Shown here one piece after another: positions 1 through 64,000 of a stretch of DNA of 64,000 bases. Source of the stretch: an uncultured Bacillota bacterium (GTDB taxonomy: Bacteria > Bacillota_I > Bacilli_A > RFN20 > CAG-449); contig CAJKZK010000001.1 of NCBI GenBank assembly GCA_905204225.1, positions 4,506-68,505 of the forward strand, read 5' to 3'. The position numbers were made by a program, and so were the translations under genes. Numbering within the stretch: position 1 is the first letter of the stretch; every line of letters begins with the position of its first letter. A model generated the notes under the pieces. It did not search any database, was not told where the DNA came from, and saw only the letters and a program-made list of their open reading frames with translations.

Positions 1-675
1 TGTAAAGAAGTTTGTGATGAAGGTATAAGAATGATGGAACTTGTTTATAATGGTATTTTGTTTGAAATACTAGATAAATTAGGTAAAATGCCTTTACCAC
101 CTTATATTCATAAACAATGTGAAGATAATTCTAGATATCAAACAGTTTATGCGAAAGTTGAAGGATCAGCAGCAGCACCGACAGCAGGATTTCATTTTAC
201 AAATGAATTATTTGATAAAATAAAACAAAAAGGCATTGAAGTTCTAGATGTTACTTTACATATTGGATTAGGCACATTTAGACCAGTAAAAACTAATAAT
301 ATTCTTGAACATCATATGCATTCAGAAGAATTTGAGATGACTCAAGAAGTGGCTGATAAATTAAATAAAGCAAAACAAGAAAATAGAAGAATTATTGCGA
401 TTGGCACGACTTCAACTAGAACATTAGAAGCAATTTATAAAAAATATGGTAAATTTGTTGCAACTAAAGAATCTACAAATATTTTTATTTATCCAGGATA
501 CAAATACGAAGCTATTAATGCTTTAATTACAAATTTCCATTTACCTAAATCTACTTTAATAATGCTTGTTTCTGCTTTAGCAGGCAAAGATTTTATTTTA
601 AAAGCATATAATGAAGCAGTTAAAGAAAAATATCGTTTCTTCTCTTTTGGAGATGCAATGTTTATCCATGAATAA
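1..675 (+). CDS. queA: S-adenosylmethionine:tRNA ribosyltransferase-isomerase QueA, 5'-truncated by the window edge (frame is open back to position 1)
   Basis: C-terminal QueA motifs ([17 protein letters not shown]). The reading frame continues upstream of position 1. Confidence 0.8.
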
Positions 676-1312
676 TAAAAAAACATTATATTATGATAAA
701 TCTATCGAAGAAATAGAAAATATAAAAAAATTAAATAAAAAACCTATTTTAGGAATTCATGTTTGCTGTGGACCATGTTCAACATTTCCATTACTTTTTC
801 TTGCACCTTATTTTCAAATAAAAATATTATATTGTAATTCAAATATATATCCAAGCGATGAATATTATCGAAGATTAAATGAATTAAAAAAATATGTAGA
901 AATATTTAATAAAGAACATTCTCAAGATGTAGAAATAATTGAATTTGAATATGATAACATTTCATATAACAAAGATTTAGAACCATATAAAGATGATTAT
1001 GAAGGTGGCAATAGATGTAAACTATGTTATGAAAAACGAATGGATATGACCTATAAATACGCTGATGAACATAATTATGATTATTTCACTACTGTTATGA
1101 CTATATCAAGACAAAAAAATTCTTATGTATTAAATGAAATAGGAGAAAAATTATCTCATAAGTATAAAACAAAATATTTTTATTCTGACTTCAAAAAGAA
1201 ACAAGGGATAGATAAATCAATAGAATTAAGAAAAAAATATAATCTTTATAATCAAGAATATTGTGGATGTATATATTCATATCAAAAATATTTAGAAAAA
1301 ATAAGCAAATAA
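668..1312 (+). CDS. queH: Epoxyqueuosine reductase QueH (DUF208). The likely start is the ATG at 668, overlapping the queA stop; the ORF-track start at 611 looks too long.
   Basis: HVCCGPCS Cys motif typical of QueH. Adjacent to queA. Confidence 0.65.
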
Positions 1313-1367
1313 AAAGGTGTAAATAAATTTTACACCTTATATAAGATAGACTTGATAGTCTATTTTT
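1313..1367. terminator. Pair of hairpins (aaggtgtaaa..ttacacctt and atagact-tga-tagtctat followed by a T-run) forming a bidirectional terminator between the convergent queH and lipoprotein genes
   Basis: Inverted repeats with flanking T/A runs, read directly from the sequence. Confidence 0.6.
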
Positions 1368-2484
1368 ATTTTGCTGTTAAACCAGATTTATTTGTAAATG
1401 AATTACCAGCTGCTACTGCAAAGTCTTCCATAGTGATTGTACAACCTGGAACTTCAACTGTACCATTAGGATTGTGGTTTGATTTATATGTTTTACCAGC
1501 AATTTCACTTGCAATTTTACCTTTTGCATATTTTGCAAAGTTATCAGCTTGTGTGAACCATTCACCAGCAGTTGCTTTATCTTTCATTGCATATAATTCT
1601 TTTAATTCACGTTTTGAAAGAACAGATGTATAATATTTGTTAGCTTCAGATTCAACTGTATGGCCTTTGAAATTTTCAGCTTTTGTTTGAGTTTTTGTTG
1701 TATCAATTGCAATTTTTGGTTCTGTAACTTTTGTTCCATCTACTGTAACAGGAATTTGATATGCATTGATTGATGTTTCATAAATTTTTCCATCTTTATC
1801 TGTTGCAGAACCTGCTAATGTAACTGTTAAAACGTTATCTTTTGATAATGCAGAAACTTTATAACCTAAACCAGCACTTACTTTTCCAGCAGGAGCTTTG
1901 AATGTTTTTGTATCTGTAATAACTTTTAAAGCTGTTGTGAAGTTCTTTTGGCTAATTGAGCAACCAGTAACAACTTCTGTTCCTTTTTCATTGTAATGAC
2001 TCTTATAATTTTTTGAAGTAACTTCATCAATTGTTTTACCAACTGTGTATTTAGCAAAGTTAGCAGCTTGAACATTCCATTCACCTTCTGCTGCGGTTGA
2101 AGCCATTCCATATCTTGTTTTTAATTCTTGTTTTGTTTCAATTACTTTGTCACCAGCATCTTTTGTTTGGTTTTTAGTTGTGTCTAAAGAAACTGTATAA
2201 GTGACTTTTTCAGTCTTTTTATCTGTTGTAGAATCAATTTTGAAAGGTGCTTGTAATACATCAAAATATGCATCGACAATCTTATCTCCTTTTAAAATAA
2301 CAGCTGCTGTACTAACTTCGATTTGGTTTGCATTTGAACCTAAAGCAACATAAGATCCTACTTTAAGAGTGAAATTAACTTCATCGTTTGTTGCAGGTTT
2401 TGATGATGATGTACCTGTACCATTACATGCTACGAGCATTAATCCCATTGCTAAAACAGGTAATACTTTTAATTTTTTATTCAT
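1366..2484 (-). CDS. Surface lipoprotein with two tandem FMN_bind-like domains (PplA-like candidate flavinylation substrate)
   Basis: Signal peptide with lipobox LVAC. Two internal repeats ending ...VVTGCSISQ and ...VEVPGCTIT, resembling the FMN_bind DxxSGAT motif. Sits next to an ApbE gene. Confidence 0.55.
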   Translation of the reverse strand: MNKKLKVLPVLAMGLMLVACNGTGTSSSKPATNDEVNFTLKVGSYVALGSNANQIEVSTAAVILKGDKIVDAYFDVLQAPFKIDSTTDKKTEKVTYTVSLDTTKNQTKDAGDKVIETKQELKTRYGMASTAAEGEWNVQAANFAKYTVGKTIDEVTSKNYKSHYNEKGTEVVTGCSISQKNFTTALKVITDTKTFKAPAGKVSAGLGYKVSALSKDNVLTVTLAGSATDKDGKIYETSINAYQIPVTVDGTKVTEPKIAIDTTKTQTKAENFKGHTVESEANKYYTSVLSKRELKELYAMKDKATAGEWFTQADNFAKYAKGKIASEIAGKTYKSNHNPNGTVEVPGCTITMEDFAVAAGNSFTNKSGLTAK

Positions 2485-2595
2485 AAATAAATATATCCTC
2501 CTTGAATAAAATCAATTATATTATAGCTTAATAAATTAAAATGTAAACAAAATCGATAAAAGTTTATTTAATTGGTTTAATTCTAATTTAATTTA

Positions 2596-3096
2596 TTAAA
2601 TTCTATTTAGCTTTTTTATAACTAATGATGAAATTATAGCAATAAAAACACTTGAAATAATACTTGATAATAAAATAATTGGTAAATATAGAATCATACC
2701 TTTCTCTATGATTATCATTGCACATAATATTTGTCCTAGACAATGAAATATAGCGGACACAGTACTAAGGGTATATATTGATATCTTTTTAATAAAACTA
2801 AATAATATTACCATAATTGATGAAAGTAAAAAGCCGGATAATGATAATAAAAATGAATTTGAGAATAAACCATTAAACATAACTCCTACTAATAACACTC
2901 GTAGTATGCCAATAGAAAAATATTCTTTTCTACCATAATAATATAAAACTATTAAATTTACTGTATTAGCTAAACCTAATTTTACACCTGGAAAAGATAC
3001 AAATAGAGGAACTAATGATTCTATGTAATTTAGTAAAGTTGCTAAAGCTAGAAACATCGCTAAGGTTGTTAATTTTTTTATTTTATTGTTTCTCAT
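2596..3096 (-). CDS. Gx transporter family / heptaprenyl-diphosphate-synthase-component-I-like small polytopic membrane protein
   Basis: 166 aa with about 5 TM helices. Its position next to a NusG-II protein and ApbE is typical for this family. Confidence 0.45.
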   Translation of the reverse strand: MRNNKIKKLTTLAMFLALATLLNYIESLVPLFVSFPGVKLGLANTVNLIVLYYYGRKEYFSIGILRVLLVGVMFNGLFSNSFLLSLSGFLLSSIMVILFSFIKKISIYTLSTVSAIFHCLGQILCAMIIIEKGMILYLPIILLSSIISSVFIAIISSLVIKKLNRI

Positions 3097-3105
3097 AATT
3101 AGTAC

Positions 3106-3603
3106 CTACACGATAATATCATCATCAGGAGTAGATGAAGAATTAACAATTTTTATTCTAACATAATTAGGCATACAAACTAATGGTGGATTATTTGGGT
3201 TGGAAATAGAACCTTGGTTTGAGCATATATGATTTGGTGATGTTTCTTTAACAATGGTTACTTTTTTATTGTTTATTTCGATTACTAAATCGTCTAATAA
3301 TAATGAATTATTTGCAAATTTTCTATCACTTGTAGTTGGATAAATATCATCATATTTATTTGATATGTCTTCTTTGAATAATATAATATATCTAGGATCT
3401 AAATCGTCTTTAGAAGGAGCTAAATCTGTTTTATAAATAACTTTGTTATCATAATATACTTCTACTTTAGCATTATCATTATTACTAGGAAATAAATAAA
3501 TAAAAAGTGTAAAAAATAAAGATATAAAAACGGTTGAAATAATGACAATTATATCAACTTTATTCCAGTCTAAGGCGAATGTTTTTTTGCTTTCTATTCT
3601 CAT
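3106..3603 (-). CDS. NusG domain II-containing membrane-anchored protein
   Basis: N-terminal TM helix plus a C-terminal domain with ICSNQG...LVCMPN motifs. Typical partner of Gx transporter genes. Confidence 0.45.
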   Translation of the reverse strand: MRIESKKTFALDWNKVDIIVIISTVFISLFFTLFIYLFPSNNDNAKVEVYYDNKVIYKTDLAPSKDDLDPRYIILFKEDISNKYDDIYPTTSDRKFANNSLLLDDLVIEINNKKVTIVKETSPNHICSNQGSISNPNNPPLVCMPNYVRIKIVNSSSTPDDDIIV

Positions 3604-3608
3604 AATAA

Positions 3609-5003
3609 TTAATAGTCTAAATTATGATAAATAACTTTGCAATCAGTTGGATTACTTTTTGTAAATAATTTATTTTTTTGAATACCTTTTGAAAGGTAAA
3701 CATCGACTTTTTCTTCTTTAGTTGGATTATCTTTTTTAAAGAAAACAAACTCTAAATCACCAAAATTATTATCGTTTCTTATTTTAGTTACATAATCTTT
3801 TATTTCGTCAAATGAACAATTAGATAAGATAGTTGATAAAGCGTCCATTTTAGTAGAAGAAATTGTATTAGAAATTAATAATATTTGGTTATAATAATCA
3901 TTAGGATAACCTGTAGTAGGATCAATAATATGATTTCTTAAAACAATATTATCGCCTATTTGCTTATAATAAAAATTTACTTGTGCTCCAGAAGTTGAAA
4001 TAGAATATTTTTTATTATCAAGTTTTACTTTACCTAAATATTGATAATTAACACCATAAGGATTTGATAATGCAATTGACCAATTATCAGAAAAAACTCT
4101 ATCACCGAAAAAGACCATTGAAGAAGTACCAGCATTCACCATTCCATAAGTTAAATCATTATCTTTATATCTTTGATATAAATTTTCAGTTAAATAACCT
4201 TTTCCAATACCTCCAAGAGTAATAGAAACTTTTTCTGCATTTTTATATTTATTAAACTTTACTTGATATGGATATTTGGTATTCTCTGAATCTTCTTTAA
4301 ATTCTAAAATAGTATTTAAATCATTCACTTGTGGTGTTTCATTTAAGCATATATTAATTTCTTCACTTGTTGGATCTTTATTATATTTATAGTTATCTTC
4401 TTTATCACCAAACATGATATTATTATAAGAAATATATCTATCCCACATATCTGAAAGTTCACCTACAAAAATATTGAATTTTCCATCACTAAATTTAGAT
4501 AACTCAATTGATTCTTTTAGTATTTGATATAAACGCGTATCAATATTAATCCATTTATTAGTTCCATAACTATCATTGATAACTTTTAAATTAGGAATAA
4601 GATTATCATCTTCATCAAAATAATAATAATGTCTATCAAATAAATAATGTGTGGTAGCAGTATATTCTCCTAAAATATTTTCAATAGAATTAATAACTTT
4701 AGTTGAAGTTAATTTTTCTTTTGCGTATCTAGTATAGAGTACATTTGTGTTAAATGGATTAATGCTAACACTTTCTTTTTTTTCAATATCATTATAAGCT
4801 AAAACTGGCTTAATTTGGGCAAGAATAGGGTAGTTTTCATCATTTAATGAACTTATATTTGTTCTACAATACTTGTTTTCAACATAGTCAGAAAAAATGG
4901 ATGTATCTAAAGAATAAGAATATTTTATAGGATCTTTTTGACAAGATGTGAATGTTGTAGCACTTAAAATTAAAAATGTAAGTATCTTATTTTTGTTTTT
5001 CAT
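3609..5003 (-). CDS. apbE: ApbE-family FAD:protein FMN transferase lipoprotein (extracytosolic flavinylation enzyme, FmnB-like)
   Basis: Lipobox FTSC. GGIGKGY motif matching the ApbE GxxAKGY consensus. 464 aa. Confidence 0.65.
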   Translation of the reverse strand: MKNKNKILTFLILSATTFTSCQKDPIKYSYSLDTSIFSDYVENKYCRTNISSLNDENYPILAQIKPVLAYNDIEKKESVSINPFNTNVLYTRYAKEKLTSTKVINSIENILGEYTATTHYLFDRHYYYFDEDDNLIPNLKVINDSYGTNKWINIDTRLYQILKESIELSKFSDGKFNIFVGELSDMWDRYISYNNIMFGDKEDNYKYNKDPTSEEINICLNETPQVNDLNTILEFKEDSENTKYPYQVKFNKYKNAEKVSITLGGIGKGYLTENLYQRYKDNDLTYGMVNAGTSSMVFFGDRVFSDNWSIALSNPYGVNYQYLGKVKLDNKKYSISTSGAQVNFYYKQIGDNIVLRNHIIDPTTGYPNDYYNQILLISNTISSTKMDALSTILSNCSFDEIKDYVTKIRNDNNFGDLEFVFFKKDNPTKEEKVDVYLSKGIQKNKLFTKSNPTDCKVIYHNLDY

Positions 5004-5359
5004 TTAAAATCCCTCAAGCATAATTATGATAGTCTATAAGAAAGGTTTTGACAATATTTTATTATTTATACAAAATTTTATTTATTTGTATGAAGCAAAA
5101 AGAAACACGGAAAGGAGTTGTCATTAATACGCGTGCATGCGCGTTATTATCATATAAACAAAAAAATAAAATAAAAAATTGTAAATAAATTGTTGACATC
5201 TTCTTTTCTATATAGTAATCTTTAAAAGGTTGACGCCTATTATAGTCACCACGTTGACGTGTAAGATTGCTAAACACGGATGTCCGTTGTCAACAGGAAG
5301 TTTAGGTCACTTACATCGAGTGGAATGTCTAGCCAGATTTAGACAAGGAGGAAATTAAA
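5004..5359. promoter_or_regulatory. 356-bp divergent intergenic region between the ApbE operon and rpsJ, containing promoter elements and a structured rpsJ 5' leader
   Basis: TTGACA at 5193. Repeated GTTGAC(G) motifs and short hairpins at 5250-5300. GC-rich ACGCGTGCATGCGCGT element at 5129-5144. RBS AGGAGG just before the rpsJ ATG. Confidence 0.4.
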
Positions 5360-5668
5360 ATGGCAAGTAAAAAAATCAGAATTCGCTTAAAAGCTTATGA
5401 TTATCGTATTCTTGATGTTTCAGTTGAGAAAATCATTGCTGCTGTTAAGAATTCTGGAGCAACAGTTGTTGGACCAATCCCTCTACCAACAGAGAAACAA
5501 GTCTATACAATTTTAAGAGCAGTTCACAAATATAAAGATGCTCGTGAACAATTCGAGATTAGAACTCACAAGAGATTAATCGATATCGTTAATCCAAACA
5601 AACAAACAATCGATACATTAACTCACTTAGATTTACCAAGTGGTGTTGATATCGAAATCAAATTATAA
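5360..5668 (+). CDS. rpsJ: 30S ribosomal protein S10
   Basis: Conserved S10 sequence. First gene of the S10 operon. Confidence 0.95.
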
Positions 5669-5685
5669 GAAAGGAGCAGAATACT

Positions 5686-6366
5686 ATGAAATCAATCGTA
5701 GGAAGAAAAATGGGTATGACTCAAGTTTTCGCTCAAGATGGAACAATGTATCCTGTTACCGTCATTGAAGTCTTACCTAATGTTGTTACACAAGTAAAAA
5801 CAATGGAAAAAGATGGTTACAACGCAATTCAAGTAGGTTATGAAGATAAAAAAGAAGTTCGTTGTACAAAACCAGAATTAGGACAATTAAAAAAAGCAAA
5901 TTGCTCACCTAAATATGTCTTAAAAGAAATCGCAACTGATACTCAATACAATGTTGGCGATGAAATTAAATGTGATATCTTTGCTGCAAATGATGTTATT
6001 GATGTAGTTGGTACAAGCAAAGGTCGTGGATTCTTAGGTGCAATCCAAAGATATGGTTACACAATTGGTCCTAAAGGACACGGTTCTGGATACCATAGAG
6101 GCTCTGGATCATTTGCTACAAATGGTAGAACAAACAACAGAGTTCACCCAGGAAAGAAATCAGCTGGTCATGAAGGTAATGAAAGAGTTACAATTCAAAA
6201 TTTAACAATTGTTTCAGTTGATGCTGAACATAATGCAATTTTAGTTAAAGGTGCAGTTCCTGGACCAAAGAAATCAATCGTTGTATTAAAGAGTGCTGTA
6301 AAAGCTTCATTAGTAAAACCAAATATTAAAGAATTAGTAAATTACAGCGCATCAAAAGCTGAATAA
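5686..6366 (+). CDS. rplC: 50S ribosomal protein L3
   Basis: GRKMGMTQVF motif. Operon position. Confidence 0.95.
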   Translation: MKSIVGRKMGMTQVFAQDGTMYPVTVIEVLPNVVTQVKTMEKDGYNAIQVGYEDKKEVRCTKPELGQLKKANCSPKYVLKEIATDTQYNVGDEIKCDIFAANDVIDVVGTSKGRGFLGAIQRYGYTIGPKGHGSGYHRGSGSFATNGRTNNRVHPGKKSAGHEGNERVTIQNLTIVSVDAEHNAILVKGAVPGPKKSIVVLKSAVKASLVKPNIKELVNYSASKAE

Positions 6367-6386
6367 CTTGGAAAGGAGAATTAAAT

Positions 6387-7019
6387 ATGGCAAAAAGAAT
6401 TAGCATGGTAGTTCTTAACCAAAATGGTGAAGAATTAGAAAAGAAAGTTAATTTAAATGGCGATGTATTCGGAATTGAACCAAATACACAAGTCATGTTC
6501 GATGCAGTCCAAGTTTATCAAGCAAACAAAAGACAAGCGACTGCAAAAACAAAAACTAGAGCTGAAGTTCGCGGTGGTGGTAAAAAACCATGGAGACAAA
6601 AAGGCACTGGTAGAGCTAGAGCTGGATCAAGTCGTTCACCAATTTGGGTTGGTGGTGGAACAGTCTTCGGACCAATTGGAAACCAAAACTTCAAATTAAA
6701 AATGAATAAAAAATCACATGCTCTTGCATTAAAATCTGCTTTATCAATTAAAGCAAGTGAAAAAAATATTGTTTTAGTAGATAATTTAACTTCTGCAAAA
6801 ACAAAAGATGTTGTTAAAACATTAGAAGCTTTAAAAGTTGATTCTAAAGCATTAGTTGTTTTAGCAAAAGAAAATGAAGAATTTACTAGAGCAGCAAGAA
6901 ACGTTCCATTCGTTAAAGTTGTTCTTGCAAATAATGTAAGTGTCTATGATTTAATGAATTCAACAAAATTAGTTATGACAGTAGACGCTGCTAAAACAGT
7001 AGAAGGAGGACTTAAATAA
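6387..7019 (+). CDS. rplD: 50S ribosomal protein L4
   Basis: L4 sequence. Operon position. Confidence 0.95.
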   Translation: MAKRISMVVLNQNGEELEKKVNLNGDVFGIEPNTQVMFDAVQVYQANKRQATAKTKTRAEVRGGGKKPWRQKGTGRARAGSSRSPIWVGGGTVFGPIGNQNFKLKMNKKSHALALKSALSIKASEKNIVLVDNLTSAKTKDVVKTLEALKVDSKALVVLAKENEEFTRAARNVPFVKVVLANNVSVYDLMNSTKLVMTVDAAKTVEGGLK

Positions 7020-7372
7020 TGGCAAAAGAAAAAGAAGTTGAAGTAGTTGCAGAAAGAAAATTTGCTGCTCCAACACTTAAAGCATTAGATGTTATTATTG
7101 CTCCAGTTGTTACTGAAAAAACAATGAAACTTCAACAAGAAGAAAATAAAGTTACTGTTAAAGTTTCACCAAAAGCAAATAAAACAGAAGTTAAAATTGC
7201 TTTTGAATCAATCTTCAATGTAAAAGTTGTTGATGTAAATATTGTAAACGTCCGTGCTAAAGCTAAAAGAGTTGGACGTTATGAAGGTAAAGTTTCAGGC
7301 TATAAGAAAGCAATCATTACTTTATCTCCAGAAGAAAACTTAAATTTAATGGCACAAGATGCTGCTAAATAA
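7019..7372 (+). CDS. rplW: 50S ribosomal protein L23
   Basis: TAATG overlap with rplD. L23 sequence. Confidence 0.93.
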   Translation: MAKEKEVEVVAERKFAAPTLKALDVIIAPVVTEKTMKLQQEENKVTVKVSPKANKTEVKIAFESIFNVKVVDVNIVNVRAKAKRVGRYEGKVSGYKKAIITLSPEENLNLMAQDAAK

Positions 7373-7410
7373 TTAAGTATATTATATAAGATAAATATAG
7401 GAGAAAAAAT

Positions 7411-8244
7411 ATGTCAATAAGAGGTTATAAACCAACGACTCCAAGTCGCCGTCATATGACGAATTCCACATTTAGTGAAATTACAACTTCCACTCCTGAA
7501 AAAAGCTTGTTAGTTTCTATTAAGAAAACAGGTGGTCGTAACAATAATGGTTGTATCACAACACGCCATATCGGAGGTGGACATAAAAGAAAGTACAGAA
7601 TTATCGATTTCAAAAGAAATAAAGATGATATCTTAGGTACTGTAGCAACTGTTGAATACGATCCAAATAGAAATGCAAATATCTGCTTAATTAATTATCT
7701 TGATGGTGAAAAAAGATACATTATCGCACCACAAGGATTAAAAGTTGGAGATAAGATTGTTTCAGGAGATGCTTGTGATATTAAAACAGGTAATGCAATG
7801 CAACTTGCAAATATTCCTGAAGGTACATTAGTTCATAACGTTGAACTTGCACCTGGTAAAGGTGGACAAATGTGCCGTGCTGCTGGAACTTCTGCTCAAG
7901 TTCTTGGTAGAGAAGGTAAATATACAATTTTACGTTTAGCTTCTGGTGAAGTTAGAAAAGTTCTTAGTACATGCCGTGCAACAATTGGTGCTGTTGGCAA
8001 TGAAGATTGGAACTTAGTTAACTTTGGTAAAGCTGGTAAATCAAGATGGTTAGGCGTTCGTCCTACTGTTCGTGGTTCTGTAATGAACCCTAATGATCAC
8101 CCACATGGTGGTGGTGAAGGTAAATGTCCTGTTGGACGTGATGCTCCTAGAACACCTTGGGGTAAACGTGCTCTTGGTGTCAAGACTAGAGATACTAAAA
8201 AAGCAAGTAATAAATTAATCGTCAGAAGACGTAATGGTAAATAG
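7411..8244 (+). CDS. rplB: 50S ribosomal protein L2
   Basis: L2 motifs ([14 protein letters not shown]). Confidence 0.96.
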
Positions 8245-8262
8245 GAAAGGAGAAAATAGATA

Positions 8263-8556
8263 ATGGCACGTAGTATTAAAAAAGGCCCATTCATTGATAA
8301 ACATTTACAAAAGAAAGTTGATGCTTTGAATGCAGCTGGAAAACATGAATTAATTAAAACATGGTCAAGAAGATCTACTATCTTCCCATCATTTGTTGAA
8401 CATTCCTTTGCTGTTTATAACGGACACGAATTCATAACAGTTTATGTTACACAAGATATGGTTGGACATAAATTAGGTGAATTTGCTCCAACTAGAACAT
8501 TTAAAGGACATACTGGTCATACTGCTGAAGATAAAGCAGCAGCAGCTGGTAAATAA
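8263..8556 (+). CDS. rpsS: 30S ribosomal protein S19
   Basis: S19 sequence. Confidence 0.95.
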
Positions 8557-8569
8557 GGAGAGATAACTA

Positions 8570-8902
8570 ATGGAAGCAAAAGCAAAAGTTACTGGAGTTA
8601 GAATTACTCCTAGAAAAGTGCGCTTAGTTATTGATACTGTTAGAGGAAAGAATCTTGCTGTTGCATTAGGAATTCTCGCTAACATGAATCGCTCAGGTGT
8701 TACTGAAGTTACAAAATTAATTAAATCTACTGCAGCAAATGCAGTAAATAATAACAAAATGGATGAATCAAAATTATATATTGCTGAAATATATGCTTGC
8801 GATGGACCAAGACTTAAAAGATATCTTCCAAGAGCAAAAGGTTCTGCATCATCTATTTTAAAAAGAACATCACACATTACTTGTGTGATTAAAGAAAGAT
8901 AA
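8570..8902 (+). CDS. rplV: 50S ribosomal protein L22
   Basis: L22 sequence. Confidence 0.95.
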   Translation: MEAKAKVTGVRITPRKVRLVIDTVRGKNLAVALGILANMNRSGVTEVTKLIKSTAANAVNNNKMDESKLYIAEIYACDGPRLKRYLPRAKGSASSILKRTSHITCVIKER

Positions 8903-8919
8903 GAAAGGAGAAGCAAAAG

Positions 8920-9588
8920 ATGGGTCAAAAAGTAAATCCTGTTGGATTAAGAATCGGTATTAGCCGTGACTGGAATTCAAGATGGTATGCGAATAATAAA
9001 GATTTTGCTACTTTCTTAGATGAAGATATAAAAATTAGAAAATTTTTAGAAAATAAATTAAAAGATTGCTTATTATCACACATTGAAATTGAACGTATTA
9101 AAGGAAAAATCAATGTATCAATCTTTACAGCTGCTCCTGGCATGGTTTTAGGACAAGATGCTAAAAACATTAAAGAATTAACAGCTGCTGTTAATAAAGT
9201 TGTCAAAGGCAAAGAAATAAAATTAACTGTTGTTGAAGTTAAAAATCCTTCATTAGATGCAGTTATCGTTGCTAAAAAGATGGCTAAAGATCTTGAAGAA
9301 CGTGCTTCATTTAGAAGTGTTCAAAAAATGGCAATTCGTAATGTTTTAAAAGCTGGTGCTGTTGGTTGTAAAACAATGGTATCTGGACGTTTAGCAGGTG
9401 CTGATATTGCTCGTAGTGAAGGCTACAAAGAAGGTGTTGTTTCATTACATACATTACGTCAAGATGTTGACTATGCAGTTGCTGAAGCAAGCACTACTTA
9501 TGGAAAATTAGGATGTAAAGTTTGGATTTCTAAAGGTAAAATCGACCTTAAGAAAAAAGCTCTTCCTGATGAAGCGAAAGGAGAATAA
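8920..9588 (+). CDS. rpsC: 30S ribosomal protein S3
   Basis: S3 sequence (KH domain). Confidence 0.95.
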   Translation: MGQKVNPVGLRIGISRDWNSRWYANNKDFATFLDEDIKIRKFLENKLKDCLLSHIEIERIKGKINVSIFTAAPGMVLGQDAKNIKELTAAVNKVVKGKEIKLTVVEVKNPSLDAVIVAKKMAKDLEERASFRSVQKMAIRNVLKAGAVGCKTMVSGRLAGADIARSEGYKEGVVSLHTLRQDVDYAVAEASTTYGKLGCKVWISKGKIDLKKKALPDEAKGE

Positions 9589-9591
9589 TCT

Positions 9592-10002
9592 ATGTTACAA
9601 CCAAAAAGAGTTAAATATAGAAGACCACATGGCTTAAGCTATGAAGGTAAATCCAAAGCTGGTAATGAAGTATCATTTGGAGAATTCGGTTTACAAGCTC
9701 TTGAAGGCGAATACATTACAGCTAGACAAATCGAAGCTGCTCGTATCGTTTTATCAAGATATACTAATAGACAAGGACAAGTTTGGATTAGAATTTATCC
9801 TTCACATTGTAAAACAAAGAAACCTGCTCAAGTTCGTATGGGTTCTGGTAAAGGTTCACCAGATCAATGGGTTGCAGTCGTAAAGGCTGGAAGATGTATG
9901 TTTGAAATTGGCGGTGTCCCAGAAGCTACTGCACGTGAAGCATTACGTTTAGCAGCTTATAAACTTCCAATTCACACAAAAATTATTAAGAAAGGAGAGT
10001 AA
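9592..10002 (+). CDS. rplP: 50S ribosomal protein L16
   Basis: L16 sequence. Confidence 0.95.
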
Positions 10003-10007
10003 TAATT

Positions 10008-10205
10008 ATGAAATTATCTGAAATTAGAGAATTACAAACTACTGAACTTCAAGAAAAAGTTTATGAATTGAAACAAGAATTATTAACTCTTCGTTTCCAA
10101 CAAGCTACTGGTCAATTAGACAATGGCAAAAAGATTACTGCAGTTCGTAAAACAATCGCTCGCTGTTATACAGTATTAAAAGAGCGTGAACTCGGTATCA
10201 ACTAG
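10008..10205 (+). CDS. rpmC: 50S ribosomal protein L29
   Basis: L29 sequence. Confidence 0.93.
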
Positions 10206-10216
10206 GAGGAATTATC

Positions 10217-10477
10217 ATGGAAAAAATTAATAGATCTTTTCAAGGTGTTGTTACTTCTGACAAGATGGATAAAACAATCACTGTCTTAGTTGAAACACAT
10301 AAAAAACATGCTAAATATGGTAAGCGTGTTCAATATATTAAAAAGTATAAAGCTCACGATGAAGAAAATACTGCAAAAGTAGGAGATATAGTTGTAATTG
10401 AAGAAACTAAACCATTATCTGCTACAAAGCATTTCCGTTTAGTAAAAGTCGTTGCTAGAGCTGAAGATGTTAAATAG
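10217..10477 (+). CDS. rpsQ: 30S ribosomal protein S17
   Basis: S17 sequence. Confidence 0.94.
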
Positions 10478-10493
10478 GAAAGGAGATTAAGTT

Positions 10494-10868
10494 ATGGTTC
10501 AAAATGAAACAAATATGGTTGTCGCTGACAACTCAGGTGCTAAATCTGTCCGTATCTTCCGTCTTTATGGCGGTTCAAAAAGAAAATCTTCAACAATTGG
10601 TGATATCGTTCTTTGCTCAGTAAAGTCTGCTATTCCAAATGCTAAAGTTAAAAAGGGTGATGTCGTTAAGGCAGTTATCGTTAGAACTAAAAAAGGTATT
10701 AACCGTGAAAATGGTTCATACATTGCATTCGATGATAATGCAGTTGTCTTAATTAATGAAGATGGATCCCCACGTGGAACACGTGTCTTTGGACCTGTTG
10801 CTCGTGAACTTCGTGATAAGGGAGAAGGATTTATGAAAATAGTTTCTCTCGCTCTTGAAGTATTATAA
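10494..10868 (+). CDS. rplN: 50S ribosomal protein L14
   Basis: L14 sequence. Confidence 0.95.
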
Positions 10869-10880
10869 GGAGGAAATGAA

Positions 10881-11189
10881 ATGAAAATTAAAAAAGGTGA
10901 TAAAGTAATCGTTATCGCTGGTAGCGATAAAGGTACTGTTGGAACAGTTCAAAAAGCATTTCCAAAATTAAATAAAGTCGTAGTTGAAGGTGTTAATATT
11001 CATAAAAAACATCAAAAACCAAGACAAAATAATCCAGAAGGATCAATCGTTGAAATTTATGCTCCAATTGATGTATCAAATGTAGCAATTTACGATGCAA
11101 AAACAAAAAAAGCAAGTCGTGTTGGTTACAGCTTTGTAGATGGCAAAAAAGTCCGTATATCAAAAGCTAGTAAGACACAATTAGATTAA
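10881..11189 (+). CDS. rplX: 50S ribosomal protein L24
   Basis: L24 KOW motif. Confidence 0.94.
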
Positions 11190-11200
11190 GGAGGTCAACC

Positions 11201-11758
11201 ATGGCAGAACAAAAATATGTTGCTCGTTTAAAAGATAAATATACGAGTGAAATTGTTCCAGCATTAGTCAAAAAATATGGCTACACAAGTGTTATGCAAG
11301 TTCCACATATGGAAAAAATAGTTATTAACATTGGTGTTGGTGATGCTACTGCAAATTCTAAGTTGCTTGATGATGCAGTTAATGATTTAACTGTTATCGC
11401 TGGACAAAAACCACAAATTACAAAATCAAAGAAATCAATCGCATCATTTAAATTAAGAGCTAACCAAGCAATTGGTTGTAAAGTAACTCTTAGAGGAAAT
11501 AGAATGTATGAATTCTTAGATAAATTAATTTCAATTTCTTTACCTCGTGTAAGAGATTTCCGTGGAGTTAGCAAAAATGCTTTCGATGGAAGAGGTAACT
11601 ACACATTAGGTGTTAAAGAACAATTAATTTTCCCTGAAATCGATTATGATAAAATTGGAAAATTAAGAGGTATGGATATTGTTATGGTTACAACGGCTAA
11701 TACTGATGAAGAAGCATATTCACTTCTTGAAATGCTTGGTATGCCGTTTGGTAAGTAG
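11201..11758 (+). CDS. rplE: 50S ribosomal protein L5
   Basis: L5 sequence. Confidence 0.95.
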
Positions 11759-11769
11759 GAGGAAAGAAT

Positions 11770-11955
11770 ATGGCAAAAACAAGTATTAAAGTTCGTTGCG
11801 CCCGCCCACAAAAATATAAAGTAAGAGAATATACAAGATGCTCACGTTGTGGACGTCCTCACTCAGTAATTTCAAAATTCGGTATATGCCGTATTTGCCT
11901 TAGAGAATTAGCTTATAAAGGCGAAATCCCAGGAATGAAAAAATCATCTTGGTAA
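11770..11955 (+). CDS. rpsZ: 30S ribosomal protein S14 type Z (zinc-binding, 61 aa)
   Basis: CxxC...CxxC short S14. Confidence 0.93.
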
Positions 11956-11977
11956 TTAGAAGGAGGGAAATATTAAT

Positions 11978-12373
11978 ATGTCAATGACAGATCCAGTAGC
12001 AGATATGCTCACAAGAATCCGCAACGCAAATGCTAATAAAGCTGCAACAGTTGCAATGCCTTCTTCAAATCTCAAGGTTCATATTGCTGAAATCTTAAAA
12101 GAAGAAGGATTCATCGTTGATTTTATGGTCGATGGTGATGCTAAAAAAGAATTAACAATTACATTAAAATATACTGAAGATGGAACACGTGCTATTACAG
12201 GCTTAAAGAGAATCTCAAAACCTGGTTTACGTGTTAATGCTTCAAGTGATAAATTACCAAAGGTTTTAAATGGTTTAGGTATTGCTATTATTTCTACATC
12301 ACAAGGATTAATGACTGATAGCAAAGCTCGTAAAGCAAAAATCGGTGGCGAAGTTATCGCTTATGTTTGGTAA
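11978..12373 (+). CDS. rpsH: 30S ribosomal protein S8
   Basis: S8 sequence. Confidence 0.95.
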
Positions 12374-12390
12374 GAGAGGAGATATTTAAT

Positions 12391-12954
12391 ATGTCACGTA
12401 TTGGAAAAAAAGTTATCGTTCTCCCAACAAATGTTACAGTTCATTTTGAAGGTTCAAAAGTTACTTGTAAAGGACCTAAAGGTGAATTAAGTCATGAATT
12501 TAATCCAGCTATGAAATTTGAACTTGATGGTCAACATTTATCAGTTGTTAGACCTGATGATTCAAAAGAAATGAAAGAACTTCATGGAACAACAAGAGCT
12601 ATATTAAATAATATGGTTCATGGCGTTTCAGAAGGATTTAGTAAAAAACTTCTCATTAATGGTATTGGTTATCGTGCTGCAATGAGAGGAAAAACTTTAG
12701 TTCTTAACATGGGTTATTCTCATGAAGTATTAGTTGAACCAGTTGAAGGTATTGAATATAAATTATTCGAAAAATCAGTTGGAACAAGCAAAACACAAGG
12801 AATTGAAGTCTTTGGTATTGATAAACAAGTAGTTGGCCAAATGGCTGCTGAAATCAGAGCGGTTCGTGAACCTGAACCATACTTAGGTAAAGGTATCAAG
12901 TACGAAAATGAAGTTATCCTCCGTAAGGAAGGTAAACGTGCTGGTAAAAAGTAG
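12391..12954 (+). CDS. rplF: 50S ribosomal protein L6. Start taken at the ATG at 12391 (MSRIGKK), which follows RBS AGAGAGGAG; the track start at 12367 overlaps rpsH.
   Basis: L6 sequence. RBS position. Confidence 0.93.
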   Translation: MSRIGKKVIVLPTNVTVHFEGSKVTCKGPKGELSHEFNPAMKFELDGQHLSVVRPDDSKEMKELHGTTRAILNNMVHGVSEGFSKKLLINGIGYRAAMRGKTLVLNMGYSHEVLVEPVEGIEYKLFEKSVGTSKTQGIEVFGIDKQVVGQMAAEIRAVREPEPYLGKGIKYENEVILRKEGKRAGKK

Positions 12955-12985
12955 GAATTTGCTCAAATAAGGAGAAATAGGAACT

Positions 12986-13342
12986 ATGATTAATAAGGAA
13001 TCTAAAAATGTAAGTCGTGTTAGACGTCATGCTCGTGTTAGAGCAAAGATTTCTGGCACTGCTGATTGCCCACGTTTGAGTGTATATCGTTCAAATAAAA
13101 ATATACATGCACAAATTATTGATGATGTTAAAGGTGTAACTTTATGTTCTGCATCATCACTTCAATTAAAATTAACAAATGGTGGAAATATTGAAGCTGC
13201 AAAACAAGTTGGTGCAGCTGTCGCAAAAGCTGCTTTAGAAGCAGGAATCACAAAAGTTGTCTTTGATCGTTCTGGATATATTTATCATGGACGTATTGAA
13301 GCTTTAGCAAATGCAGCTCGTGAAGCTGGATTAAAATTCTAG
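12986..13342 (+). CDS. rplR: 50S ribosomal protein L18
   Basis: L18 sequence. Confidence 0.94.
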
Positions 13343-13356
13343 GAGGATTAGTAAAA

Positions 13357-13959
13357 ATGGCAGAAGAACAAAAAGTAGTTACTCCAGAAGTAACAGAAAA
13401 AGCTCCTGAGCAAGCAACAAAAGCTCCTAGAGAAAACAAAGGAAATCGTAAACCTAACGGAAAAGGACCTCGTAAATTTAACAAAGGTGCTAAACGTGAA
13501 GAAAAATTATACGAAGAAAGAGTTGTTGCAATCAATCGTGTATCTAAAACTGTTAAAGGTGGACGTCATATGCGTTTCGCTGTATTAATGGTTATTGGTG
13601 ATGGAAAAGGTAATTTTGGTTTCGGAACTGGCAAAGCTGGCGAAGTACCAGAAGCAATCAAAAAAGCATTAGCAGCAGCTAAAAATAACATGTATCATAT
13701 TAACATTGTTAAAGGTGGTACAGTTCCACATGATGTTATGGGTGAATACTCAGCATCAAAAGTTTACTTAAAACCAGCTAAAGAAGGTACTGGTATCATC
13801 GCTGGTGGTCCAGTTCGTGCTGTCTTAGAATTAGCAGGTATTAAGAACATCGTTTCAAAAGTTTATGGTTCAAGAACACCTATTAACTGTATTCGTGCTA
13901 CTATAAACGGTCTTAACTCAATGAAAACAGTTGCTCAAGTTGAAGCAATTCGTAAATAG
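13357..13959 (+). CDS. rpsE: 30S ribosomal protein S5 with a Lys/Pro-rich N-terminal extension of about 35 aa
   Basis: S5 core sequence. Strong RBS at the annotated start supports the extension. Confidence 0.93.
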
Positions 13960-13971
13960 GAGGTAGCTATA

Positions 13972-14415
13972 ATGAAACTTAATGAATTAACATTTACTGC
14001 TGGTTCACGCTACCAAGCAAAAAGAAAATGCCGTGGCTTAGGATCTGGCAAAGGAAAAAATGGTGGATCTGGAGTTAAAGGTCAAAAATCTAGAAGTGGT
14101 GGTGGAGTTCGTCTTGGATTTGAAGGTGGACAAAACCCATTATATAGAAGACTTCCAAAAAGAGGTTTCCACAACTTTACATCTACAGAATATGCAATTG
14201 TTAATGTTGCAGATTTAAATAGATTTGAAGATGGAACTAAAGTCACTCCAACACTTTTAGTTGAAGCTGGATTAGTTAAGAGAAATACTAACGGCGGAAT
14301 TAAAATTTTAGGAAATGGTAAATTAGAACATCAACTTACAGTCTCTGCAAATAAATTCTCAAAATCTGCAGAAGAAGCAATTAAAGCTGCTGGCGGTACA
14401 GTAGAGGTTCTATAA
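13972..14415 (+). CDS. rplO: 50S ribosomal protein L15. It follows rpsE directly with no rpmD (L30) gene in between.
   Basis: L15 sequence. Confidence 0.94.
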
Positions 14416-14416
14416 T

Positions 14417-15760
14417 ATGAAGAAACTCGTAGCCATATTTAGAAATAAAGACATTCGTGATCGTATATTGTTTACATTAGGAATAATATTGATCTTTAGA
14501 ATTGGTGCTTCTATTTCTGTTCCAGGTGTAACAATATCTAATGAGGCAATGGATACAAATAACGTTTTGGCGTTAATGAATCTTATGGGAGGTGGAGCTT
14601 TACAAAACTTCTCATTATTCGCTCTAGGTGTCTCTCCATATATTACATCATCAATTATTATTCAATTACTTTCAATGGATGTTCTTCCTGTCTTTACTGA
14701 GCTTTCTAAGCAAGGGCAAACTGGAAGAAAAAAGATTGAAATGGCTACTCGTTATTTAACATTAGTTCTTGGTGCTGTTCAGGCCTATGGTATTACAGTT
14801 ACCATGCAGAATTCAGAATCAATTACATTAAATGATACTAGCATTTGGGGATATATAAAAATTTGTATATTCTTAATTGCTGGATCAATGTTAGTAATGT
14901 GGATGGCTGACCAAATTACGACAAAAGGTATTGGAAACGGCGTATCAATGATTATCTTTATTGGTATTATCGCCTCATTACCAAATCAAATCTATAGCGC
15001 TTTATCTTATTTCTTTGGAAGTGAATTAAAAACAGGTGATGAAGCTTTAATTATAAGAGGTGCTATAAAAGTTCTTATATATATTATTGCTTATTTAGTT
15101 ATTGTTCTCTTTGTTGCATTTGTTGAAAAGTCAATTCGTAAGATTCCTGTTCAACACTCAAACAAAGGTGGAGCATTAAATGCTAAAGTTAATAATACCT
15201 CATTCTTGCCTATTAAAATTAATAGTGCTGGTGTTATCCCTGTTATCTTTGCTTCATCTCTTATGATGGCACCTGCAGTTATAGTTGGTTTCTGTGTTTC
15301 TGAAACTAACGCAACTATTGATAACATCTTAAAAGTATTTACAAACTCTGCTTTAACAGAAATGCCTTGGTTTAATGATCAAGTATGGTATATGCCTTGG
15401 GGTTTAATAATTTATATTGTTTTAACCTTTGCATTCTCATTCTTTTATTCAAATCTTACAATTAATCCAGAAAGATTAGCTGAAGATTTCCAAAAGAGTG
15501 GATCTTATATTCCTGGAATTAGACCTGGTAACGAAACTGAAAGATATATTCAAAAAGTATTAAATAGAGTTACCTTTATAGGTGCTACTGCTTTAACACT
15601 TATTGCAGCACTTCCTGTTGTATTAACTTTATGTAATGTGGTTCCTCAATCACTTGCATTAGGTGGAACAGGTATGATTATTGTTGTTGGTGTTGCACTT
15701 GAAACAATGTCTCAAATTGATGGCTTGCTTGCTTCAAATGAGCATGCTAATGTTATATAG
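14417..15760 (+). CDS. secY: Preprotein translocase subunit SecY
   Basis: 10-TM SecY sequence. Operon position. Confidence 0.95.
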   Translation: MKKLVAIFRNKDIRDRILFTLGIILIFRIGASISVPGVTISNEAMDTNNVLALMNLMGGGALQNFSLFALGVSPYITSSIIIQLLSMDVLPVFTELSKQGQTGRKKIEMATRYLTLVLGAVQAYGITVTMQNSESITLNDTSIWGYIKICIFLIAGSMLVMWMADQITTKGIGNGVSMIIFIGIIASLPNQIYSALSYFFGSELKTGDEALIIRGAIKVLIYIIAYLVIVLFVAFVEKSIRKIPVQHSNKGGALNAKVNNTSFLPIKINSAGVIPVIFASSLMMAPAVIVGFCVSETNATIDNILKVFTNSALTEMPWFNDQVWYMPWGLIIYIVLTFAFSFFYSNLTINPERLAEDFQKSGSYIPGIRPGNETERYIQKVLNRVTFIGATALTLIAALPVVLTLCNVVPQSLALGGTGMIIVVGVALETMSQIDGLLASNEHANVI

Positions 15761-15771
15761 GAGTTTGAAAA

Positions 15772-16422
15772 ATGCATAATATGATTATTATGGGTCCTCC
15801 TGGAGCAGGTAAAGGGACTCAATCAGAAAAGATTATTGCTCATTATAATATCCCTCATATTTCAACTGGTGATATGTTTAGAGCAGCTATTGCTAACAAA
15901 ACTGAATTAGGTTTATTAGCAGAATCTTATATAAAGAAGGGATTACTTGTCCCTGACGAAGTAACAATCGGTTTAGTGAAAGAAAGACTTTCTCAAGACG
16001 ATTGTAAGAATGGTTATTTACTTGATGGCTTCCCAAGAACAATTGCTCAAGCGGAAGCTTTGAAGGTTTTAACAAAAGATATAGCAAGAGAAGTTAATGT
16101 TGTTATTAATTTAGCTTGCGACCCTTCTGTATTAATTGGAAGAATATCTGGTAGAAGAGTTTGCAAAAAGTGTGGAAATTCATATCACATTGAAACTAAA
16201 AAACCATTAGTTGAAGGTGTATGTGACGCATGTGGTGAACCTTTAATCCAAAGACCTGATGATACAGAAGAAGCATTAAAGGTCAGACTTGATGCTTATG
16301 AAAACCAAACTAAACCTTTAATAGAATTTTATAAAAATGAAGGACTATTAAAAGAAGTAAATGGTTTAAAAGGCATTAACGATGTCTTTGGTGATATTAA
16401 AGATATTCTTGAAGGAAAATAA
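15772..16422 (+). CDS. adk: Adenylate kinase with a zinc-binding lid (CxxC...CxxC)
   Basis: P-loop GPPGAGKGTQ. Lid cysteines. Confidence 0.95.
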   Translation: MHNMIIMGPPGAGKGTQSEKIIAHYNIPHISTGDMFRAAIANKTELGLLAESYIKKGLLVPDEVTIGLVKERLSQDDCKNGYLLDGFPRTIAQAEALKVLTKDIAREVNVVINLACDPSVLIGRISGRRVCKKCGNSYHIETKKPLVEGVCDACGEPLIQRPDDTEEALKVRLDAYENQTKPLIEFYKNEGLLKEVNGLKGINDVFGDIKDILEGK

Positions 16423-16423
16423 A

Positions 16424-17170
16424 ATGATTATTATCAAATCGCAAAGAGAAATTAATTTGATGCGAGAAGCTGGTAGAATCGTTGCCCAAGTATTTGATGA
16501 ATTAGAAAAGTTTATTGTTCCAGGCGTTACAACAAAACAAATTTCTCAAAAAGCTGAGAAAATAATGCGTGACGCTGGAGCAATTCCTGCTTCTAAAGGT
16601 TATGAAGGGTTTCCAGAAGCAATTTGTACATCTATTAATGATGTTATTGTTCATGGAATTCCTAATAATACAAAATTAAAAGAGGGTGACATTGTATCAT
16701 GCGATATTGTAGCAACTTTTCAAGGATATAATGGTGATGCTTGTAGAACATACCGTGTTGGAAAAGTATCTAGTGAAGCTGATAAATTAGTTAGAGTCAC
16801 AGAAGAATGCTTACAAGAAGGTTTGAAATTTGCAAAACCAGGTAATCACCTATCTGACATCTCTGCAGCAATACAAAAACATGCTGAAGAAAATGGATAT
16901 TCGGTTGTTAGAGAGTTCACAGGTCATGGAATTGGTAGACAAATGCATGAAGATCCAATAATTCCAAATTATGGTGAACCAGGTCATGGACCAATATTAA
17001 AAGAAGGTATGACTTTAGCAATTGAGCCAATGGTACTCCAAGGTCAAAAAGAATGTAGAGTTCTTAATGATGGTTGGACTACAAAAACTTTAGATGGGAA
17101 ATTAGCTGCCCATCACGAAAATACAATCGTTATTACTAAAGAGGGTTATGAAATCCTCACAAAACTTTGA
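16424..17170 (+). CDS. map: Methionine aminopeptidase type I. Start taken at the ATG at 16424 (MIIIKSQ), immediately after the adk stop.
   Basis: MetAP-I motifs. The longer track ORF overlaps adk. Confidence 0.92.
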   Translation: MIIIKSQREINLMREAGRIVAQVFDELEKFIVPGVTTKQISQKAEKIMRDAGAIPASKGYEGFPEAICTSINDVIVHGIPNNTKLKEGDIVSCDIVATFQGYNGDACRTYRVGKVSSEADKLVRVTEECLQEGLKFAKPGNHLSDISAAIQKHAEENGYSVVREFTGHGIGRQMHEDPIIPNYGEPGHGPILKEGMTLAIEPMVLQGQKECRVLNDGWTTKTLDGKLAAHHENTIVITKEGYEILTKL

Positions 17171-17188
17171 AAAAAGGAGATTTAGTTG

Positions 17189-17407
17189 ATGGCTAAAGAA
17201 GATGTCATTGAAGTTGAGGCGGTAGTCGTTGAGAACTTACCAAACACAATGTTTAGAGTAAGACTTGAAAACGGTATCGAGATGCTTGCCAATGTTTCTG
17301 GTAAAATCCGCATGAATTACATACGCATTTTACCAGGTGATAGAGTCACGGTAGCAATATCGCCTTACGATTTAACACATGGCAGAATTACATTTAGATA
17401 CAAATAA
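17189..17407 (+). CDS. infA: Translation initiation factor IF-1
   Basis: IF-1 S1-like sequence. RBS AAGGAGA 7 nt upstream of the ATG at 17189. Confidence 0.93.
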
Positions 17408-17430
17408 GTATCAATTAGGAGGAATTTATT

Positions 17431-17544
17431 ATGAAAGTAAGACCTTCAGTAAAACCAATTTGTGACAAGTGCAAGGTTATTAAAAGAAATGGCAAAGTAA
17501 TGGTCATTTGTGTCAATCCAAAGCACAAACAAAGACAAGGTTAA
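17431..17544 (+). CDS. rpmJ: 50S ribosomal protein L36 (37 aa; absent from the ORF track)
   Basis: [46 protein letters not shown]. Confidence 0.93.
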
Positions 17545-17563
17545 TTTTAGGAGGAAATGAAAA

Positions 17564-17938
17564 ATGGCACGTATTGTTGGTGTAGATATACCAAATGATA
17601 AGCGTGTAGTGGTCTCTTTAACTTACATTTATGGTGTTGGACCATCTATTGCTAAAAAAGTTTTAGCAACATGTGGTATTTCAGAAGATGTTAGAGTTAA
17701 AAACTTAAGTGAAGAGCAACTCACTGCAATCAGAAATGAAATCAGTAAAATTAAAGTCGAAGGCGATTTAAGAAGAGAAATCTCAATGAACATTAAACGT
17801 CTTCAAGAAATTGGATGCTATCGTGGTATCCGTCATAGAAAAGGTCTTCCTGTACGTGGACAAAGAACAAAAAATAATGCTCGTACAAGAAAAGGACCAA
17901 AGAAAACGATTGCTAATAAGAAGAAAGCAAGCGCTTAA
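17564..17938 (+). CDS. rpsM: 30S ribosomal protein S13
   Basis: S13 sequence. Confidence 0.95.
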
Positions 17939-17959
17939 TAGGGAAAGGAGATTTGATTT

Positions 17960-18358
17960 ATGGCAGCAAATAAAAAAGCAGCAACTCCTCGTAAGAAAAA
18001 AGTTAAAAGAGCTTTTTCTAAAGGCGTTGCACACATTCACTCAACTTTCAATAACACTATCGTCACAATTTCTGACGAAGCAGGTAATGTTATAGCATGG
18101 TCATCTGCTGGTGCTATGGGATATAAAGGTGCTAAAAAATCTACACCTTTCGCAGCTCAACAAGCAGCTGAAGCTTGTGCAAAAGTTGCAGTTGATCAAG
18201 GATTAACAGCAGTTGATGTTGATGTTAAAGGACCTGGCCCAGGTCGTGAATCAGCTTTAAGAAGCTTACAAGCAGCTGGTTTACAAGTTCAAACAATTAC
18301 TGATACGACACCAATCCCACATAATGGATGTCGTCCACCAAAACGCCCACGTGGTTAG
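17960..18358 (+). CDS. rpsK: 30S ribosomal protein S11
   Basis: S11 sequence. Confidence 0.95.
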
Positions 18359-18420
18359 TATGGTAAATTTGAAGTAAATATAAATTTTCAAAATTTCAAA
18401 TGAACCAGGGAGGAAAATTG

Positions 18421-19371
18421 ATGAAAAAATTTGAAAAACCAGAATTCAACATTGCAACATTTGATGTTGCAACTAATGTAGGAAAATTCTCAATTGAACC
18501 ACTTGAACGTGGCTTTGGTACAACTCTTGGTAATGCATTGAGAAGAGTATTATTATCTTCTCTTCCAGGTGCAAGTGTTTTCGCTGTCGAAGTAGAAGGA
18601 GCTCGCCATGAGTTCTCTTCATTAGACGGTATCAAAGAAGATGTTACTGAAATTATTCTTAATCTTAAAAATTTAGTTTTAAAAATTGATGATGATTCAG
18701 AAGCAACTCATAAATTATATATTGATGTCCAAGGACCTGCTGTTATAACAGCTAAAGACATCAAATGTGAATCAGGCGTAAGCGTTGTTAATGAAGATCT
18801 TGTTATTGCTCATGCAAATGAAGAAGGTCATTTAGTTATGACAATCTATGCAAGAAATGGCAGAGGTTATGTAACAGCAGAAGGAAATAAAAATAAAAGT
18901 TTTCCAATTGGTATGATTCCAACTGATTCTAATTATTCTCCAATCACAAAAGTACAATATGATGTACAAGCTTCACGTGTTGGACAAAAAACATCTTACG
19001 ATCGTTTAGATATGGAAATTACCACAAATGGTTCTATGCTTCCACAAGAAGCTATATCATTAGCAGCAAAAATTTTAGTCGCTCACTTTGACTTATTTGT
19101 TGGCTTAACAGAAATTGCTAAATCAACAGATGTTCTTGCTGATAAAGTTGAAGAACCTAAGAATAAATATCAAGATATGACAATCGATGAACTTGATTTA
19201 TCTGTTCGTTCATATAACTGTTTAAAGAGAGCTTCTATTGCTACAGTAATGGAATTAACTCAAAAAACAGAAGAAGATATGATGAAAGTCAAAAATCTTG
19301 GTAAAAAGTCTCTCAAAGAAGTCAAAGAAAAGCTTGCAGCTATTGGTCTTGGCTTCAGAGAATATGAATAA
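18421..19371 (+). CDS. rpoA: DNA-directed RNA polymerase subunit alpha. Start taken at the ATG at 18421, after RBS GGGAGG.
   Basis: RpoA N-terminal and C-terminal domain sequence. Confidence 0.94.
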   Translation: MKKFEKPEFNIATFDVATNVGKFSIEPLERGFGTTLGNALRRVLLSSLPGASVFAVEVEGARHEFSSLDGIKEDVTEIILNLKNLVLKIDDDSEATHKLYIDVQGPAVITAKDIKCESGVSVVNEDLVIAHANEEGHLVMTIYARNGRGYVTAEGNKNKSFPIGMIPTDSNYSPITKVQYDVQASRVGQKTSYDRLDMEITTNGSMLPQEAISLAAKILVAHFDLFVGLTEIAKSTDVLADKVEEPKNKYQDMTIDELDLSVRSYNCLKRASIATVMELTQKTEEDMMKVKNLGKKSLKEVKEKLAAIGLGFREYE

Positions 19372-19382
19372 TAGGAGGCCAA

Positions 19383-19778
19383 ATGGGTACAATAGGACGT
19401 AAAAATGTTCATGGTAAAGGTGGCGTTCGTTTCAAAGCTGGCTTTACTGCAAGTAAGAACAAATCATTATTAAGAAATTTAGTTACTGATTTAATTCAAT
19501 ATGGCAAAGTAGAAACCACTTTAGCAACTGCTAAAGAATTATCACGTTTAGCTGATCGTTTAGTAACATACGGCAAAAAAGGCGATTTAAATTCACGTCG
19601 TTTAGCTGCAGCAATTGTTAGAAATGAAAAAGCTGGTGATGTCACTGCATTAAAGAAATTATTTGATGAAATTGCTCCATCATATAAAGATCGTAATGGC
19701 GGATATACTTCTGTTTTAAAAACAGGTGTCCGTAAAGGTGATAATGCTCCTACAGCATTAATTACTTGGGTTAAGTAA
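19383..19778 (+). CDS. rplQ: 50S ribosomal protein L17
   Basis: L17 sequence. Confidence 0.95.
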   Translation: MGTIGRKNVHGKGGVRFKAGFTASKNKSLLRNLVTDLIQYGKVETTLATAKELSRLADRLVTYGKKGDLNSRRLAAAIVRNEKAGDVTALKKLFDEIAPSYKDRNGGYTSVLKTGVRKGDNAPTALITWVK

Positions 19779-19792
19779 TTATCTTAATTTGT

Positions 19793-19818
19793 AAAACGCA
19801 CTTCGGTGCGTTTTTATT
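19793..19818 (+). terminator. Rho-independent terminator after rplQ (stem CGCAC/GTGCG, loop TTCG, T-run). This is copy 1 of a duplicated 35-nt element.
   Basis: aaaacgcacttcggtgcgtttttattatgcttaaa, read directly from the sequence. Confidence 0.8.
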
Positions 19819-19840
19819 ATGCTTAAAAATAAAACTTAAT

Positions 19841-19871
19841 TTGACAAACTAGACGGGGGGGGGGTTATAAT
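19841..19871 (+). promoter_or_regulatory. Sigma-A-type promoter with perfect TTGACA (19841-19846) and TATAAT (19866-19871) hexamers and a 19-bp spacer containing a G10 tract (19855-19864)
   Basis: Hexamers and homopolymer read directly. Lies about 25 bp upstream of the LytTR regulator start. Confidence 0.6.
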
Positions 19872-19896
19872 TTTGTTAATATTAATGAGGTGTTTA

Positions 19897-20610
19897 ATGA
19901 TTAGGATTGCTATAGTAGATGATGATACTACCGATGCAGAAACATTAGAAAATATTTTAAAAAAATATGAAAAAGAACATTCTAATGTTAATTTTTACAT
20001 TAAAAAATTTTCTACAGCAATTGCTTTTTTAGATAAATATCAACCATTTGATATAGTTTTTATGGATATTGAAATGCCAACAATGACAGGTATGGAAGCA
20101 TGTTATAAACTAAGAGAAATTGATCAAACAATAGCAATTATATTTGTCACAAATATGGCACAATTTGCAGTTGAAGGTTATATTGTTAGAGCATTTGATT
20201 TTGCAGTTAAGCCAATTAGTTATGGTAATTTGGCGTTAAAATTAGATAGAGTAATAGAGTATATTTCTCATTTTACTGGGAAAATAATACATATTAAAAC
20301 ACCTGAAAAAACATTACAAATTTCTTTAGAAGAAATTATTTATATTGATATTTATAATTATATTCTTACATATCATACTATTAATGATAAAATCGATGTA
20401 ACTACTACAAGCTTATTAGATATAGAAAAACAATTAATAAATTATGGATTTTTTAAAATCAATAGAAGTACAATAGTTAATCTAAAATATATAAAATCTG
20501 TTAAAGATACATTAGTTGATGTTAATGGTAATATTTTAACTTTATCAAGAAGAAGAAAAAAAGAATTTATGGAAAAATTAACAGAATATTTTGGAGAAAG
20601 CAATATTTAA
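19897..20610 (+). CDS. LytTR-family response regulator (receiver domain plus LytTR DNA-binding domain). Start taken at the ATG at 19897 (MIRIAIVDDD).
   Basis: Receiver aspartate context IVFMDIEMP. C-terminal LytTR-like region. RBS GAGG. Confidence 0.8.
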   Translation: MIRIAIVDDDTTDAETLENILKKYEKEHSNVNFYIKKFSTAIAFLDKYQPFDIVFMDIEMPTMTGMEACYKLREIDQTIAIIFVTNMAQFAVEGYIVRAFDFAVKPISYGNLALKLDRVIEYISHFTGKIIHIKTPEKTLQISLEEIIYIDIYNYILTYHTINDKIDVTTTSLLDIEKQLINYGFFKINRSTIVNLKYIKSVKDTLVDVNGNILTLSRRRKKEFMEKLTEYFGESNI

Positions 20611-20611
20611 T

Positions 20612-21964
20612 ATGTCAAATTTATTTTTCTTTAGACCCTTATTTATGTTAGAACTAATTTTAGCAGAAGCAATGTTTCTTTCAAAATTAAATATAAGAAC
20701 TAATTTTTTTATAAGATTGATTATTTCTTTGATTTTTTGCTTTGGTGTTTCTTTTATTTTACCAACAAATTTTGAAAATATTTATTATTATTCTTTTTTA
20801 TTTTTAATAATGTTTTTGGTTACTATTATAGCGAGTATGTTTTGTTTTAAAGCACCTCTTAAAAATATTTTATTTTGTGCAATTGCTGGATATACTATAC
20901 AACATATTGCTTCAGAATGTTATGAAATGTTTAATAATTATATGAACTTGATTATTGAAAAATCATTTAATTTTTATGATGCTGAAGGCACTATTGATAT
21001 AAATGCACAAAATTATTTCTTTTTATTAGTCTATTTTGCTATTTTTGTAATTATTTATGGCTTAGTATATTATTTAATTGTACCTAAAGTTGAAAAATAC
21101 AAAGTTTTACAAACTAACAATAAAGTAATATTATCTTTATCAATTTTTATTGTTTTAATTGATGTTATTATAGGAGCAATAATTTTATTTATTTTACCTG
21201 AAAAATATTTAGTGTCATTATCAAAATTAGTAAAATTTAGTGTATATTTTTTATTACATTTTTATAACATTTTATGTTGTGTTTTAGCAATAGTATTATT
21301 AATTGAGCTACCTCGCCGTAGTAGTGCGGAAAGTGATTTAATAACTGTTAATAAATTATATAAAATAGAACAATCACAATACAATTCAGTAAAAGAAAAT
21401 TTAGATTTAATTAATATTAAATGTCACGATTTAAAGCATCAAATGAGAAATATACTTAATAATAAACAAGTAGACACAAGTGAAATAAATAAAATAGAGC
21501 AAGCAATTGATATTTATGATTCTACATATAAAACAAAAAATGAAGCATTAAATATTGTATTAATGGAAAAAGGGTTAATATGTAAAAAAAATAAAATCGA
21601 ATTAACTTGTATAATAGATGCATCAAAATTATCTTTTATTAAAGATAATGATATTTATTCATTATTTGGCAATTTATTAGATAATGCGATTGAGGCAGTA
21701 AAAAATCTTGAACAAAGTAAAAGAGTAATTAGTTTGCAAATAAAGAATAGTGGAGAATTTTTAATTATAAAAACATATAATAATTATAATGGAAAAATCA
21801 ACTTTGTTAATAATTTACCAATTACAACAAAAGAAGATAAAGATTATCATGGATATGGATTAAAAAGCATTAATTATATTGTTAAATCTTATGATGGACA
21901 AATGAAAATAAAAACTAATAATCAAGTTTTTGATTTGACAATTCTTTTTCAAACAAACAAATAA
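20612..21964 (+). CDS. AgrC/HPK10-like membrane sensor histidine kinase (about 6 TM helices plus GHKL ATPase)
   Basis: N-terminal polytopic region. H-box KCHDLKHQ. C-terminal LLDNAIEA...HGYGL GHKL motifs. Translationally coupled to the upstream response regulator. Confidence 0.7.
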   Translation: MSNLFFFRPLFMLELILAEAMFLSKLNIRTNFFIRLIISLIFCFGVSFILPTNFENIYYYSFLFLIMFLVTIIASMFCFKAPLKNILFCAIAGYTIQHIASECYEMFNNYMNLIIEKSFNFYDAEGTIDINAQNYFFLLVYFAIFVIIYGLVYYLIVPKVEKYKVLQTNNKVILSLSIFIVLIDVIIGAIILFILPEKYLVSLSKLVKFSVYFLLHFYNILCCVLAIVLLIELPRRSSAESDLITVNKLYKIEQSQYNSVKENLDLINIKCHDLKHQMRNILNNKQVDTSEINKIEQAIDIYDSTYKTKNEALNIVLMEKGLICKKNKIELTCIIDASKLSFIKDNDIYSLFGNLLDNAIEAVKNLEQSKRVISLQIKNSGEFLIIKTYNNYNGKINFVNNLPITTKEDKDYHGYGLKSINYIVKSYDGQMKIKTNNQVFDLTILFQTNK

Positions 21965-21968
21965 ATAC

Positions 21969-21999
21969 CATTCACAAGATATAATAAATCATTCACAAG
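21969..21999 (+). promoter_or_regulatory. LytTR-box-like direct repeat: CATTCACAAG at 21969-21978 and 21990-21999, 21 bp between repeat starts, upstream of the 22088 lipoprotein gene
   Basis: Perfect 10-bp direct repeat read directly. This architecture is known for AgrA/ComE/PlnC operators. Confidence 0.5.
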
Positions 22000-22087
22000 T
22001 AAAGTATTTTCATTTCTTTACTTGTTTTTTATTATTAGTTCGCTTATAAAAGCAGTTTTTGTGCTTTTTAAGTAGAGGGAGGAAAAT

Positions 22088-23638
22088 ATGAAAATTAAAT
22101 CAAAACTTTTACTTTTGATTTCATTTATGTTGCCAATTTTTTCGTTAACAAGTTGTAATGAAACTCCTAAACATGTTTGTAATGAACCATGTCCAACATG
22201 TGGAGGTTGTCTTGATAATAAATGTCAAGAAGAAGCATGCTTAACAAAATGTAGTTGTGAAGTAATAGTTAAATCAGTGGATATAACAAGTATGCCGTTA
22301 AAAACAAATTATTATCCAGGAGAGATTTTTTCACCTGAAGGTTTAGTGGTTAAAGCTAATTTATCAAATGGAAAAACAAAAAAATATAGTTATAGAAAAT
22401 TTGATACTTGGACTCATAAGGACGAACCATTAACTGAAGATATTAAAAAAATCACTTTTACAATTCCGAAATATAATTTTGATTTTGATGTAGAGATTAA
22501 AGTTGAATTACCTAATGATTTATCTATTGTTGTTGATAAAAGTTTACTAAAAGAAACATATTTAACTACTGATATTATTGATTTTACAATAATAAATGTT
22601 AGAGCTAAAATTGGTGAAACAATGACTTTGCTAAAAGCTGATCAATGGAAATTATATGATGGTACAAATCTTATCGAAGATAAAACACAGGTAAGTCTAA
22701 GTGAAGGTGAACATTTAATAAAAATTGAATATGTACCAACTGTTGATTATAGTTTTACTTTAAAAATAAATGATCCAAATAATGTTATTTCTCCAGATCA
22801 TGTTGAAGCAGAAGATTGTGTTTATAATATAGACTCAAACGCACCATACACAATTAAAGAAAAAGTTGCAAATGCTCAATATCCTGATGAAAATGGTAAT
22901 TTATCAGATCAATTATTTAAAAAAATACCAAATGGAGCAAGTGGTACAGGAGCAGTTTCATCATTATCTGCATCACAAAATGGTAAGAATGTCTATTTTA
23001 AATTTAATATTAAAGTTCCTACAACTGGCGAATATGATTTATTAGCAAGAGTGCAAGGAACAGGTGAAAATCAAATTAAAAATAATTTTAAAGTTTCTAT
23101 TAATAATGGTGAAGAAATGATTTCAACAAGCACTGATACAATTCATGCTGGTAATCAAATTAAAAATCAATATGGTAAAGAAGGTTTTATTGGTTGGTAT
23201 AACATGTTTTGGTGGAATGTTGTCAATATTGGAACATATTCACTTACAAAAGGTGATAATGAAATAAAAATTACAATGCCAAAAGGATTAGGTGGAAATA
23301 TTGATTATTTTGAAGTTGTAAGTAAAGGTGAAATACATGAAACTCAATTATTTAGTATGAGAGAAGGAAGTAGAGTAAATTTATCAACAAATCCAATTTA
23401 TTTAAAATATGGTGAAAAATTAATAGATAAAGTAGCTACACCAATTGGTCACCCATGTAAATATACATTAATTTATTTAAGACTAGATGATGGTTGTGAA
23501 ATTCCTGTAACTGAAGATTTAATGAACGAAATTGATTATACCAAAACTGGTGAGCAAGAAGTAAATATAACATTTACTAAAAAAGAAAAAACATATAATG
23601 CTTCATTCAAAATAATAATTGAAGCTGAAGAAGAATAG
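22088..23638 (+). CDS. Surface lipoprotein with a Cys-rich N-terminal segment, a CBM6/CBM35-like carbohydrate-binding module and an Ig-like domain
   Basis: Lipobox LTSC. 10 Cys within about 35 aa after the signal peptide. EAEDCVY...GEYDLLARVQG...WWN...NIDYFEV jelly-roll motif shared with the next gene. Confidence 0.6.
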   Translation: MKIKSKLLLLISFMLPIFSLTSCNETPKHVCNEPCPTCGGCLDNKCQEEACLTKCSCEVIVKSVDITSMPLKTNYYPGEIFSPEGLVVKANLSNGKTKKYSYRKFDTWTHKDEPLTEDIKKITFTIPKYNFDFDVEIKVELPNDLSIVVDKSLLKETYLTTDIIDFTIINVRAKIGETMTLLKADQWKLYDGTNLIEDKTQVSLSEGEHLIKIEYVPTVDYSFTLKINDPNNVISPDHVEAEDCVYNIDSNAPYTIKEKVANAQYPDENGNLSDQLFKKIPNGASGTGAVSSLSASQNGKNVYFKFNIKVPTTGEYDLLARVQGTGENQIKNNFKVSINNGEEMISTSTDTIHAGNQIKNQYGKEGFIGWYNMFWWNVVNIGTYSLTKGDNEIKITMPKGLGGNIDYFEVVSKGEIHETQLFSMREGSRVNLSTNPIYLKYGEKLIDKVATPIGHPCKYTLIYLRLDDGCEIPVTEDLMNEIDYTKTGEQEVNITFTKKEKTYNASFKIIIEAEEE

Positions 23639-23648
23639 AGGAAAAAAT

Positions 23649-23780
23649 ATGGAAAAAAATATGTATTACACTCCAATTATAAGTGTAAAGAAAATTAATT
23701 TAGATGATGTAATTTGTGTCTCTTTTGATACAAAAGATGAAAATAACATTTATCAAAATGTTGATGTAACATTGGATTAA
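23649..23780 (+). CDS. Unannotated 43-aa ORF (MEKNMYYTPIISVKKINLDDVICVSFDTKDENNIYQNVDVTLD) with strong RBS AGAGGA, exactly filling the gap between the two CBM-protein genes
   Basis: ATG 8 nt after the RBS. Has a homologue at 33343-33480. No signal peptide. Confidence 0.4.
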   Translation: MEKNMYYTPIISVKKINLDDVICVSFDTKDENNIYQNVDVTLD

Positions 23781-23794
23781 GATGAGGTTATAAA

Positions 23795-26032
23795 ATGAAA
23801 AAATATAATAAATTAATGATATTATCATTATCAATGTTAATGATGATACCTTCAATAATTGTTAATAATGAAAACTCATTAATATGTTCTACAACTGATG
23901 TATTTAATGAAAAAGCACATATTGAAACAAGATTACTTAATCAATTAACTGATACTAATGAAACTGTAAAATGTTCTAATATGTATGTACAATATGGTTA
24001 TGATGGAACTAATTATTATTTAAGATACGCTACTGCAATTAAAGGTGATATTGAAACATTAAATTACAAAATGTTTATTAATGATGAAGAATATATTGCT
24101 GGAGAAAAAAATGCAGATGTTTTATACAAAAGCATATTATCTAATGGTACTAGACAATATTATAATGGTAACGAATTAACAACTACTCCAACTGAATATT
24201 TATGGACTTGCTATACTATAAAATTTGCTAGTGAAAAACATCAAGCAGATAATATAGCTGTTTATTTAAATATAAATAATGCAAACACTGTTTCTAAATC
24301 AACATCATTATTAGAAGAAATGAATGTTGAACCAGATCATATTGAAGCAGAAGATTGTGTTTATTTACTTGAAAATGATAATAAATACACTTTAAGTGAA
24401 GCTTCAGCAAATGCTCAATATCCTGATGAAAATGGTAATTTATCAGATCAATTATTTAAACAAATACCAAATGGAGCAAGTGGTAAAGGTGCAGTTTCTT
24501 CATTATCTAAAGGACAAAATGGTACAAAAGTATATTTTGAATTTACTGTTAACGCTCCAACTTCTGGAGAATATGAACTTTTAGCGAGAGTACAAGGAAC
24601 AGGTGAAAGCTCAATTAATGGATTATTTAATGTAAGTATTAATGGTGAAGAAGGAACTTTAAATACTTCAAATGATAAAATACTTAAAGGTAATCAATTA
24701 AAAGAACAATATAACACATCTAGTGATTATTTGAGTTGGTATAACATGTTTTGGTGGAATATGGTTAATATTGGAACATATTCTTTAAATAAAGGTGAAA
24801 ACACAATAAAAATCACATTGCCTAATGGATTAAGTGGTAATATTGATTATTTTGAAATTCAAAACAAAAATAGTGCAAAAACATCTAAAATTTTCAGTTT
24901 TAGAGAAGGATCAAGAAATGAATTATCAACAAATAATGGATTAACTTTAATTGAAAATGGATTATTATCTGATAAGTCTGGTACTCCAGCAAATCACCCT
25001 TGTAAATATACTTTAATGTATATAAGATTATTAGATGGTAGTGAACACCCAATTACTGAAGAAATGTTAACTAATTATAGTAATATTGATTATACAAAAG
25101 TTGACCAAGAACAAATTGTAACAATTAATTATAAAGAAAATACAGCGTCTTTTAAATTATTTATTGTTAAAGAAAATTATGATATTTATGAAGCAGAAGA
25201 TAATGTTTATAAGTATAAAAATGGAGAAGAAACCACAAATAAATATGCTTCAGTTAACAATTTAACTAATATAGAATATTATGAAAATGAAACATTAAAG
25301 TCAGAACAAACTAAAGATGGCTCAAGCAATAAAAAAGTTATAGCTTTAGGTGCAGGTGCTAGCAATCATGGTAAAGAAGTTTTCTTTAAATTTGAAGTAA
25401 ATGTACAAGAAACAAAAGATTATTATTTATTTTCAAGATTACAATCTTCAAATGAAAATGATTTGATTAATTGTTTTGAAATTAATATAAATGAAGAAAA
25501 AGATGAAAATGGAAAATTAAAATATTATAAAAATAATTATAGTCAAATTCCTTCATTATGTAATCAAACAACAACATTTAATAATGTATGGAATAATGCA
25601 ATGTGGTTTGGTATGGCAAATTTAGGAAAAATTCATTTAACTAAAGGAAACAATATAATTAGAGTTCGTATGCCAAATGGAATAAGTGCGAATATTGATT
25701 TCTTCCAAGTTAGAGAAACAGATTCATTTGGTGCAAATTTATTTACAGTAAGAGATGGATCACATACTAAACTTGATTCATTAACACTTGAAAAAAATCA
25801 AAAAATTACTGATATTATTTCAACTCCTAGTGCACACCCATATCAATATACATTAATGTATTTAAGATTACCAAATGGTAATGAGTATCCTGTTGTTACA
25901 AAACCTAGCGAAGGAACAAATGTAAATTATGTTGGTGTTTTAAGTGATATTGATTATACTTTATCTTCTCAAAAAGTCACCGTTACTAACGGAAATTACA
26001 AATTATCATTTACTTTAAATATAAATTTATAG
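23795..26032 (+). CDS. Secreted surface protein with two CBM6/CBM35-like modules and Ig-like domains (paralogue of the 22088 gene)
   Basis: Signal peptide. Two copies of the EAED...YxLxxRxQ...WxN...NIDxF module, the first closely similar to the 22088 protein. Confidence 0.6.
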   Translation: MKKYNKLMILSLSMLMMIPSIIVNNENSLICSTTDVFNEKAHIETRLLNQLTDTNETVKCSNMYVQYGYDGTNYYLRYATAIKGDIETLNYKMFINDEEYIAGEKNADVLYKSILSNGTRQYYNGNELTTTPTEYLWTCYTIKFASEKHQADNIAVYLNINNANTVSKSTSLLEEMNVEPDHIEAEDCVYLLENDNKYTLSEASANAQYPDENGNLSDQLFKQIPNGASGKGAVSSLSKGQNGTKVYFEFTVNAPTSGEYELLARVQGTGESSINGLFNVSINGEEGTLNTSNDKILKGNQLKEQYNTSSDYLSWYNMFWWNMVNIGTYSLNKGENTIKITLPNGLSGNIDYFEIQNKNSAKTSKIFSFREGSRNELSTNNGLTLIENGLLSDKSGTPANHPCKYTLMYIRLLDGSEHPITEEMLTNYSNIDYTKVDQEQIVTINYKENTASFKLFIVKENYDIYEAEDNVYKYKNGEETTNKYASVNNLTNIEYYENETLKSEQTKDGSSNKKVIALGAGASNHGKEVFFKFEVNVQETKDYYLFSRLQSSNENDLINCFEININEEKDENGKLKYYKNNYSQIPSLCNQTTTFNNVWNNAMWFGMANLGKIHLTKGNNIIRVRMPNGISANIDFFQVRETDSFGANLFTVRDGSHTKLDSLTLEKNQKITDIISTPSAHPYQYTLMYLRLPNGNEYPVVTKPSEGTNVNYVGVLSDIDYTLSSQKVTVTNGNYKLSFTLNINL

Positions 26033-26040
26033 GTTTAAAT

Positions 26041-29000
26041 ATGGAAAAATCACTTTTAAGAAAAGTAATTATTTTACCTTGCATGGCCGTAATATTAGCT
26101 GGCCTTGCAGTAGGTAATTACGAATGTTATATTCATGAAAATGAAATTACATCTCAACTTGTTCCTGCTAAAATAACTTATGATAATTCAAAATTATCAG
26201 AAGCACAAATGGCGGCAGGTAATGTTGTCAATCAAATAGCTCAAGAAGGTATGACATTAATGAAAAATGATGGAACATTACCTTTAGAAATTGATGAAGA
26301 CGATGAAGATGGTTATCCAATCAATTTATTTGGAATAGGAAGTACTGATGCCGAAAATGGCTTTTACTTATTTGGTGGTGGCTCTGGTTCTGTAACTTTA
26401 TATGATAAAGATAAAGTTACTTTACAACAAGGAATTGAACAAGCTGGCTTTGAAGTTAATACTTCCTTACTAAATTTCTTTAAAGAAGAAGGAGAAAATC
26501 CTAAAGAAAGTTGGTGGGAAAAAGAACAAAATATTCTTAAATCAGCAAAAGCATTTTCTGATACAGCTGTAGTAACTATATCAAGATTTACTGGTGAAAA
26601 TTGTGATGCTGATGAAAATACAACTGATCAAACTTCATATTCATTTAGTAAACCTTATCAAGCATCTTATAATGATAATGATTTAGATGGTAGAAATTTT
26701 TGTCAATTATCATTAAGAGAAGAAGCTATGTTAAAGTGGGTTAGCAATAATTTTGGTGAAGTAATAGTTTTAATCAATAGTGGAAACATGATGGAATTAG
26801 GTTTTTTAGACAATCCTAAAATTAATGCTATTTTGTATACTTCATATCCAGGAAAATCTGGAACAAAAGCAATAGGAGATATTCTAGCTGGAAAAGTAAA
26901 TCCAAGTGGACATTTAACTGATACTTTTGTTTATGATACCAAAAGTGATCCAACATGGGCTAATGTTATTGCTAAAAAAGATAATGGTACACAAATTCAC
27001 TATGTAGAAGATATTTATACTGGGTATAGATGGTATGAAACAGCTGACAAAGAAGGATATTTTAATTCTATTGGTAAAAACTATAATGAAGTTGTTTTTA
27101 GACCATTTGGATATGGATTATCTTATACAACATTTGAATGGAATTTTAAAAATATTTCTTTTAAAAATGGTGATACAATTATACCAGCAATTAATGGAGA
27201 TAATGTTAAAGATAAAGATACAAAAATTTTAATTCAGGTTGAAGTAAAAAATACTGGATTAGTCGCTGGTAAAGATGTTGTTCAATTATATTACACCGCA
27301 CCATACACAAAAGGTGGTATTGAAAAAGCGTATGTTAATTTAGTTGCATTTGAAAAAACAGAGATGCTATATCCACTTTCTCAATCAAGTGAAGACAAGC
27401 CGAATAGTCAAATTTTGTCTTTAGAATTTAGCTTGTATGATATGGCAAGTTATGATGCTTATGATAAAAATAAAAATAATTTTACAGGGTATGAACTTGA
27501 AAAAGGTGAATATCAATTAAAATTACAAAATAATGCTCATGAATTAAATAAGTGTGAAAATAGTACTATTAAAATAAATTTAACTAATGATTTAAAATGG
27601 GATAAAGATCCAAATACAAATGGAACTATAAAAAATAGATTTACAGGTTCGACAGCTGAAAACAATATTCCAATTGATGGTAATAATAATGGTGAAAAAA
27701 TAACATATTTGTCAAGAGCAGATTTTTTATCAACATTTCCAAAAACAACTACTCCAAATAGAACTTCAGGAGCAGATTCTACTAAAGATGGAACTTATGT
27801 TACAGATGAAGAATATTATAAAGATATTACAATGCCAACTTTAAATAGTACTGAAACAAATTTATTATTATATACTTTAGAAAATGGTGAAAAAGCGTCA
27901 ACTAATGATTTAAGTGGATATACAAACAATAAAATAATTCCTAACGAAGAATTAATTTTAAAATTAGGTGAAAACTATGATGCACCTGAATGGGAACAAT
28001 TATTGAATCAATTATCATATATAGAAATAGTTGATATTGTTGCTCGTTGTAGTTGTGGAACAGCTCCAGCTGAATCTATTGGAAAACCTAAAACAAGAGT
28101 TTTTGATGGACCTCAAGGAATTAACAATTCAACACTTTCTCCAGAACAATTAGCTGATGTAACTGCATTTCCAGCTGAAACTTTAGTAGGTATGACTTTT
28201 AACAAAGAACTTGCTAGATTAGAAGGTGCGGCAATGGCAACTGAAGCTTCATTAACAGGAACAATAGGAATATATGCTCCAGCAGTTGATTTGCATCGTC
28301 ATGCTTATAATGGTAGAAATTATGAACAATATAGTGAAGATCCTTATTTATGTGGAATTATGGGTGGTAAAATGGCAACAGGTGCTATTACACATGGTTG
28401 TCAAGTCTCTATAAAACATTTTGTTTGTTCTCAACCTGGAAGAAATCCTAGAGACTATAATACATGGTTAACAGAACAAAATTTAAGAGAAAATTATCTA
28501 AAACCGTTTGAAATTGCTATTAAAGAAAGTAAAGCAAATTTCTTGATGACATCATTTAATAACATAGGCGGAGTAAGATGTGCTTATTCTTATCAATTGT
28601 TAAATGGAGTATTAAGAGAAGAATGGGGATTCAAAGGATCAATTATTACGGATTATGATGTTAATAGTGCATCAAGAACTACTGCAAATTTAATTAGATC
28701 TGGTAATGATTTAAGATTCCAAGGAAGTGTTGCTAATAGAGCAGAACTTGATAAAAACAATGTAGTTGATGTTTATTTAGCTAGACAATCTGTAAAAAGA
28801 GACTTATGGTCATTTTGTAATACATATTATAGAACTAAAAATTATGATCCAAATTACACGTCAACAAATGTTATTGTCACTCAACCATTTGTATGGTGGA
28901 TAATGGTAGTAATAATGATAGATGTGATAATTATAGGTGGAATTGGTGTAGGAATTTTCTTCTTATTTAAGCCAAAGAAAAAAGCACTAGTAAATAATAT

Positions 29001-29193
29001 TGAGACAGATAGTTCTCAAGAAAAATCTGAACATAAATTTTTATACAAAAAGAAAGAAAATCTTTCTTCAACTAGCGCTCAAAATGTTGTAATTGATAAT
29101 AACCAAGAAAAATTTTCTATATCAAAAAAAGATTATGAAGAACTCATTGATTTAATTGATAAATTACAAGATAAATTAAAAAAATTAAAATAA
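26041..29193 (+). CDS. Glycoside hydrolase family 3 (beta-glucosidase/xylosidase-like) with permuted domain order and N- and C-terminal TM anchors
   Basis: GH3 C-domain-like region first (MKNDGTLPL, VNPSGHL, FGYGLSYTTF), then GH3 N-domain motifs (KHF, GFKGSIITDYD with catalytic Asp). One TM helix near each terminus. Confidence 0.65.
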   Translation: MEKSLLRKVIILPCMAVILAGLAVGNYECYIHENEITSQLVPAKITYDNSKLSEAQMAAGNVVNQIAQEGMTLMKNDGTLPLEIDEDDEDGYPINLFGIGSTDAENGFYLFGGGSGSVTLYDKDKVTLQQGIEQAGFEVNTSLLNFFKEEGENPKESWWEKEQNILKSAKAFSDTAVVTISRFTGENCDADENTTDQTSYSFSKPYQASYNDNDLDGRNFCQLSLREEAMLKWVSNNFGEVIVLINSGNMMELGFLDNPKINAILYTSYPGKSGTKAIGDILAGKVNPSGHLTDTFVYDTKSDPTWANVIAKKDNGTQIHYVEDIYTGYRWYETADKEGYFNSIGKNYNEVVFRPFGYGLSYTTFEWNFKNISFKNGDTIIPAINGDNVKDKDTKILIQVEVKNTGLVAGKDVVQLYYTAPYTKGGIEKAYVNLVAFEKTEMLYPLSQSSEDKPNSQILSLEFSLYDMASYDAYDKNKNNFTGYELEKGEYQLKLQNNAHELNKCENSTIKINLTNDLKWDKDPNTNGTIKNRFTGSTAENNIPIDGNNNGEKITYLSRADFLSTFPKTTTPNRTSGADSTKDGTYVTDEEYYKDITMPTLNSTETNLLLYTLENGEKASTNDLSGYTNNKIIPNEELILKLGENYDAPEWEQLLNQLSYIEIVDIVARCSCGTAPAESIGKPKTRVFDGPQGINNSTLSPEQLADVTAFPAETLVGMTFNKELARLEGAAMATEASLTGTIGIYAPAVDLHRHAYNGRNYEQYSEDPYLCGIMGGKMATGAITHGCQVSIKHFVCSQPGRNPRDYNTWLTEQNLRENYLKPFEIAIKESKANFLMTSFNNIGGVRCAYSYQLLNGVLREEWGFKGSIITDYDVNSASRTTANLIRSGNDLRFQGSVANRAELDKNNVVDVYLARQSVKRDLWSFCNTYYRTKNYDPNYTSTNVIVTQPFVWWIMVVIMIDVIIIGGIGVGIFFLFKPKKKALVNNIETDSSQEKSEHKFLYKKKENLSSTSAQNVVIDNNQEKFSISKKDYEELIDLIDKLQDKLKKLK

Positions 29194-29198
29194 TTGTA

Positions 29199-29225
29199 TA
29201 AAACGCACTTTGGTGCGTTTTTATT
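29199..29225 (+). terminator. Rho-independent terminator after the GH3 gene. This is copy 2 of the duplicated 35-nt element (one loop base differs from the copy at 19793).
   Basis: aaaacgcactttggtgcgtttttattatgcttaaa, read directly from the sequence. Confidence 0.8.
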
Positions 29226-29365
29226 ATGCTTAAACTAAATATTATAATTTAGAAAAACAAACAAAAGAAATAAAATATGAAATTGTTAAAACTAGTAGTT
29301 ATATTGCAACTGCTGAAGAAATAATTCTTCAACCATTAAATTAATTCAAAAAATTATAAAATTTA

Positions 29366-29394
29366 TTGATTTACTTGTTAAATTAGAATAATAT
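29366..29394 (+). promoter_or_regulatory. Promoter for rplM-rpsI (TTGATT, 17-bp spacer, TAATAT), followed by a leader with hairpin TTGGCActtaTTGCCAA (possible L13 leader)
   Basis: Hexamers and spacing read directly. Confidence 0.45.
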
Positions 29395-29459
29395 ATTTAT
29401 TGGCACTTATTGCCAATTGTAGTCCCGGTAAGACAGACAATTGCAAGGAGATTAAAATT

Positions 29460-29900
29460 ATGCAAAGACAAACAACAATTGCTAATGCTAAAACTGTAAC
29501 ACGTAAGTGGTACGTAATTGATGCAACAAACCTCCCATTAGGACGTTTAGCATCAGAAGTTGCTAGATATTTAACTGGCAAAAATAAAGCTATCTATACA
29601 CCAAATGTAGACTGTGGTGATTACATCATTGTCATTAACGCTGGTAAAGTTGCTTTATCTGGTGACGCTGAATACAAGAAGACATATTATAATGCTTCTG
29701 GTTGGGCTAGAGGAATCAGATCAAGAACTGCTGGAGTTATGAAAAGAGAATTCCCAGTTGAAATGGTTGAAAGAGCTGTTCACGGTATGTTACCTAAGGG
29801 TCGTTTAGGTAGACAAATTGAAAAGAAATTATTTGTCTATGAAGGTAATGAACATAAACAAGTTGCACAAAACCCAGAAGTGTTAACTTTAAAATTCTAG
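29460..29900 (+). CDS. rplM: 50S ribosomal protein L13. Start taken at the ATG at 29460 (MQRQTT), after RBS AAGGAG.
   Basis: L13 sequence. The track ORF is extended upstream. Confidence 0.93.
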   Translation: MQRQTTIANAKTVTRKWYVIDATNLPLGRLASEVARYLTGKNKAIYTPNVDCGDYIIVINAGKVALSGDAEYKKTYYNASGWARGIRSRTAGVMKREFPVEMVERAVHGMLPKGRLGRQIEKKLFVYEGNEHKQVAQNPEVLTLKF

Positions 29901-29912
29901 GAGGAATGAACA

Positions 29913-30314
29913 ATGGCAAAGAAAAAAGAAGTCAAATACTATGGCACAGGTCGTAGAAAATCATCTATCGCTAGAGTTTATTTAGTTCCTGGAAAAGGTG
30001 CTATTACAGTAAATGGTCAAGATGTTAATAACTATTTACCACATGCAACACTCGTTATGGATTTAAAACAACCACTTGAATTAACTGGAACAACTGAAAG
30101 ATTTGATATTATTGCAACAGTTACTGGTGGTGGATTTACAGGCCAAGCTGGTGCATTAAGATTAGGTATTGCAAGAGCTTTACTTGAAGCAAGCCCTGAT
30201 TATCGTGCTCCATTAAAAGTAGCAGGTATGTTAACAAGAGATTCTAGAGCTAAAGAAAGAAAGCACTATGGTCTCAAAAAAGCAAGACGTGCTCCACAAT
30301 TCTCAAAACGTTAA
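29913..30314 (+). CDS. rpsI: 30S ribosomal protein S9
   Basis: S9 sequence ending ...KRAPQFSKR. Confidence 0.95.
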
Positions 30315-30342
30315 TTTATTTCGTTTTAGGTTACAGAACATT

Positions 30343-30368
30343 AAAGAGGAGATTTTCTCCTCTTTTTG
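30343..30368 (+). terminator. Rho-independent terminator after rpsI (AAGAGGAGA-ttt-TCTCCTCTT plus T-run)
   Basis: Perfect 9-bp stem with T-run. Confidence 0.8.
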
Positions 30369-30518
30369 CGTGTTGCAAATTTTAATGTTTTAATATATTA
30401 TAAATTTAGAGCCTGTACTTATTTCGTTATTGTAAGATAGTGCATAGTCAGGCCATTATTTTAAATTTTACCTCTTGTTATGCAAGAGGTTTTATAAATT
30501 AAAGAGGGATGAAACATT

Positions 30519-32483
30519 ATGAATAAAATTAATAAAGAACAAATACTTATTTCTAGACATTATATTATGTCAAATGGACAAGAAGACAACAATAGAGATA
30601 AATATTATGCTTATTTATTAAATAAATTTGGCATCGAAATTGTCAATCCTAAATTTTTAAATAAAGAAGTTGTTCAACAATTAAAAAAATATTTAAAAAT
30701 TAATATACCTAATTCATTTTATAAAAATCCTCAAGATTTAAAATATTTTTCTTGTGAAGAATTATATTTAGAACAGCTTATTTCTTATATCAATATTGAT
30801 TTGATTGAAGGAAATCATAATAAAAATACAAATTTTAATCGTATAGAATTATTTAATAAAGTATTACCTAAATATGAGAATGGTAAAGAAATTAAAATAA
30901 GAAAATATAATATAATTCTAGAAAATGAAATTAATAAAATATTGAATGATATATTTGATGCATATTGTAATTATTCTCGTCCTTTTTCTATTGAAGAAGC
31001 AAATGAATTTTTATATTTATATTCATTAGGATTTTATCATAATCAAGATATTAAATGTAAAGATAATATTTTTTATTTATTAGATAAAGATATAAATTTT
31101 GCAAAATTACTTGATAGAAAAGATGTTGTAAAATTCTCTATTCTTAAATTTGGTAATGCAGATTTTAATAAAATGAACAAATCACAAAAAAACACATTGA
31201 AATTAATTAAAAATATGATTCCTTTGGTTAAAAAAACATCATTAAGTAAAAAGCAAGCTAAATTTTTTAATAAATTATGTAAAGAATGTAATTTAAAAAT
31301 TAGTGATAACAATGATAATTCACCATATAAAGCTGCAATAAAAGAAATAAAAAATGGAAATATTATTTCTGCTAGTAAAATATTTTTAGATAATGGATCT
31401 TTATTTGCTCGTAATTTTAGATTTTTATTATCAAGAGCTAATAATGAAGAAAAAAATATTTTAATAAATATGCTTCCTAATGACAATCCTATTTTGCTAT
31501 ATCAAATATTAACAACTATTTTAAATGATAAAGACAAAAGAATATTTACATTTAAAAATAATAATTTAGTGAAATGTCATATTGAAACTGATTATGAAGA
31601 AAAATATAGAAAATCAAAATTAGATTATGAAACATGTGAAACACTATCTAATATTATTAAAAATAAAATTGATTCATATTATTTGTCTTTACCAAAATTA
31701 GGAAAAATATATATTTCTGAAAAATTTAAAAAAATTGCTTTGCCTGTTAATAATTCGTGTTCAGGAAGAGGTTTAGATGTGCTTCCAACTGGTTCAAGAA
31801 TTAAAATTAATGGTAATTATATAAGAACTTTTTGTTATTGGAAAAATGTATTTGATATTGATACATCGGCATTATTTATAAAAGATGATTTTAATAAAAA
31901 TAATGATTATGTTGAACTTTCTTGGAGGAATTATAATACTCTTCCTTTAGGAAAATCTGCTTTATCTTCTGGTGATTGTAGAGATGAAAATGGAGCAGAA
32001 TATCAAGATTTTAAAATAGATGAATTGTTAGAATTAGGTTATAGATATGTTATTTATACTCTTAATGGCTATGGTGGAAAACTTAATGAAGGTGACATTG
32101 TATGTGGTTATCAAAATAAGAATAACTTAAATACAAGTGCATGGGATCCTAAAAATATTGAATTTAAAATTAATGTTATAAGTAATTCATGTGCTTATAT
32201 AGGCTTTGCAATAGATTTAAAAACAAAAGAAATTATTGTTTTAAACCTTAATTCAAGTGGAAATAATCAAGTAGTAAATAAAAAACAATTATTATTAATA
32301 GAAAGATATTTAAACGAAAATTATTTAAATTATAGTATGTATGATTTACTTAAATGTAGAGGAGAAATTACTTCAAAAGAAGAAGCAAATATCATATTTG
32401 ATGAAGACTATATACCTTTAGATAATCAAAAAACAATTAAATCTTATGAAATGGAAAAACTTGTTGCATTGATTAATGAATAA
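30519..32483 (+). CDS. Large cytoplasmic protein with a C-terminal TerD-like (Ca-binding, tellurite-resistance-family) domain. The N-terminal 400 aa are uncharacterised.
   Basis: C-terminal FCYWKN...DIDTSALFIKDD...SGDCRDENGAEYQDFKIDEL, matching the TerD signature GlgWD/DlDasa/GDnxxGeg.dDE. Confidence 0.45.
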   Translation: MNKINKEQILISRHYIMSNGQEDNNRDKYYAYLLNKFGIEIVNPKFLNKEVVQQLKKYLKINIPNSFYKNPQDLKYFSCEELYLEQLISYINIDLIEGNHNKNTNFNRIELFNKVLPKYENGKEIKIRKYNIILENEINKILNDIFDAYCNYSRPFSIEEANEFLYLYSLGFYHNQDIKCKDNIFYLLDKDINFAKLLDRKDVVKFSILKFGNADFNKMNKSQKNTLKLIKNMIPLVKKTSLSKKQAKFFNKLCKECNLKISDNNDNSPYKAAIKEIKNGNIISASKIFLDNGSLFARNFRFLLSRANNEEKNILINMLPNDNPILLYQILTTILNDKDKRIFTFKNNNLVKCHIETDYEEKYRKSKLDYETCETLSNIIKNKIDSYYLSLPKLGKIYISEKFKKIALPVNNSCSGRGLDVLPTGSRIKINGNYIRTFCYWKNVFDIDTSALFIKDDFNKNNDYVELSWRNYNTLPLGKSALSSGDCRDENGAEYQDFKIDELLELGYRYVIYTLNGYGGKLNEGDIVCGYQNKNNLNTSAWDPKNIEFKINVISNSCAYIGFAIDLKTKEIIVLNLNSSGNNQVVNKKQLLLIERYLNENYLNYSMYDLLKCRGEITSKEEANIIFDEDYIPLDNQKTIKSYEMEKLVALINE

Positions 32484-32522
32484 ATAAGTAATTAAAATTC
32501 AAATTCAATAATAAATTATAAT

Positions 32523-33191
32523 ATGAAAAAAATATTTATAATTATTTCATGGATTTTAGTTATATCTACAATTATATTCATTCCTTTAACATTTAATAAA
32601 TGTATAGATGTTTCATCTTTTATTGATTTTATCGTTTTTATTGATCCAGGCCATGGTGGAAAAGACAATGGAGCGACATATTTAGATATATATGAAGATG
32701 AAATAAATTTATCTATAGCAAAAAAATTATATGAAAAATGTATATCTAAAAATCTAATTGCGTATATATCTCGAACTGATGATTATGATTTGGCTTCATT
32801 ATACGCGAAAAATAGAAAAAATGAAGATTTATATAAAAGAGTAGAAAATATCAACCATTCAGGTTGTGATGTATTTATATCCATACATGTAAATAAATAT
32901 CCAACAAATGATGTTAATGGACCCATGGTTTATTATGATAAAAATAATGAATATTCATATTTATTATCTAAAAATATTCAAAAAGAATTAAATATTTTAT
33001 CTAACAAAAATAAAACAGTTCATTATGAAGATTTTTATTTATTCAAAAATTGTACTAAACCAGGTGTTATTGTTGAATGTGGCTTTATTTCTAATGAAGA
33101 AGAAAGAAGCAAACTTATTGATGATAAATATCAACAAGCGATAGTAGATGCTTTATATCAAGGAATATATAATTATTATTTAAATAATTGA
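32523..33191 (+). CDS. N-acetylmuramoyl-L-alanine amidase (Amidase_3, CwlD-like) with an N-terminal TM anchor
   Basis: IDPGHGGKDNGA and ISIHVN motifs. Confidence 0.7.
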   Translation: MKKIFIIISWILVISTIIFIPLTFNKCIDVSSFIDFIVFIDPGHGGKDNGATYLDIYEDEINLSIAKKLYEKCISKNLIAYISRTDDYDLASLYAKNRKNEDLYKRVENINHSGCDVFISIHVNKYPTNDVNGPMVYYDKNNEYSYLLSKNIQKELNILSNKNKTVHYEDFYLFKNCTKPGVIVECGFISNEEERSKLIDDKYQQAIVDALYQGIYNYYLNN

Positions 33192-33342
33192 AACCCCTTT
33201 CTTACAAATAATAAAAAATATTATTGACAAATAATATAACTTTTTATAAGATGAAATATCAAAAGATAGCATTTTTATGCTATTTTTTAAACTAAATTAT
33301 TAAAAAGAAAGGAGATACGTGTAATACGTAAAAATAAGAATT

Positions 33343-33480
33343 ATGAAAAAAGAATATATTATACCAACAATATCTTTTATTAATGTGAATTATGAAGATG
33401 TTATATTAGCAAGCAATTTAAAAGCAAATGAAACCCTTGATTGGAACACAAGTGTTAATGGTGAAACATGGGGTAAATAA
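33343..33480 (+). CDS. Unannotated 45-aa ORF (MKKEYIIPTISFINVNYEDVILASNLKANETLDWNTSVNGETWGK), homologous to the 43-aa ORF at 23649 and ending 1 nt before the LRR protein gene
   Basis: Shared Y-x-P-x-IS-x-x-x-N-x-[DE]-DVI motif. Weak RBS. Confidence 0.3.
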   Translation: MKKEYIIPTISFINVNYEDVILASNLKANETLDWNTSVNGETWGK

Positions 33481-33481
33481 A

Positions 33482-34648
33482 ATGAAAAAAATTAAAAAAT
33501 TATTTATTCTTCCATTATTAGCGTTATCTCTATTTAATGTTAATAATACTCAATTAACTAATTCTCAATTTCAATTAGAAGAAACAACTAATGATGAAAA
33601 TATCGTTGGAATTAGAAAAGAAATTACATCTACTTCAAATAATGATGTTAAAGTATCTAATATTCTAAAAGTACAAGCATCAAATGTAGAAAATGGTAAA
33701 AGATCATTAAGATTTGTTGCAGGCATATCAAGCCTTTCATTAAAAGCACATTTCCACAGAGAAGAAATCAAAGTAAATAATGAAGTAATAATGAAAGCAA
33801 ATGATATTGAAGTCACTTGTGCTTATTCAAAAATATTAAATGGAACTGTTGAACAAACAGCAAATACAGTATTTGAAAATAATGAGTATAAATATTTTGT
33901 TGCATATACATTAAAAGATATTCCAGAAGAATATTGGTCAACTGTAATTAATGTTTCTCTTATTTTAGAAGATGGTAATAAAGCCGCTACTAAAAAAGCT
34001 AATGTAGATGCGTTTGATGAATCAAAAACAAATGAAGAATGTTTTTCGTTTAGTAAATTGAATGATGGTAACTATGCCATTGCCGTGAAAAATGATTATA
34101 AAGCAACAATAAAGGAATTAAATATCCCATCATATTATTATGAAACGATTGATACAAACAATGAATTTGTAAAAACAAAAAATATGATAACGACTATTGG
34201 ATATAAATCAAATAGTAGTGTTGAAATTATAGGCTTTAGTGGTTGTACAAATTTAACTTACATTAATATTCCAAGTACAATTACACAAATTAAAGATTCG
34301 TCTTTTACAAATTGTAGTTCTTTAACAACTGTTATTTTTAATTCTGGTGTTAATATTGGACATTGGGTATTTGTTTCATGTAATAAAATTGAAAAACTAA
34401 TTTTACCAAAAGGTACAGTTCTTGGAATGCAACCATTTGGTGATCACCATGAAAATCTATCTGTATATTATGAAGGTGAAACAATACCTACAAGCTGGAA
34501 TCAATTCTGGAGAGAGGCGTCAAAATTTAAATTTTATTTATTTTCATCAACTCAACCTACATCAAATCCAACTAATGCAGATGGATATTGGCATTATGTA
34601 AATAATGAACCAGTTAAATGGGAAATTAGCACTGTAGTGAGCAAATAA
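33482..34648 (+). CDS. Secreted protein with BspA-type leucine-rich repeats. Start taken at the ATG at 33482 (MKKIKKLFILP).
   Basis: Signal peptide. C-terminal repeats of the form GCTNLTYINIPSTITQIKDSSFTNCSSLTTVIF (LRR_5-like). Confidence 0.5.
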   Translation: MKKIKKLFILPLLALSLFNVNNTQLTNSQFQLEETTNDENIVGIRKEITSTSNNDVKVSNILKVQASNVENGKRSLRFVAGISSLSLKAHFHREEIKVNNEVIMKANDIEVTCAYSKILNGTVEQTANTVFENNEYKYFVAYTLKDIPEEYWSTVINVSLILEDGNKAATKKANVDAFDESKTNEECFSFSKLNDGNYAIAVKNDYKATIKELNIPSYYYETIDTNNEFVKTKNMITTIGYKSNSSVEIIGFSGCTNLTYINIPSTITQIKDSSFTNCSSLTTVIFNSGVNIGHWVFVSCNKIEKLILPKGTVLGMQPFGDHHENLSVYYEGETIPTSWNQFWREASKFKFYLFSSTQPTSNPTNADGYWHYVNNEPVKWEISTVVSK

Positions 34649-34774
34649 AATACTAAATTTTTAGATAAAATTAACCCGAAAAAACGCTTAAATATGATAT
34701 AAATAAAAAAAATAAAAAAAGTTAAAAATATTGTTGATTTTTGAGTTGTATTATTATATTATATTTAAGCAATC

Positions 34775-34851
<77 letters not shown>

Positions 34852-34895
34852 TTGCTTAAATATTTCACCTTTGAAAAAAAGATGTTTATATAGAT

Positions 34896-34920
34896 GTTCA
34901 CCGTAAGGTGATTTTTTTTA
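34896..34920 (+). terminator. Terminator after the tRNA (TCACC-GTAA-GGTGA plus T8)
   Basis: Hairpin and T-run. Confidence 0.7.
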
Positions 34921-35069
34921 CTTGATTTTATAAAATTTTAATTTATTGATATTTTTAAAAAATATATACTTTTTTGACTTTGTTATTGTAGTTTACTGAT
35001 TTTTAGCTTGTAATCGCTTTCAAAAAATATATACTTTTTGTATACTTTAAAAAAAGGAGCTTTAAAACT

Positions 35070-36797
35070 ATGTTAGAAAAAGATCGTTTAATTGTACTTG
35101 AAAAAGAAAGAAAACATCAAGAAGAAAAAAACAATAAAATTAAAGAAAAAGAATTATATAAACAAAGATGTCGTATTTATGAAGAAATGGTTAAAAAGCA
35201 AAAAATCGAATCTCATAAAATAAAAAATGCTCCTAAAGATGCATATATTTCATTACGTCATATTAATAAGATATATGATAATAAGGTGCAAGCAGTATAT
35301 GATTTTAATTTAGATATTAAAGAAAAAGAATTTGTTGTATTTGTTGGCCCTTCAGGATGTGGTAAATCAACTACTTTAAGAATGATTGCGGGTTTAGAAG
35401 ATATTACTTGTGGTGATTTATTTATTGATAAGACTTACGCTAATGAATTACATCCAAAAGATAGAGATATTGCTATGGTTTTCCAAAGCTATGCGTTGTA
35501 TCCACATATGACAGTTGCGGGTAATATGGCTTTTGGCTTAAAAATAAAAAAATATCCTACTTTAAAAGTGGATGAAAATGGTAATCCTATCTTAGGCATT
35601 AATAAAAAAGCAATTAAAATATTAAAGAATCAATATAATAATTTAAATAAATATTTTGTTTCATTAGCTGAAGGTGAAGAAAAAAATAAAATAAAAAATG
35701 AATTAAATGAGATTAAGGAAAAAATTGAATATTTAGAAAAAACTCCTGTTGAAGTTTACGAATATAAACATTTGCCAAAAGATGAAATTAGATCAAGAGT
35801 AGAAAAAGCTGCTCAAATATTACAAATTTCTGAATACTTAGGAAGAAAACCAAAGGCTTTGTCAGGTGGCCAATGTCAAAGAGTAGCTCTTGGAAGAGCA
35901 ATTGTTAAAAATGCTAAAGTTTTCTTAATGGATGAACCATTATCTAATTTGGATGCTAAATTAAGAGTAGCAATGCGTAGTGAAATTATTAAATTGCACA
36001 ATGATTTAAATGCGACAACTATTTATGTTACACATGATCAAACAGAAGCTATGACAATGGCAACTAGAATTGTTGTTATGAATAAAGGTTATATTCAACA
36101 AATTGGTACACCAATTGAAATATATAATCATCCAGCAAATATCTTTGTGGCGACATTTATTGGTAGTCCTGCTATGAATTTAATTAATGCAAAATTTGTT
36201 AAAGATGAGGTTATATTACCGCAAGGAACAATTGTTAAGCTTGGTAAAGATTTTGAAAAAGCGGTTAACGATTTTTATGTAAAAGAAAAAGCAAATTTGG
36301 AACAAGAATTAAAACAAATTGAAGATAATTTTATTGAAAAGAAAGAATATGAAGATAAAATAAAAATTGTTGAAGAAAAAAATAAAAATCACTCAACAAA
36401 AATGTTAGAATATGAACTACAAAAATTGCATGAAGAATTAAAGCTTTGTTTGGAATCAAATGCTAGAAGAACTTATCTTATTAATTCATTAGAAAAGATA
36501 AATGCTCTTGATTTGAAAAAAGAAATTTCAGTTATTTTTGGAATTAGACCAGAAGATATTTATCAAGCAAATAGAATTTTGACTGATGAAGTTGTTTCTC
36601 AACAATTTGCTTTAAAAGTATCAGTTGCAGAATTATTAGGACATGAGTATTATGTTCATAGTGAGTTTGAAGGAGTAGAAATTGTATCTAAAATACATGC
36701 AAAAACATTAGTTAATGTTGGTGATGAATTGAATTTAGTTTTCGATCTATCAAAAATTCATTTATTTGATACAATAACTCAGAAGCTTATTAAATAG
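35070..36797 (+). CDS. Sugar ABC transporter ATP-binding protein (MsmX/MalK-like) with a 57-aa Lys/Glu-rich N-terminal extension and an insert of about 75 aa between the Q-loop and the signature motif
   Basis: Walker [15 protein letters not shown], Walker [12 protein letters not shown]-terminal regulatory domain. RBS AAGGAG supports the long start. Confidence 0.75.
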
Positions 36798-36805
36798 GAG
36801 TTTTA

Positions 36806-38107
36806 ATGGAAAAAAGTGTTTTACAACCATATAAAAATGAATTAAATCCACCATCATCTAGAAGAATAGAAGCGCATTTAATTGATGCGTTTTTAATAGT
36901 TATTATTTCTTTTCTTTTATTAATGCTTTCACATTTAATATTGGATAATTCATCTTTTTATAAACAAAAAGAAATAATACTTACTCAAGAAATGGTTAAA
37001 TGTTATGAAATAGAAGAAGAAGCGAAAATTTATTTTTTTGATGATAATGATAACCATTTGTATCAAAATCCTAGAGATCAAGAAAAAATATTTAATGAAT
37101 ATTGTTATAAACATATAGTATATTCTTTTAACATGAATAAAGAAGCATTTGAAAAAAATGGTATTAATATAGATAGCTTAAAAGATTATGCTCCTGCTTC
37201 TTATGAAGAAGATAATTTAGCTTATTTTTATGTTAATTATGTAGATAAATTTAATGAAAACAATGATATTTTAGATTTAAATGGAAAAAATGTTAAAGAA
37301 TATTATTATGGTATTTTAAAAAAGAATACATATAATCCGTTAGATAATGGTTCTTTATGGGTTTATAATGAAGAATTATCTTTACCTTATTTAAATTCTA
37401 AATACGCAATTGATTTATATAAATATTATCAAGATAATGATTATCAAGCTGGAAAATCTATTAGAAATTTACTTGCTTCAACATACCAAAAAATTTGGAA
37501 TGAAGAAGTAGAGTTATTAGTTAATTCTTCTAGATTTAAAGGCCATTACAATATATATAAAGAAAATTATGCTCAATGCTCATATATTTTAGATGGTTTT
37601 ACTGTTGGCTGTTATGCGTTAAGTTTTGTTATTGTTATTTTATTACCACAATTTATTTTTAAAAATATGCAAACGGTTGGGAAAAGATTATTAAAAATAT
37701 GTATTGCTGATAATGAAGGATACATTGTAACAGCTAAACAATTTGTTTTTAGAAATATTTGTTCATTTGTTTTATTCTTTGGGATAATGATTATTTCTTG
37801 CTTTTTTAGTGGTGGGTTACAAACTGGTTGGATGTATCCAATATTTGAAATAGCTGGAGCAGGGATTTCTTTGTTTTCATTTATGGCTATTTCAGCAATT
37901 ATGGCTTGTTTTTCATTTATTTTAATTTTTGTCAATAAGCAAAAAAGATCACTTCAAGATTTTATTTGTTCTACTCGAGGAATTGATGAAAGATATATTG
38001 TTTATGATAAAGAAGAAGATAAAATTGAAATTAAAGAAGATAATAAATATCTAGATTCATCTACTTTTTCAAATTCTGAACGTGTTGATCTAACAAAGAA
38101 GGATTAA
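36806..38107 (+). CDS. RDD-family-like membrane protein with a large extracytoplasmic loop
   Basis: N-terminal RRIEAHLIDAFLIVII (RDD-like) and C-terminal TM cluster. Confidence 0.3.
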   Translation: MEKSVLQPYKNELNPPSSRRIEAHLIDAFLIVIISFLLLMLSHLILDNSSFYKQKEIILTQEMVKCYEIEEEAKIYFFDDNDNHLYQNPRDQEKIFNEYCYKHIVYSFNMNKEAFEKNGINIDSLKDYAPASYEEDNLAYFYVNYVDKFNENNDILDLNGKNVKEYYYGILKKNTYNPLDNGSLWVYNEELSLPYLNSKYAIDLYKYYQDNDYQAGKSIRNLLASTYQKIWNEEVELLVNSSRFKGHYNIYKENYAQCSYILDGFTVGCYALSFVIVILLPQFIFKNMQTVGKRLLKICIADNEGYIVTAKQFVFRNICSFVLFFGIMIISCFFSGGLQTGWMYPIFEIAGAGISLFSFMAISAIMACFSFILIFVNKQKRSLQDFICSTRGIDERYIVYDKEEDKIEIKEDNKYLDSSTFSNSERVDLTKKD

Positions 38108-38960
38108 GATTATATTTAGATGGTGTTACTCCAAAATAATTTTTAAATTCTTTAGAAAAATAAAATTGATTTTTATATCCAACACAATAAGTAATTTGCG
38201 CAATTGAGAATGATTCTTTATTAAGTAATTCTACTGCTCTACGCATTCTTAACATAATTATATATTTCATAGGTGATATTCCAGTACTTTTTTTAAAAAT
38301 TCTTGTTAAATACGCTTGAGAAAAATAAAAATTATCAGCAATTTTTTTTATTGAAATATCTGGTGAAGTATAATTATTATTAACATATTCAATTATTTTT
38401 TTGATTTGATTTTCTTCTTTTGATAAAGAACTTTGATTTTTTTCAATACCATGTTCTTTAATTAAAAAAGATAAAATTTTCATTATTTCACTAGTGACTC
38501 TTAAAAATTCACTGTTTTGATTAGAAATAAATAGCTCTTCATTAAAAATGTTAGCAAAACAGTTAATTATTTGATTAAAGTCTTGAATTTTTAAATGCAT
38601 ATTGTTTGATTTAAAATTAATATGATCGCATAATTTTTTTAACCCGTTTCCATTTATTTCAATCCAAAAATAAGACCATGGATTGCTTGGATCTGGCCTA
38701 TATTTTACATGAGAATTTGGCTCAATTAAAAAACATTCACTTGATGATATTATTTCTTTTTTTTGATTTTGATTAATAATAATGCCCTTTCCTTTAACTA
38801 TAAAATGTAAAATGTAACATGATTTATTACTATCAATTAATTGTTTGTTTTTAATACATTCTTCATATCCAACAATAGATGTAGAAATATCTAAATTAAA
38901 ATCATCTATCATATTTCTAAAACAAAGACTCCTATTTATAAAATTTATTTTATTCATCAA
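38061..38960 (-). CDS. AraC-family transcriptional regulator (cupin-like sensor domain plus AraC HTH)
   Basis: C-terminal YFSQAYLTRIFKK...PMKYIIMLRM HTH. Divergent from the ABC permease genes. Confidence 0.75.
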   Translation of the reverse strand: MMNKINFINRSLCFRNMIDDFNLDISTSIVGYEECIKNKQLIDSNKSCYILHFIVKGKGIIINQNQKKEIISSSECFLIEPNSHVKYRPDPSNPWSYFWIEINGNGLKKLCDHINFKSNNMHLKIQDFNQIINCFANIFNEELFISNQNSEFLRVTSEIMKILSFLIKEHGIEKNQSSLSKEENQIKKIIEYVNNNYTSPDISIKKIADNFYFSQAYLTRIFKKSTGISPMKYIIMLRMRRAVELLNKESFSIAQITYCVGYKNQFYFSKEFKNYFGVTPSKYNLNPSLLDQHVQNLKK

Positions 38961-39172
38961 AAAAACCTCATCTAAATGTATCTTTATATATTTATATTAG
39001 TACATTTTATAAAAAGATAAATAATAAATATATTAAAAATATAAAAAATATATGTTAATTAGTACGTTTATGATATAAAATATCAAAAAAGTATATATTT
39101 TTAGTCATTTTATTTTATGGAAAAGAACTTATTTATTATTTATAATGTAAGTGCTTACAGAAGGAGAATAGC

Positions 39173-40144
39173 ATGGAAGCAAAAATTACAAAACAAGAAA
39201 TTGAAACATTATCAAGAACTCCAGGAAAACGTAAATGGTATTCTAAAATAGGATTAGCTCTTTTTGTAATGACAATTCCTACTATATTGTATATCTTTAT
39301 TTTTCATTATCTTCCTTTGAGTGGGTTAGTTATAGCATTTAAAGATTATACTTCTTTTAAAGGAATATTTGGTTCTCCTTGGACTTCAATGGGAGGCTTT
39401 AAACATTTTTATACATTTATAACTGCTCCAAATTTTTGGACTATTATAAGAAATACTTTAGTTTTATCAATAGCATCTATTATTTTTAATTCAATTTTAC
39501 CTATTATATTTGCTTTATTATTGAATGAAATAAAAGTAAAAAAATATAAAAGACTTATTCAAACTATAATGTATGCACCATATTTTATTTCAGTATCTGT
39601 TTTAGTTGGCATGATGTTTGCTTTCTTTAAAGTTGATAGTGGAATTTTTACAAGAATATTTGCTTTTTTTGGTTTTGATGCAACTAATTTAATGGAAAAT
39701 CCTGATTATTTTTGTATGCTATATGTTGTTTCTGGTTTGTGGCAAGGTTTAGGTTGGTGGTCAATTGTTTATATGGGTAGTTTAGCAAATGTTGACCCTA
39801 ATTTGCATGATGCTGCAATTATTGATGGAGCAGGAAGAGGTAGAAGAATTCTATATGTCAACTTACCTCAAATTATTCCTTTGGCAGTAATTATGTTTAT
39901 TATGTCAATTGGAAATATTTTAAGTGTTGGTTTTGAAAAAGTATATTTAATGCAATTATCAACGAACTTGTCTTCTTCAGAAATTATTGCAACATATGTT
40001 TATAATATTTCGTTCCCTAAATTTGGATCAGCTCAATATTCATACGCTACAGCAATTGGATTGTTTAATTCTGTGGTTAATATTATAATCTTATGTTTAG
40101 GAAACTTTGTTTCTAAAAAAGTTAGTGATAATTCACTATGGTAG
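39173..40144 (+). CDS. Carbohydrate ABC transporter permease (LplB/YtcP-like)
   Basis: 6 TM helices. Sugar ABC permease signature region. Confidence 0.75.
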   Translation: MEAKITKQEIETLSRTPGKRKWYSKIGLALFVMTIPTILYIFIFHYLPLSGLVIAFKDYTSFKGIFGSPWTSMGGFKHFYTFITAPNFWTIIRNTLVLSIASIIFNSILPIIFALLLNEIKVKKYKRLIQTIMYAPYFISVSVLVGMMFAFFKVDSGIFTRIFAFFGFDATNLMENPDYFCMLYVVSGLWQGLGWWSIVYMGSLANVDPNLHDAAIIDGAGRGRRILYVNLPQIIPLAVIMFIMSIGNILSVGFEKVYLMQLSTNLSSSEIIATYVYNISFPKFGSAQYSYATAIGLFNSVVNIIILCLGNFVSKKVSDNSLW

Positions 40145-40153
40145 GAGATAGTT

Positions 40154-41020
40154 ATGAATAGAAAAAGTAAAGGTTCAGAAAAAATATTTGATATTATCAT
40201 TATGATAATTATTGGCGTTCTTGCATTAATGTTCTTATTTCCTTTAATAAATGTTCTTGCGTCTTCATTGTCATCGGCTGATGCAGTAGTGGCAGGCGAA
40301 GTAGGACTATTTCCTCAACAATTTACATTAAGTGGATACAAAGAAATTTTTAAAAACGAAGATATTTGGAGAGGATTTAGAAATTCAATACTATATACAC
40401 TTATTGGAACTATTATTCAAGTTACCTGTCAAGTTTTATGTGCTTACCCTCTTTCAAGAAAAGATTTTAAAGGAAGAAAATTTTTAAACTTGTTCTTAGT
40501 TTTAACAATGTTTGTTTCTGGAGGTATGATACCAACATATTTGTTGATTCAGCAATTACATTTATATAACACTATTTGGGCAATTATTTTGCCTGGATGT
40601 ATATCAGTATTTAATATTATCGTTATTAGAACCTATATGCAATCATCAATACCAATGGAATTGCAAGAAGCAGCTATGATTGATGGATGTGGAGATTTAA
40701 AAATATTTACTAGAATTGTTTTACCTCTATGTAGACCGATAATTGCAGTTATGATTTTATATGCAGTTGTAGGGTATTGGAATTCATATTTTAATGCTTT
40801 AATGTACGTACAAGATTCTTCGCTCTATCCATTGCAAAACGTCTTAAATGATATTTTGATTTCTAATCAATCAAGCGTTGGTGGAGGCACAGATGTTAAT
40901 TTATCAGAACAGTTGAAATATGTTACTATTGTTGTTTCGTCATTACCATTATTAGTTATTTATCCGTTTTTTCAAAAATATTTTGAAAAGGGCGTTACTA
41001 TTGGTGGAATTAAAGGTTAA
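40154..41020 (+). CDS. Carbohydrate ABC transporter permease (LplC/YteP-like)
   Basis: 6 TM helices. Paired with the preceding permease. Confidence 0.75.
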   Translation: MNRKSKGSEKIFDIIIMIIIGVLALMFLFPLINVLASSLSSADAVVAGEVGLFPQQFTLSGYKEIFKNEDIWRGFRNSILYTLIGTIIQVTCQVLCAYPLSRKDFKGRKFLNLFLVLTMFVSGGMIPTYLLIQQLHLYNTIWAIILPGCISVFNIIVIRTYMQSSIPMELQEAAMIDGCGDLKIFTRIVLPLCRPIIAVMILYAVVGYWNSYFNALMYVQDSSLYPLQNVLNDILISNQSSVGGGTDVNLSEQLKYVTIVVSSLPLLVIYPFFQKYFEKGVTIGGIKG

Positions 41021-41031
41021 GGAGAAAAATT

Positions 41032-42762
41032 ATGCAAAGAAAAATAATTACATTCACATCAATTATTTTGATGGCACTTACTGCTTTTGCTGGATGCTCA
41101 TCATTACAAAAAAATTATGATCCAGATAATTTTTTATTAAATGGTACAGATGATAATCCATATAGAATTGTTAAAAATCCAGTAACAATTAAAATTTTTG
41201 CACCACATAGTTCTGGAAATCCTAATTATAGTGATTTAGAAATGTTTAAGTATTTATCTGAAATTACTGGATTAAATTTTGAATTTACAACTCCAGATAC
41301 TTCAGCTTATACAAATCAAAGAACTGGTGCTTGGTCGTCAGATAATACAATACCAGATTTATTTTTGTTCAATAATCCTATTTCTGAACTAGTAGAATAT
41401 GCAGAGAAAAAATATGACGCATATGTTCCTTTTAATGATGGTAATTATTCATATACTGTTAATGGAACTCAAGTAAATGTTGGTAATATTATCGATAATT
41501 ATATGCCTAATTATAAAAAAGGATTAGATAATAACTTTGGTGTTGATAAAGAAAAAGGTGATGCTAAAGAAACAGCTACTTTATCAGATGGATACATGTA
41601 TTCAACATTATCTGTAAAAGATGTTGCTAGAGATTTGACTTTTAAAATGTTTATCAATCAAAAGTGGATTGATAATATTAATAATGAATTTGGTGGTTAT
41701 AAAGGGAAAAAATTACCAAATGCTAATGATGTTACCACAATTGAAGAATACTTAACTATTTTAAGAGCGTTTAAAGAATTAGATGCAAATTTGAATGATG
41801 ACGCAAATGATGAAATACCTGTTACTTCAAAATCTCTTGAATATTTAAGAAACTTTATTTTAGCAAGCTATGGATATGTTTCTACAGGTGCTGAAATAGA
41901 AAATGATAATTCTAAATATAGTTATGTTCCATATCAAGAAGCATATAGAAAATATTTACAAATTGCTAGAACTATGTGGAATGAAGGATTAATGGATGTT
42001 AGTACCTTTTCTAATAAAACAGATAATCAAATGGCTCAAAATGGCGTTAAAAATCGTTTAGGAAGTTTTCCAGCTGCTGCAGCTTATTTGATTGTCGGTT
42101 ATGATTTAGAAGAAAATTATGTTACTTTTGGGCCTTTAACATCATCTTATTATACTGGTACTCCATTACAATGGGGATTTGGTTATTTTAATCCTGATGG
42201 TGCGACTATCCCTCAAAAATCAGTTTATGTTAGAGAAGTTGCTAGACTTCTTGATATTATGTATAGTGATTTAGGTGCTCAACTTATTTCTTATGGTGTG
42301 GAAAATAAAAATTGGACATGGGACAATGCTGAGCATACATCATGGACTTTCAATGTTCCTTCAACATGGACTGGTAATCAAGAACAATATAGAGCAACAA
42401 TTACTCCAAACGTAGGAAGTGCATCTGCACTATATTGGTCAAGTAACTTTGTAGAAAAAATGAATGATAAAATAATTGATTCACTTAATAAAATGTCACA
42501 AAAATATTTGCCATATTTAAAAAATCCAGAACCTTATGAAATTAAAATGAACGCTGAAGAATATAGTAAAATTACAACAATAAAAGCATCATTAGATCCT
42601 CAATTAGAATTTTTAGAAGCAAGTTATATTAGAGGAGATAATAAAAAAGACCCATATGATGATAATAGTTATAATGATTTTATTAATACATTAAAAGGAT
42701 ATAATGTTGATGAATTAATGAAATGCTATAACGATTCATTAGCTAGGTATAAAGGTAAATAA
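41032..42762 (+). CDS. Extracellular solute-binding lipoprotein (LplA-like, about 570 aa)
   Basis: Lipobox FAGC. Size and operon context. Confidence 0.65.
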   Translation: MQRKIITFTSIILMALTAFAGCSSLQKNYDPDNFLLNGTDDNPYRIVKNPVTIKIFAPHSSGNPNYSDLEMFKYLSEITGLNFEFTTPDTSAYTNQRTGAWSSDNTIPDLFLFNNPISELVEYAEKKYDAYVPFNDGNYSYTVNGTQVNVGNIIDNYMPNYKKGLDNNFGVDKEKGDAKETATLSDGYMYSTLSVKDVARDLTFKMFINQKWIDNINNEFGGYKGKKLPNANDVTTIEEYLTILRAFKELDANLNDDANDEIPVTSKSLEYLRNFILASYGYVSTGAEIENDNSKYSYVPYQEAYRKYLQIARTMWNEGLMDVSTFSNKTDNQMAQNGVKNRLGSFPAAAAYLIVGYDLEENYVTFGPLTSSYYTGTPLQWGFGYFNPDGATIPQKSVYVREVARLLDIMYSDLGAQLISYGVENKNWTWDNAEHTSWTFNVPSTWTGNQEQYRATITPNVGSASALYWSSNFVEKMNDKIIDSLNKMSQKYLPYLKNPEPYEIKMNAEEYSKITTIKASLDPQLEFLEASYIRGDNKKDPYDDNSYNDFINTLKGYNVDELMKCYNDSLARYKGK

Positions 42763-42765
42763 TTT

Positions 42766-44766
42766 ATGAAAAGAGCAAGAAATATATGTCTTTTGTTGGC
42801 TTTGTTTTCATTGTTTGCTTGTAATAGAACAGAAACTACCTCATCTAACAAAGCTTCTAATAGTAATAATTCATCAAATATTAGTAGTTTAGAAAGTTCA
42901 AATCAAGATAATTTCTCTAATGTTAATGAAGTTATTAATAGATTAAATTCATCTGCATTTTCTAATGAAATTGAATGCAAAGAAAATATTGGTTTAAATG
43001 ATATGAAAAATGTTGGCGTTAATAAAAATAGATTTGAAAATGAAACATTATATTTAATTCCTGAAGGGACAATTTACTTGGCTGAAGATTATAATATTAC
43101 TCCGTTAGGAGAAAATAATTCTGGCAATTTATCAAGTTTATTAGCTAGTTTAGTTAATGTTAAAGGAAATAAAATAATTAAATTTAAGCAAGGAGTATAT
43201 AAATTCTCTGCTACTGTTGATACTGATGGAATCGAAGATTTATATTTAGTTGGTGATAATACGGAATTTTTATATTCAGGATGGGGCACATATTTTGAAG
43301 CAAAAGTATCTAAAAATATCATGATTAGCAATATTTCATTTGATATGGAATATTCTCCAACAATTGCTGGAATAGTAAAAAGGGTTGATAGAATTAATAA
43401 TAATCCAGTTGTAGTACTTGATATTCCAAATGAATTTGATTTAACTCAATCACTTTATCAAAATTGGCAAAATAAAACATGTTCTTATATGGAATGTTAT
43501 TATGATGAAAAGACTGATGGATATGTACCAAATCGTAATGGTAATTTGTTTTATAATTCTCCATCAAGCTCAAATATTAAAGGTGTTTATGGGGCAAATT
43601 ATAGTAGTTCTAGTAAAGAGTTAGCAATTACTTTAAATGAAAATTTTGCTTATCGAACAAAAGATTATGCTGATCCAGCAATTGGCACAAAAGTTTCATT
43701 TGCATACACAATGTATGAAAACCATGGCTTTCATTTTGTAAATTGTGAAAATGTATATTTTGAAAACGTTAATGTTTATACAACAGGTGGAATGGGTTTT
43801 AGAGTAGAAAATGGAAAAAATTTCTATTTAAATAGAACAAATTTTGCCACTAAAAAGGGTTCTAATAGAATTATGACTTGTACAGCTGATATTATTCATA
43901 CTATTGGCTTAGAGGGTGATTTGAATATTACAAATTGTTTGCTTGAAGGAAGTCATGATGATGCATTGAACATTAAATCGTTTTATACAAAAGTTACTAG
44001 TATAAATGCTTCAAGTAAAGAAATAGATATTTCTCAAACTCAAAATGAAGTAGCTATAAATTACGAAATTGGTGATACTATAGATGTTTATAATCCAGAA
44101 AATATGGAGTTTATTGATACATTTAAAATTGTTGATTTAACAAAAATTGGTACTTCATATACATTAACTGTTGATAAAAGACCATCTAAAGTTAAAGAAA
44201 ATTATACAGTAGGAAATGCAAGCAAAATCACTAAAATGACTTTGGATAATTGTATTATTAGAAACAAAAGAAATCGTGGAATATTACTTCAATCTCGTGA
44301 TTCAAAAATTATTAATTGTACATTTCAAAATGTTGTAATGGGGGCAATTCAAGTACTAGCGGTTAATGATATTTTTAGAGAAGCTATTGTTCCTCAAAAT
44401 ATTGAAATTTGCAACAATAAATTTTTAAATAATTATAATGATTTAAGTGCATTTGCGTATGGTGATAATCCATCAAAATGTGTTACTGGTACTTTAAAAA
44501 ATGTTGATATACATAATAATTATTTCTTTAATGGAGTAGGAAATACTATTTGGATTTTAGCTAATGGTAATACAAAAATTCATGATAATTTAATTCATTA
44601 TAATAAGGCTTTAACAAGTGTAATTATGAATATTGAAAATTCGTCTTCTATTAATGTTTATAATAATGTTTTATATAATTTAACAACTGCAAATATGTCT
44701 ATTGTTGTATCAAAATCATGTCTAGATTTAATTAACAAAAATAATGAAGTGAGGAGTTCTTTATGA
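42766..44766 (+). CDS. Right-handed beta-helix (pectin-lyase-fold) lipoprotein, putative glycoside hydrolase or polysaccharide lyase
   Basis: Lipobox LFAC. Motifs TADIIH, SHDDALNIK, IRNKRNRG. Paralogue of the next gene. Confidence 0.5.
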   Translation: MKRARNICLLLALFSLFACNRTETTSSNKASNSNNSSNISSLESSNQDNFSNVNEVINRLNSSAFSNEIECKENIGLNDMKNVGVNKNRFENETLYLIPEGTIYLAEDYNITPLGENNSGNLSSLLASLVNVKGNKIIKFKQGVYKFSATVDTDGIEDLYLVGDNTEFLYSGWGTYFEAKVSKNIMISNISFDMEYSPTIAGIVKRVDRINNNPVVVLDIPNEFDLTQSLYQNWQNKTCSYMECYYDEKTDGYVPNRNGNLFYNSPSSSNIKGVYGANYSSSSKELAITLNENFAYRTKDYADPAIGTKVSFAYTMYENHGFHFVNCENVYFENVNVYTTGGMGFRVENGKNFYLNRTNFATKKGSNRIMTCTADIIHTIGLEGDLNITNCLLEGSHDDALNIKSFYTKVTSINASSKEIDISQTQNEVAINYEIGDTIDVYNPENMEFIDTFKIVDLTKIGTSYTLTVDKRPSKVKENYTVGNASKITKMTLDNCIIRNKRNRGILLQSRDSKIINCTFQNVVMGAIQVLAVNDIFREAIVPQNIEICNNKFLNNYNDLSAFAYGDNPSKCVTGTLKNVDIHNNYFFNGVGNTIWILANGNTKIHDNLIHYNKALTSVIMNIENSSSINVYNNVLYNLTTANMSIVVSKSCLDLINKNNEVRSSL

Positions 44767-47762
44767 AAAAAAGTATTTTATTAACGTTATCTTTATTTCT
44801 TCTTACCCCTAATTTAATTTCTTGTGGAGGAACAACTTCTTCCCAACAAGATATTATTAATGTTGAAAGCGTTAGTGTTTCTGCGAGCACTGAAACGTTA
44901 AAAATTGATGAACAATTACAACTAGTTGTCTCTATTTTACCTTTGAACGCTACAAATAAAAATGTTATTTATACAGCAAGTAATGATAACGCTATTGTTT
45001 CATCATCTGGTGTGGTTACTGGTAAAAAAGCTGGGAGTGTGACAATTGAAGTAAAAACAGAGGATGGTAATAAAACTTCCTCAATTAATTTAAATGTTCA
45101 AGATAATGATCCTAATAAAAATCTATCTATTAATGATTATGCTAGTAAATTAAGTGAATCTCCTTATGCAAATTTGGAACTTACTTCAAAAGAAAAATAT
45201 GGGTTAGAAAATAGCAATGTCGGGGTCAATCAAAATTTAGTTGTTGAGAAATATGGAAAAATTAATGATGATCAAGTAAATGCTATTATTGATGTAAATA
45301 GCATTACTTTACAACAAGTACAAACATACTTTGCTTCTTGTACAAAACTTAATAATTATTATAAGTTACAAACTGCTATTTATTTAGCCAAAGAAAAAAA
45401 TGATAATAATGAGATTGTTAAAATTAAATTGCCAAGTGGACAATTTGATATTGAAGCGTATTTGTCAAATGATTCATCTGCTTTGGTTTTTACTGGATTA
45501 AATGGAACATATTTTGAAGGTAATAATACAATTATTAATATTATAATTCAAGATCTAAATTATAAAGGATATTTTACTATTTCTAATTGTAAAAATGTTT
45601 ATTTTAATGATATTATTTTAAATCAAGAAATACCATCATCTTTAACTGGCAAAATTATTGAAGGAAGCACAGAAACTAAAAAAATTAAGATTGAAGTTGA
45701 TAAAGAATTTAATCCTTTAGTTAAAGAATTAATGAAAAAAAAGAAATCTTTACGTTCTTGGGTTGAATTTGGTCAAATTAATAAAACTCCTCTTGAAGGC
45801 GGAAATTTTTTAGTTGATTCATTTACTGATTATACAATTTCAGAACCAACTAATAATAATTATCAAATTGAAGTAACATTTTCAACAGGTATTAATAGAT
45901 CAAGAAATGGAACATTAGTTTCTTTACAATTTTCTCAATATGATGCACGTGGCGTTTCAATAACTTCTTCAAATGGAATTTATTTTGAAAATGTTACAAT
46001 GCATAATGCTTATGGAATGGCACTTGTTTCATCAGAAACTAGCAATTTATATTTAAATAGATTTAATTTAACCATTAAAGAAAATAGTTCATCTTTAATG
46101 ACTGCAACTGCTGATGCTTTACATTTTGAAAAGATGAGTGGTAATGTTGAAGTAACAAATTCAATTATTGAAAATTCACATGATGATGCTTTAAATATTA
46201 AACATGGTTATTGGTATAAACTTGTTTCAGCTGAAGGTGGCAGTGCTAAAACAATGACTGTCAATAAGTTAACTGGAACTGTTCTTGAACCTAAAGTTGG
46301 AGATAAAATTGCAATTTATAATGAAGATACATTTGAAGGATATAATCCAACTAATGGTTATTATACAATTGATACAATTGAAAAAACTTCATCTGGGTAT
46401 AATTTTAAAGTAAAGGAAAGAATGTCTAACGTTAGTGATTGGGGTAATTGTAGAGTAACATTTATCTCAAATACTCCAAAATTAACATTTACAAACAATA
46501 TTATTAGAAATAAAAGAAATAGAGGATTACTTATTCAAGTGCCTAATGCTTTAATTGAAAATAATGCATTTATGAATGTTGGACATGGATCTATTCAAGT
46601 TGCATCAGCAATGGATCAATATAATGAAGCTACTTTAGCGCAAAATGTTACTATTAAAAATAATAAGTTTATTAATAATTGTTATATTAAACCAGAACCA
46701 TTATATGGAGATATTTCAATTTTTGCTATTTCAAGTAATGCATCTGTTGCTCCTAAATCAACTTTATATGGAGCTACTATTGAAAATAATTTTATCGCTA
46801 AAAATGGTAATGCTGCTATTTCTTTTAGAGGTGTTGGTTCATCATCAATTAATGATAATTTGTTTTATGATTGTAGTTATATTCAACCATCTGGTGATAA
46901 ATTTAATACATTATTACAAACTGTTAATTGTGAAAAAATTGAATTAAATAATAATTATAATTATTATACTTTAAATAAAGGTTTAAGTGGAGTTACTCCA
47001 GAAGGAAATACTTCAGAAAGTGATATTAATATTGCTTCGTCAAATCATAATATTTCTTTTAAAACTAATGAAGAAGCAGGTCCAAAAGTTGATGTTGCAA
47101 AATTAAATAAAGCAATTACTATTGATGGTGATTTATCTGATTGGGAAGGTTCTAATGCTACAAATATTGATATAATTGGTATTTCTGATGCTGAAGGAAC
47201 ACAAAGAACAAGTGAGGAACTTGCTAATCATTTCAAAATTAATAAATTGGTTATGAGCTATGATAATCAAGGAATTTATTTTGGATTTGATGTTTATGAT
47301 AATAAAATCGATGTTAAAACTGTTAATGATTTCTGGCTTGGAGATTGTGTTGAGTTATTTATGTCAACGATTACTGATATGCCTAATGCTGATATGCAAA
47401 TTTATAAACAGAAAGGAGGTGTACTTCAAGCAGCTTTTGCACCAACGTGGGAAAGGAATGGTTATTATACTTTTTCAGAAGTAAGAACTAATTCTAAATA
47501 CATTGAGAATCAAGCATTAATGCAAGCTAATTTTACTACAAAGAGCGATGGATACGTTGGTGAATTTATGATTCCATTTACTTTAGCTCCGGAATTTAAA
47601 ACAGCAATTGATGAAAATAAAGCAATTGATATTGCAATTGTAATAGCCGATGCGGAACGTAATGATATGGGACTTAAGAGAGTTCAAATTGGTAATATTC
47701 CACATTTTGTTGAAGATTATAAGACAAAAACAGCGAGAATGCCACAATATTTATTTAAATAA
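44763..47762 (+). CDS. Large lipoprotein with a Big_2 Ig-like domain, a beta-helix catalytic-like core and a C-terminal CBM9/DOMON-like domain
   Basis: Lipobox LISC. Big_2 motif near the N-terminus. TADALH, SHDDALNIK, IRNKRNRG, NVGHGSIQV. C-terminal ITIDGDLSDWEG. Confidence 0.5.
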   Translation: MKKSILLTLSLFLLTPNLISCGGTTSSQQDIINVESVSVSASTETLKIDEQLQLVVSILPLNATNKNVIYTASNDNAIVSSSGVVTGKKAGSVTIEVKTEDGNKTSSINLNVQDNDPNKNLSINDYASKLSESPYANLELTSKEKYGLENSNVGVNQNLVVEKYGKINDDQVNAIIDVNSITLQQVQTYFASCTKLNNYYKLQTAIYLAKEKNDNNEIVKIKLPSGQFDIEAYLSNDSSALVFTGLNGTYFEGNNTIINIIIQDLNYKGYFTISNCKNVYFNDIILNQEIPSSLTGKIIEGSTETKKIKIEVDKEFNPLVKELMKKKKSLRSWVEFGQINKTPLEGGNFLVDSFTDYTISEPTNNNYQIEVTFSTGINRSRNGTLVSLQFSQYDARGVSITSSNGIYFENVTMHNAYGMALVSSETSNLYLNRFNLTIKENSSSLMTATADALHFEKMSGNVEVTNSIIENSHDDALNIKHGYWYKLVSAEGGSAKTMTVNKLTGTVLEPKVGDKIAIYNEDTFEGYNPTNGYYTIDTIEKTSSGYNFKVKERMSNVSDWGNCRVTFISNTPKLTFTNNIIRNKRNRGLLIQVPNALIENNAFMNVGHGSIQVASAMDQYNEATLAQNVTIKNNKFINNCYIKPEPLYGDISIFAISSNASVAPKSTLYGATIENNFIAKNGNAAISFRGVGSSSINDNLFYDCSYIQPSGDKFNTLLQTVNCEKIELNNNYNYYTLNKGLSGVTPEGNTSESDINIASSNHNISFKTNEEAGPKVDVAKLNKAITIDGDLSDWEGSNATNIDIIGISDAEGTQRTSEELANHFKINKLVMSYDNQGIYFGFDVYDNKIDVKTVNDFWLGDCVELFMSTITDMPNADMQIYKQKGGVLQAAFAPTWERNGYYTFSEVRTNSKYIENQALMQANFTTKSDGYVGEFMIPFTLAPEFKTAIDENKAIDIAIVIADAERNDMGLKRVQIGNIPHFVEDYKTKTARMPQYLFK

Positions 47763-47794
47763 TTTTTTTTGAAGTATATTTATAAGGAGGAACA

Positions 47795-49975
47795 ATGAAA
47801 AAGAAAATTATACCTTTTGCTGTGTTATTAGCAGCATTAACAACAGGAATTGTTGGATGTGGAGAGATAAATTCTTCTAATCCACAACCAACAACATCTA
47901 GTGAAGCAACATCTACAACATCAAGTGAGAAGGAGGTTGTACATGTCAGCTCAATTTCTATTATAGCTGAAAAAACTGAATTATTCATTGGTGAAAACAC
48001 AAAAGTAAAAACTAGTGTTTTACCTGAAAACGCTGATGACAAAACTTTCACACTAAAAAGTGAGGATGAAAGTATTTTAACTGTTGATCAAACTGGTAAA
48101 GTTACTGCTATTGCGGCAGGAACAACTAATGTTGTTGCAACAAGTACTGATGGAGCAAAAACTTCTAAAGTTAGTATTACTGTTAAAGCAGCAAGTAAAC
48201 CAGTTTTAAAAATGCCAGAAGTTTTAACTTATCAAGCATCAGTAGGCACTGCCTTTACATTACCTACAGTTACTGCTAAAGATTATAAAGGTAATGATAT
48301 AACTTCAAGTATTGAAATAGAAGATTTGAATGAAAAAGGATCTATTAAAAATGGTGTTTTTACTGCAGCAATTGCTGGCGAACATACTTTATCATATTAT
48401 GTTGAAGATCCAAATGATGCTAATTTATTTACAGAAGGTGAAATAAAAATTAATGTTGCAGCTGCTCATGAAGAAACTTTTGATGTTACTGGATATGATG
48501 ATCCTTCAGCTTTAGCAAATTATGGAACATTTAAAGAAAATTTTGGAAAAGGCATTAAATCTCCAACTTATAGAGCGATTGCTGATTCAAATAATGCTAC
48601 TCATTTGTCTGGTGGAGAAGATGCTATTAATGGTAACTCATTAATTGTTGATGCTAATAAAACTGCAGGAAGTGCTGCAAGATGTATATTCTTTAATCAA
48701 TTTAATGATTATTTTAAGCGTGGAATGTCTGCTACTTATACTGTTTCATTTTCGTATAAAATTTTATCTAATGATGTTGGAAATTTCTCTAATTTCTACC
48801 TTCAATTAAATTGGGATGGATCTAGTGGATTAAATCAAACATTTGTACCTTCAAATGCACAAGTTAATACTGTTTATGAAGCAAGTTTTTCTTTCCCTGG
48901 TACAAAAATTCCAACTACTGGTAATGCTTGGTTTGGTTTATTTAAATTAAGTGGATCTAATACTGACACTATTATTGCAATTGATAATTTAACATTTAGT
49001 GCAAAAGAAGTGGCACAAGTTAATGCAGTTGTACCTTCAAGTGAACAATTAACAAATGGCTTTACTTTTGATATGGAGAATAATGGTACAGAATCAACTA
49101 ATGGCGAAACTGTTATCATTGATAAAATTGAAAATACTGATGCAAAAACTGCTATGAAAGCAAATGATAATTTTGGCAAAAATGCTTTAAAATTAACAAA
49201 TGCTGATGACCATTTATTTGCAGGCTTAACCAAAAACAATATGGTTGTTGGTAAAAAATTAACTATTGAAGTGTATTATTATAGTGTTAATAATAAAGGT
49301 CTTCATTATATTATGATGGGTGATAATGGTAACCCAACTCTTCAAATTGAAGATAAAGAAGTAAGTGGTAATATTCGTGTTACTAAATATGAAGGTGTTA
49401 TTGAAAGTGGTTGGAATCAATTAAATATTTATGGTCAAGGTAATTCAAGCTTTGAAATTTATATTGGTAAAATTAATTTAAAATTAGCAGAAGCTGATCC
49501 TGTTCCAGAAGATGAAACCCCAAAAGGTTATAAAGTTGGTTTTAATTTTAATGAAAAAACACGTGCTTTTGGCACAGCTAATGAGACTTCTAGAGCAGTA
49601 GAAAATTTTGATAATAATGCAGCTGTCATTGCTAATTCAAATATGGGTGATGCACCTCAAAAAGTTACATTTAAAAATGCAAATACCACTATTGAATGGT
49701 TTAGAGGTGATGGTAGAATTGAAGATAAACAAAAATATAAAATCACTCTTGATTACTATGTTTCTAATTGGAGTGGTCGTTTGATGTATAATTTTGATAA
49801 CAATGTTTTCTTAGAAATTGGTTCTAATATGGAAGAAGGTTATCATCGTTCTGAAATTACTTGGACTGCAAATAGACAAGTTGATTTCTTCTCGTTCTAT
49901 ACTCCTGGAGATGGAGGAACAGGAACATTCTATGTTGGCAATATTAATGTAGAACTAATTGAAATTGCAAAATAA
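47795..49975 (+). CDS. Surface lipoprotein with a Big_2 Ig-like domain and jelly-roll/CBM-like domains
   Basis: Lipobox IVGC. Big_2-like region. No recognisable catalytic motifs. Confidence 0.45.
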   Translation: MKKKIIPFAVLLAALTTGIVGCGEINSSNPQPTTSSEATSTTSSEKEVVHVSSISIIAEKTELFIGENTKVKTSVLPENADDKTFTLKSEDESILTVDQTGKVTAIAAGTTNVVATSTDGAKTSKVSITVKAASKPVLKMPEVLTYQASVGTAFTLPTVTAKDYKGNDITSSIEIEDLNEKGSIKNGVFTAAIAGEHTLSYYVEDPNDANLFTEGEIKINVAAAHEETFDVTGYDDPSALANYGTFKENFGKGIKSPTYRAIADSNNATHLSGGEDAINGNSLIVDANKTAGSAARCIFFNQFNDYFKRGMSATYTVSFSYKILSNDVGNFSNFYLQLNWDGSSGLNQTFVPSNAQVNTVYEASFSFPGTKIPTTGNAWFGLFKLSGSNTDTIIAIDNLTFSAKEVAQVNAVVPSSEQLTNGFTFDMENNGTESTNGETVIIDKIENTDAKTAMKANDNFGKNALKLTNADDHLFAGLTKNNMVVGKKLTIEVYYYSVNNKGLHYIMMGDNGNPTLQIEDKEVSGNIRVTKYEGVIESGWNQLNIYGQGNSSFEIYIGKINLKLAEADPVPEDETPKGYKVGFNFNEKTRAFGTANETSRAVENFDNNAAVIANSNMGDAPQKVTFKNANTTIEWFRGDGRIEDKQKYKITLDYYVSNWSGRLMYNFDNNVFLEIGSNMEEGYHRSEITWTANRQVDFFSFYTPGDGGTGTFYVGNINVELIEIAK

Positions 49976-49985
49976 AAAAATAAAT

Positions 49986-50022
49986 ATATATGGAGTTAGG
50001 ATTAATTCCTAATTCCATATTC
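49986..50022 (+). terminator. 12-bp stem hairpin (ATGGAGTTAGGA-ttaa-TTCCTAATTCCAT) between the Big_2 lipoprotein gene and the next gene. Possible terminator or attenuator; no T-run.
   Basis: Inverted repeat with one mismatch. Confidence 0.35.
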
Positions 50023-50037
50023 ATATAAGGGGGCTTT

Positions 50038-51540
50038 ATGAAAAAAATACTAGGAGATCTATTTCGTAGAATAGAATTAAATAGAAATAGATTAAAAGAT
50101 TCTATGTACCTAGCAAAAGACCTTTTTGATCAAAATGATTCTTGGCCTGGTGATTTTCAAGGCAGAGATATTCTTGCTTTAACTTCTTTATATAAAGCTT
50201 ATGAAGGATATGATGATAAACAAAAAGATGTCTTAAAACAATTAGAAGATATATTTGCATTATTAGATCAAAAAGTTAATAGATATGGTTATTTTGGAAA
50301 AGAATTTAATGGTGAATATGTCAATGAACAACAAGTATCAAGTAATTCCTGGTTTATAAGAGGATTAGTTAATTATTATAATATTACAAAAAATGATAAG
50401 TATCTAAAACAAATTAAATCTATTGTTGATAATTTTTTAGTGCCAATTTCATCTTTTTATGAAAGATATCCTACTCAAAGAAAAAAACAAGATTTAGGTG
50501 GTGTAAGTGGATTTAATGATGGAACTGTTATAAATGGTTGGGAATTATCAACCGATATAGGATGTGCTTTTATTATGTTAGATGGTATAAGCGCAGCATA
50601 TGAAGTATATCAAGATGAAAAAGTTAAAAATATAATTGAATTAATGATTAATGCTTTTTTAAAAATTGATTATTTAAATTTGGAATGCCAAACGCATGCT
50701 ACATTATCATGTACAAGAGGTATTATTAGATATAGTAAATATAATAAAAAGTATTTTAATTACGCGGTAAGAATTTTTGATGATTATTTATCTAAAGGTA
50801 TGACATATGATTACGCTAATATAAATTGGTTTAATCGCTTTACTACTTGGACTGAACCTTGTGGAATAATTGATAGTATGATTATTGCTCGTAAGTTATA
50901 TGAAATTACAAAAGAGGAAAAATATTTGGATGTTTTCAATCGAATATATACTAATTCTTTAAGGACATTTCAAAGAATTAATGGTGGTGCAGGGTGTTCA
51001 ACTTGCGCAATTAAAGATAATTATTTAATGAAATCATATTTGTATGAAGCTTTCTTTTGTTGTACTATGAGATTAGGAGATGGATTATGTTATTTAACTA
51101 ATTTTTCAATAGTAAATAATGAAAATAACTTAATAGTTAATTTTCCTGTTAAATTAGAATATGAAGATGATAATATTTCCTTTTTATTAGATAATGAATT
51201 TTATTATAATGATAATAGAATTATAATTAATGTTACTAGATTAATTAAACCGATAGTTCTTAAAATTAGATTACCAAAAGATAGTTTTGTTGAAAAATAT
51301 GATATTAATGGAAGATGGTTAGAAGTTAATTTGACTGAAGAAAAAGAATATGTTTTTAATTTAAAAAATAATATTAATTCTCAAAATGGTATTTTATTTT
51401 TTGGTGATATGCTTTTAACAAAGAAAAAAGAAAAAATGGAGCATGAATTATTTATTAATAAAGAAGTATATTCATATGTTTATGATAATTCAAAATTTGA
51501 TGAAAGAGAATTAGATGAAAAAGTGCAGTATGTTAAATAA
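50038..51540 (+). CDS. Cytoplasmic putative glycoside hydrolase of six-hairpin type, GH127/GH146-like Cys-rich catalytic domain
   Basis: No signal peptide. TEPCG (E-x-C) and FFCCTMR (CC) resemble the GH127 Glu-Cys3 zinc/catalytic-Cys motifs. RBS AAGGGGG. Confidence 0.3.
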   Translation: MKKILGDLFRRIELNRNRLKDSMYLAKDLFDQNDSWPGDFQGRDILALTSLYKAYEGYDDKQKDVLKQLEDIFALLDQKVNRYGYFGKEFNGEYVNEQQVSSNSWFIRGLVNYYNITKNDKYLKQIKSIVDNFLVPISSFYERYPTQRKKQDLGGVSGFNDGTVINGWELSTDIGCAFIMLDGISAAYEVYQDEKVKNIIELMINAFLKIDYLNLECQTHATLSCTRGIIRYSKYNKKYFNYAVRIFDDYLSKGMTYDYANINWFNRFTTWTEPCGIIDSMIIARKLYEITKEEKYLDVFNRIYTNSLRTFQRINGGAGCSTCAIKDNYLMKSYLYEAFFCCTMRLGDGLCYLTNFSIVNNENNLIVNFPVKLEYEDDNISFLLDNEFYYNDNRIIINVTRLIKPIVLKIRLPKDSFVEKYDINGRWLEVNLTEEKEYVFNLKNNINSQNGILFFGDMLLTKKKEKMEHELFINKEVYSYVYDNSKFDERELDEKVQYVK

Positions 51541-53794
51541 ATTTATTAATGCAAAACCAATCTATCCAGAAAAATATCTTTTAGAAAAAAATATTTCTTT
51601 ATTTTTTATTGAAGAGATTGATTTAAAAAGAAATGGTAATTTAAAAATAACCAGTAATAATATTTATCGTTTATTTGATAATGGAAAACTAATTGGATAT
51701 GGTCCATCTAGAGCTAGTCATAATTATTTTAGATTAGATGAATATCATTTAAGTAAAGGTCATCATTATTTAGTGATTGAATTATTATCTTCACATTGTA
51801 ATTCTTATTATACATTAAATACTAATCCGTTTTTAGTGTGTGAAATATATGATAATAATATCTATTCTTATACTGGATTAGATAATCATTTTAAATGTTA
51901 TTTAAATAGTAGTCGTTATCAAAAGGTTTCTAGATTTTCATATCAAAGAACTTTTTCAGAATCATATCATTTTTCTTTTAATTTTCATGATTTTATTGAA
52001 GGAAAAATTAATCCTTTTTCTTTAATAGAATGTCAGTGTTTTGAACATGAAAATTATTTAAATAAAAATGTTGAATATGTTAATTTTCCTAGAGTAGGTT
52101 TTAAACAAATTGAAGAAGGTAAATTTTTATATAACGAACAAATAAAACCATATGAAGATCGTTATATGTATTTAAATGAATTAAAAATTTTTCCAAAAAA
52201 TGAATGGGAAGTTAATCCTAATGATTACATTTCTAGATTAGAATATTCTTTAGAAAAAATAGATTGTTTAAAACAAAATACATTTGTTACTTATAAATTA
52301 GATCATTCTTATACAGGGTTTATTGAATTTGAAATAGAATGTTTAAGTGATTGTGAAATTTATTTTATTTTTGATGAAATTGATGCTTCTTTAGGTAGTA
52401 AAGAACCTGTAAAAATTAATTTTTTTCGTAATACTACTCAAAATATTGTTTCTTATGAAATTAAAAAAGGGTTATTTAAACATATATGTTTTGAACCATA
52501 TACTATTCAATATTTAAGATTAGTTATTAAAAAAGGTGAAATAAAAATTAAGAAAATTGATTTTATTAAATATGAATCAAGTGAAATTAATAAATTTAAA
52601 TTTGAAATAGAAAATAAGAAAATTAAGAAAATTTTTTCTGCAGCGATTAATACTTATGCTCAAAATAGTGTGGATATTTTAACTGATTGTCCTTCTCGAG
52701 AAAGAGCAGGGTGGTTATTTGATTCTTATTTTACTTCAATGAGTGAATTTTTAATTACTGGTCAAAATAAAGTTGAACACAATTTTTTAGAAAATTATGC
52801 TTATTTAAAGCAATATCAAACCTTACCAAAAGGAATGATTCCAATGTGTTATCCCGGTGAATTTCCAGATGGTAACTTTATTCCTAATTGGTCAATGTGG
52901 TATATTCTTGAATTAAATGAATATTTGAAAAGAAGTAATGATCAAAATTTAATTGATTTATCAAAAGAAAAAATTGTTGGTTTACTAAATTATTTTGTAA
53001 ATTTTGAAAATGAATTAGGATTACTAGAAGATTTAAAGGGTTGGATTTTTGTTGAATGGTCAAAAGCTAATGATGAAGAATTTATTAAAGGAGTTAATTT
53101 TCCTTCTAATATGTTATATTCAGCATGTTTAAAGGCTGCAGGCGAATTATTGAATGATTATAAGCTAATTGAAAAATCTAATAATGTTATTAATAAAATA
53201 AAGGAATATTCTTTTAATGGTGAGTTTTTTATTGATAACATGATAAGAGTTAATAATGAATTTGTTCTAACTAATAATATTACAGAAACTTGTCAATATT
53301 ATGCATTTTATTTTAATGTAGCTACAAAGGAAGAATATCCAAATTTATTTGAAACTTTATTAAAAAAATTTGGACCTAGTAGAGATTATGAAAAAGTTTA
53401 TCCACATGTTTATAAATCTAATGTTTTAATTGGCGATTATTTAAGATTATTTATTTTATTAAGATATGGGTATTTAAATGAAGTAAAAGAAGAAACTATT
53501 TCTTACTTTTATAAAATGGCTGCTTTAACTGGCACTATTTGGGAGCATGATAGTGTTTTTGCTTCTCTTAATCATGGTTTAACAAGTTGTGTATTAGTCA
53601 TTTTAGTTAATGCGATTTTTTCTTTTTCTTCTTTTGATGAAAAAAATAAAATTATTTATTTAAATAAACATTTTATCAATGAAAAGGGTAAAATTGAAAT
53701 TAATTTAAAAGGTGGTAAATTAATTTTAATTAATGATGGAAAGAAAATTGATATTATTAAACCTGATAACTATCAAATTGAATATTTAAAATGA
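51515..53794 (+). CDS. Alpha-L-rhamnosidase (GH78-like), cytoplasmic
   Basis: DILTDCPSRERAGW matches the GH78 DCPxRER.GW signature. Size 759 aa. Confidence 0.6.
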   Translation: MKKCSMLNKFINAKPIYPEKYLLEKNISLFFIEEIDLKRNGNLKITSNNIYRLFDNGKLIGYGPSRASHNYFRLDEYHLSKGHHYLVIELLSSHCNSYYTLNTNPFLVCEIYDNNIYSYTGLDNHFKCYLNSSRYQKVSRFSYQRTFSESYHFSFNFHDFIEGKINPFSLIECQCFEHENYLNKNVEYVNFPRVGFKQIEEGKFLYNEQIKPYEDRYMYLNELKIFPKNEWEVNPNDYISRLEYSLEKIDCLKQNTFVTYKLDHSYTGFIEFEIECLSDCEIYFIFDEIDASLGSKEPVKINFFRNTTQNIVSYEIKKGLFKHICFEPYTIQYLRLVIKKGEIKIKKIDFIKYESSEINKFKFEIENKKIKKIFSAAINTYAQNSVDILTDCPSRERAGWLFDSYFTSMSEFLITGQNKVEHNFLENYAYLKQYQTLPKGMIPMCYPGEFPDGNFIPNWSMWYILELNEYLKRSNDQNLIDLSKEKIVGLLNYFVNFENELGLLEDLKGWIFVEWSKANDEEFIKGVNFPSNMLYSACLKAAGELLNDYKLIEKSNNVINKIKEYSFNGEFFIDNMIRVNNEFVLTNNITETCQYYAFYFNVATKEEYPNLFETLLKKFGPSRDYEKVYPHVYKSNVLIGDYLRLFILLRYGYLNEVKEETISYFYKMAALTGTIWEHDSVFASLNHGLTSCVLVILVNAIFSFSSFDEKNKIIYLNKHFINEKGKIEINLKGGKLILINDGKKIDIIKPDNYQIEYLK

Positions 53795-54600
53795 ATTTAA
53801 ATTTTAATAAAGATAAGTTATATAAATTATTAAGAAGTTTTTATATTTTAAGTGGAATTAGAATTGTTATTTATGATATTGATTATAATGAAGTTATTTC
53901 TTATCCACCAAATAATTGCTCTTATTGTAAATTAATGGATCAAAAAAAATGCCAATTATCAAATAATAAAGCATTTTTAAAGTGCAAAGAAAGTGATGAT
54001 TTATATATTTACCATTGTCATGCGAATTTAGTAGAGGCTATGATTAATTTAAAAATAAATGGTGAAATTGTTGGTTTTATTATGTTTGGACAAATTAGTG
54101 ATATTGCCAATGAAGAAAAAAGAGTTAAACTCTTGAAAAATAATACTTCTAAAAATGTTCTTTCTTCTATTCAAGAAATTAAGTATTTAGATGATGAAAA
54201 GCTACAAAGTGCATCAACTATTTTGTTGAGCTTAGCAAAATACGCGATAAGTGAAAAAATGGTTTCTATTGAACAAGAAAAATTTATTAATCAAATTAAT
54301 GATTTTATTGAAAAAAATTATGATAAGAATTTAGTGATTAATGATTTTTTAGAATATTTTAATATGAGTAGAACTAGCTTTTATACAATGTGTGATAAGT
54401 ATTTGAATATGGGAATTAGTTCTTATTTAAGATTAAAAAGAATAGAAAAAGCTAAAGAATATCTTCAAAATTATTCTTTATCGTTGAAAGAAATATCTTA
54501 TAAGGTTGGATTTAATGATTATAATTATTTTAGTCAAATTTTTAAAAAAAATGTGGGTATATCTTCAAAAGAATATCGAAAAAAATTCGGACAAAATTAA
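53791..54600 (+). CDS. AraC-family regulator with an N-terminal PocR-like ligand-sensing domain
   Basis: N-terminal Cys/His-containing PocR-like region. C-terminal AraC HTH (SQIFKKNVGISSKEYRKK). Confidence 0.6.
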   Translation: MNLNFNKDKLYKLLRSFYILSGIRIVIYDIDYNEVISYPPNNCSYCKLMDQKKCQLSNNKAFLKCKESDDLYIYHCHANLVEAMINLKINGEIVGFIMFGQISDIANEEKRVKLLKNNTSKNVLSSIQEIKYLDDEKLQSASTILLSLAKYAISEKMVSIEQEKFINQINDFIEKNYDKNLVINDFLEYFNMSRTSFYTMCDKYLNMGISSYLRLKRIEKAKEYLQNYSLSLKEISYKVGFNDYNYFSQIFKKNVGISSKEYRKKFGQN

Positions 54601-54675
54601 AGTAAAATTGAACATTTAATAATATTTTTAATCTTTTTGTATATTTAAAATTTAAGTATATGAAAGGATTTTTTT

Positions 54676-56079
54676 ATGAAAAAACAAACATTTGCATTAT
54701 TTTTTGGTAATCGTGGATTTATGCCTGCTGAATTAATTAAGCAAGCTAGAATTGATATGGTTAAAGCTTTAACTGACGCGAATTATGATTATATTATTAT
54801 GGATGAAGATTTAACTAGATATGGAGCAGTTGAAACTAGAGATGAAGGACTTTTATATCATCAATTTTTAAAGAAACATGAAGGAGAATTTGATGGAGTA
54901 ATTCTTTGTTTACCTATTTTTATTGATGAAAATGGCGCTATTAATGCTTTAAGAGATTGTAATGTGCCTATTTTAGTTCAAGCGTATCCTGATGAAATTG
55001 GTAAAATGGATTTTGCACATCGTCGTGATGCTTTTTGTGGAAAGTTTTCAATTACTGATGTATTAGGTCAATATAAGGTTCCTTTTACAGTTTTAAAACC
55101 ACATGTTGTTCATCCTTTAAGTCCTAAATTTAAAGAAAATTTAGATGACTTTGCTTCTATTTGTAGAGTAGTAAAAGGAATGAAAAGATTTACTATTGGT
55201 TGTTTAGGTGCTAGAACTACTGCGTTTAAAACAGTTAGATTTGATGAAGTAACATTAGAAAAATATGGTATTACTGTTGAATCGTTTGATTTATCAGAAT
55301 TATTTCATAAAGTGGATGAATTGAAAAGTGATGATATTAGAGTTTTAAAGAAGAAAGAAAGATTAATAAATTATACAAATTTTTCTTGTGTTCCTACTGA
55401 TAGATTGATAACATTAGCTAAGTTTTCAGTGGTAATAGATGAATATATAGAAGAATATCATTTAGATGCTATTACATTAAGATGTTGGAATGAAATGGAA
55501 ACTTATTACCGTGTTTGCCCATGTGTATTATTATCAGAATTAAATGATCGAGGAATTGTTGCTTCATGCGAAATTGACTTGTGTAGTGCAATTACTATGA
55601 GAGCTTTATCATTAGCTAGTTTAAAACCTAGTGCATGTTTAGATTGGAATAATAATTATGGTAATGATGAAAACAAAGTTATTTTATTTCATTGTGGCCC
55701 AGTAGCGCAAACTCTTATGAAAGAAAAGGGATTAGTAACTGATCATAAGATGTTTTCTAAAGTTGATCCTGACTCTGGTTGGGGTAGTAATGAAGGAAGA
55801 ATTTCACCTTTTAAAATGACTTTTTCAAATTGTAAAACTGAGGACGGGAAATTAATTGTTTATACTTCAGAAGGTGAATTTACTGATGATAATATTGAAA
55901 AAGATTTTTTTGGATGTGGAGGAGTGGCTTACATTAATAATTTACAAGATAAACTAATTAATTTAGCGAGACATGGATTTAAACATCATACTACTATTGG
56001 TATTGGACATATAAAACAAATTTTAGATGAAGCTTTTAAAACTTATCTTCATTATGATTTAGTGGATATTGATAAATAG
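54676..56079 (+). CDS. Sugar isomerase of the L-fucose/L-arabinose isomerase superfamily
   Basis: About 467 aa. Next to FGGY kinase and aldolase genes. The family assignment is tentative. Confidence 0.4.
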   Translation: MKKQTFALFFGNRGFMPAELIKQARIDMVKALTDANYDYIIMDEDLTRYGAVETRDEGLLYHQFLKKHEGEFDGVILCLPIFIDENGAINALRDCNVPILVQAYPDEIGKMDFAHRRDAFCGKFSITDVLGQYKVPFTVLKPHVVHPLSPKFKENLDDFASICRVVKGMKRFTIGCLGARTTAFKTVRFDEVTLEKYGITVESFDLSELFHKVDELKSDDIRVLKKKERLINYTNFSCVPTDRLITLAKFSVVIDEYIEEYHLDAITLRCWNEMETYYRVCPCVLLSELNDRGIVASCEIDLCSAITMRALSLASLKPSACLDWNNNYGNDENKVILFHCGPVAQTLMKEKGLVTDHKMFSKVDPDSGWGSNEGRISPFKMTFSNCKTEDGKLIVYTSEGEFTDDNIEKDFFGCGGVAYINNLQDKLINLARHGFKHHTTIGIGHIKQILDEAFKTYLHYDLVDIDK

Positions 56080-56080
56080 T

Positions 56081-57505
56081 ATGATATATGCAGGCTTAGA
56101 TGTTGGTACAACTAATTGTAAAATAACAATTTTTGATAATGATTTAATCATTGATAATATTTCTTTATCTTATCCATCAATAAGAAATAAAAATAAGCAT
56201 GTTATTGATCCTCTAATTGTTTTAAATATAGTAAAAAAAGTAATTTTAAAAGCAAGTAAAAAATATTCTTTACGAGGAATTGGTATTACTTCTTTTGGCG
56301 AAACTTGTGTTTTTTTAGATGATAAAGACAATGTTGTTCTACCTTCGTTATTATATACAGATACTAGAGGTGAAAAAGAAAGTAAAGAATTAGAAAATTT
56401 AATTGGTAAAGATAAATTGGGCCAAATAACTGGTCAAATTGGAAGAGGGATGTATTCATTAAGTAAAATTTTAGCTTTAAGAAATGAGTTTAAAGAAGAA
56501 TTTAAAAAAGTTAATAAAATATTTTTAATAGAAGACTTTATTATCTATTCTTTAACACAAAATAGATATATTGATTATACTTTAGCAAGTAGAACTTTGT
56601 GTTTTGATATCAATAATCACTGCTGGTCAAAAGAAATATTAGATAAAGTAAATTTGGATGTTAATTTGTTTTCTATTCCATGTGAAAGTGGTAGTTATGT
56701 TGGCGATTATTTAAAAATAAAAATATTTGCTATTTCTCATGACCAAATAGCAAATGCAATAGGTGGACATGTTCTATCTGAAGGAGATGCAATAGATGGA
56801 TGTGGAACATGTGAATGTATTACAATCCCTTTTAAAACTAAAAAAAATATTTTATATGAAAATGGATATGGTGTTATACCATATATAAATAATCTATATG
56901 TTTGTTATGTGTTAAATAATACTTCAGGAGCTTTACTTAATTGGGTTAAAAATAATTTCTTTTCCCATTTAAAAGAAGATTGCTTTTCTTTTTTAAGCTC
57001 AAAAATAAAAGAAGAACCAAGTGAAGTATTAATTCTTCCTTATTTTGCTGGTAGTTCGACTCCATATATGGATTTAAATGCAACTGGTATGATTTATAAT
57101 TTATCTTTAGGTGTTAATAATTATGAAATATATCAAGCAACATTAGAATCTTTAACATATGAAATGAAATTATCTTTAGACTTGTTAAAAGAAAATGGTA
57201 TTCATATAAATAAACTTTATGTTTCAGGAGGAGGGGCTAGAAATGATAAATGGATGCAAATAAAAGCTGATATTTTAAATATAGATATTTATCAATTAGA
57301 AAATATTAATTCTGGAAGTGTAGGATGTGGAATTGTTGTTGGAAAATGTTTAGGTGTTTTTTCTTCAATTAAAGAAGGGATGGACAAAATGATTAAAGTA
57401 AAAAAAATATATCATCCTAATAAAGCTAAATATGAAAGATATTTAAGCTTATTTAATAAATATAAAAAATTATATCCATTAATGAAAGGACTAGAAAATG
57501 AATAA
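56081..57505 (+). CDS. FGGY-family carbohydrate kinase (rhamnulokinase/xylulokinase-like). Start taken at the ATG at 56081.
   Basis: N-terminal AGLDVGTTNCK. C-terminal GGGARN motif. Confidence 0.7.
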   Translation: MIYAGLDVGTTNCKITIFDNDLIIDNISLSYPSIRNKNKHVIDPLIVLNIVKKVILKASKKYSLRGIGITSFGETCVFLDDKDNVVLPSLLYTDTRGEKESKELENLIGKDKLGQITGQIGRGMYSLSKILALRNEFKEEFKKVNKIFLIEDFIIYSLTQNRYIDYTLASRTLCFDINNHCWSKEILDKVNLDVNLFSIPCESGSYVGDYLKIKIFAISHDQIANAIGGHVLSEGDAIDGCGTCECITIPFKTKKNILYENGYGVIPYINNLYVCYVLNNTSGALLNWVKNNFFSHLKEDCFSFLSSKIKEEPSEVLILPYFAGSSTPYMDLNATGMIYNLSLGVNNYEIYQATLESLTYEMKLSLDLLKENGIHINKLYVSGGGARNDKWMQIKADILNIDIYQLENINSGSVGCGIVVGKCLGVFSSIKEGMDKMIKVKKIYHPNKAKYERYLSLFNKYKKLYPLMKGLENE

Positions 57506-58475
57506 ATTAAATTATATAGGTCACGAATATCAATTGTATGGTAAACAAGAATACGTTTTAACCTCAGGCTTAGGTAATGGTTGCAAAATATGGCACATAA
57601 AAAATGGTTTAGGGCTAGAAATTTATATTAATTTAGATCGCGGATTTGATATAGTTTCAATATCTATTGATGGGAAAAATGTTAGTTATCTTACTCCTAA
57701 TGGATATGTAAATAGCAAATATTATGATGATAAAAAAGATGGTTTCTTAAAATCTTTTTCAGGTGGATTTTTAACAACTTGTGGATTAACTCAAGTTGGA
57801 GCAAGTAATATTGATAATAATGAAGAATTACCACTTCATGGAACTTATAGTAATATACCTTGCGAAAATACATGTTATTTAGAAGATGATAAATATTTAA
57901 TATGTTCTGCTTTGATATTAGATGAAAAAATTTTTTCTCATAAATTAATTTTAAATAGAACTATAAAAATATCTAAGTATGATTGCTCTTTTAAGGTAAT
58001 TGATTCAATTAAAAATAGAGGTGATGAAATAACACCTATAGAAATATTATATCATATTAATATAGGATATCCTTTTTTGGATGAAGATGTGATTTTAGAC
58101 ATTAATTCAAATGAAATAGAATCAAGAAATGATTATGCTGAAAAAGATATTAAAAATTATAAATTAATTCATGCTCCATTAAGTAACATACAAGAGAAAT
58201 GTTATTATCATAAATTTTTATCTAATGGAGAAGTTAAAGTATATCAACCAAAATTTAATAAAGAATTAATTATTAGTTTTGATCATAATGTTTTACCTTT
58301 TTTAACTGAATGGAAAATGCTAAGAATAAGAGACTATGTTTTAGGCCTAGAACCAGGAAATTGTTTTCCTGATGGAAGGAATGTCGCAAGAAAAAAAGGT
58401 TATTTAGAATTTATAAAACCAAATGAAATAAAAAAATATTATTTTGAAGTTAGATTTCAAGAAAGGAATAAATAA
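57498..58475 (+). CDS. Hypothetical protein, possibly an aldose-1-epimerase-like / DUF4432-type sugar-cluster protein
   Basis: Position within the sugar catabolic operon. No strong motif recognised. Confidence 0.25.
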   Translation: MNKLNYIGHEYQLYGKQEYVLTSGLGNGCKIWHIKNGLGLEIYINLDRGFDIVSISIDGKNVSYLTPNGYVNSKYYDDKKDGFLKSFSGGFLTTCGLTQVGASNIDNNEELPLHGTYSNIPCENTCYLEDDKYLICSALILDEKIFSHKLILNRTIKISKYDCSFKVIDSIKNRGDEITPIEILYHINIGYPFLDEDVILDINSNEIESRNDYAEKDIKNYKLIHAPLSNIQEKCYYHKFLSNGEVKVYQPKFNKELIISFDHNVLPFLTEWKMLRIRDYVLGLEPGNCFPDGRNVARKKGYLEFIKPNEIKKYYFEVRFQERNK

Positions 58476-59320
58476 TGTTAGTTAATTTAAATAAAGTATT
58501 AAAATATGCAGAAGAACATAATTGTGCAATTGGTTCATTTAATACGCCTACTCTAGAAAATATAATTGCAGTTATTTCTGCAGCTGAAGAAAAAAATGTT
58601 CCTGTTATTATTATGCATGCTCAATGTCATGAAGAATATGCTCCTATTGATATAATTGGACCAATTATGATATTAATGGCAAAACAAGCGAAAGTAGATG
58701 TATGTGTTCATCTTGATCATTGCGAAGATCTTGAATATTTAAAAAGAGCATTAGATTTAGGTTTTACTTCAGTTATGATTGATGCATCAAGTTTACCTTA
58801 TAAAGAAAATGTTGATTTAACTAAAAAAGCTGTTGGAATAGCTAGAAGTAAAAACGTTTCTATAGAAGCAGAAATTGGTATTTTAGGAGGTAGAGAAGCT
58901 GGTGATAGTAAACCATTATCTAAAGAAGAAATGTATACAGATCCAGCTTTAGCAAAACAGTTTGTTAATGAAACAAAAATAGATGCTTTAGCTTGTTCAT
59001 TTGGAACTGCTCATGGGATTTATAAACAAAAACCAGAATTAGATTTTTCTCGTATTGAAAAAATATCTCATTTGTGTAAATTACCTTTAGTAATGCATGG
59101 TGGTTCTGGAGTTAGTGATGTGGATTATAAAAAAGCAATTAAATTAGGGGTGAGAAAGATTAATTATTATTCTTATATGGCTAGAGAAGGTGTATTTGCT
59201 TGCAAAGAAATATGCCAAAAAGATATAACTTTTTTTCATGAAATTGCTTTATTTGCTACTAAAAGAATGAAAAAAGATGTTCTACGTGCAATGAATATTT
59301 TTTACGATTTTAGTGATTAA
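58475..59320 (+). CDS. Class II (metal-dependent) fructose/tagatose-bisphosphate aldolase family protein
   Basis: IGSFNT, HLDHC, HGGSG motifs of the FBA class II TIM-barrel family. Confidence 0.7.
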   Translation: MLVNLNKVLKYAEEHNCAIGSFNTPTLENIIAVISAAEEKNVPVIIMHAQCHEEYAPIDIIGPIMILMAKQAKVDVCVHLDHCEDLEYLKRALDLGFTSVMIDASSLPYKENVDLTKKAVGIARSKNVSIEAEIGILGGREAGDSKPLSKEEMYTDPALAKQFVNETKIDALACSFGTAHGIYKQKPELDFSRIEKISHLCKLPLVMHGGSGVSDVDYKKAIKLGVRKINYYSYMAREGVFACKEICQKDITFFHEIALFATKRMKKDVLRAMNIFYDFSD

Positions 59321-59640
59321 TTATTTCTTTTTGTTCTTTATCTCTATAATACATTACTAATTTATTTTTGCTTAAATGATACGCATCAACATTATTTGTA
59401 ACACTACATTAATGAAGTAATTTATTTGCTTTATTTGTTACTATAGAGTTATCATTTACAAGCGCTTTTTTGTAGTTATCAATGAGTAAATAACGCATAA
59501 TTAATAAAAATTCTAAAGAATAATAAAATATATAATGATTATATGTAAAGAGATGCTTAAAATATTATTTTGAATTAAAAGTGCATCATTATATATTTTG
59601 TTATATAAAATTAACTTTAAACGATAAATTGACCATTTAA

Positions 59641-59669
59641 AAAGGTGGTTTTTATTTGAACCACCTTTA
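59641..59669. terminator. Bidirectional hairpin AAAGGTGGTT-tttatttg-AACCACCTTT flanked by A/T runs
   Basis: 10-bp perfect stem, immediately downstream of the minus-strand gene ending at 59686. Confidence 0.6.
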
Positions 59670-59685
59670 TTATTTTTTATAATAA

Positions 59686-60051
59686 TTATTTATCTAATTT
59701 TGCACCACATGATTGACAGGTATCAACATTATTTGTGTTTGTACATCCACATTCAGGACATACTTTATTTAATTTGTTTGTTGCAACTGAATTATCATTA
59801 GCGATTGAACCTTTAGTAGCTACTAAAGAACAACCAATCCATAATGACCAAATTCCAAATGTTAATAATCCTAAACCGATAATAATTAAAATCGCACCAA
59901 AGACGCTAAATAAGACGATAGGAAGGATTTCTGTGTTGTTTGATATTCCTAATACTAACATAAAAATACCGCCTATAATGGCTCCTAAAGCGAGAATTAA
60001 AATAAAGATGCTAAGAGTGATAGAAATTGTTTTTCCTTTTGTTGGTTTCAT
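59686..60051 (-). CDS. Small membrane protein (3 TM helices) with a C-terminal CPECG...CQSCG zinc ribbon
   Basis: Hydrophobic segments and CxxC-x10-CxxC. Confidence 0.5.
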   Translation of the reverse strand: MKPTKGKTISITLSIFILILALGAIIGGIFMLVLGISNNTEILPIVLFSVFGAILIIIGLGLLTFGIWSLWIGCSLVATKGSIANDNSVATNKLNKVCPECGCTNTNNVDTCQSCGAKLDK

Positions 60052-60063
60052 AAATAATCCTTT

Positions 60064-61143
60064 CTAACTATTGTAATAGTTTATAAATAAAATTATGACA
60101 ACTATAATAAATATTAAAATAATACCTGCAACAATTGATACTTTAATAGGTGATATTGGTAAACCTTTACCAATTTTTCCTGTTTGCCCATTCATAATTG
60201 TACAATAATTTTTATTACGATAAACAAAATTAACATAATAAAGAGGTAAGAGTTGATAATTATATTTTTCATTATCATAATCAGTATCAATATTTAAATA
60301 TTGAACACCATCATAAGTATATTGACTAAGAATTCCAGATCTAATAGAAGATTTAACAATATCATTAGCTTGATCATAGCATTTATCAAGAGAATCATTA
60401 TAATGTTCGACATAATAACCTCTTAAGAAATTATTATCAAATAAACAACTCTCTGCTAAATTATAAGGAAGTACACTATTAAATTGATCAGTATCAATTT
60501 GAGTGCAAGATTCAACTAAAATATTTTTATAATCATAATCATAAGTACCACTAATATTAAATGTCTTAACTTCTGTTCGAGTTCTACCTTTACTATCAGT
60601 AACAGTCTTTGTTCTAGTTAATACACCATAATAACTAGAAGAAGTATCTCCATCAAATGAGAAAGAAGGAATATAAATACCTTTAATACATTCTGCTTTA
60701 AAAGTTTTTTTTAATTTTGAAGGAACAAAGAATTTCTTTTTAATACCTTCTTTAAAAATTTTACATGCTTCTTCTTTATCAAATTTAAATGGAATGACAC
60801 AATCGGGTTTTAAACCAGGTATATTATTTATTTCAATAACATATTTACTTCCACAATATGGACATTCTTGAGTTAAAGCCAAACCATTTACAACAACAGT
60901 TGCACCACATGTTTGACATTTTACCATTTTATTTTCTTCTGCCCAGTTATCAGTATCAAAAGATTGTTTTGATAAATTTAAATCATGTTTTTCATTGCTA
61001 ACAGTGATTGGAAAATTAAATATAGATCCACAAGAATTGCATTTTAATCCTTTGGATTTGGGATCAAAGAATAGCTCTGATCCACAATTAGCACATTTAG
61101 AAGAAGAAGATGTTAATTCTTTTTGTTCAGTATCTAAATCCAT
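60064..61143 (-). CDS. YdjG-like protein with two N-terminal zinc ribbons and a C-terminal TM anchor. Start taken at M7, giving a TAATG overlap with the upstream gene.
   Basis: CANCG...CNSCG and CQTCG...CPYCG. C-terminal hydrophobic helix. RBS GGAGA. Confidence 0.5.
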   Translation of the reverse strand: MDLDTEQKELTSSSSKCANCGSELFFDPKSKGLKCNSCGSIFNFPITVSNEKHDLNLSKQSFDTDNWAEENKMVKCQTCGATVVVNGLALTQECPYCGSKYVIEINNIPGLKPDCVIPFKFDKEEACKIFKEGIKKKFFVPSKLKKTFKAECIKGIYIPSFSFDGDTSSSYYGVLTRTKTVTDSKGRTRTEVKTFNISGTYDYDYKNILVESCTQIDTDQFNSVLPYNLAESCLFDNNFLRGYYVEHYNDSLDKCYDQANDIVKSSIRSGILSQYTYDGVQYLNIDTDYDNEKYNYQLLPLYYVNFVYRNKNYCTIMNGQTGKIGKGLPISPIKVSIVAGIILIFIIVVIILFINYYNS

Positions 61144-62192
61144 TATAATTTTTCTCCACATTCAGGGCAAAATTTAGCATTAGCATCAACTTTAGCACCA
61201 CATTGTGGACAAAATTTACTAGCTGGGACTTTAGCACCACATTCAGGACAGAATTTAGCACCTGCAGGAATGTCTTTACCACATTCAGGACATTTTTTTG
61301 TATTGGCAGGTTTTTCTTTAGGTGTGTTTTGTGCAGAAGATAAACCTTGTGCAAATAATTGACCTAAACCAGCACCAGCACCTAATCCAACACCAAGACC
61401 GGCCAAATTATTTCCATTTGGATTATTAGCAGCATCTTTTAAAGCTGTTGCAGCTTGATATTGAACAAATGTTCCCATTTTATCTTCCATAACTCCGAGC
61501 TTTGTTCTTTCATCAAGAGCAGCTTCGACTTCTTGTGGAAGGGAAATATTTTCAATAACTAAAGAACATAATTCTAAACCGTAATCATTAAATTCTTTTT
61601 GAGTAGTATCAATAATAGTGGAAGAAAATTCTTTATAATTTGCAGCTAAATCTAATGCAGAAATTTTACTTTCAGCGACAGAATCAGTAAAACCTTGAAT
61701 AATTATTGGCTTCATTTGTTCGCTGACATCACTTGTTTTATAAACAGCATTGGTACCAAACATTTGTTCCATAAATACTTTTGCATTTTTAACTTTGTAA
61801 CTATAAACACCAAATGCACGAATTCTTACATTACCAAAATCATTATCTCTTATCATGATTGGATTTGAAGTTCCCCATTTTTGACCAACCATTTGTTTTG
61901 TGTTTAAGAAATAAACTTCAGCTTTAATTGGTGAATCAAAACCAGTTGGCAAACTAAGAATTTTAGTCAATAAAGGTATATTTTCAGTTGCTAATTGGTA
62001 AGTACCAGGTGCGAAAATATCACAAATTTGACCTTTATGAACAAATAATGCAATTTGAGATGGTCTAACTACTAAAGTAGAACTATTCATTATTTCTTCA
62101 CGATCTTTGAGTTCATAACGATACACAATGGTATCTTTAGAATCATCTTGCCATTCAATGACTTTTAATAATTGTTTTTTAAAAAATCCCAT
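61143..62192 (-). CDS. SPFH/Band-7 (Band_7_1, YdjI-like) protein with four C-terminal zinc-ribbon half-motifs (KFCPECGAKV x4). Start taken at M8, after RBS AGGAGG.
   Basis: N-terminal GFFKKQLLKVIEWQD typical of PF13421. Gly/Ala-rich linker. Repeated CPxCG. Confidence 0.6.
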   Translation of the reverse strand: MGFFKKQLLKVIEWQDDSKDTIVYRYELKDREEIMNSSTLVVRPSQIALFVHKGQICDIFAPGTYQLATENIPLLTKILSLPTGFDSPIKAEVYFLNTKQMVGQKWGTSNPIMIRDNDFGNVRIRAFGVYSYKVKNAKVFMEQMFGTNAVYKTSDVSEQMKPIIIQGFTDSVAESKISALDLAANYKEFSSTIIDTTQKEFNDYGLELCSLVIENISLPQEVEAALDERTKLGVMEDKMGTFVQYQAATALKDAANNPNGNNLAGLGVGLGAGAGLGQLFAQGLSSAQNTPKEKPANTKKCPECGKDIPAGAKFCPECGAKVPASKFCPQCGAKVDANAKFCPECGEKL

Positions 62193-62268
62193 AAACTTTC
62201 CTCCTTGGAACAATTTTATTATAATTTTTTATTATATAAAAAACAATCACTAATTTTAAAATAAAAAG

Positions 62269-63915
62269 CTAATTAAATTCCTTTTGACTAATTTGAATAT
62301 TATTATTTTTAATATGAATATTTTGATAATTATCTTTAGTAATAAATTTAGTATTATCTTTTTCTTTAATATTACTTATTTTTTTAACTTTTTCTTTTAT
62401 TTCTAAATTAGATAACAAAATAACTAAAGGAGCAGATAAACAACTAATTAATATTAAAATGACAGGTAAAACACTTCTACAAGATAATATACTTAAAGTT
62501 AAAATAATAATTCCGAAAATAATAGAATCTAAAGAACCTAAAAAAGCTAATTTTAAAGAATATTTTTTATTATCTTTAGGCGTGACATTAAAGGTGGCTT
62601 TTTTACCAAAGATTCCCAAAAAAACTGTTCTAATCATCATTGGAGAAAGCGAAGCATAAGTTATTATATTTAAGATAAAATATGGAATTAATAAAAATAT
62701 ATTTTTATCTTTGTGATAAACAAATAAATCTGGTATCAAAGGAGAGCAAAGAAAAATAATCATGATTATATATATGCCTAATGAATAATGAATAATTGGA
62801 TAACCTAAAAAGCCTAATATTATTGTAAAAACTGCTAAAAAGAAGCCTAAAATTGGAACAATTGGTAAAGAATAATGAGATAATTTTAAATCTAATTTTT
62901 CAAACCATGACATTTTACAAGAGCCAATTTCTTTATTATATTTTTGCATATATTCAAGATTTCCTTGAGTCCATTTACATTGCCTTTTCTTTAAGCTTAA
63001 ATAATTTATAGGAAACTCTTCATAACAAAGAATATCTGGAGCGTAAATAATATTAAAACTAGCATTTCTAATATCAACTGCAAAAGAAATATCTTCTGCT
63101 ACTACTAAAGGGAAACCACCTGTTTTTAAATAACAATCTTTGCTTATAGTCATACCGTGACCAATTAATGCGTTAGATCCATAAAAATTTTTAACAATTT
63201 GAACAGAGGCACCATTGCTACCAACAGATAAACCTAATAATCTTTGAAACCAATTATTACCTTTTGTAGCTTTATGTCTTGCTTGAACAGCACCACAATT
63301 TTTATCATAAATAAAATATTTTAAAACTTTATTAATATAATCAGTTGGTAGAATTTCATCACTATCTAAAACAACAAAATAATCATAATCAGTTTTACCT
63401 TTTAAATAATTATTTAAATTACCTGCCTTAAAACCAGATTTGTTCTTTCTTCTAACAACTTCAATATTATTTTCTTTACTAAATAAATCAATTTCATTTA
63501 AAAATTCTTCTTTATCACTGTCATCAAGAATAATAACTTGGAAATTATCATAATTTTGTTTCATTGATTCAGTTAAAGCATTTTTATTAAAATCATTTCT
63601 AGTACAATATAATAATAAAAACTTAGGTCTATAATCTTTTTTAATTTTAATTTTAGAAATATCATCATATTTTCTTAATAATTTCTTTCCATAAAAAGCA
63701 TGAGTACAAGAAAAAACTAAATCTTTTATGCTTCCAAACCATAAAATGCCAAGGATTATGGAGTTTAAAATTAATATAATACCAATAAAAATTGATCTTA
63801 TTAAATTTGAAGTATCTAAATTATTTAAAATAAAATATAAACTTGTTATTAATAAGCCTAAACATAAAATCCAAATAAATATAATAATTACATATAAAGT
63901 AGGTTTTTTTTTCAT
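62269..63915 (-). CDS. Polytopic membrane family-2 glycosyltransferase, processive-synthase-like. Start taken at MKKKPTLYVI, after RBS AGGAGA.
   Basis: DD (ILDDSD), DxD (LDSDE), ED, and QCKW (a QxxRW variant) motifs. TM helices at both ends. Confidence 0.6.
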   Translation of the reverse strand: MKKKPTLYVIIIFIWILCLGLLITSLYFILNNLDTSNLIRSIFIGIILILNSIILGILWFGSIKDLVFSCTHAFYGKKLLRKYDDISKIKIKKDYRPKFLLLYCTRNDFNKNALTESMKQNYDNFQVIILDDSDKEEFLNEIDLFSKENNIEVVRRKNKSGFKAGNLNNYLKGKTDYDYFVVLDSDEILPTDYINKVLKYFIYDKNCGAVQARHKATKGNNWFQRLLGLSVGSNGASVQIVKNFYGSNALIGHGMTISKDCYLKTGGFPLVVAEDISFAVDIRNASFNIIYAPDILCYEEFPINYLSLKKRQCKWTQGNLEYMQKYNKEIGSCKMSWFEKLDLKLSHYSLPIVPILGFFLAVFTIILGFLGYPIIHYSLGIYIIMIIFLCSPLIPDLFVYHKDKNIFLLIPYFILNIITYASLSPMMIRTVFLGIFGKKATFNVTPKDNKKYSLKLAFLGSLDSIIFGIIILTLSILSCRSVLPVILILISCLSAPLVILLSNLEIKEKVKKISNIKEKDNTKFITKDNYQNIHIKNNNIQISQKEFN

Positions 63916-64000
63916 ATTTAATTCTCCTATCAACAAAGTAAAAAGCTTTGTCAACAATAAAACAAAATAAAAACCAAATTTGTCCACAAAAAGATGAAAA

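Follow-up and report, generated by a model that had tools for sequence, protein, structure and literature searches.

Gene content of the locus

The window, by which we mean the whole 64,000-nucleotide stretch of DNA that was analysed, has a G+C content of 27.5% and carries the rpsM-rpoA-rplQ / rplM-rpsI region of a low-GC gut Firmicute. The cassette between 19.8 and 29.2 kb contained only the genes of a response regulator, a histidine kinase, a 516-aa lipoprotein, a 43-aa peptide, a 745-aa secreted protein and a GH3 protein, all on the forward strand. The response regulator (19897..20610) has Response_reg and LytTR domains by Pfam. The histidine kinase (20612..21964) has a HATPase_c_5 domain by Pfam and belongs to the AgrC/ComD class, from which its multi-transmembrane N-terminus is assumed. 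The first gene of the following operon (22088..23638) encodes the lipoprotein, with an LTSC lipobox-like sequence (identified by eye), a Cys-rich segment, a Big_3 domain and a CBM-like domain. The peptide gene (23649..23780) precedes that of the 745-aa protein (23795..26032), which comprises a Sec signal peptide, an L-x-[EC]-S-T-T-D motif, a domain referred to here as N-dom (approximately aa 28-199) and two CBM-like repeats. The GH3 gene (26041..29193) encodes a circularly permuted protein of 1050 aa, with GH3_C ahead of the GH3 N-domain. A permuted GH3 was present within 3 kb in 36 of 52 N-dom loci by neighbour clustering, and the relatives in loci L020, L026 and L029 appeared to have hydrophobic, TM-like segments at both ends (by eye).

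The annotation of neighbouring genes covered the window ORFs from 19.8 kb onward with the exception of a few (e.g. 59686-60067), the loci L001-L015 (Pfam), and the eight largest neighbour clusters of the 52 N-dom loci. The neighbours of L016-L030 were annotated in part.

The peptide gene starts with an ATG at 23649, stops with a TAA at 23778-23780, and encodes the 43-aa product MEKNMYYTPIISVKKINLDDVICVSFDTKDENNIYQNVDVTLD. This acidic peptide contains the motif Y6-x-x-P9-x-I11...D19-D20-V-I-C-V-S25, an acidic tail and a C-terminal VTLD. The stop codon of the 516-aa gene (TAG) is located at 23636-23638 and the ATG of the 745-aa gene at 23795. The presence of an ORF in this 156-nt intergenic gap, as originally predicted, was confirmed, and it fills 132 of the 156 nt. 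The predicted Shine-Dalgarno sequence AGAGGA was also present (23637..23642, forward strand), overlapping the TAG of the upstream gene; however, the spacer to the ATG is 6 nt rather than 8 nt. The description of the ORF as unannotated was true of the 60-aa ORF track on which the original prediction drew, but not of public assemblies, in which close homologues (81-98% identity) have been called as 43-aa genes. The gene has been called in hundreds of gut metagenome assemblies, and 672 indexed blocks of the collection contain the exact 43-aa sequence.

Coding evidence

A comparison of the window gene with the copy at locus L001 (81% identical) identified eight synonymous and eight non-synonymous differences, with no non-synonymous difference across residues 6-23. 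The pooled pN/pS from 19 independent pairs of family genes was 0.27. The reading frame, on whose conservation in related genomes the original prediction had let the gene stand or fall, is conserved by both measures. Most family genes are preceded by purine-rich, Shine-Dalgarno-like stretches of the GGAG/GAGG/AAGG type within approximately 15 nt of the start (by eye, unscored). RNA folds around the peptide gene were no better than those of shuffled sequence, and the conservation is therefore at the level of the protein. Consistent with this, an RNA element was rejected as an alternative to a protein, as synonymous changes accumulate. A fusion with the upstream or downstream gene through frameshifting or readthrough was also rejected, as the loci differ in the frame of the next ATG relative to the stop (gaps of 1, 2, 9-14 and 17 nt).

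The 43-codon ORF is a genuine gene under purifying selection. A fortuitous, non-functional small ORF in an intergenic spacer could be argued for from its short, AT-rich sequence and its lack of a known function. However, the Shine-Dalgarno sequence, the pN/pS value, the approximately 100 sequence clusters, the synteny in 71 of 71 loci described below, and the finding of just two HMM matches in the window leave that reading effectively refuted by the conservation data.

The peptide family and the paralogue at 33343

The predicted paralogue was found at 33343..33480 on the forward strand. It encodes a 45-aa peptide (MKKEYIIPTISFINVNYEDVILASNLKANETLDWNTSVNGETWGK) that ends in ETWGK, shares the motif of the 43-aa peptide, and is approximately 30% identical to it. 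A family HMM, built from family peptides that included both of the window peptides, was run against all of the window ORFs of at least 20 aa. Only these two peptides matched (E-values of 1e-14 and 4e-25), and the next ORF had an E-value of 0.83. The partner of the paralogue is a 388-aa secreted protein (33482..34648, forward strand), whose gene starts 1 nt after the stop of the peptide gene; it has a signal peptide, an LEETT motif, an N-dom and a C-terminal LRR_5 region (BspA-type). No two-component system or LytTR box was found at the paralogue.

As the paralogue ends in WGK, it was compared with the tryglysin family (WGK RaS-RiPPs), for which membership was taken as a match to NF050036 together with an adjacent radical-SAM WgkB and a PqqD-type WgkC. 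The match to NF050036 scored 12.4 bits against a cutoff of 34, with the N-terminus alone aligned, and no radical-SAM protein was present among the scanned window ORFs (19.8 kb onward). This identity was rejected.

A profile search of 1.84 billion representatives retrieved 23 proteins at E <= 0.001, and a search of a 5.8-billion-protein index retrieved 95 proteins at E <= 1. Nearly all of the family matches are 37-65 aa in length, and they form about 100 clusters at 90% identity. One variant from the 90% cluster of the window peptide (P0110) is carried by a contig of 1.99 Mb. Two repeat proteins in the profile search (P0031 and P0043) were discarded as low-complexity artefacts. The 66 unique peptides that are linked to an N-dom gene are 37-48 aa in length, with a mean net charge of -4.8. 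Their consensus is K-x-Y-x-x-P-x-[IL]-x7-[ED]-D-[VI]-[IL]-L-x-S, followed by an acidic tail of 14-22 aa, within which lies a D-[IFW] motif. The conserved C-terminal sequence is [DN]-E-[ET]-[LFM], mostly as DEEL, NEEL, NETL, DEEM, DEEF or DDEF, and the last residue is L, F, M or I in 56 of the 66. The head of the peptide is conserved and the tail is more variable. Cysteine was present in 7 of the 66, and C23 of the window peptide is not a feature of the family. No signal peptide or transmembrane segment was identified in the 66 peptides, in which the maximum Kyte-Doolittle(15) value averages 1.25.

AlphaFold2 analysis with a 38-sequence alignment showed no secondary structure, with a pLDDT of approximately 80 for residues 1-20 and of 50-60 thereafter. 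The peptide alone is thus predicted to be an extended or disordered chain. The model is compatible with a segment that folds upon binding, but is not evidence for such folding. A search of PDB sequences with the peptide profile gave a single, non-significant match (E 0.68), to the start of the MpAFP BIg repeats. No Pfam or NCBIfam model matched the family even at E-values up to 10, other than the sub-threshold tryglysin match of the paralogue, and literature searches on the motif or on the module identified no description. Judged by these searches, this family of approximately 40-residue acidic peptides matches no curated family and is previously undescribed.

Linkage of the peptide to a secreted protein with a common N-terminal domain

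Among diverse members of the family, the peptide gene lies 0-75 nt upstream of, or overlaps, a gene whose product starts with a Sec-type signal peptide. In the window, both peptides precede N-dom proteins, one with CBM-like repeats (745 aa) and one with LRR_5 (388 aa). N-dom is an N-terminal domain of approximately 170 aa that comes straight after a signal peptide followed by an L-x-E-[ST]-T-x-D motif. It carries the signature S-x-M-Y-x-Q ... Y-L-R-F-A-T-A-x-K-G ... Y-K-x-I ... Y-Y-W-x-C-Y-T-I-K-F, and the domains C-terminal to it vary (CBM-like or LRR_5 in the low-GC lineage). No Pfam match to N-dom was found, and PDB sequences gave Ig-V-like matches alone, which were non-significant (E about 0.2). 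The AlphaFold model of N-dom, made from two sequences, is all-beta and unreliable (pLDDT 47), and a Foldseek search with this poor model returned nothing significant. Profile-profile comparison of the peptide with N-dom was negative, and the peptide was rejected as a detached N-dom strand.

In every locus that was collected initially, the N-dom HMM matched exclusively genes located directly 3' of a peptide gene. To address ascertainment bias, a reverse test was performed, in which 75 metagenome loci were fetched by the N-dom pattern Y[YL]W[TA]C[YF]TI alone. Exactly one family peptide ORF was detected by the peptide HMM just upstream and on the same strand in 71 of the 75. The other four had less than 210 nt of upstream sequence, and hence all of the 71 informative loci were positive. 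About 90-170 nt separate the end of each peptide ORF from the N-dom match, a position just ahead of the signal peptide. A module was defined as a family peptide (by HMM) on the same strand, ending no more than 75 nt before a gene encoding a Sec signal and N-dom; both window copies and all of the 71 informative loci are modules in this sense. As each informative locus fetched through N-dom carries the peptide, the peptide and N-dom form an obligate module. Single contigs and single MAGs can carry several modules; ERZ1106952 NODE-13, for instance, has three.

The junction between the two genes is compact. In the window, the Shine-Dalgarno sequence GAGG of the N-dom gene (23784..23787, forward strand) begins 3 nt after the peptide stop, and the stop-to-ATG gap is 14 nt. 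Among 48 distinct junctions, 40 have a gap of 9-14 nt and 26 have a TAG stop, typically as TAG-GAGG, in which the stop lies within the Shine-Dalgarno sequence of the next gene. As the peptide stop abuts or overlaps the Shine-Dalgarno sequence of its partner, both proteins are probably produced from one mRNA in coupled amounts. The gene pair is an obligate, co-duplicating and apparently translationally coupled module.

Some members have a different context. In Ruminococcaceae, the downstream partners are LRR_5-dockerin proteins with no recognisable N-dom, and the gap is 51-74 nt. At locus L123, the peptide gene comes after a secreted-protein gene rather than before one. Two further members are located between spoIIE and the SCIFF peptide with its maturase.

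The position of the peptide gene raises the question of a cis-acting regulatory leader, in which translation, pausing or termination on the small ORF would control initiation at the N-dom gene. The Shine-Dalgarno sequence of that gene would lie under the terminating ribosome, and the conserved residues would owe their conservation to contacts of the nascent chain with the ribosome. The invariant position 9-14 nt upstream and the fusion of the stop to the next Shine-Dalgarno sequence would fit such a leader, as would a head motif that is unchanged whatever domain lies downstream. The conserved extreme C-terminus with its acidic cluster (DEEL, DEEM, DDEF) is reminiscent of the acidic arrest cluster of MifM, and a conserved small ORF directly upstream, with conserved or acidic residues at its C-terminus, is a property of the arrest and leader peptides MifM, SecM and TnaC in general. 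However, the downstream gene has a strong Shine-Dalgarno sequence of its own, and the spacing is ordinary for a compact operon. No RNA structure that would sequester the downstream start was detected (z-scores of -0.48 and +0.80), and the peptide has no hydrophobic or membrane-targeting segment that could generate a pulling force, unlike SecM, MifM and VemP. The downstream gene does not encode secretion machinery, in contrast to those systems. The longer gap in Ruminococcaceae and the reversed order at L123 also do not fit, and we consider a cis-acting leader to be unlikely.

Relationship to RiPP precursors

The head of the peptide resembles a RiPP leader. YxxPxL is the RRE-binding motif of lasso peptide leaders, at positions -17 to -12 (PMC10368454). 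Among the 66 N-dom-linked peptides, the Y and the P of this motif are each present in at least 80%, and I, L or V follows two residues after the P in most. Lasso precursors have a Thr (rarely Ile or Val) at position -2, and their core starts with G, A, S or C and carries an Asp or Glu at core position 7-9. When the Y is set at -17, position -2 is Val21 and the core would have an atypical first residue, Leu or Cys; such an acidic tail would be expected to place an Asp or Glu at positions 7-9 by chance. The lasso B1 (PqqD), B2 protease and C cyclase were absent from the scanned window ORFs (19.8 kb onward) and from the annotated N-dom-linked loci. A canonical lasso precursor was rejected, as the motif is present but the B and C enzymes were absent from these ORFs and loci and the putative core would be atypical. 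The double-glycine leader of the ComC or bacteriocin type was likewise rejected. The family alignment shows [AVTS]-S, rather than a GG or GA cleavage motif, at the position before the variable part; no C39-peptidase or ABC exporter was found in the modules, and there was no model match.

Two distant relatives lie in positions typical of RiPP precursors, where the motif recurs as Y-x-x-P-x-[IL]...EDVIL-x-S. P0104 (locus L120), which has a Cys-rich tail (...SSDCSSDCVFDC...), is encoded 92 nt upstream of a radical-SAM/SPASM RiPP-maturase homologue, which is followed by a TupA-like ATP-grasp protein. Genes for an HprK/ScmC-like protein and a lasso-type PqqD chaperone follow that of P0096 (locus L124) after 7 nt, and this was the only PqqD chaperone identified. 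An HMM built from the N-dom-linked peptides only gave 28 bits for P0104 and 24 bits for P0096, with the best-scoring background ORF in the window at 6.7 bits. Both are probable homologues of the family on this sequence evidence, and were retrieved at E-values of about 0.04-0.3 among 5.8 billion sequences.

The suggestion of a RiPP-like precursor in the original prediction thus gains from the recurrence of the motif beside a radical-SAM/SPASM protein and a PqqD protein, but no maturase was found beside the annotated N-dom-linked members. The annotated neighbourhoods of these members contained no RRE, leader protease or peptide exporter either. A RiPP-like or exported peptide could instead be matured in trans, with residues 1-25 serving as the leader for an RRE enzyme, or for a leader protease or exporter, encoded elsewhere in the genome. 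The acidic C-terminal part of 15-20 aa would then be released, possibly modified, and act outside the cell, for example by binding N-dom. Like RRE-dependent RiPP leaders (lasso YxxPxL and radical-SAM/SPASM types), the family peptides are small, carry Y-x-x-P-x-[IL] followed by a hydrophobic strand, and have an extended, unstructured head that is better conserved than the tail. They also occur in several copies per contig or MAG, and precursor families matured in trans, such as the prochlorosin type, typically have more than one copy in a genome. The two relatives directly upstream of PqqD with an HprK-like kinase, or of a radical-SAM/SPASM protein, point in the same direction, although their homology is probable rather than certain at the E-values given.

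Unlike in RRE-dependent precursors, the family is obligately tied to a secreted-protein gene, and the putative core has no conserved Cys, GG motif, Thr at -2 or Gly at position 1. Moreover, the tail is not hypervariable; its C-terminal tip is conserved, and D-[IFW] and [DN]-E-[ET]-[LFM] are kept even between paralogues on the same contig. Maturation in trans is the main alternative to the reading favoured below, and the less likely of the two.

Two-component system and promoter analysis

The original prediction placed the peptide in an operon adjoining an Agr-like two-component system with no agrBD, and this gene arrangement was verified. The cassette contains the LytTR response regulator and the HATPase_c_5 kinase (LytTR/HPK10), with no AgrB or AgrD. 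By Pfam, AgrB was absent from the cassette (19.8-29.2 kb) and from the scanned window ORFs from 19.8 kb onward.

A putative LytTR-type operator was identified at 21970..21999 (forward strand), approximately 90 nt before the first ATG of the operon. It consists of a perfect 9-bp direct repeat (ATTCACAAG, two copies) with a 12-bp spacer; this is the geometry of a LytTR operator (period 21), and no second such repeat occurs in the window. L001, L058 and L061 likewise have perfect repeats of period 21 in the interval from the kinase gene to the module, and in L058 and L061 they lie directly ahead of the peptide gene. In L007, an imperfect repeat pair was noted by eye, which was not reported by the 7-of-9 scan. 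The order of response regulator, histidine kinase and peptide was observed in five peptide subfamilies. From the repeat at 21970-21999, the LytTR system probably drives the window operon. The claim that the operon is driven by an Agr-like system is thus plausible here; it does not extend to most modules, which have no two-component system within 3 kb. A HATPase_c_5 kinase was present within 3 kb in 10 of 52 loci and a LytTR regulator in 7 of 52.

The putative promoter of the two-component system (19841..19871, forward strand) comprises TTGACA, a spacer with a tract of ten G (19855-19864), and TATAAT. The tract was compared across ten metagenome contigs that encode a 100%-identical response regulator. 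Its length was 7, 9, 9, 10, 10, 10, 11 and 12 in eight of the contigs, and it was interrupted in the other two. The spacers between -35 and -10 were 16-21 nt where the flanking TATAAT was intact; one contig has TAATAAT. The variable tract suggests phase variation by slipped-strand mispairing, but homopolymer assembly errors may also account for it.

Given this setting, the 43-aa peptide might be the autoinducer of the adjacent LytTR/HPK10 system, that is, a peptide that is exported, sensed by the kinase, and able to induce the operon encoding it through the LytTR box. In favour of this, the kinase belongs to the AgrC/ComD class, whose members sense peptides, with no agrBD nearby, and the period-21 repeats precede either a peptide-bearing operon (window and L001) or the peptide gene itself (L058 and L061; imperfect in L007). 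The family shares with AgrD and with the pheromone precursors of HPK10-LytTR systems (ComC, BlpC, PlnA) a small peptide gene with or behind an AgrC/AgrA-class system, LytTR direct repeats upstream, and an acidic C-terminal part, and the recurring gene order in five subfamilies is in keeping with this.

However, the peptide does not resemble AgrD in its sequence. The ring feature of AgrD (a conserved Cys or Ser, a 5-residue ring, and a charged tail with Pro) is absent. Cysteine occurs in so few members, no Pro is conserved, and the invariant Ser of the family has 14-22 residues after it. AlphaFold gave no helix in place of the N-terminal amphipathic helix of AgrD, and no AgrD model of NCBIfam or Pfam matched at E-values up to 10. 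The AgrD identity was rejected on these grounds together with the absence of AgrB. The single Cys and acidic tail emphasised in the original prediction are present (C23), but their AIP-like reading is not sustained by the family or by the model. Unlike AgrD and ComC-type precursors, the peptide here has no AgrB, amphipathic helix, conserved Cys, GG leader or C39 transporter, and most members of the family have no two-component system nearby.

Further evidence against an autoinducer comes from the distribution of the peptide, which tracks N-dom and not the kinase, as only about 10 of the 52 modules have a two-component system within 3 kb and the second copy in the window has neither the system nor the box. 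Signals for export or processing are absent from the peptide, and paralogues on the same contig have near-identical C-termini, which would give poor signal specificity. The box is equally well explained by a two-component system that regulates a surface-glycan operon. Strict linkage to N-dom and a conserved C-terminus therefore argue against a pheromone that bears specificity, and we regard the autoinducer reading as improbable. A primary role for the peptide as cognate signal of the two-component system was not upheld, given an N-dom partner in all of the informative loci, a two-component system in so few, and a paralogue with none. More generally, the presence of a small ORF beside an orphan Agr-like system is not sufficient to infer a pheromone circuit.

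Discussion

The reading that we favour, with confidence that falls short of even, is that the 43-aa acidic micropeptide is an accessory partner dedicated to the secreted protein of the next gene, and not primarily a quorum signal. The peptide and the N-dom protein would be made from one mRNA in coupled amounts. The N-terminal 25 residues may form an extended, strand-forming recognition segment with a motif of the RRE-leader type, unstructured when alone, which would probably bind its partner through addition of a beta-strand; a second contact may come from the acidic tail and its [DN]-E-[ET]-[LFM] tip. The peptide could bind the pre-protein at the signal peptide, the L-x-E-S-T-x-D segment or N-dom, and this binding would keep the pre-protein export-competent, or control its folding or display. 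The window operon (516-aa lipoprotein, peptide, N-dom protein and GH3) would be switched on by the adjacent LytTR regulator via the repeat at 21970-21999, and the poly-G tract in the regulator's own promoter may make this switching phase-variable.

Several observations weigh against an accessory partner. The peptide has no export signal and its partner is secreted; the contact would therefore be transient and cytoplasmic, or the peptide would leave the cell by another route. The head motif is conserved across very different downstream proteins (N-dom proteins, LRR_5-dockerin proteins and the SCIFF loci), and is common to peptides in RiPP-precursor positions. A head that is conserved across unrelated downstream proteins likely recognises a common machine rather than N-dom itself, and thus the models of maturation in trans and of action on the ribosome stay alive.

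Small partners encoded beside their cargo are known from other secretion systems, and include Lap1/Lap2 of the LXG toxins, type III secretion chaperones and the Tat REMPs (NapD). These are folded proteins of 80-200 aa, which serve the T7SS, T3SS or Tat pathways. The family described here resembles them in that a small acidic protein is encoded beside an exported protein and co-expressed with it, with one per cargo paralogue. It differs in that the cargo has an ordinary Sec signal, and in that the putative partner is a peptide of 40 aa that is predicted to be disordered alone. We know of no precedent for the substrate-specific escort of Sec substrates by a micropeptide.

Should the peptide prove to be an accessory partner, the locus could, tentatively, represent a new class of surface-protein module in uncultured gut Bacilli and Clostridia. 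A RiPP-leader-like acidic micropeptide would be required in stoichiometric amounts for paralogous, Sec-secreted glycan-binding proteins that share a new N-terminal domain to be exported, folded or displayed, with some of the modules under a LytTR switch with a variable poly-G promoter. What is new would be the strictly conserved genomic partnership of these leader-bearing small peptides, whose RRE-type likeness is confined to the head.

Such uncultured Bacilli are frequent in human gut metagenomes, and the pairing of a micropeptide with a secreted protein may offer a handle on how their glycan-facing surface is built and regulated. The family joins leader motifs of the RiPP type to a genomic context that is not that of a RiPP. 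Either a large set of trans-matured peptides has been overlooked, or a leader-like recognition strand has been recruited for another job, and either outcome would be useful for the mining of small ORFs and RiPPs.

Domains and Cysteine-Rich Segments of the Secreted and GH3 Proteins

The two proteins encoded just downstream of the 43-aa peptide and its 45-aa paralogue are secreted and share an N-terminal domain (N-dom) of ~170 aa, which is new and predicted to be all-beta. It is present in the window at 23876-24391 and 33608-34120 and in 75 metagenome loci (L031-L105), and is preceded, immediately after the signal peptide, by an L-x-E-[ST]-T-x-D motif. Pfam contains no model for N-dom.

The GH3 protein (26041-29193) is circularly permuted, with GH3_C followed by the GH3 N-domain; the permuted form also occurs in L020, L026, L029, L019 and L021. 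A permuted GH3 is a recurrent neighbour of the peptide/N-dom module (36 of 52 loci). By eye, both ends of the GH3 proteins of L020, L026 and L029 appear to have hydrophobic, TM-like segments, and the C-terminal tail appears rich in Lys. In the 516-aa lipoprotein (22088-23638), the first gene of the peptide operon, every 'IEAE..' CBM-like repeat is preceded by a Cys-rich segment (HxCxxxCPxCGxCxDxxCxxxxCxxKCxC, at about aa 29-58). The 1867-aa GH3 fusion protein of L021 (198-5801) carries the Cys-rich segment four times.

The Paralogue Region

Upstream of the paralogue (33343-33480), the 654-aa protein (30519-32483) had no Pfam match and no signal peptide evident by eye. The order 654-aa protein, Amidase_3, peptide and LRR_5 is conserved in L005 and L006. 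The sole good Shine-Dalgarno (SD) sequence of the paralogue, AAAGGAG, lies ~38 nt upstream of the ATG, with a short hairpin in the interval (window 33297-33345; L005 6968-7003; L014 6961-7003). The stem letters vary among loci with the pairing kept (TACGT..ACGTA in the window, AGTATATT..AATATACT in L014), and the hairpin may bridge the SD or have a regulatory role.

Probable Relatives in RiPP-Type Contexts

Family-like peptides with poly-Glu/Asp tails were observed in L025 and L028 (5519-5632), two different Clostridia MAGs, between spoIIE and the SCIFF peptide with its radical-SAM maturase. The leader motif of the peptide family is common to two further clusters, which are apparently undescribed and of RiPP type. 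The first (L120, 778-3321) comprises a Cys-rich precursor, a radical-SAM/SPASM enzyme and a TupA-like ATP-grasp protein, with an adjoining resolvase, and the second (L124, 1432-2561) a Gly/Trp-rich precursor, an HprK/ScmC-like protein and a lasso-type PqqD.

Probable Mobility and Control of the Cassette

The two-component system (TCS), peptide and GH3 genes form a 9.4-kb cassette between rplQ and rplM, with copies of one terminator and tail (AAAACGCACTT[C/T]GGTGCGTTTTTATTATGCTTAAA) at both borders (19793-19829 and 29200-29236). In L006, rplQ is followed by rplM without the cassette, and in L001 the cassette is present in a different genomic context; on this distribution, it acts like a unit that can move or be inserted.

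A LytTR-type operator at 21970-21999, a perfect repeat of ATTCACAAG separated by 12 nt, occurs once in the window. Perfect period-21 repeats are present in L001 (8256-8288), L058 and L061, and L007 has an imperfect pair (about 6890-6918), seen by eye only. The promoter of the response regulator/histidine kinase operon (19841-19871) contains a poly-G tract (G10, 19855-19864) within the -35/-10 spacer. Among contigs with an identical response regulator, the tract is 7-12 G long with a spacer of 16-21 nt, or is interrupted. This variation suggests a slipped-strand, phase-variable switch of the TCS, through which the peptide operon would likewise be switched.

Follow-up and report, generated by a model that had tools for sequence, protein, structure and literature searches.

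Introduction

Among the described systems, the lasso-peptide clusters of Firmicutes are one of the closest to the small genes considered here, and rumen examples together with a table of lasso leaders have been published (PMC7533575, Table 3). The leaders in that table start with MKK-aromatic-x-x-P-x-[IL]-E, which resembles the leader of the peptide family described below, and lasso leaders carry a Thr two to three residues before the leader end, as this family does. Lasso clusters of the paeninodin and pseudomycoidin type also have a PqqD protein, an HPr-kinase-like kinase, an NTP_transf_5-type nucleotidyltransferase and an ABC exporter in common with a gene cassette that accompanies some family members. 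However, lasso systems use an Asn-synthetase-like cyclase and a transglutaminase-like B2 protease, whereas the cassette has an S26/S24-like peptidase instead in the loci examined, and the precursor genes of the family are dispersed and paired with surface-protein genes.

Other peptide systems show a partial likeness. ScmC (TIGR04249) of the SynChlorMet (SCM) cassette is the best family match of the kinase-like cassette protein, and a PqqD-family partner is common to both, but the ScmC scores of the kinase-like protein are far under the cutoff (21-27 bits vs 125). A minority of the family loci add a maturase and Cys-containing, often Cys-rich, cores, as in radical SAM/SPASM RiPP systems, whereas most members are without Cys or a radical SAM neighbour. 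Double-glycine-leader peptides (ComC, BlpC, class II bacteriocins) likewise combine a small leader-bearing peptide with a dedicated ABC exporter; in the family, however, there is no GG motif, the exporter has no C39 peptidase domain, the cores are strongly acidic and a separate cytoplasmic S26-like enzyme would make the cut. A LytTR/histidine-kinase pair with direct-repeat boxes, known from autoinducers of the Agr and Com types, also stands beside one of the two genes under study (pep2), although AgrB is absent there. The tryglysin (WGK) RaS-RiPPs of streptococci have a C-terminal Trp-Gly-Lys in common with the other gene (pep1). The tryglysin system includes an adjacent WgkB radical SAM enzyme, a WgkC RRE and an Rgg/SHP regulator (PMC8092268), whereas pep1 lies below the NF050036 cutoff, is twice the length and has no WgkB, WgkC or Rgg context.

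The window, that is, the whole stretch of 64,000 nucleotides analysed here, comes from an uncultured Bacillota bacterium, has a G+C content of 27.5% and contains ribosomal-protein operons, a cell-wall amidase gene and numerous secreted-protein genes. A sequence-only reading of it had pointed to two small ORFs with a common motif, each directly before a gene for a surface protein, and had taken them for real genes of an undescribed small-protein family coupled to surface proteins. In this study, we followed up that proposal by profile searches, comparison of related loci and inspection of the neighbouring genes.

Results

Two small genes in front of secreted-protein genes

The 45-aa ORF, here called pep1, and the ORF at 23649, called pep2, were both read as first noted. 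The pep1 locus is composed of the following features:

33224..33252, + strand: sigma-70-type promoter (TTGACA-17-TAAGAT) of the pep1-LRR transcript, conserved in relatives
33261..33288, + strand: hairpin at the 5' end of the pep1 leader RNA (A-tract, stem, U-tract), fold z=-3.2
33316-33330, + strand: second hairpin, 5 bp, conserved, between AGGAG and the pep1 ATG
33343..33480, + strand: pep1, gene for a 45-aa precursor-like peptide, translation MKKEYIIPTISFINVNYEDVILASNLKANETLDWNTSVNGETWGK, stop TAA
33343-33414, + strand: proposed leader of pep1, residues 1-24, MKKEYIIPTISFINVNYEDVILAS
33415-33477, + strand: proposed core of pep1, residues 25-45, NLKANETLDWNTSVNGETWGK
33482..34648, + strand: gene for a secreted BspA-type LRR protein (PF13306 LRR_5, E=3.4e-12; signal peptide by inspection)

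The second gene lies in an island (about 19.8-29.2 kb) that is inserted between rplQ and rplM and is absent in the relative L002:

19873-20610, + strand: LytTR response regulator (Response_reg and LytTR domains), at the head of the island
20591-21964, + strand: GHKL/HATPase_c_5 membrane histidine kinase with a polytopic N-terminus
21969..21999, + strand: direct repeat CATTCACAAG, two copies at a 21-nt period, LytTR-box-like, upstream of the operon of the 516-aa, pep2, 745-aa and GH3 genes
22088..23638, + strand: 516-aa lipoprotein (LTSC lipobox, Big_3 and CBM-like domains), upstream of pep2
23649..23780, + strand: pep2, gene for a 43-aa paralogue of pep1, translation MEKNMYYTPIISVKKINLDDVICVSFDTKDENNIYQNVDVTLD
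23649-23723, + strand: proposed leader of pep2, residues 1-25, MEKNMYYTPIISVKKINLDDVICVS
after the pep2 leader: proposed core of pep2, FDTKDENNIYQNVDVTLD
23795..26032, + strand: 745-aa secreted protein, 14 nt after pep2, paralogous to the 516-aa protein (BLAST cluster w516/w745/L115)
26041-29193: GH3 glycosidase gene, following the 745-aa gene

Direct reading of the core motif regions, YIIPTISFINVNYEDVILAS in pep1 and YYTPIISVKKINLDDVICVS in pep2, confirmed the 9/20 identities first counted, with the pattern Y..P.IS...N.[DE]DVI..S. The spacing of 1-14 nt to a secreted or surface-protein gene was also correct: a single nucleotide separates the end of the pep1 stop, at 33480, from the LRR_5 ATG at 33482 (MKKIKKLFILPLLALSLF...), and the pep2 stop ends at 23780, leaving 14 nt to the ATG of the 745-aa protein at 23795 (MKKYNKLMILSLSMLMMIPS...). 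An alternative in-frame ATG of the LRR gene, at 33458, would overlap pep1. Both peptides are Cys-free, have no radical SAM neighbour and contain no hydrophobic or signal segment. A third family copy in the 64-kb window was found neither by a motif scan of the six frames nor by the family profile run against 997 six-frame segments.

Close homologues of pep1 numbered 25 (identity 74-100%), and homologues of pep2 were found too. The reading frame is retained among relatives, including a one-codon indel that is in-frame, and pN/pS values of 0.24-0.44 for pep1 and 0.25 for pep2 among close relatives indicate purifying selection. An SD-like motif lies 4-20 nt upstream of 102/110 family members among the matches listed. 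That of pep2, AGAGGA, is correctly spaced and overlaps the stop codon of the upstream gene; pep1 has no normally spaced SD, its sole good one, AGGAG, being located about 27 nt upstream of the ATG. The earlier view that these are real genes is thus borne out, the frame being kept in relatives as that view demanded: pep1 and pep2 are translated genes, and a chance or overprinted ORF is rejected in view of the selection together with the family evidence given below.

The pep1-LRR synteny is retained in L001-L003 and L123-124. In the leader RNA, the 33261..33288 hairpin comprises 12 bp in the window and 13 pairs in a three-sequence consensus fold, and two of its pairs show compensatory changes between relatives. 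The SD-hairpin-ATG layout recurs in a more distant relative (L060), where the hairpin sequence is different. An Rfam scan of 32900-33700 returned chance-level matches only and thus no riboswitch or leader of a known kind. Behind the AGGAG of the leader RNA, a start-stop mini-ORF ("GTG-TAA") was considered and dropped, as it is not conserved (L001 has GTT).

Extent and anatomy of the peptide family

Pairwise BLASTP of pep1 against pep2 gave zero alignment, so the similarity of the pair alone is not significant; the peptides are too short for such a comparison and profiles are needed. An HMM of the pep1 and pep2 subfamilies, searched against 1.84 billion representative proteins at E≤1e-3, gave 22 clusters. 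Twenty of these consist of 41-83-aa peptides that share this N-terminus; the remaining two, of 2301 and 397 aa, appear to be repeat or spurious matches. A hand-made degenerate codon pattern, M-K..Y..P.I(7)[ED]D[VI][VI], scanned over one-genome-per-species contigs, yielded more than 119 genomic loci, and 110 of the matches listed are ORFs of 26-76 aa. An independent profile was then built from 105 other members, with the relatives of pep1 and pep2 excluded, and compared with the 997 six-frame segments of the window. It matched pep1 at E=1.5e-11 and pep2 at E=1.5e-7, the sole two matches (next best 0.43), and since pep2 lies outside the DNA pattern used for collection, its match is not circular. 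The similarity seen by eye therefore stands under profile alignment, whereas pairwise alignment does not recover it.

A further search with an 89-sequence alignment gave 176 protein clusters, all of 37-76 aa, in which no Pfam domain was found and for which the only name is "hypothetical protein". Pfam and NCBIfam hold no model for the peptide family, and our literature searches on the family and on the cyclase-less cassette returned only lasso-peptide papers. With more than 119 loci and 176 clusters, the two ORFs do belong to a small-protein family, and the description of that family as undescribed was apt. It is distributed over Clostridia and wall-less or AT-rich Bacilli lineages among gut and rumen Firmicutes; the carriers include Oscillospiraceae, Lachnospiraceae, Acutalibacteraceae, Ruminococcus, Christensenellaceae, Acholeplasmatales, Anaeroplasma and MAGs labelled "Bacilli/Mollicutes".

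As a working definition, members have 30-80 aa and read M-K-x(1-3)-Y-x-x-P-x-I-x(7)-[ED]-D-[VI]-[IV]-x-x-S, followed by an acidic tail; by their profile E-values, both pep1 and pep2 are members. The N-terminal consensus of about 24 aa is M-K-K-x-Y-x-x-P-E-I-E-[IV]-x-x-[FI]-x-x-E-D-[IV]-I-T-[TA]-S, in which the Tyr and Pro were imposed by the search pattern and the invariant Ser and the Thr two residues before it were not. Among the matches listed, the final leader Ser is present in 103/107 sequences and the Thr in 61%. The tail after the Ser has 8-52 aa (median 20) in the members listed, is rich in G, D, E, T, S and N, has a mean charge of -3.4, and contains Cys in only 4% of cases. In 71% of the members listed, at least one of the last six residues is Trp or Phe, compared with 37% in shuffled tails, and 0/2000 shuffles reach 71%. 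AlphaFold2, run with a 44-sequence alignment, placed residues 1-20 of pep1 in an extended conformation at pLDDT 86-88 and gave the tail low confidence; the tail is predicted to be disordered. The build is that of a leader-plus-core precursor, with the hallmarks of leader-bearing precursors.

Pairing with secreted-protein genes

Among the matches listed, the peptide ATG lies ≤40 nt after the stop of a same-strand ORF in 82/105 loci (78%). Scored by a crude regex, signal-peptide-like N-termini are present in 51/54 complete upstream neighbours (94%) and 13/15 tight downstream neighbours, as against 79/220 other ORFs of the same loci, again among the matches listed, and the claimed coupling to surface proteins holds on both sides. 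Within the 92 scorable loci listed, the peptide gene stands after such a gene only in 59, between two genes in 15 (as pep2), before a gene only in 8 (as pep1) and at neither position in 10. A position before the surface-protein gene, as in the original description, is accordingly true of pep1 but a minority arrangement family-wide, since only 8/92 listed loci show it alone and the peptide gene is behind a secreted-protein gene in 74/92. A tightly following gene is absent from 64% of the listed loci, and half of these show a terminator-like hairpin after the peptide.

The neighbouring proteins have unrelated architectures (Flg_new, Big_2, LRR_5, Glug, SASA, CBM77, GH16, NEAT, DUF285). Both genes of the window lie ≤40 nt from a same-strand signal-peptide gene, with gaps of 1 nt for pep1 and of 10 and 14 nt for pep2. 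Further copies, for which the earlier reading had proposed a check, are present in a related MAG, CAKPBC01, which has at least three, all next to signal-peptide proteins (L060, L100, L115). The best reading is that the peptide genes are co-transcribed with secreted or surface-protein genes, usually as the last gene, and that pep1 represents the rarer promoter-proximal type. We know of no precedent among RiPPs for such tight pairing with secreted-protein genes; the genomic pairing of precursor genes with surface-protein genes is, to our knowledge, unprecedented.

A putative processing cassette in related loci

Kinase-like and/or S26-like genes occur within 8 kb in 19/119 loci (16%) among the matches listed, mostly directly downstream of the peptide, and the other 84% of the listed family loci have zero cassette within that distance. 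The P-loop protein of the cassette has about 235 aa, and its best matches are SynChlorMet ScmC and HprK-related kinases; the S26/S24-like serine peptidase has about 150 aa, is soluble, reads GxSMxP...LHRI...GDN and has no membrane segment. Both the kinase-like and the S26-like assignments are sub-threshold family matches. Two further cassette proteins are an ABC exporter, which is MsbA-like and has no C39 domain, and a member of the NTP_transf_5 family (PF14907, 5.5e-53). The kinase and peptidase genes flank an 85-99-aa ORF of the PqqD family, whose match to PF05402 (E about 1e-13) exceeds the gathering cutoff. In L035, from Anaerotaenia torta DSM 100431, the peptide gene is accompanied by a surface-protein gene and by the cassette in full. 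No informative relatives of the kinase-like protein or of the NTP_transf_5 protein came up in sequence searches of the PDB.

In a reverse test, 80 metagenome loci were chosen solely by homology to the kinase-like protein. A same-strand family peptide (HMM E<0.01) was found in about 26/80 of them, and further divergent peptides are visible by eye (e.g., L155). The PqqD ORF is present in 63/80 kinase-selected loci, in most of which the peptidase gene comes next, and in 13 of the pattern-selected loci listed. A radical SAM/SPASM RiPP maturase (TIGR04463, 3e-43) occurs in 9 kinase-selected loci and also in L117 and L094. Seven of the nine, together with L117, had a detected family peptide as well; its core contains Cys in every case and is Cys-rich in five. 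Leaders of the family type are thus also used in genuine RiPP clusters, as their occurrence on Cys cores together with radical SAM maturases indicates.

Searches of the 64-kb window and of the 20-kb orthologous loci found no gene of the cassette, no PqqD gene and no radical SAM gene; maturation of pep1 and pep2 would therefore take place in trans. Several genomes have three to four dispersed peptide loci with the cassette not nearby. Conversely, the cassette stands without any adjacent peptide in L182, L174 and L186, which is consistent with action in trans, and it does occur in the AT-rich Bacilli/Acholeplasmatales lineages to which the window belongs (L070, L102, L182).

The pep2 island

Between the stop of the 516-aa lipoprotein gene and the pep2 ATG there are 10 nt, and this order, secreted protein followed by peptide, is the one typical of the family. 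A period of 21 nt is typical of LytTR boxes, and the CATTCACAAG repeat is unique in the window (0 expected). In a second genome with the same gene order (L126), a different repeat with the same 21-nt period occupies the equivalent place, so that the architecture is conserved and the sequence is not. The LytTR/kinase module accompanies the pep2 homologue P0030 in another genome. No response regulator was found near about 115 other family loci listed; the two-component link therefore appears specific to the pep2 lineage and not a general role. The island has no AgrB-like or C39 gene, and pep2 has no GG motif.

Discussion

Considering all the above results, we lean, with modest confidence, towards the reading that pep1 and pep2 are RiPP-like, RRE-dependent leader-plus-core precursors, matured in trans by the PqqD/kinase/S26-like/ABC/NTP_transf_5 cassette. 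In this plausible process, the aromatic-x-x-Pro-x-Ile-Glu stretch of the leader would be bound as an extended strand by the small PqqD-family protein, and the soluble S26/S24-type serine peptidase, judging from residue patterns, would cut at the invariant Ser. A cut after the Ser would fit the signal-peptidase rule, with Thr, Ala or Leu at -3 and Ser at -1; a cut before it would leave Thr at -2, as in lasso leaders. The HprK/ScmC-like P-loop kinase and the NTP_transf_5 enzyme may decorate the peptide by phosphorylation or by nucleotidyl or glycosyl transfer, and the peptidase-less ABC exporter would release it. The main weakness of the RiPP reading is that the window and its 20-kb orthologous loci contain no cassette gene. 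Further points against it are the 84% of listed loci that have no cassette within 8 kb, the sub-threshold matches behind the kinase-like and S26-like assignments, the SD spacing of pep1 and the tight pairing with secreted-protein genes, which it leaves unexplained. A wider scheme would take up this pairing: the dispersed precursors, each co-transcribed with a different surface or secreted gene, would be matured in trans by one lasso-derived, cyclase-less cassette, their acidic, Trp/Phe-ended products would serve as cognate ligands or signals for the neighbours, and pep2 would be the autoinducer of a phase-variable LytTR switch. We offer this scheme tentatively, as a possibility that is less likely than not.

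The family leader does contain the lasso-type motif, aromatic-x-x-P-x-L/I (with Y and P imposed by the pattern), and a Thr near the proposed cleavage site in 61%. Nevertheless, the lasso-peptide reading was rejected. Published lasso leaders score ≤7 bits on the family profile, which is no significant similarity. A lasso core has a small residue at position 1 and, for the macrolactam, Asp/Glu at position 7, 8 or 9; the members listed show no peak of Asp/Glu there, the 49-53% that carry D/E being the share expected from a D/E composition of 20%. Neither a lasso cyclase nor a B2 protease was found with Pfam and NCBIfam in the cassettes of L035, L031, L098, L070, L102, L155 and L182.

The pairing with secreted-protein genes could be accounted for if the peptides were unprocessed small cytoplasmic or co-secreted accessory proteins (chaperone, cap or partner) acting on the neighbouring secreted protein, with the link to the PqqD cassette as a side branch only. 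The close spacing behind secreted-protein genes in 78% of the listed loci, the signal peptides of 94% of the neighbours and the 84% of listed loci without a cassette nearby all agree with this, and there are subgroups of neighbours that share a C-terminal domain and whose peptides share tail motifs such as ELPII. However, the conserved part of the peptides is the N-terminus, which is common to neighbours of wholly different architecture and which a partner-specific binder would be expected to vary; the same N-terminus is found on Cys-rich peptides beside radical SAM maturases and beside the PqqD gene, and a hydrophobic or signal segment for co-secretion is missing. We regard accessory proteins of this kind as unlikely. 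A purely regulatory role of the ORFs, as upstream or intercistronic frames acting by translational coupling or attenuation with a functionless peptide, would suit the 1-nt pep1-LRR gap, the conserved hairpins in the pep1 leader RNA and the position of pep2 between two genes at gaps of 10 and 14 nt. It conflicts with amino-acid-level conservation over phyla-level distances with synonymous turnover, with the enrichment of C-terminal Trp/Phe and with the many listed members that have no tightly following gene, and was rejected as very improbable.

Two further readings concern one gene each. Operons that are controlled by LytTR regulators and induced by peptides have this layout of regulator and kinase followed by a repeat of 21-nt period, so pep2 may be an inducer, namely the precursor of an autoinducing peptide that is sensed by the adjacent kinase/LytTR pair, with that pair then activating the pep2 operon. 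A pheromone-type context is present, with a polytopic HATPase_c_5 kinase, a Response_reg plus LytTR regulator and direct-repeat boxes before the operon, and it is maintained in a second genome, both in gene order and in the repeat architecture (L126). Against this, the roughly 115 other listed loci without a response regulator show that it is not a general role of the family, and in classical systems the pheromone gene is placed before the kinase gene, unlike pep2. An autoinducer function of pep2 is plausible from its context but less likely than not; it would be compatible with trans-matured RiPP-like precursors as a downstream function. For pep1, a precursor of the tryglysin type (WGK, radical-SAM RiPP) was suggested by its end, ...ETWGK, by relatives in L019, L032 and L083 that also end in WGK and by a weak match to NF050036 tryglysin_RiPP (E 0.18). 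At 12.4 bits, that match falls short of the 34-bit cutoff, and it is confined to the first 15 residues, leaving out the WGK; pep1 has 45 aa, whereas WgkA has 21 aa; some close pep1 relatives end in WGE or WGR; and no radical SAM homologue, CxxxCxxC enzyme, PqqD/RRE gene or Rgg/SHP gene was found in the window. With a sub-threshold score, the wrong region and length and the context absent, this reading was discarded as improbable in the extreme.

If trans-matured, exported precursors are indeed what these genes encode, exported peptides would be the products of hundreds of genes that lack annotation in abundant Firmicutes of the human gut and rumen; wired one-to-one to adhesin-like and carbohydrate-active surface proteins, these peptides would point to an unexplored layer of cell-surface biology or signalling. 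A soluble S26/S24-like enzyme acting with a PqqD protein would then be a new type of leader peptidase for ribosomal peptides. An exact match to pep2 is indexed in 672 blocks of the assembly collection, an indication that the organism is common. The definition given above would also provide a simple annotation model for a family that gene callers leave nameless and sometimes miss, as happened to pep1 in L209-L212.

A further caution concerns the 3' end of pep1, where the conserved TGGGG in the WGK codons may in part reflect the SD of the LRR gene.

Insertion island and its putative promoter

The paralogue pep2 (43 aa) lies in a block of genes for a LytTR regulator, a histidine kinase, a 516-aa protein, pep2 itself, a 745-aa protein and a GH3 protein. 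All of this block (19873-29193) has been inserted between rplQ and rplM-rpsI. The block is absent from the relative L002, and in some relatives (L001, L211) an additional gene of 619-623 aa follows the GH3 gene. The elements in and ahead of the block are as follows.

19841-19846, TTGACA, putative promoter element
19855-19864, G10 homopolymer within the 19-nt TTGACA/TATAAT spacer, upstream of the LytTR regulator gene
19866-19871, TATAAT, putative promoter element
21969-21999, direct repeat CATTCACAAG, two copies with a 21-nt period, 3' of the histidine-kinase stop and ahead of the 516-aa gene

The G10 tract is the sole run of at least 8 G in the window, where 0.1 would be expected. Its length varies among near-identical assemblies, with G8 in L210, G10 in L209, G11 in L211 and G12 in L212, giving TTGACA/TATAAT spacers of 17-21 nt, and the more distant L126 has no G-tract. 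The two-component system at the head of the pep2 island thus seems to have a slipped-strand phase-variable promoter. The direct repeat before the 516-aa gene is probably a LytTR binding box; at the equivalent position L126 carries two copies of ACCATTTAAGAAAAA, likewise with a period of 21 nt.

Leader RNA and gene calling at pep1

The following features surround pep1, the 45-aa peptide ORF at 33343-33480 (plus strand).

30519-32483, gene for a 654-aa protein, between rpsI and the amidase gene
33261-33288, 12-bp A-tract/U-tract hairpin in the pep1 leader RNA, directly after the predicted transcription start
33316-33330, second small hairpin, between AGGAG and the pep1 ATG
34775-34851, tRNA-Ile(GAT) gene, directly 3' of the LRR gene

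In the consensus fold the first hairpin has 13 pairs, with two compensatory pair changes among the three relatives compared. This hairpin may stabilise the 5' end, act as an attenuator or serve as terminator of the amidase gene. The second hairpin, by its position, gives pep1 an unusual Shine-Dalgarno spacing, and the family locus L060 has an equivalent leader layout with a different sequence. The 654-aa protein had no match in Pfam, and its synteny was kept in all relatives.

Gene callers begin the LRR gene at an in-frame ATG farther upstream, which makes it overlap pep1 (33458-33482 in the window, 10119 in L001 and 19826 in L209), and in L209-L212 they leave pep1 uncalled, intact though it is. 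For the family, this is a blind spot in annotation.

Upstream secreted proteins and the kinase/exporter cassette

A subset of the secreted proteins upstream of family peptides (L004, L045, L015, L063, L088, L093, L099 and L112) has in common a domain of about 250 aa at the C-terminus, which terminates in a helix (e.g., LKNLVKALYLYNxAA) and had no match in Pfam. The peptides paired with these proteins have motifs in common in their tails, ELPII or ELPIF for example, and the joint occurrence of domain and tail motifs may stem from cognate pairing or from no more than shared ancestry.

In several loci, the cassette of kinase, PqqD, S26-like peptidase and ABC exporter is followed by capsule-type genes for a Wzz chain-length determinant and a BY-kinase (L174, 9959-11674; L186, 10223-11677; L102, 6878-8000), a hint that the cassette may be connected with loci for cell-surface polysaccharides. 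An unusual family member in L097 (minus strand, upstream of 2673-3398) owes its length of 119 aa to a tail made of a long SNE tripeptide repeat, and the kinase-like gene directly follows it.
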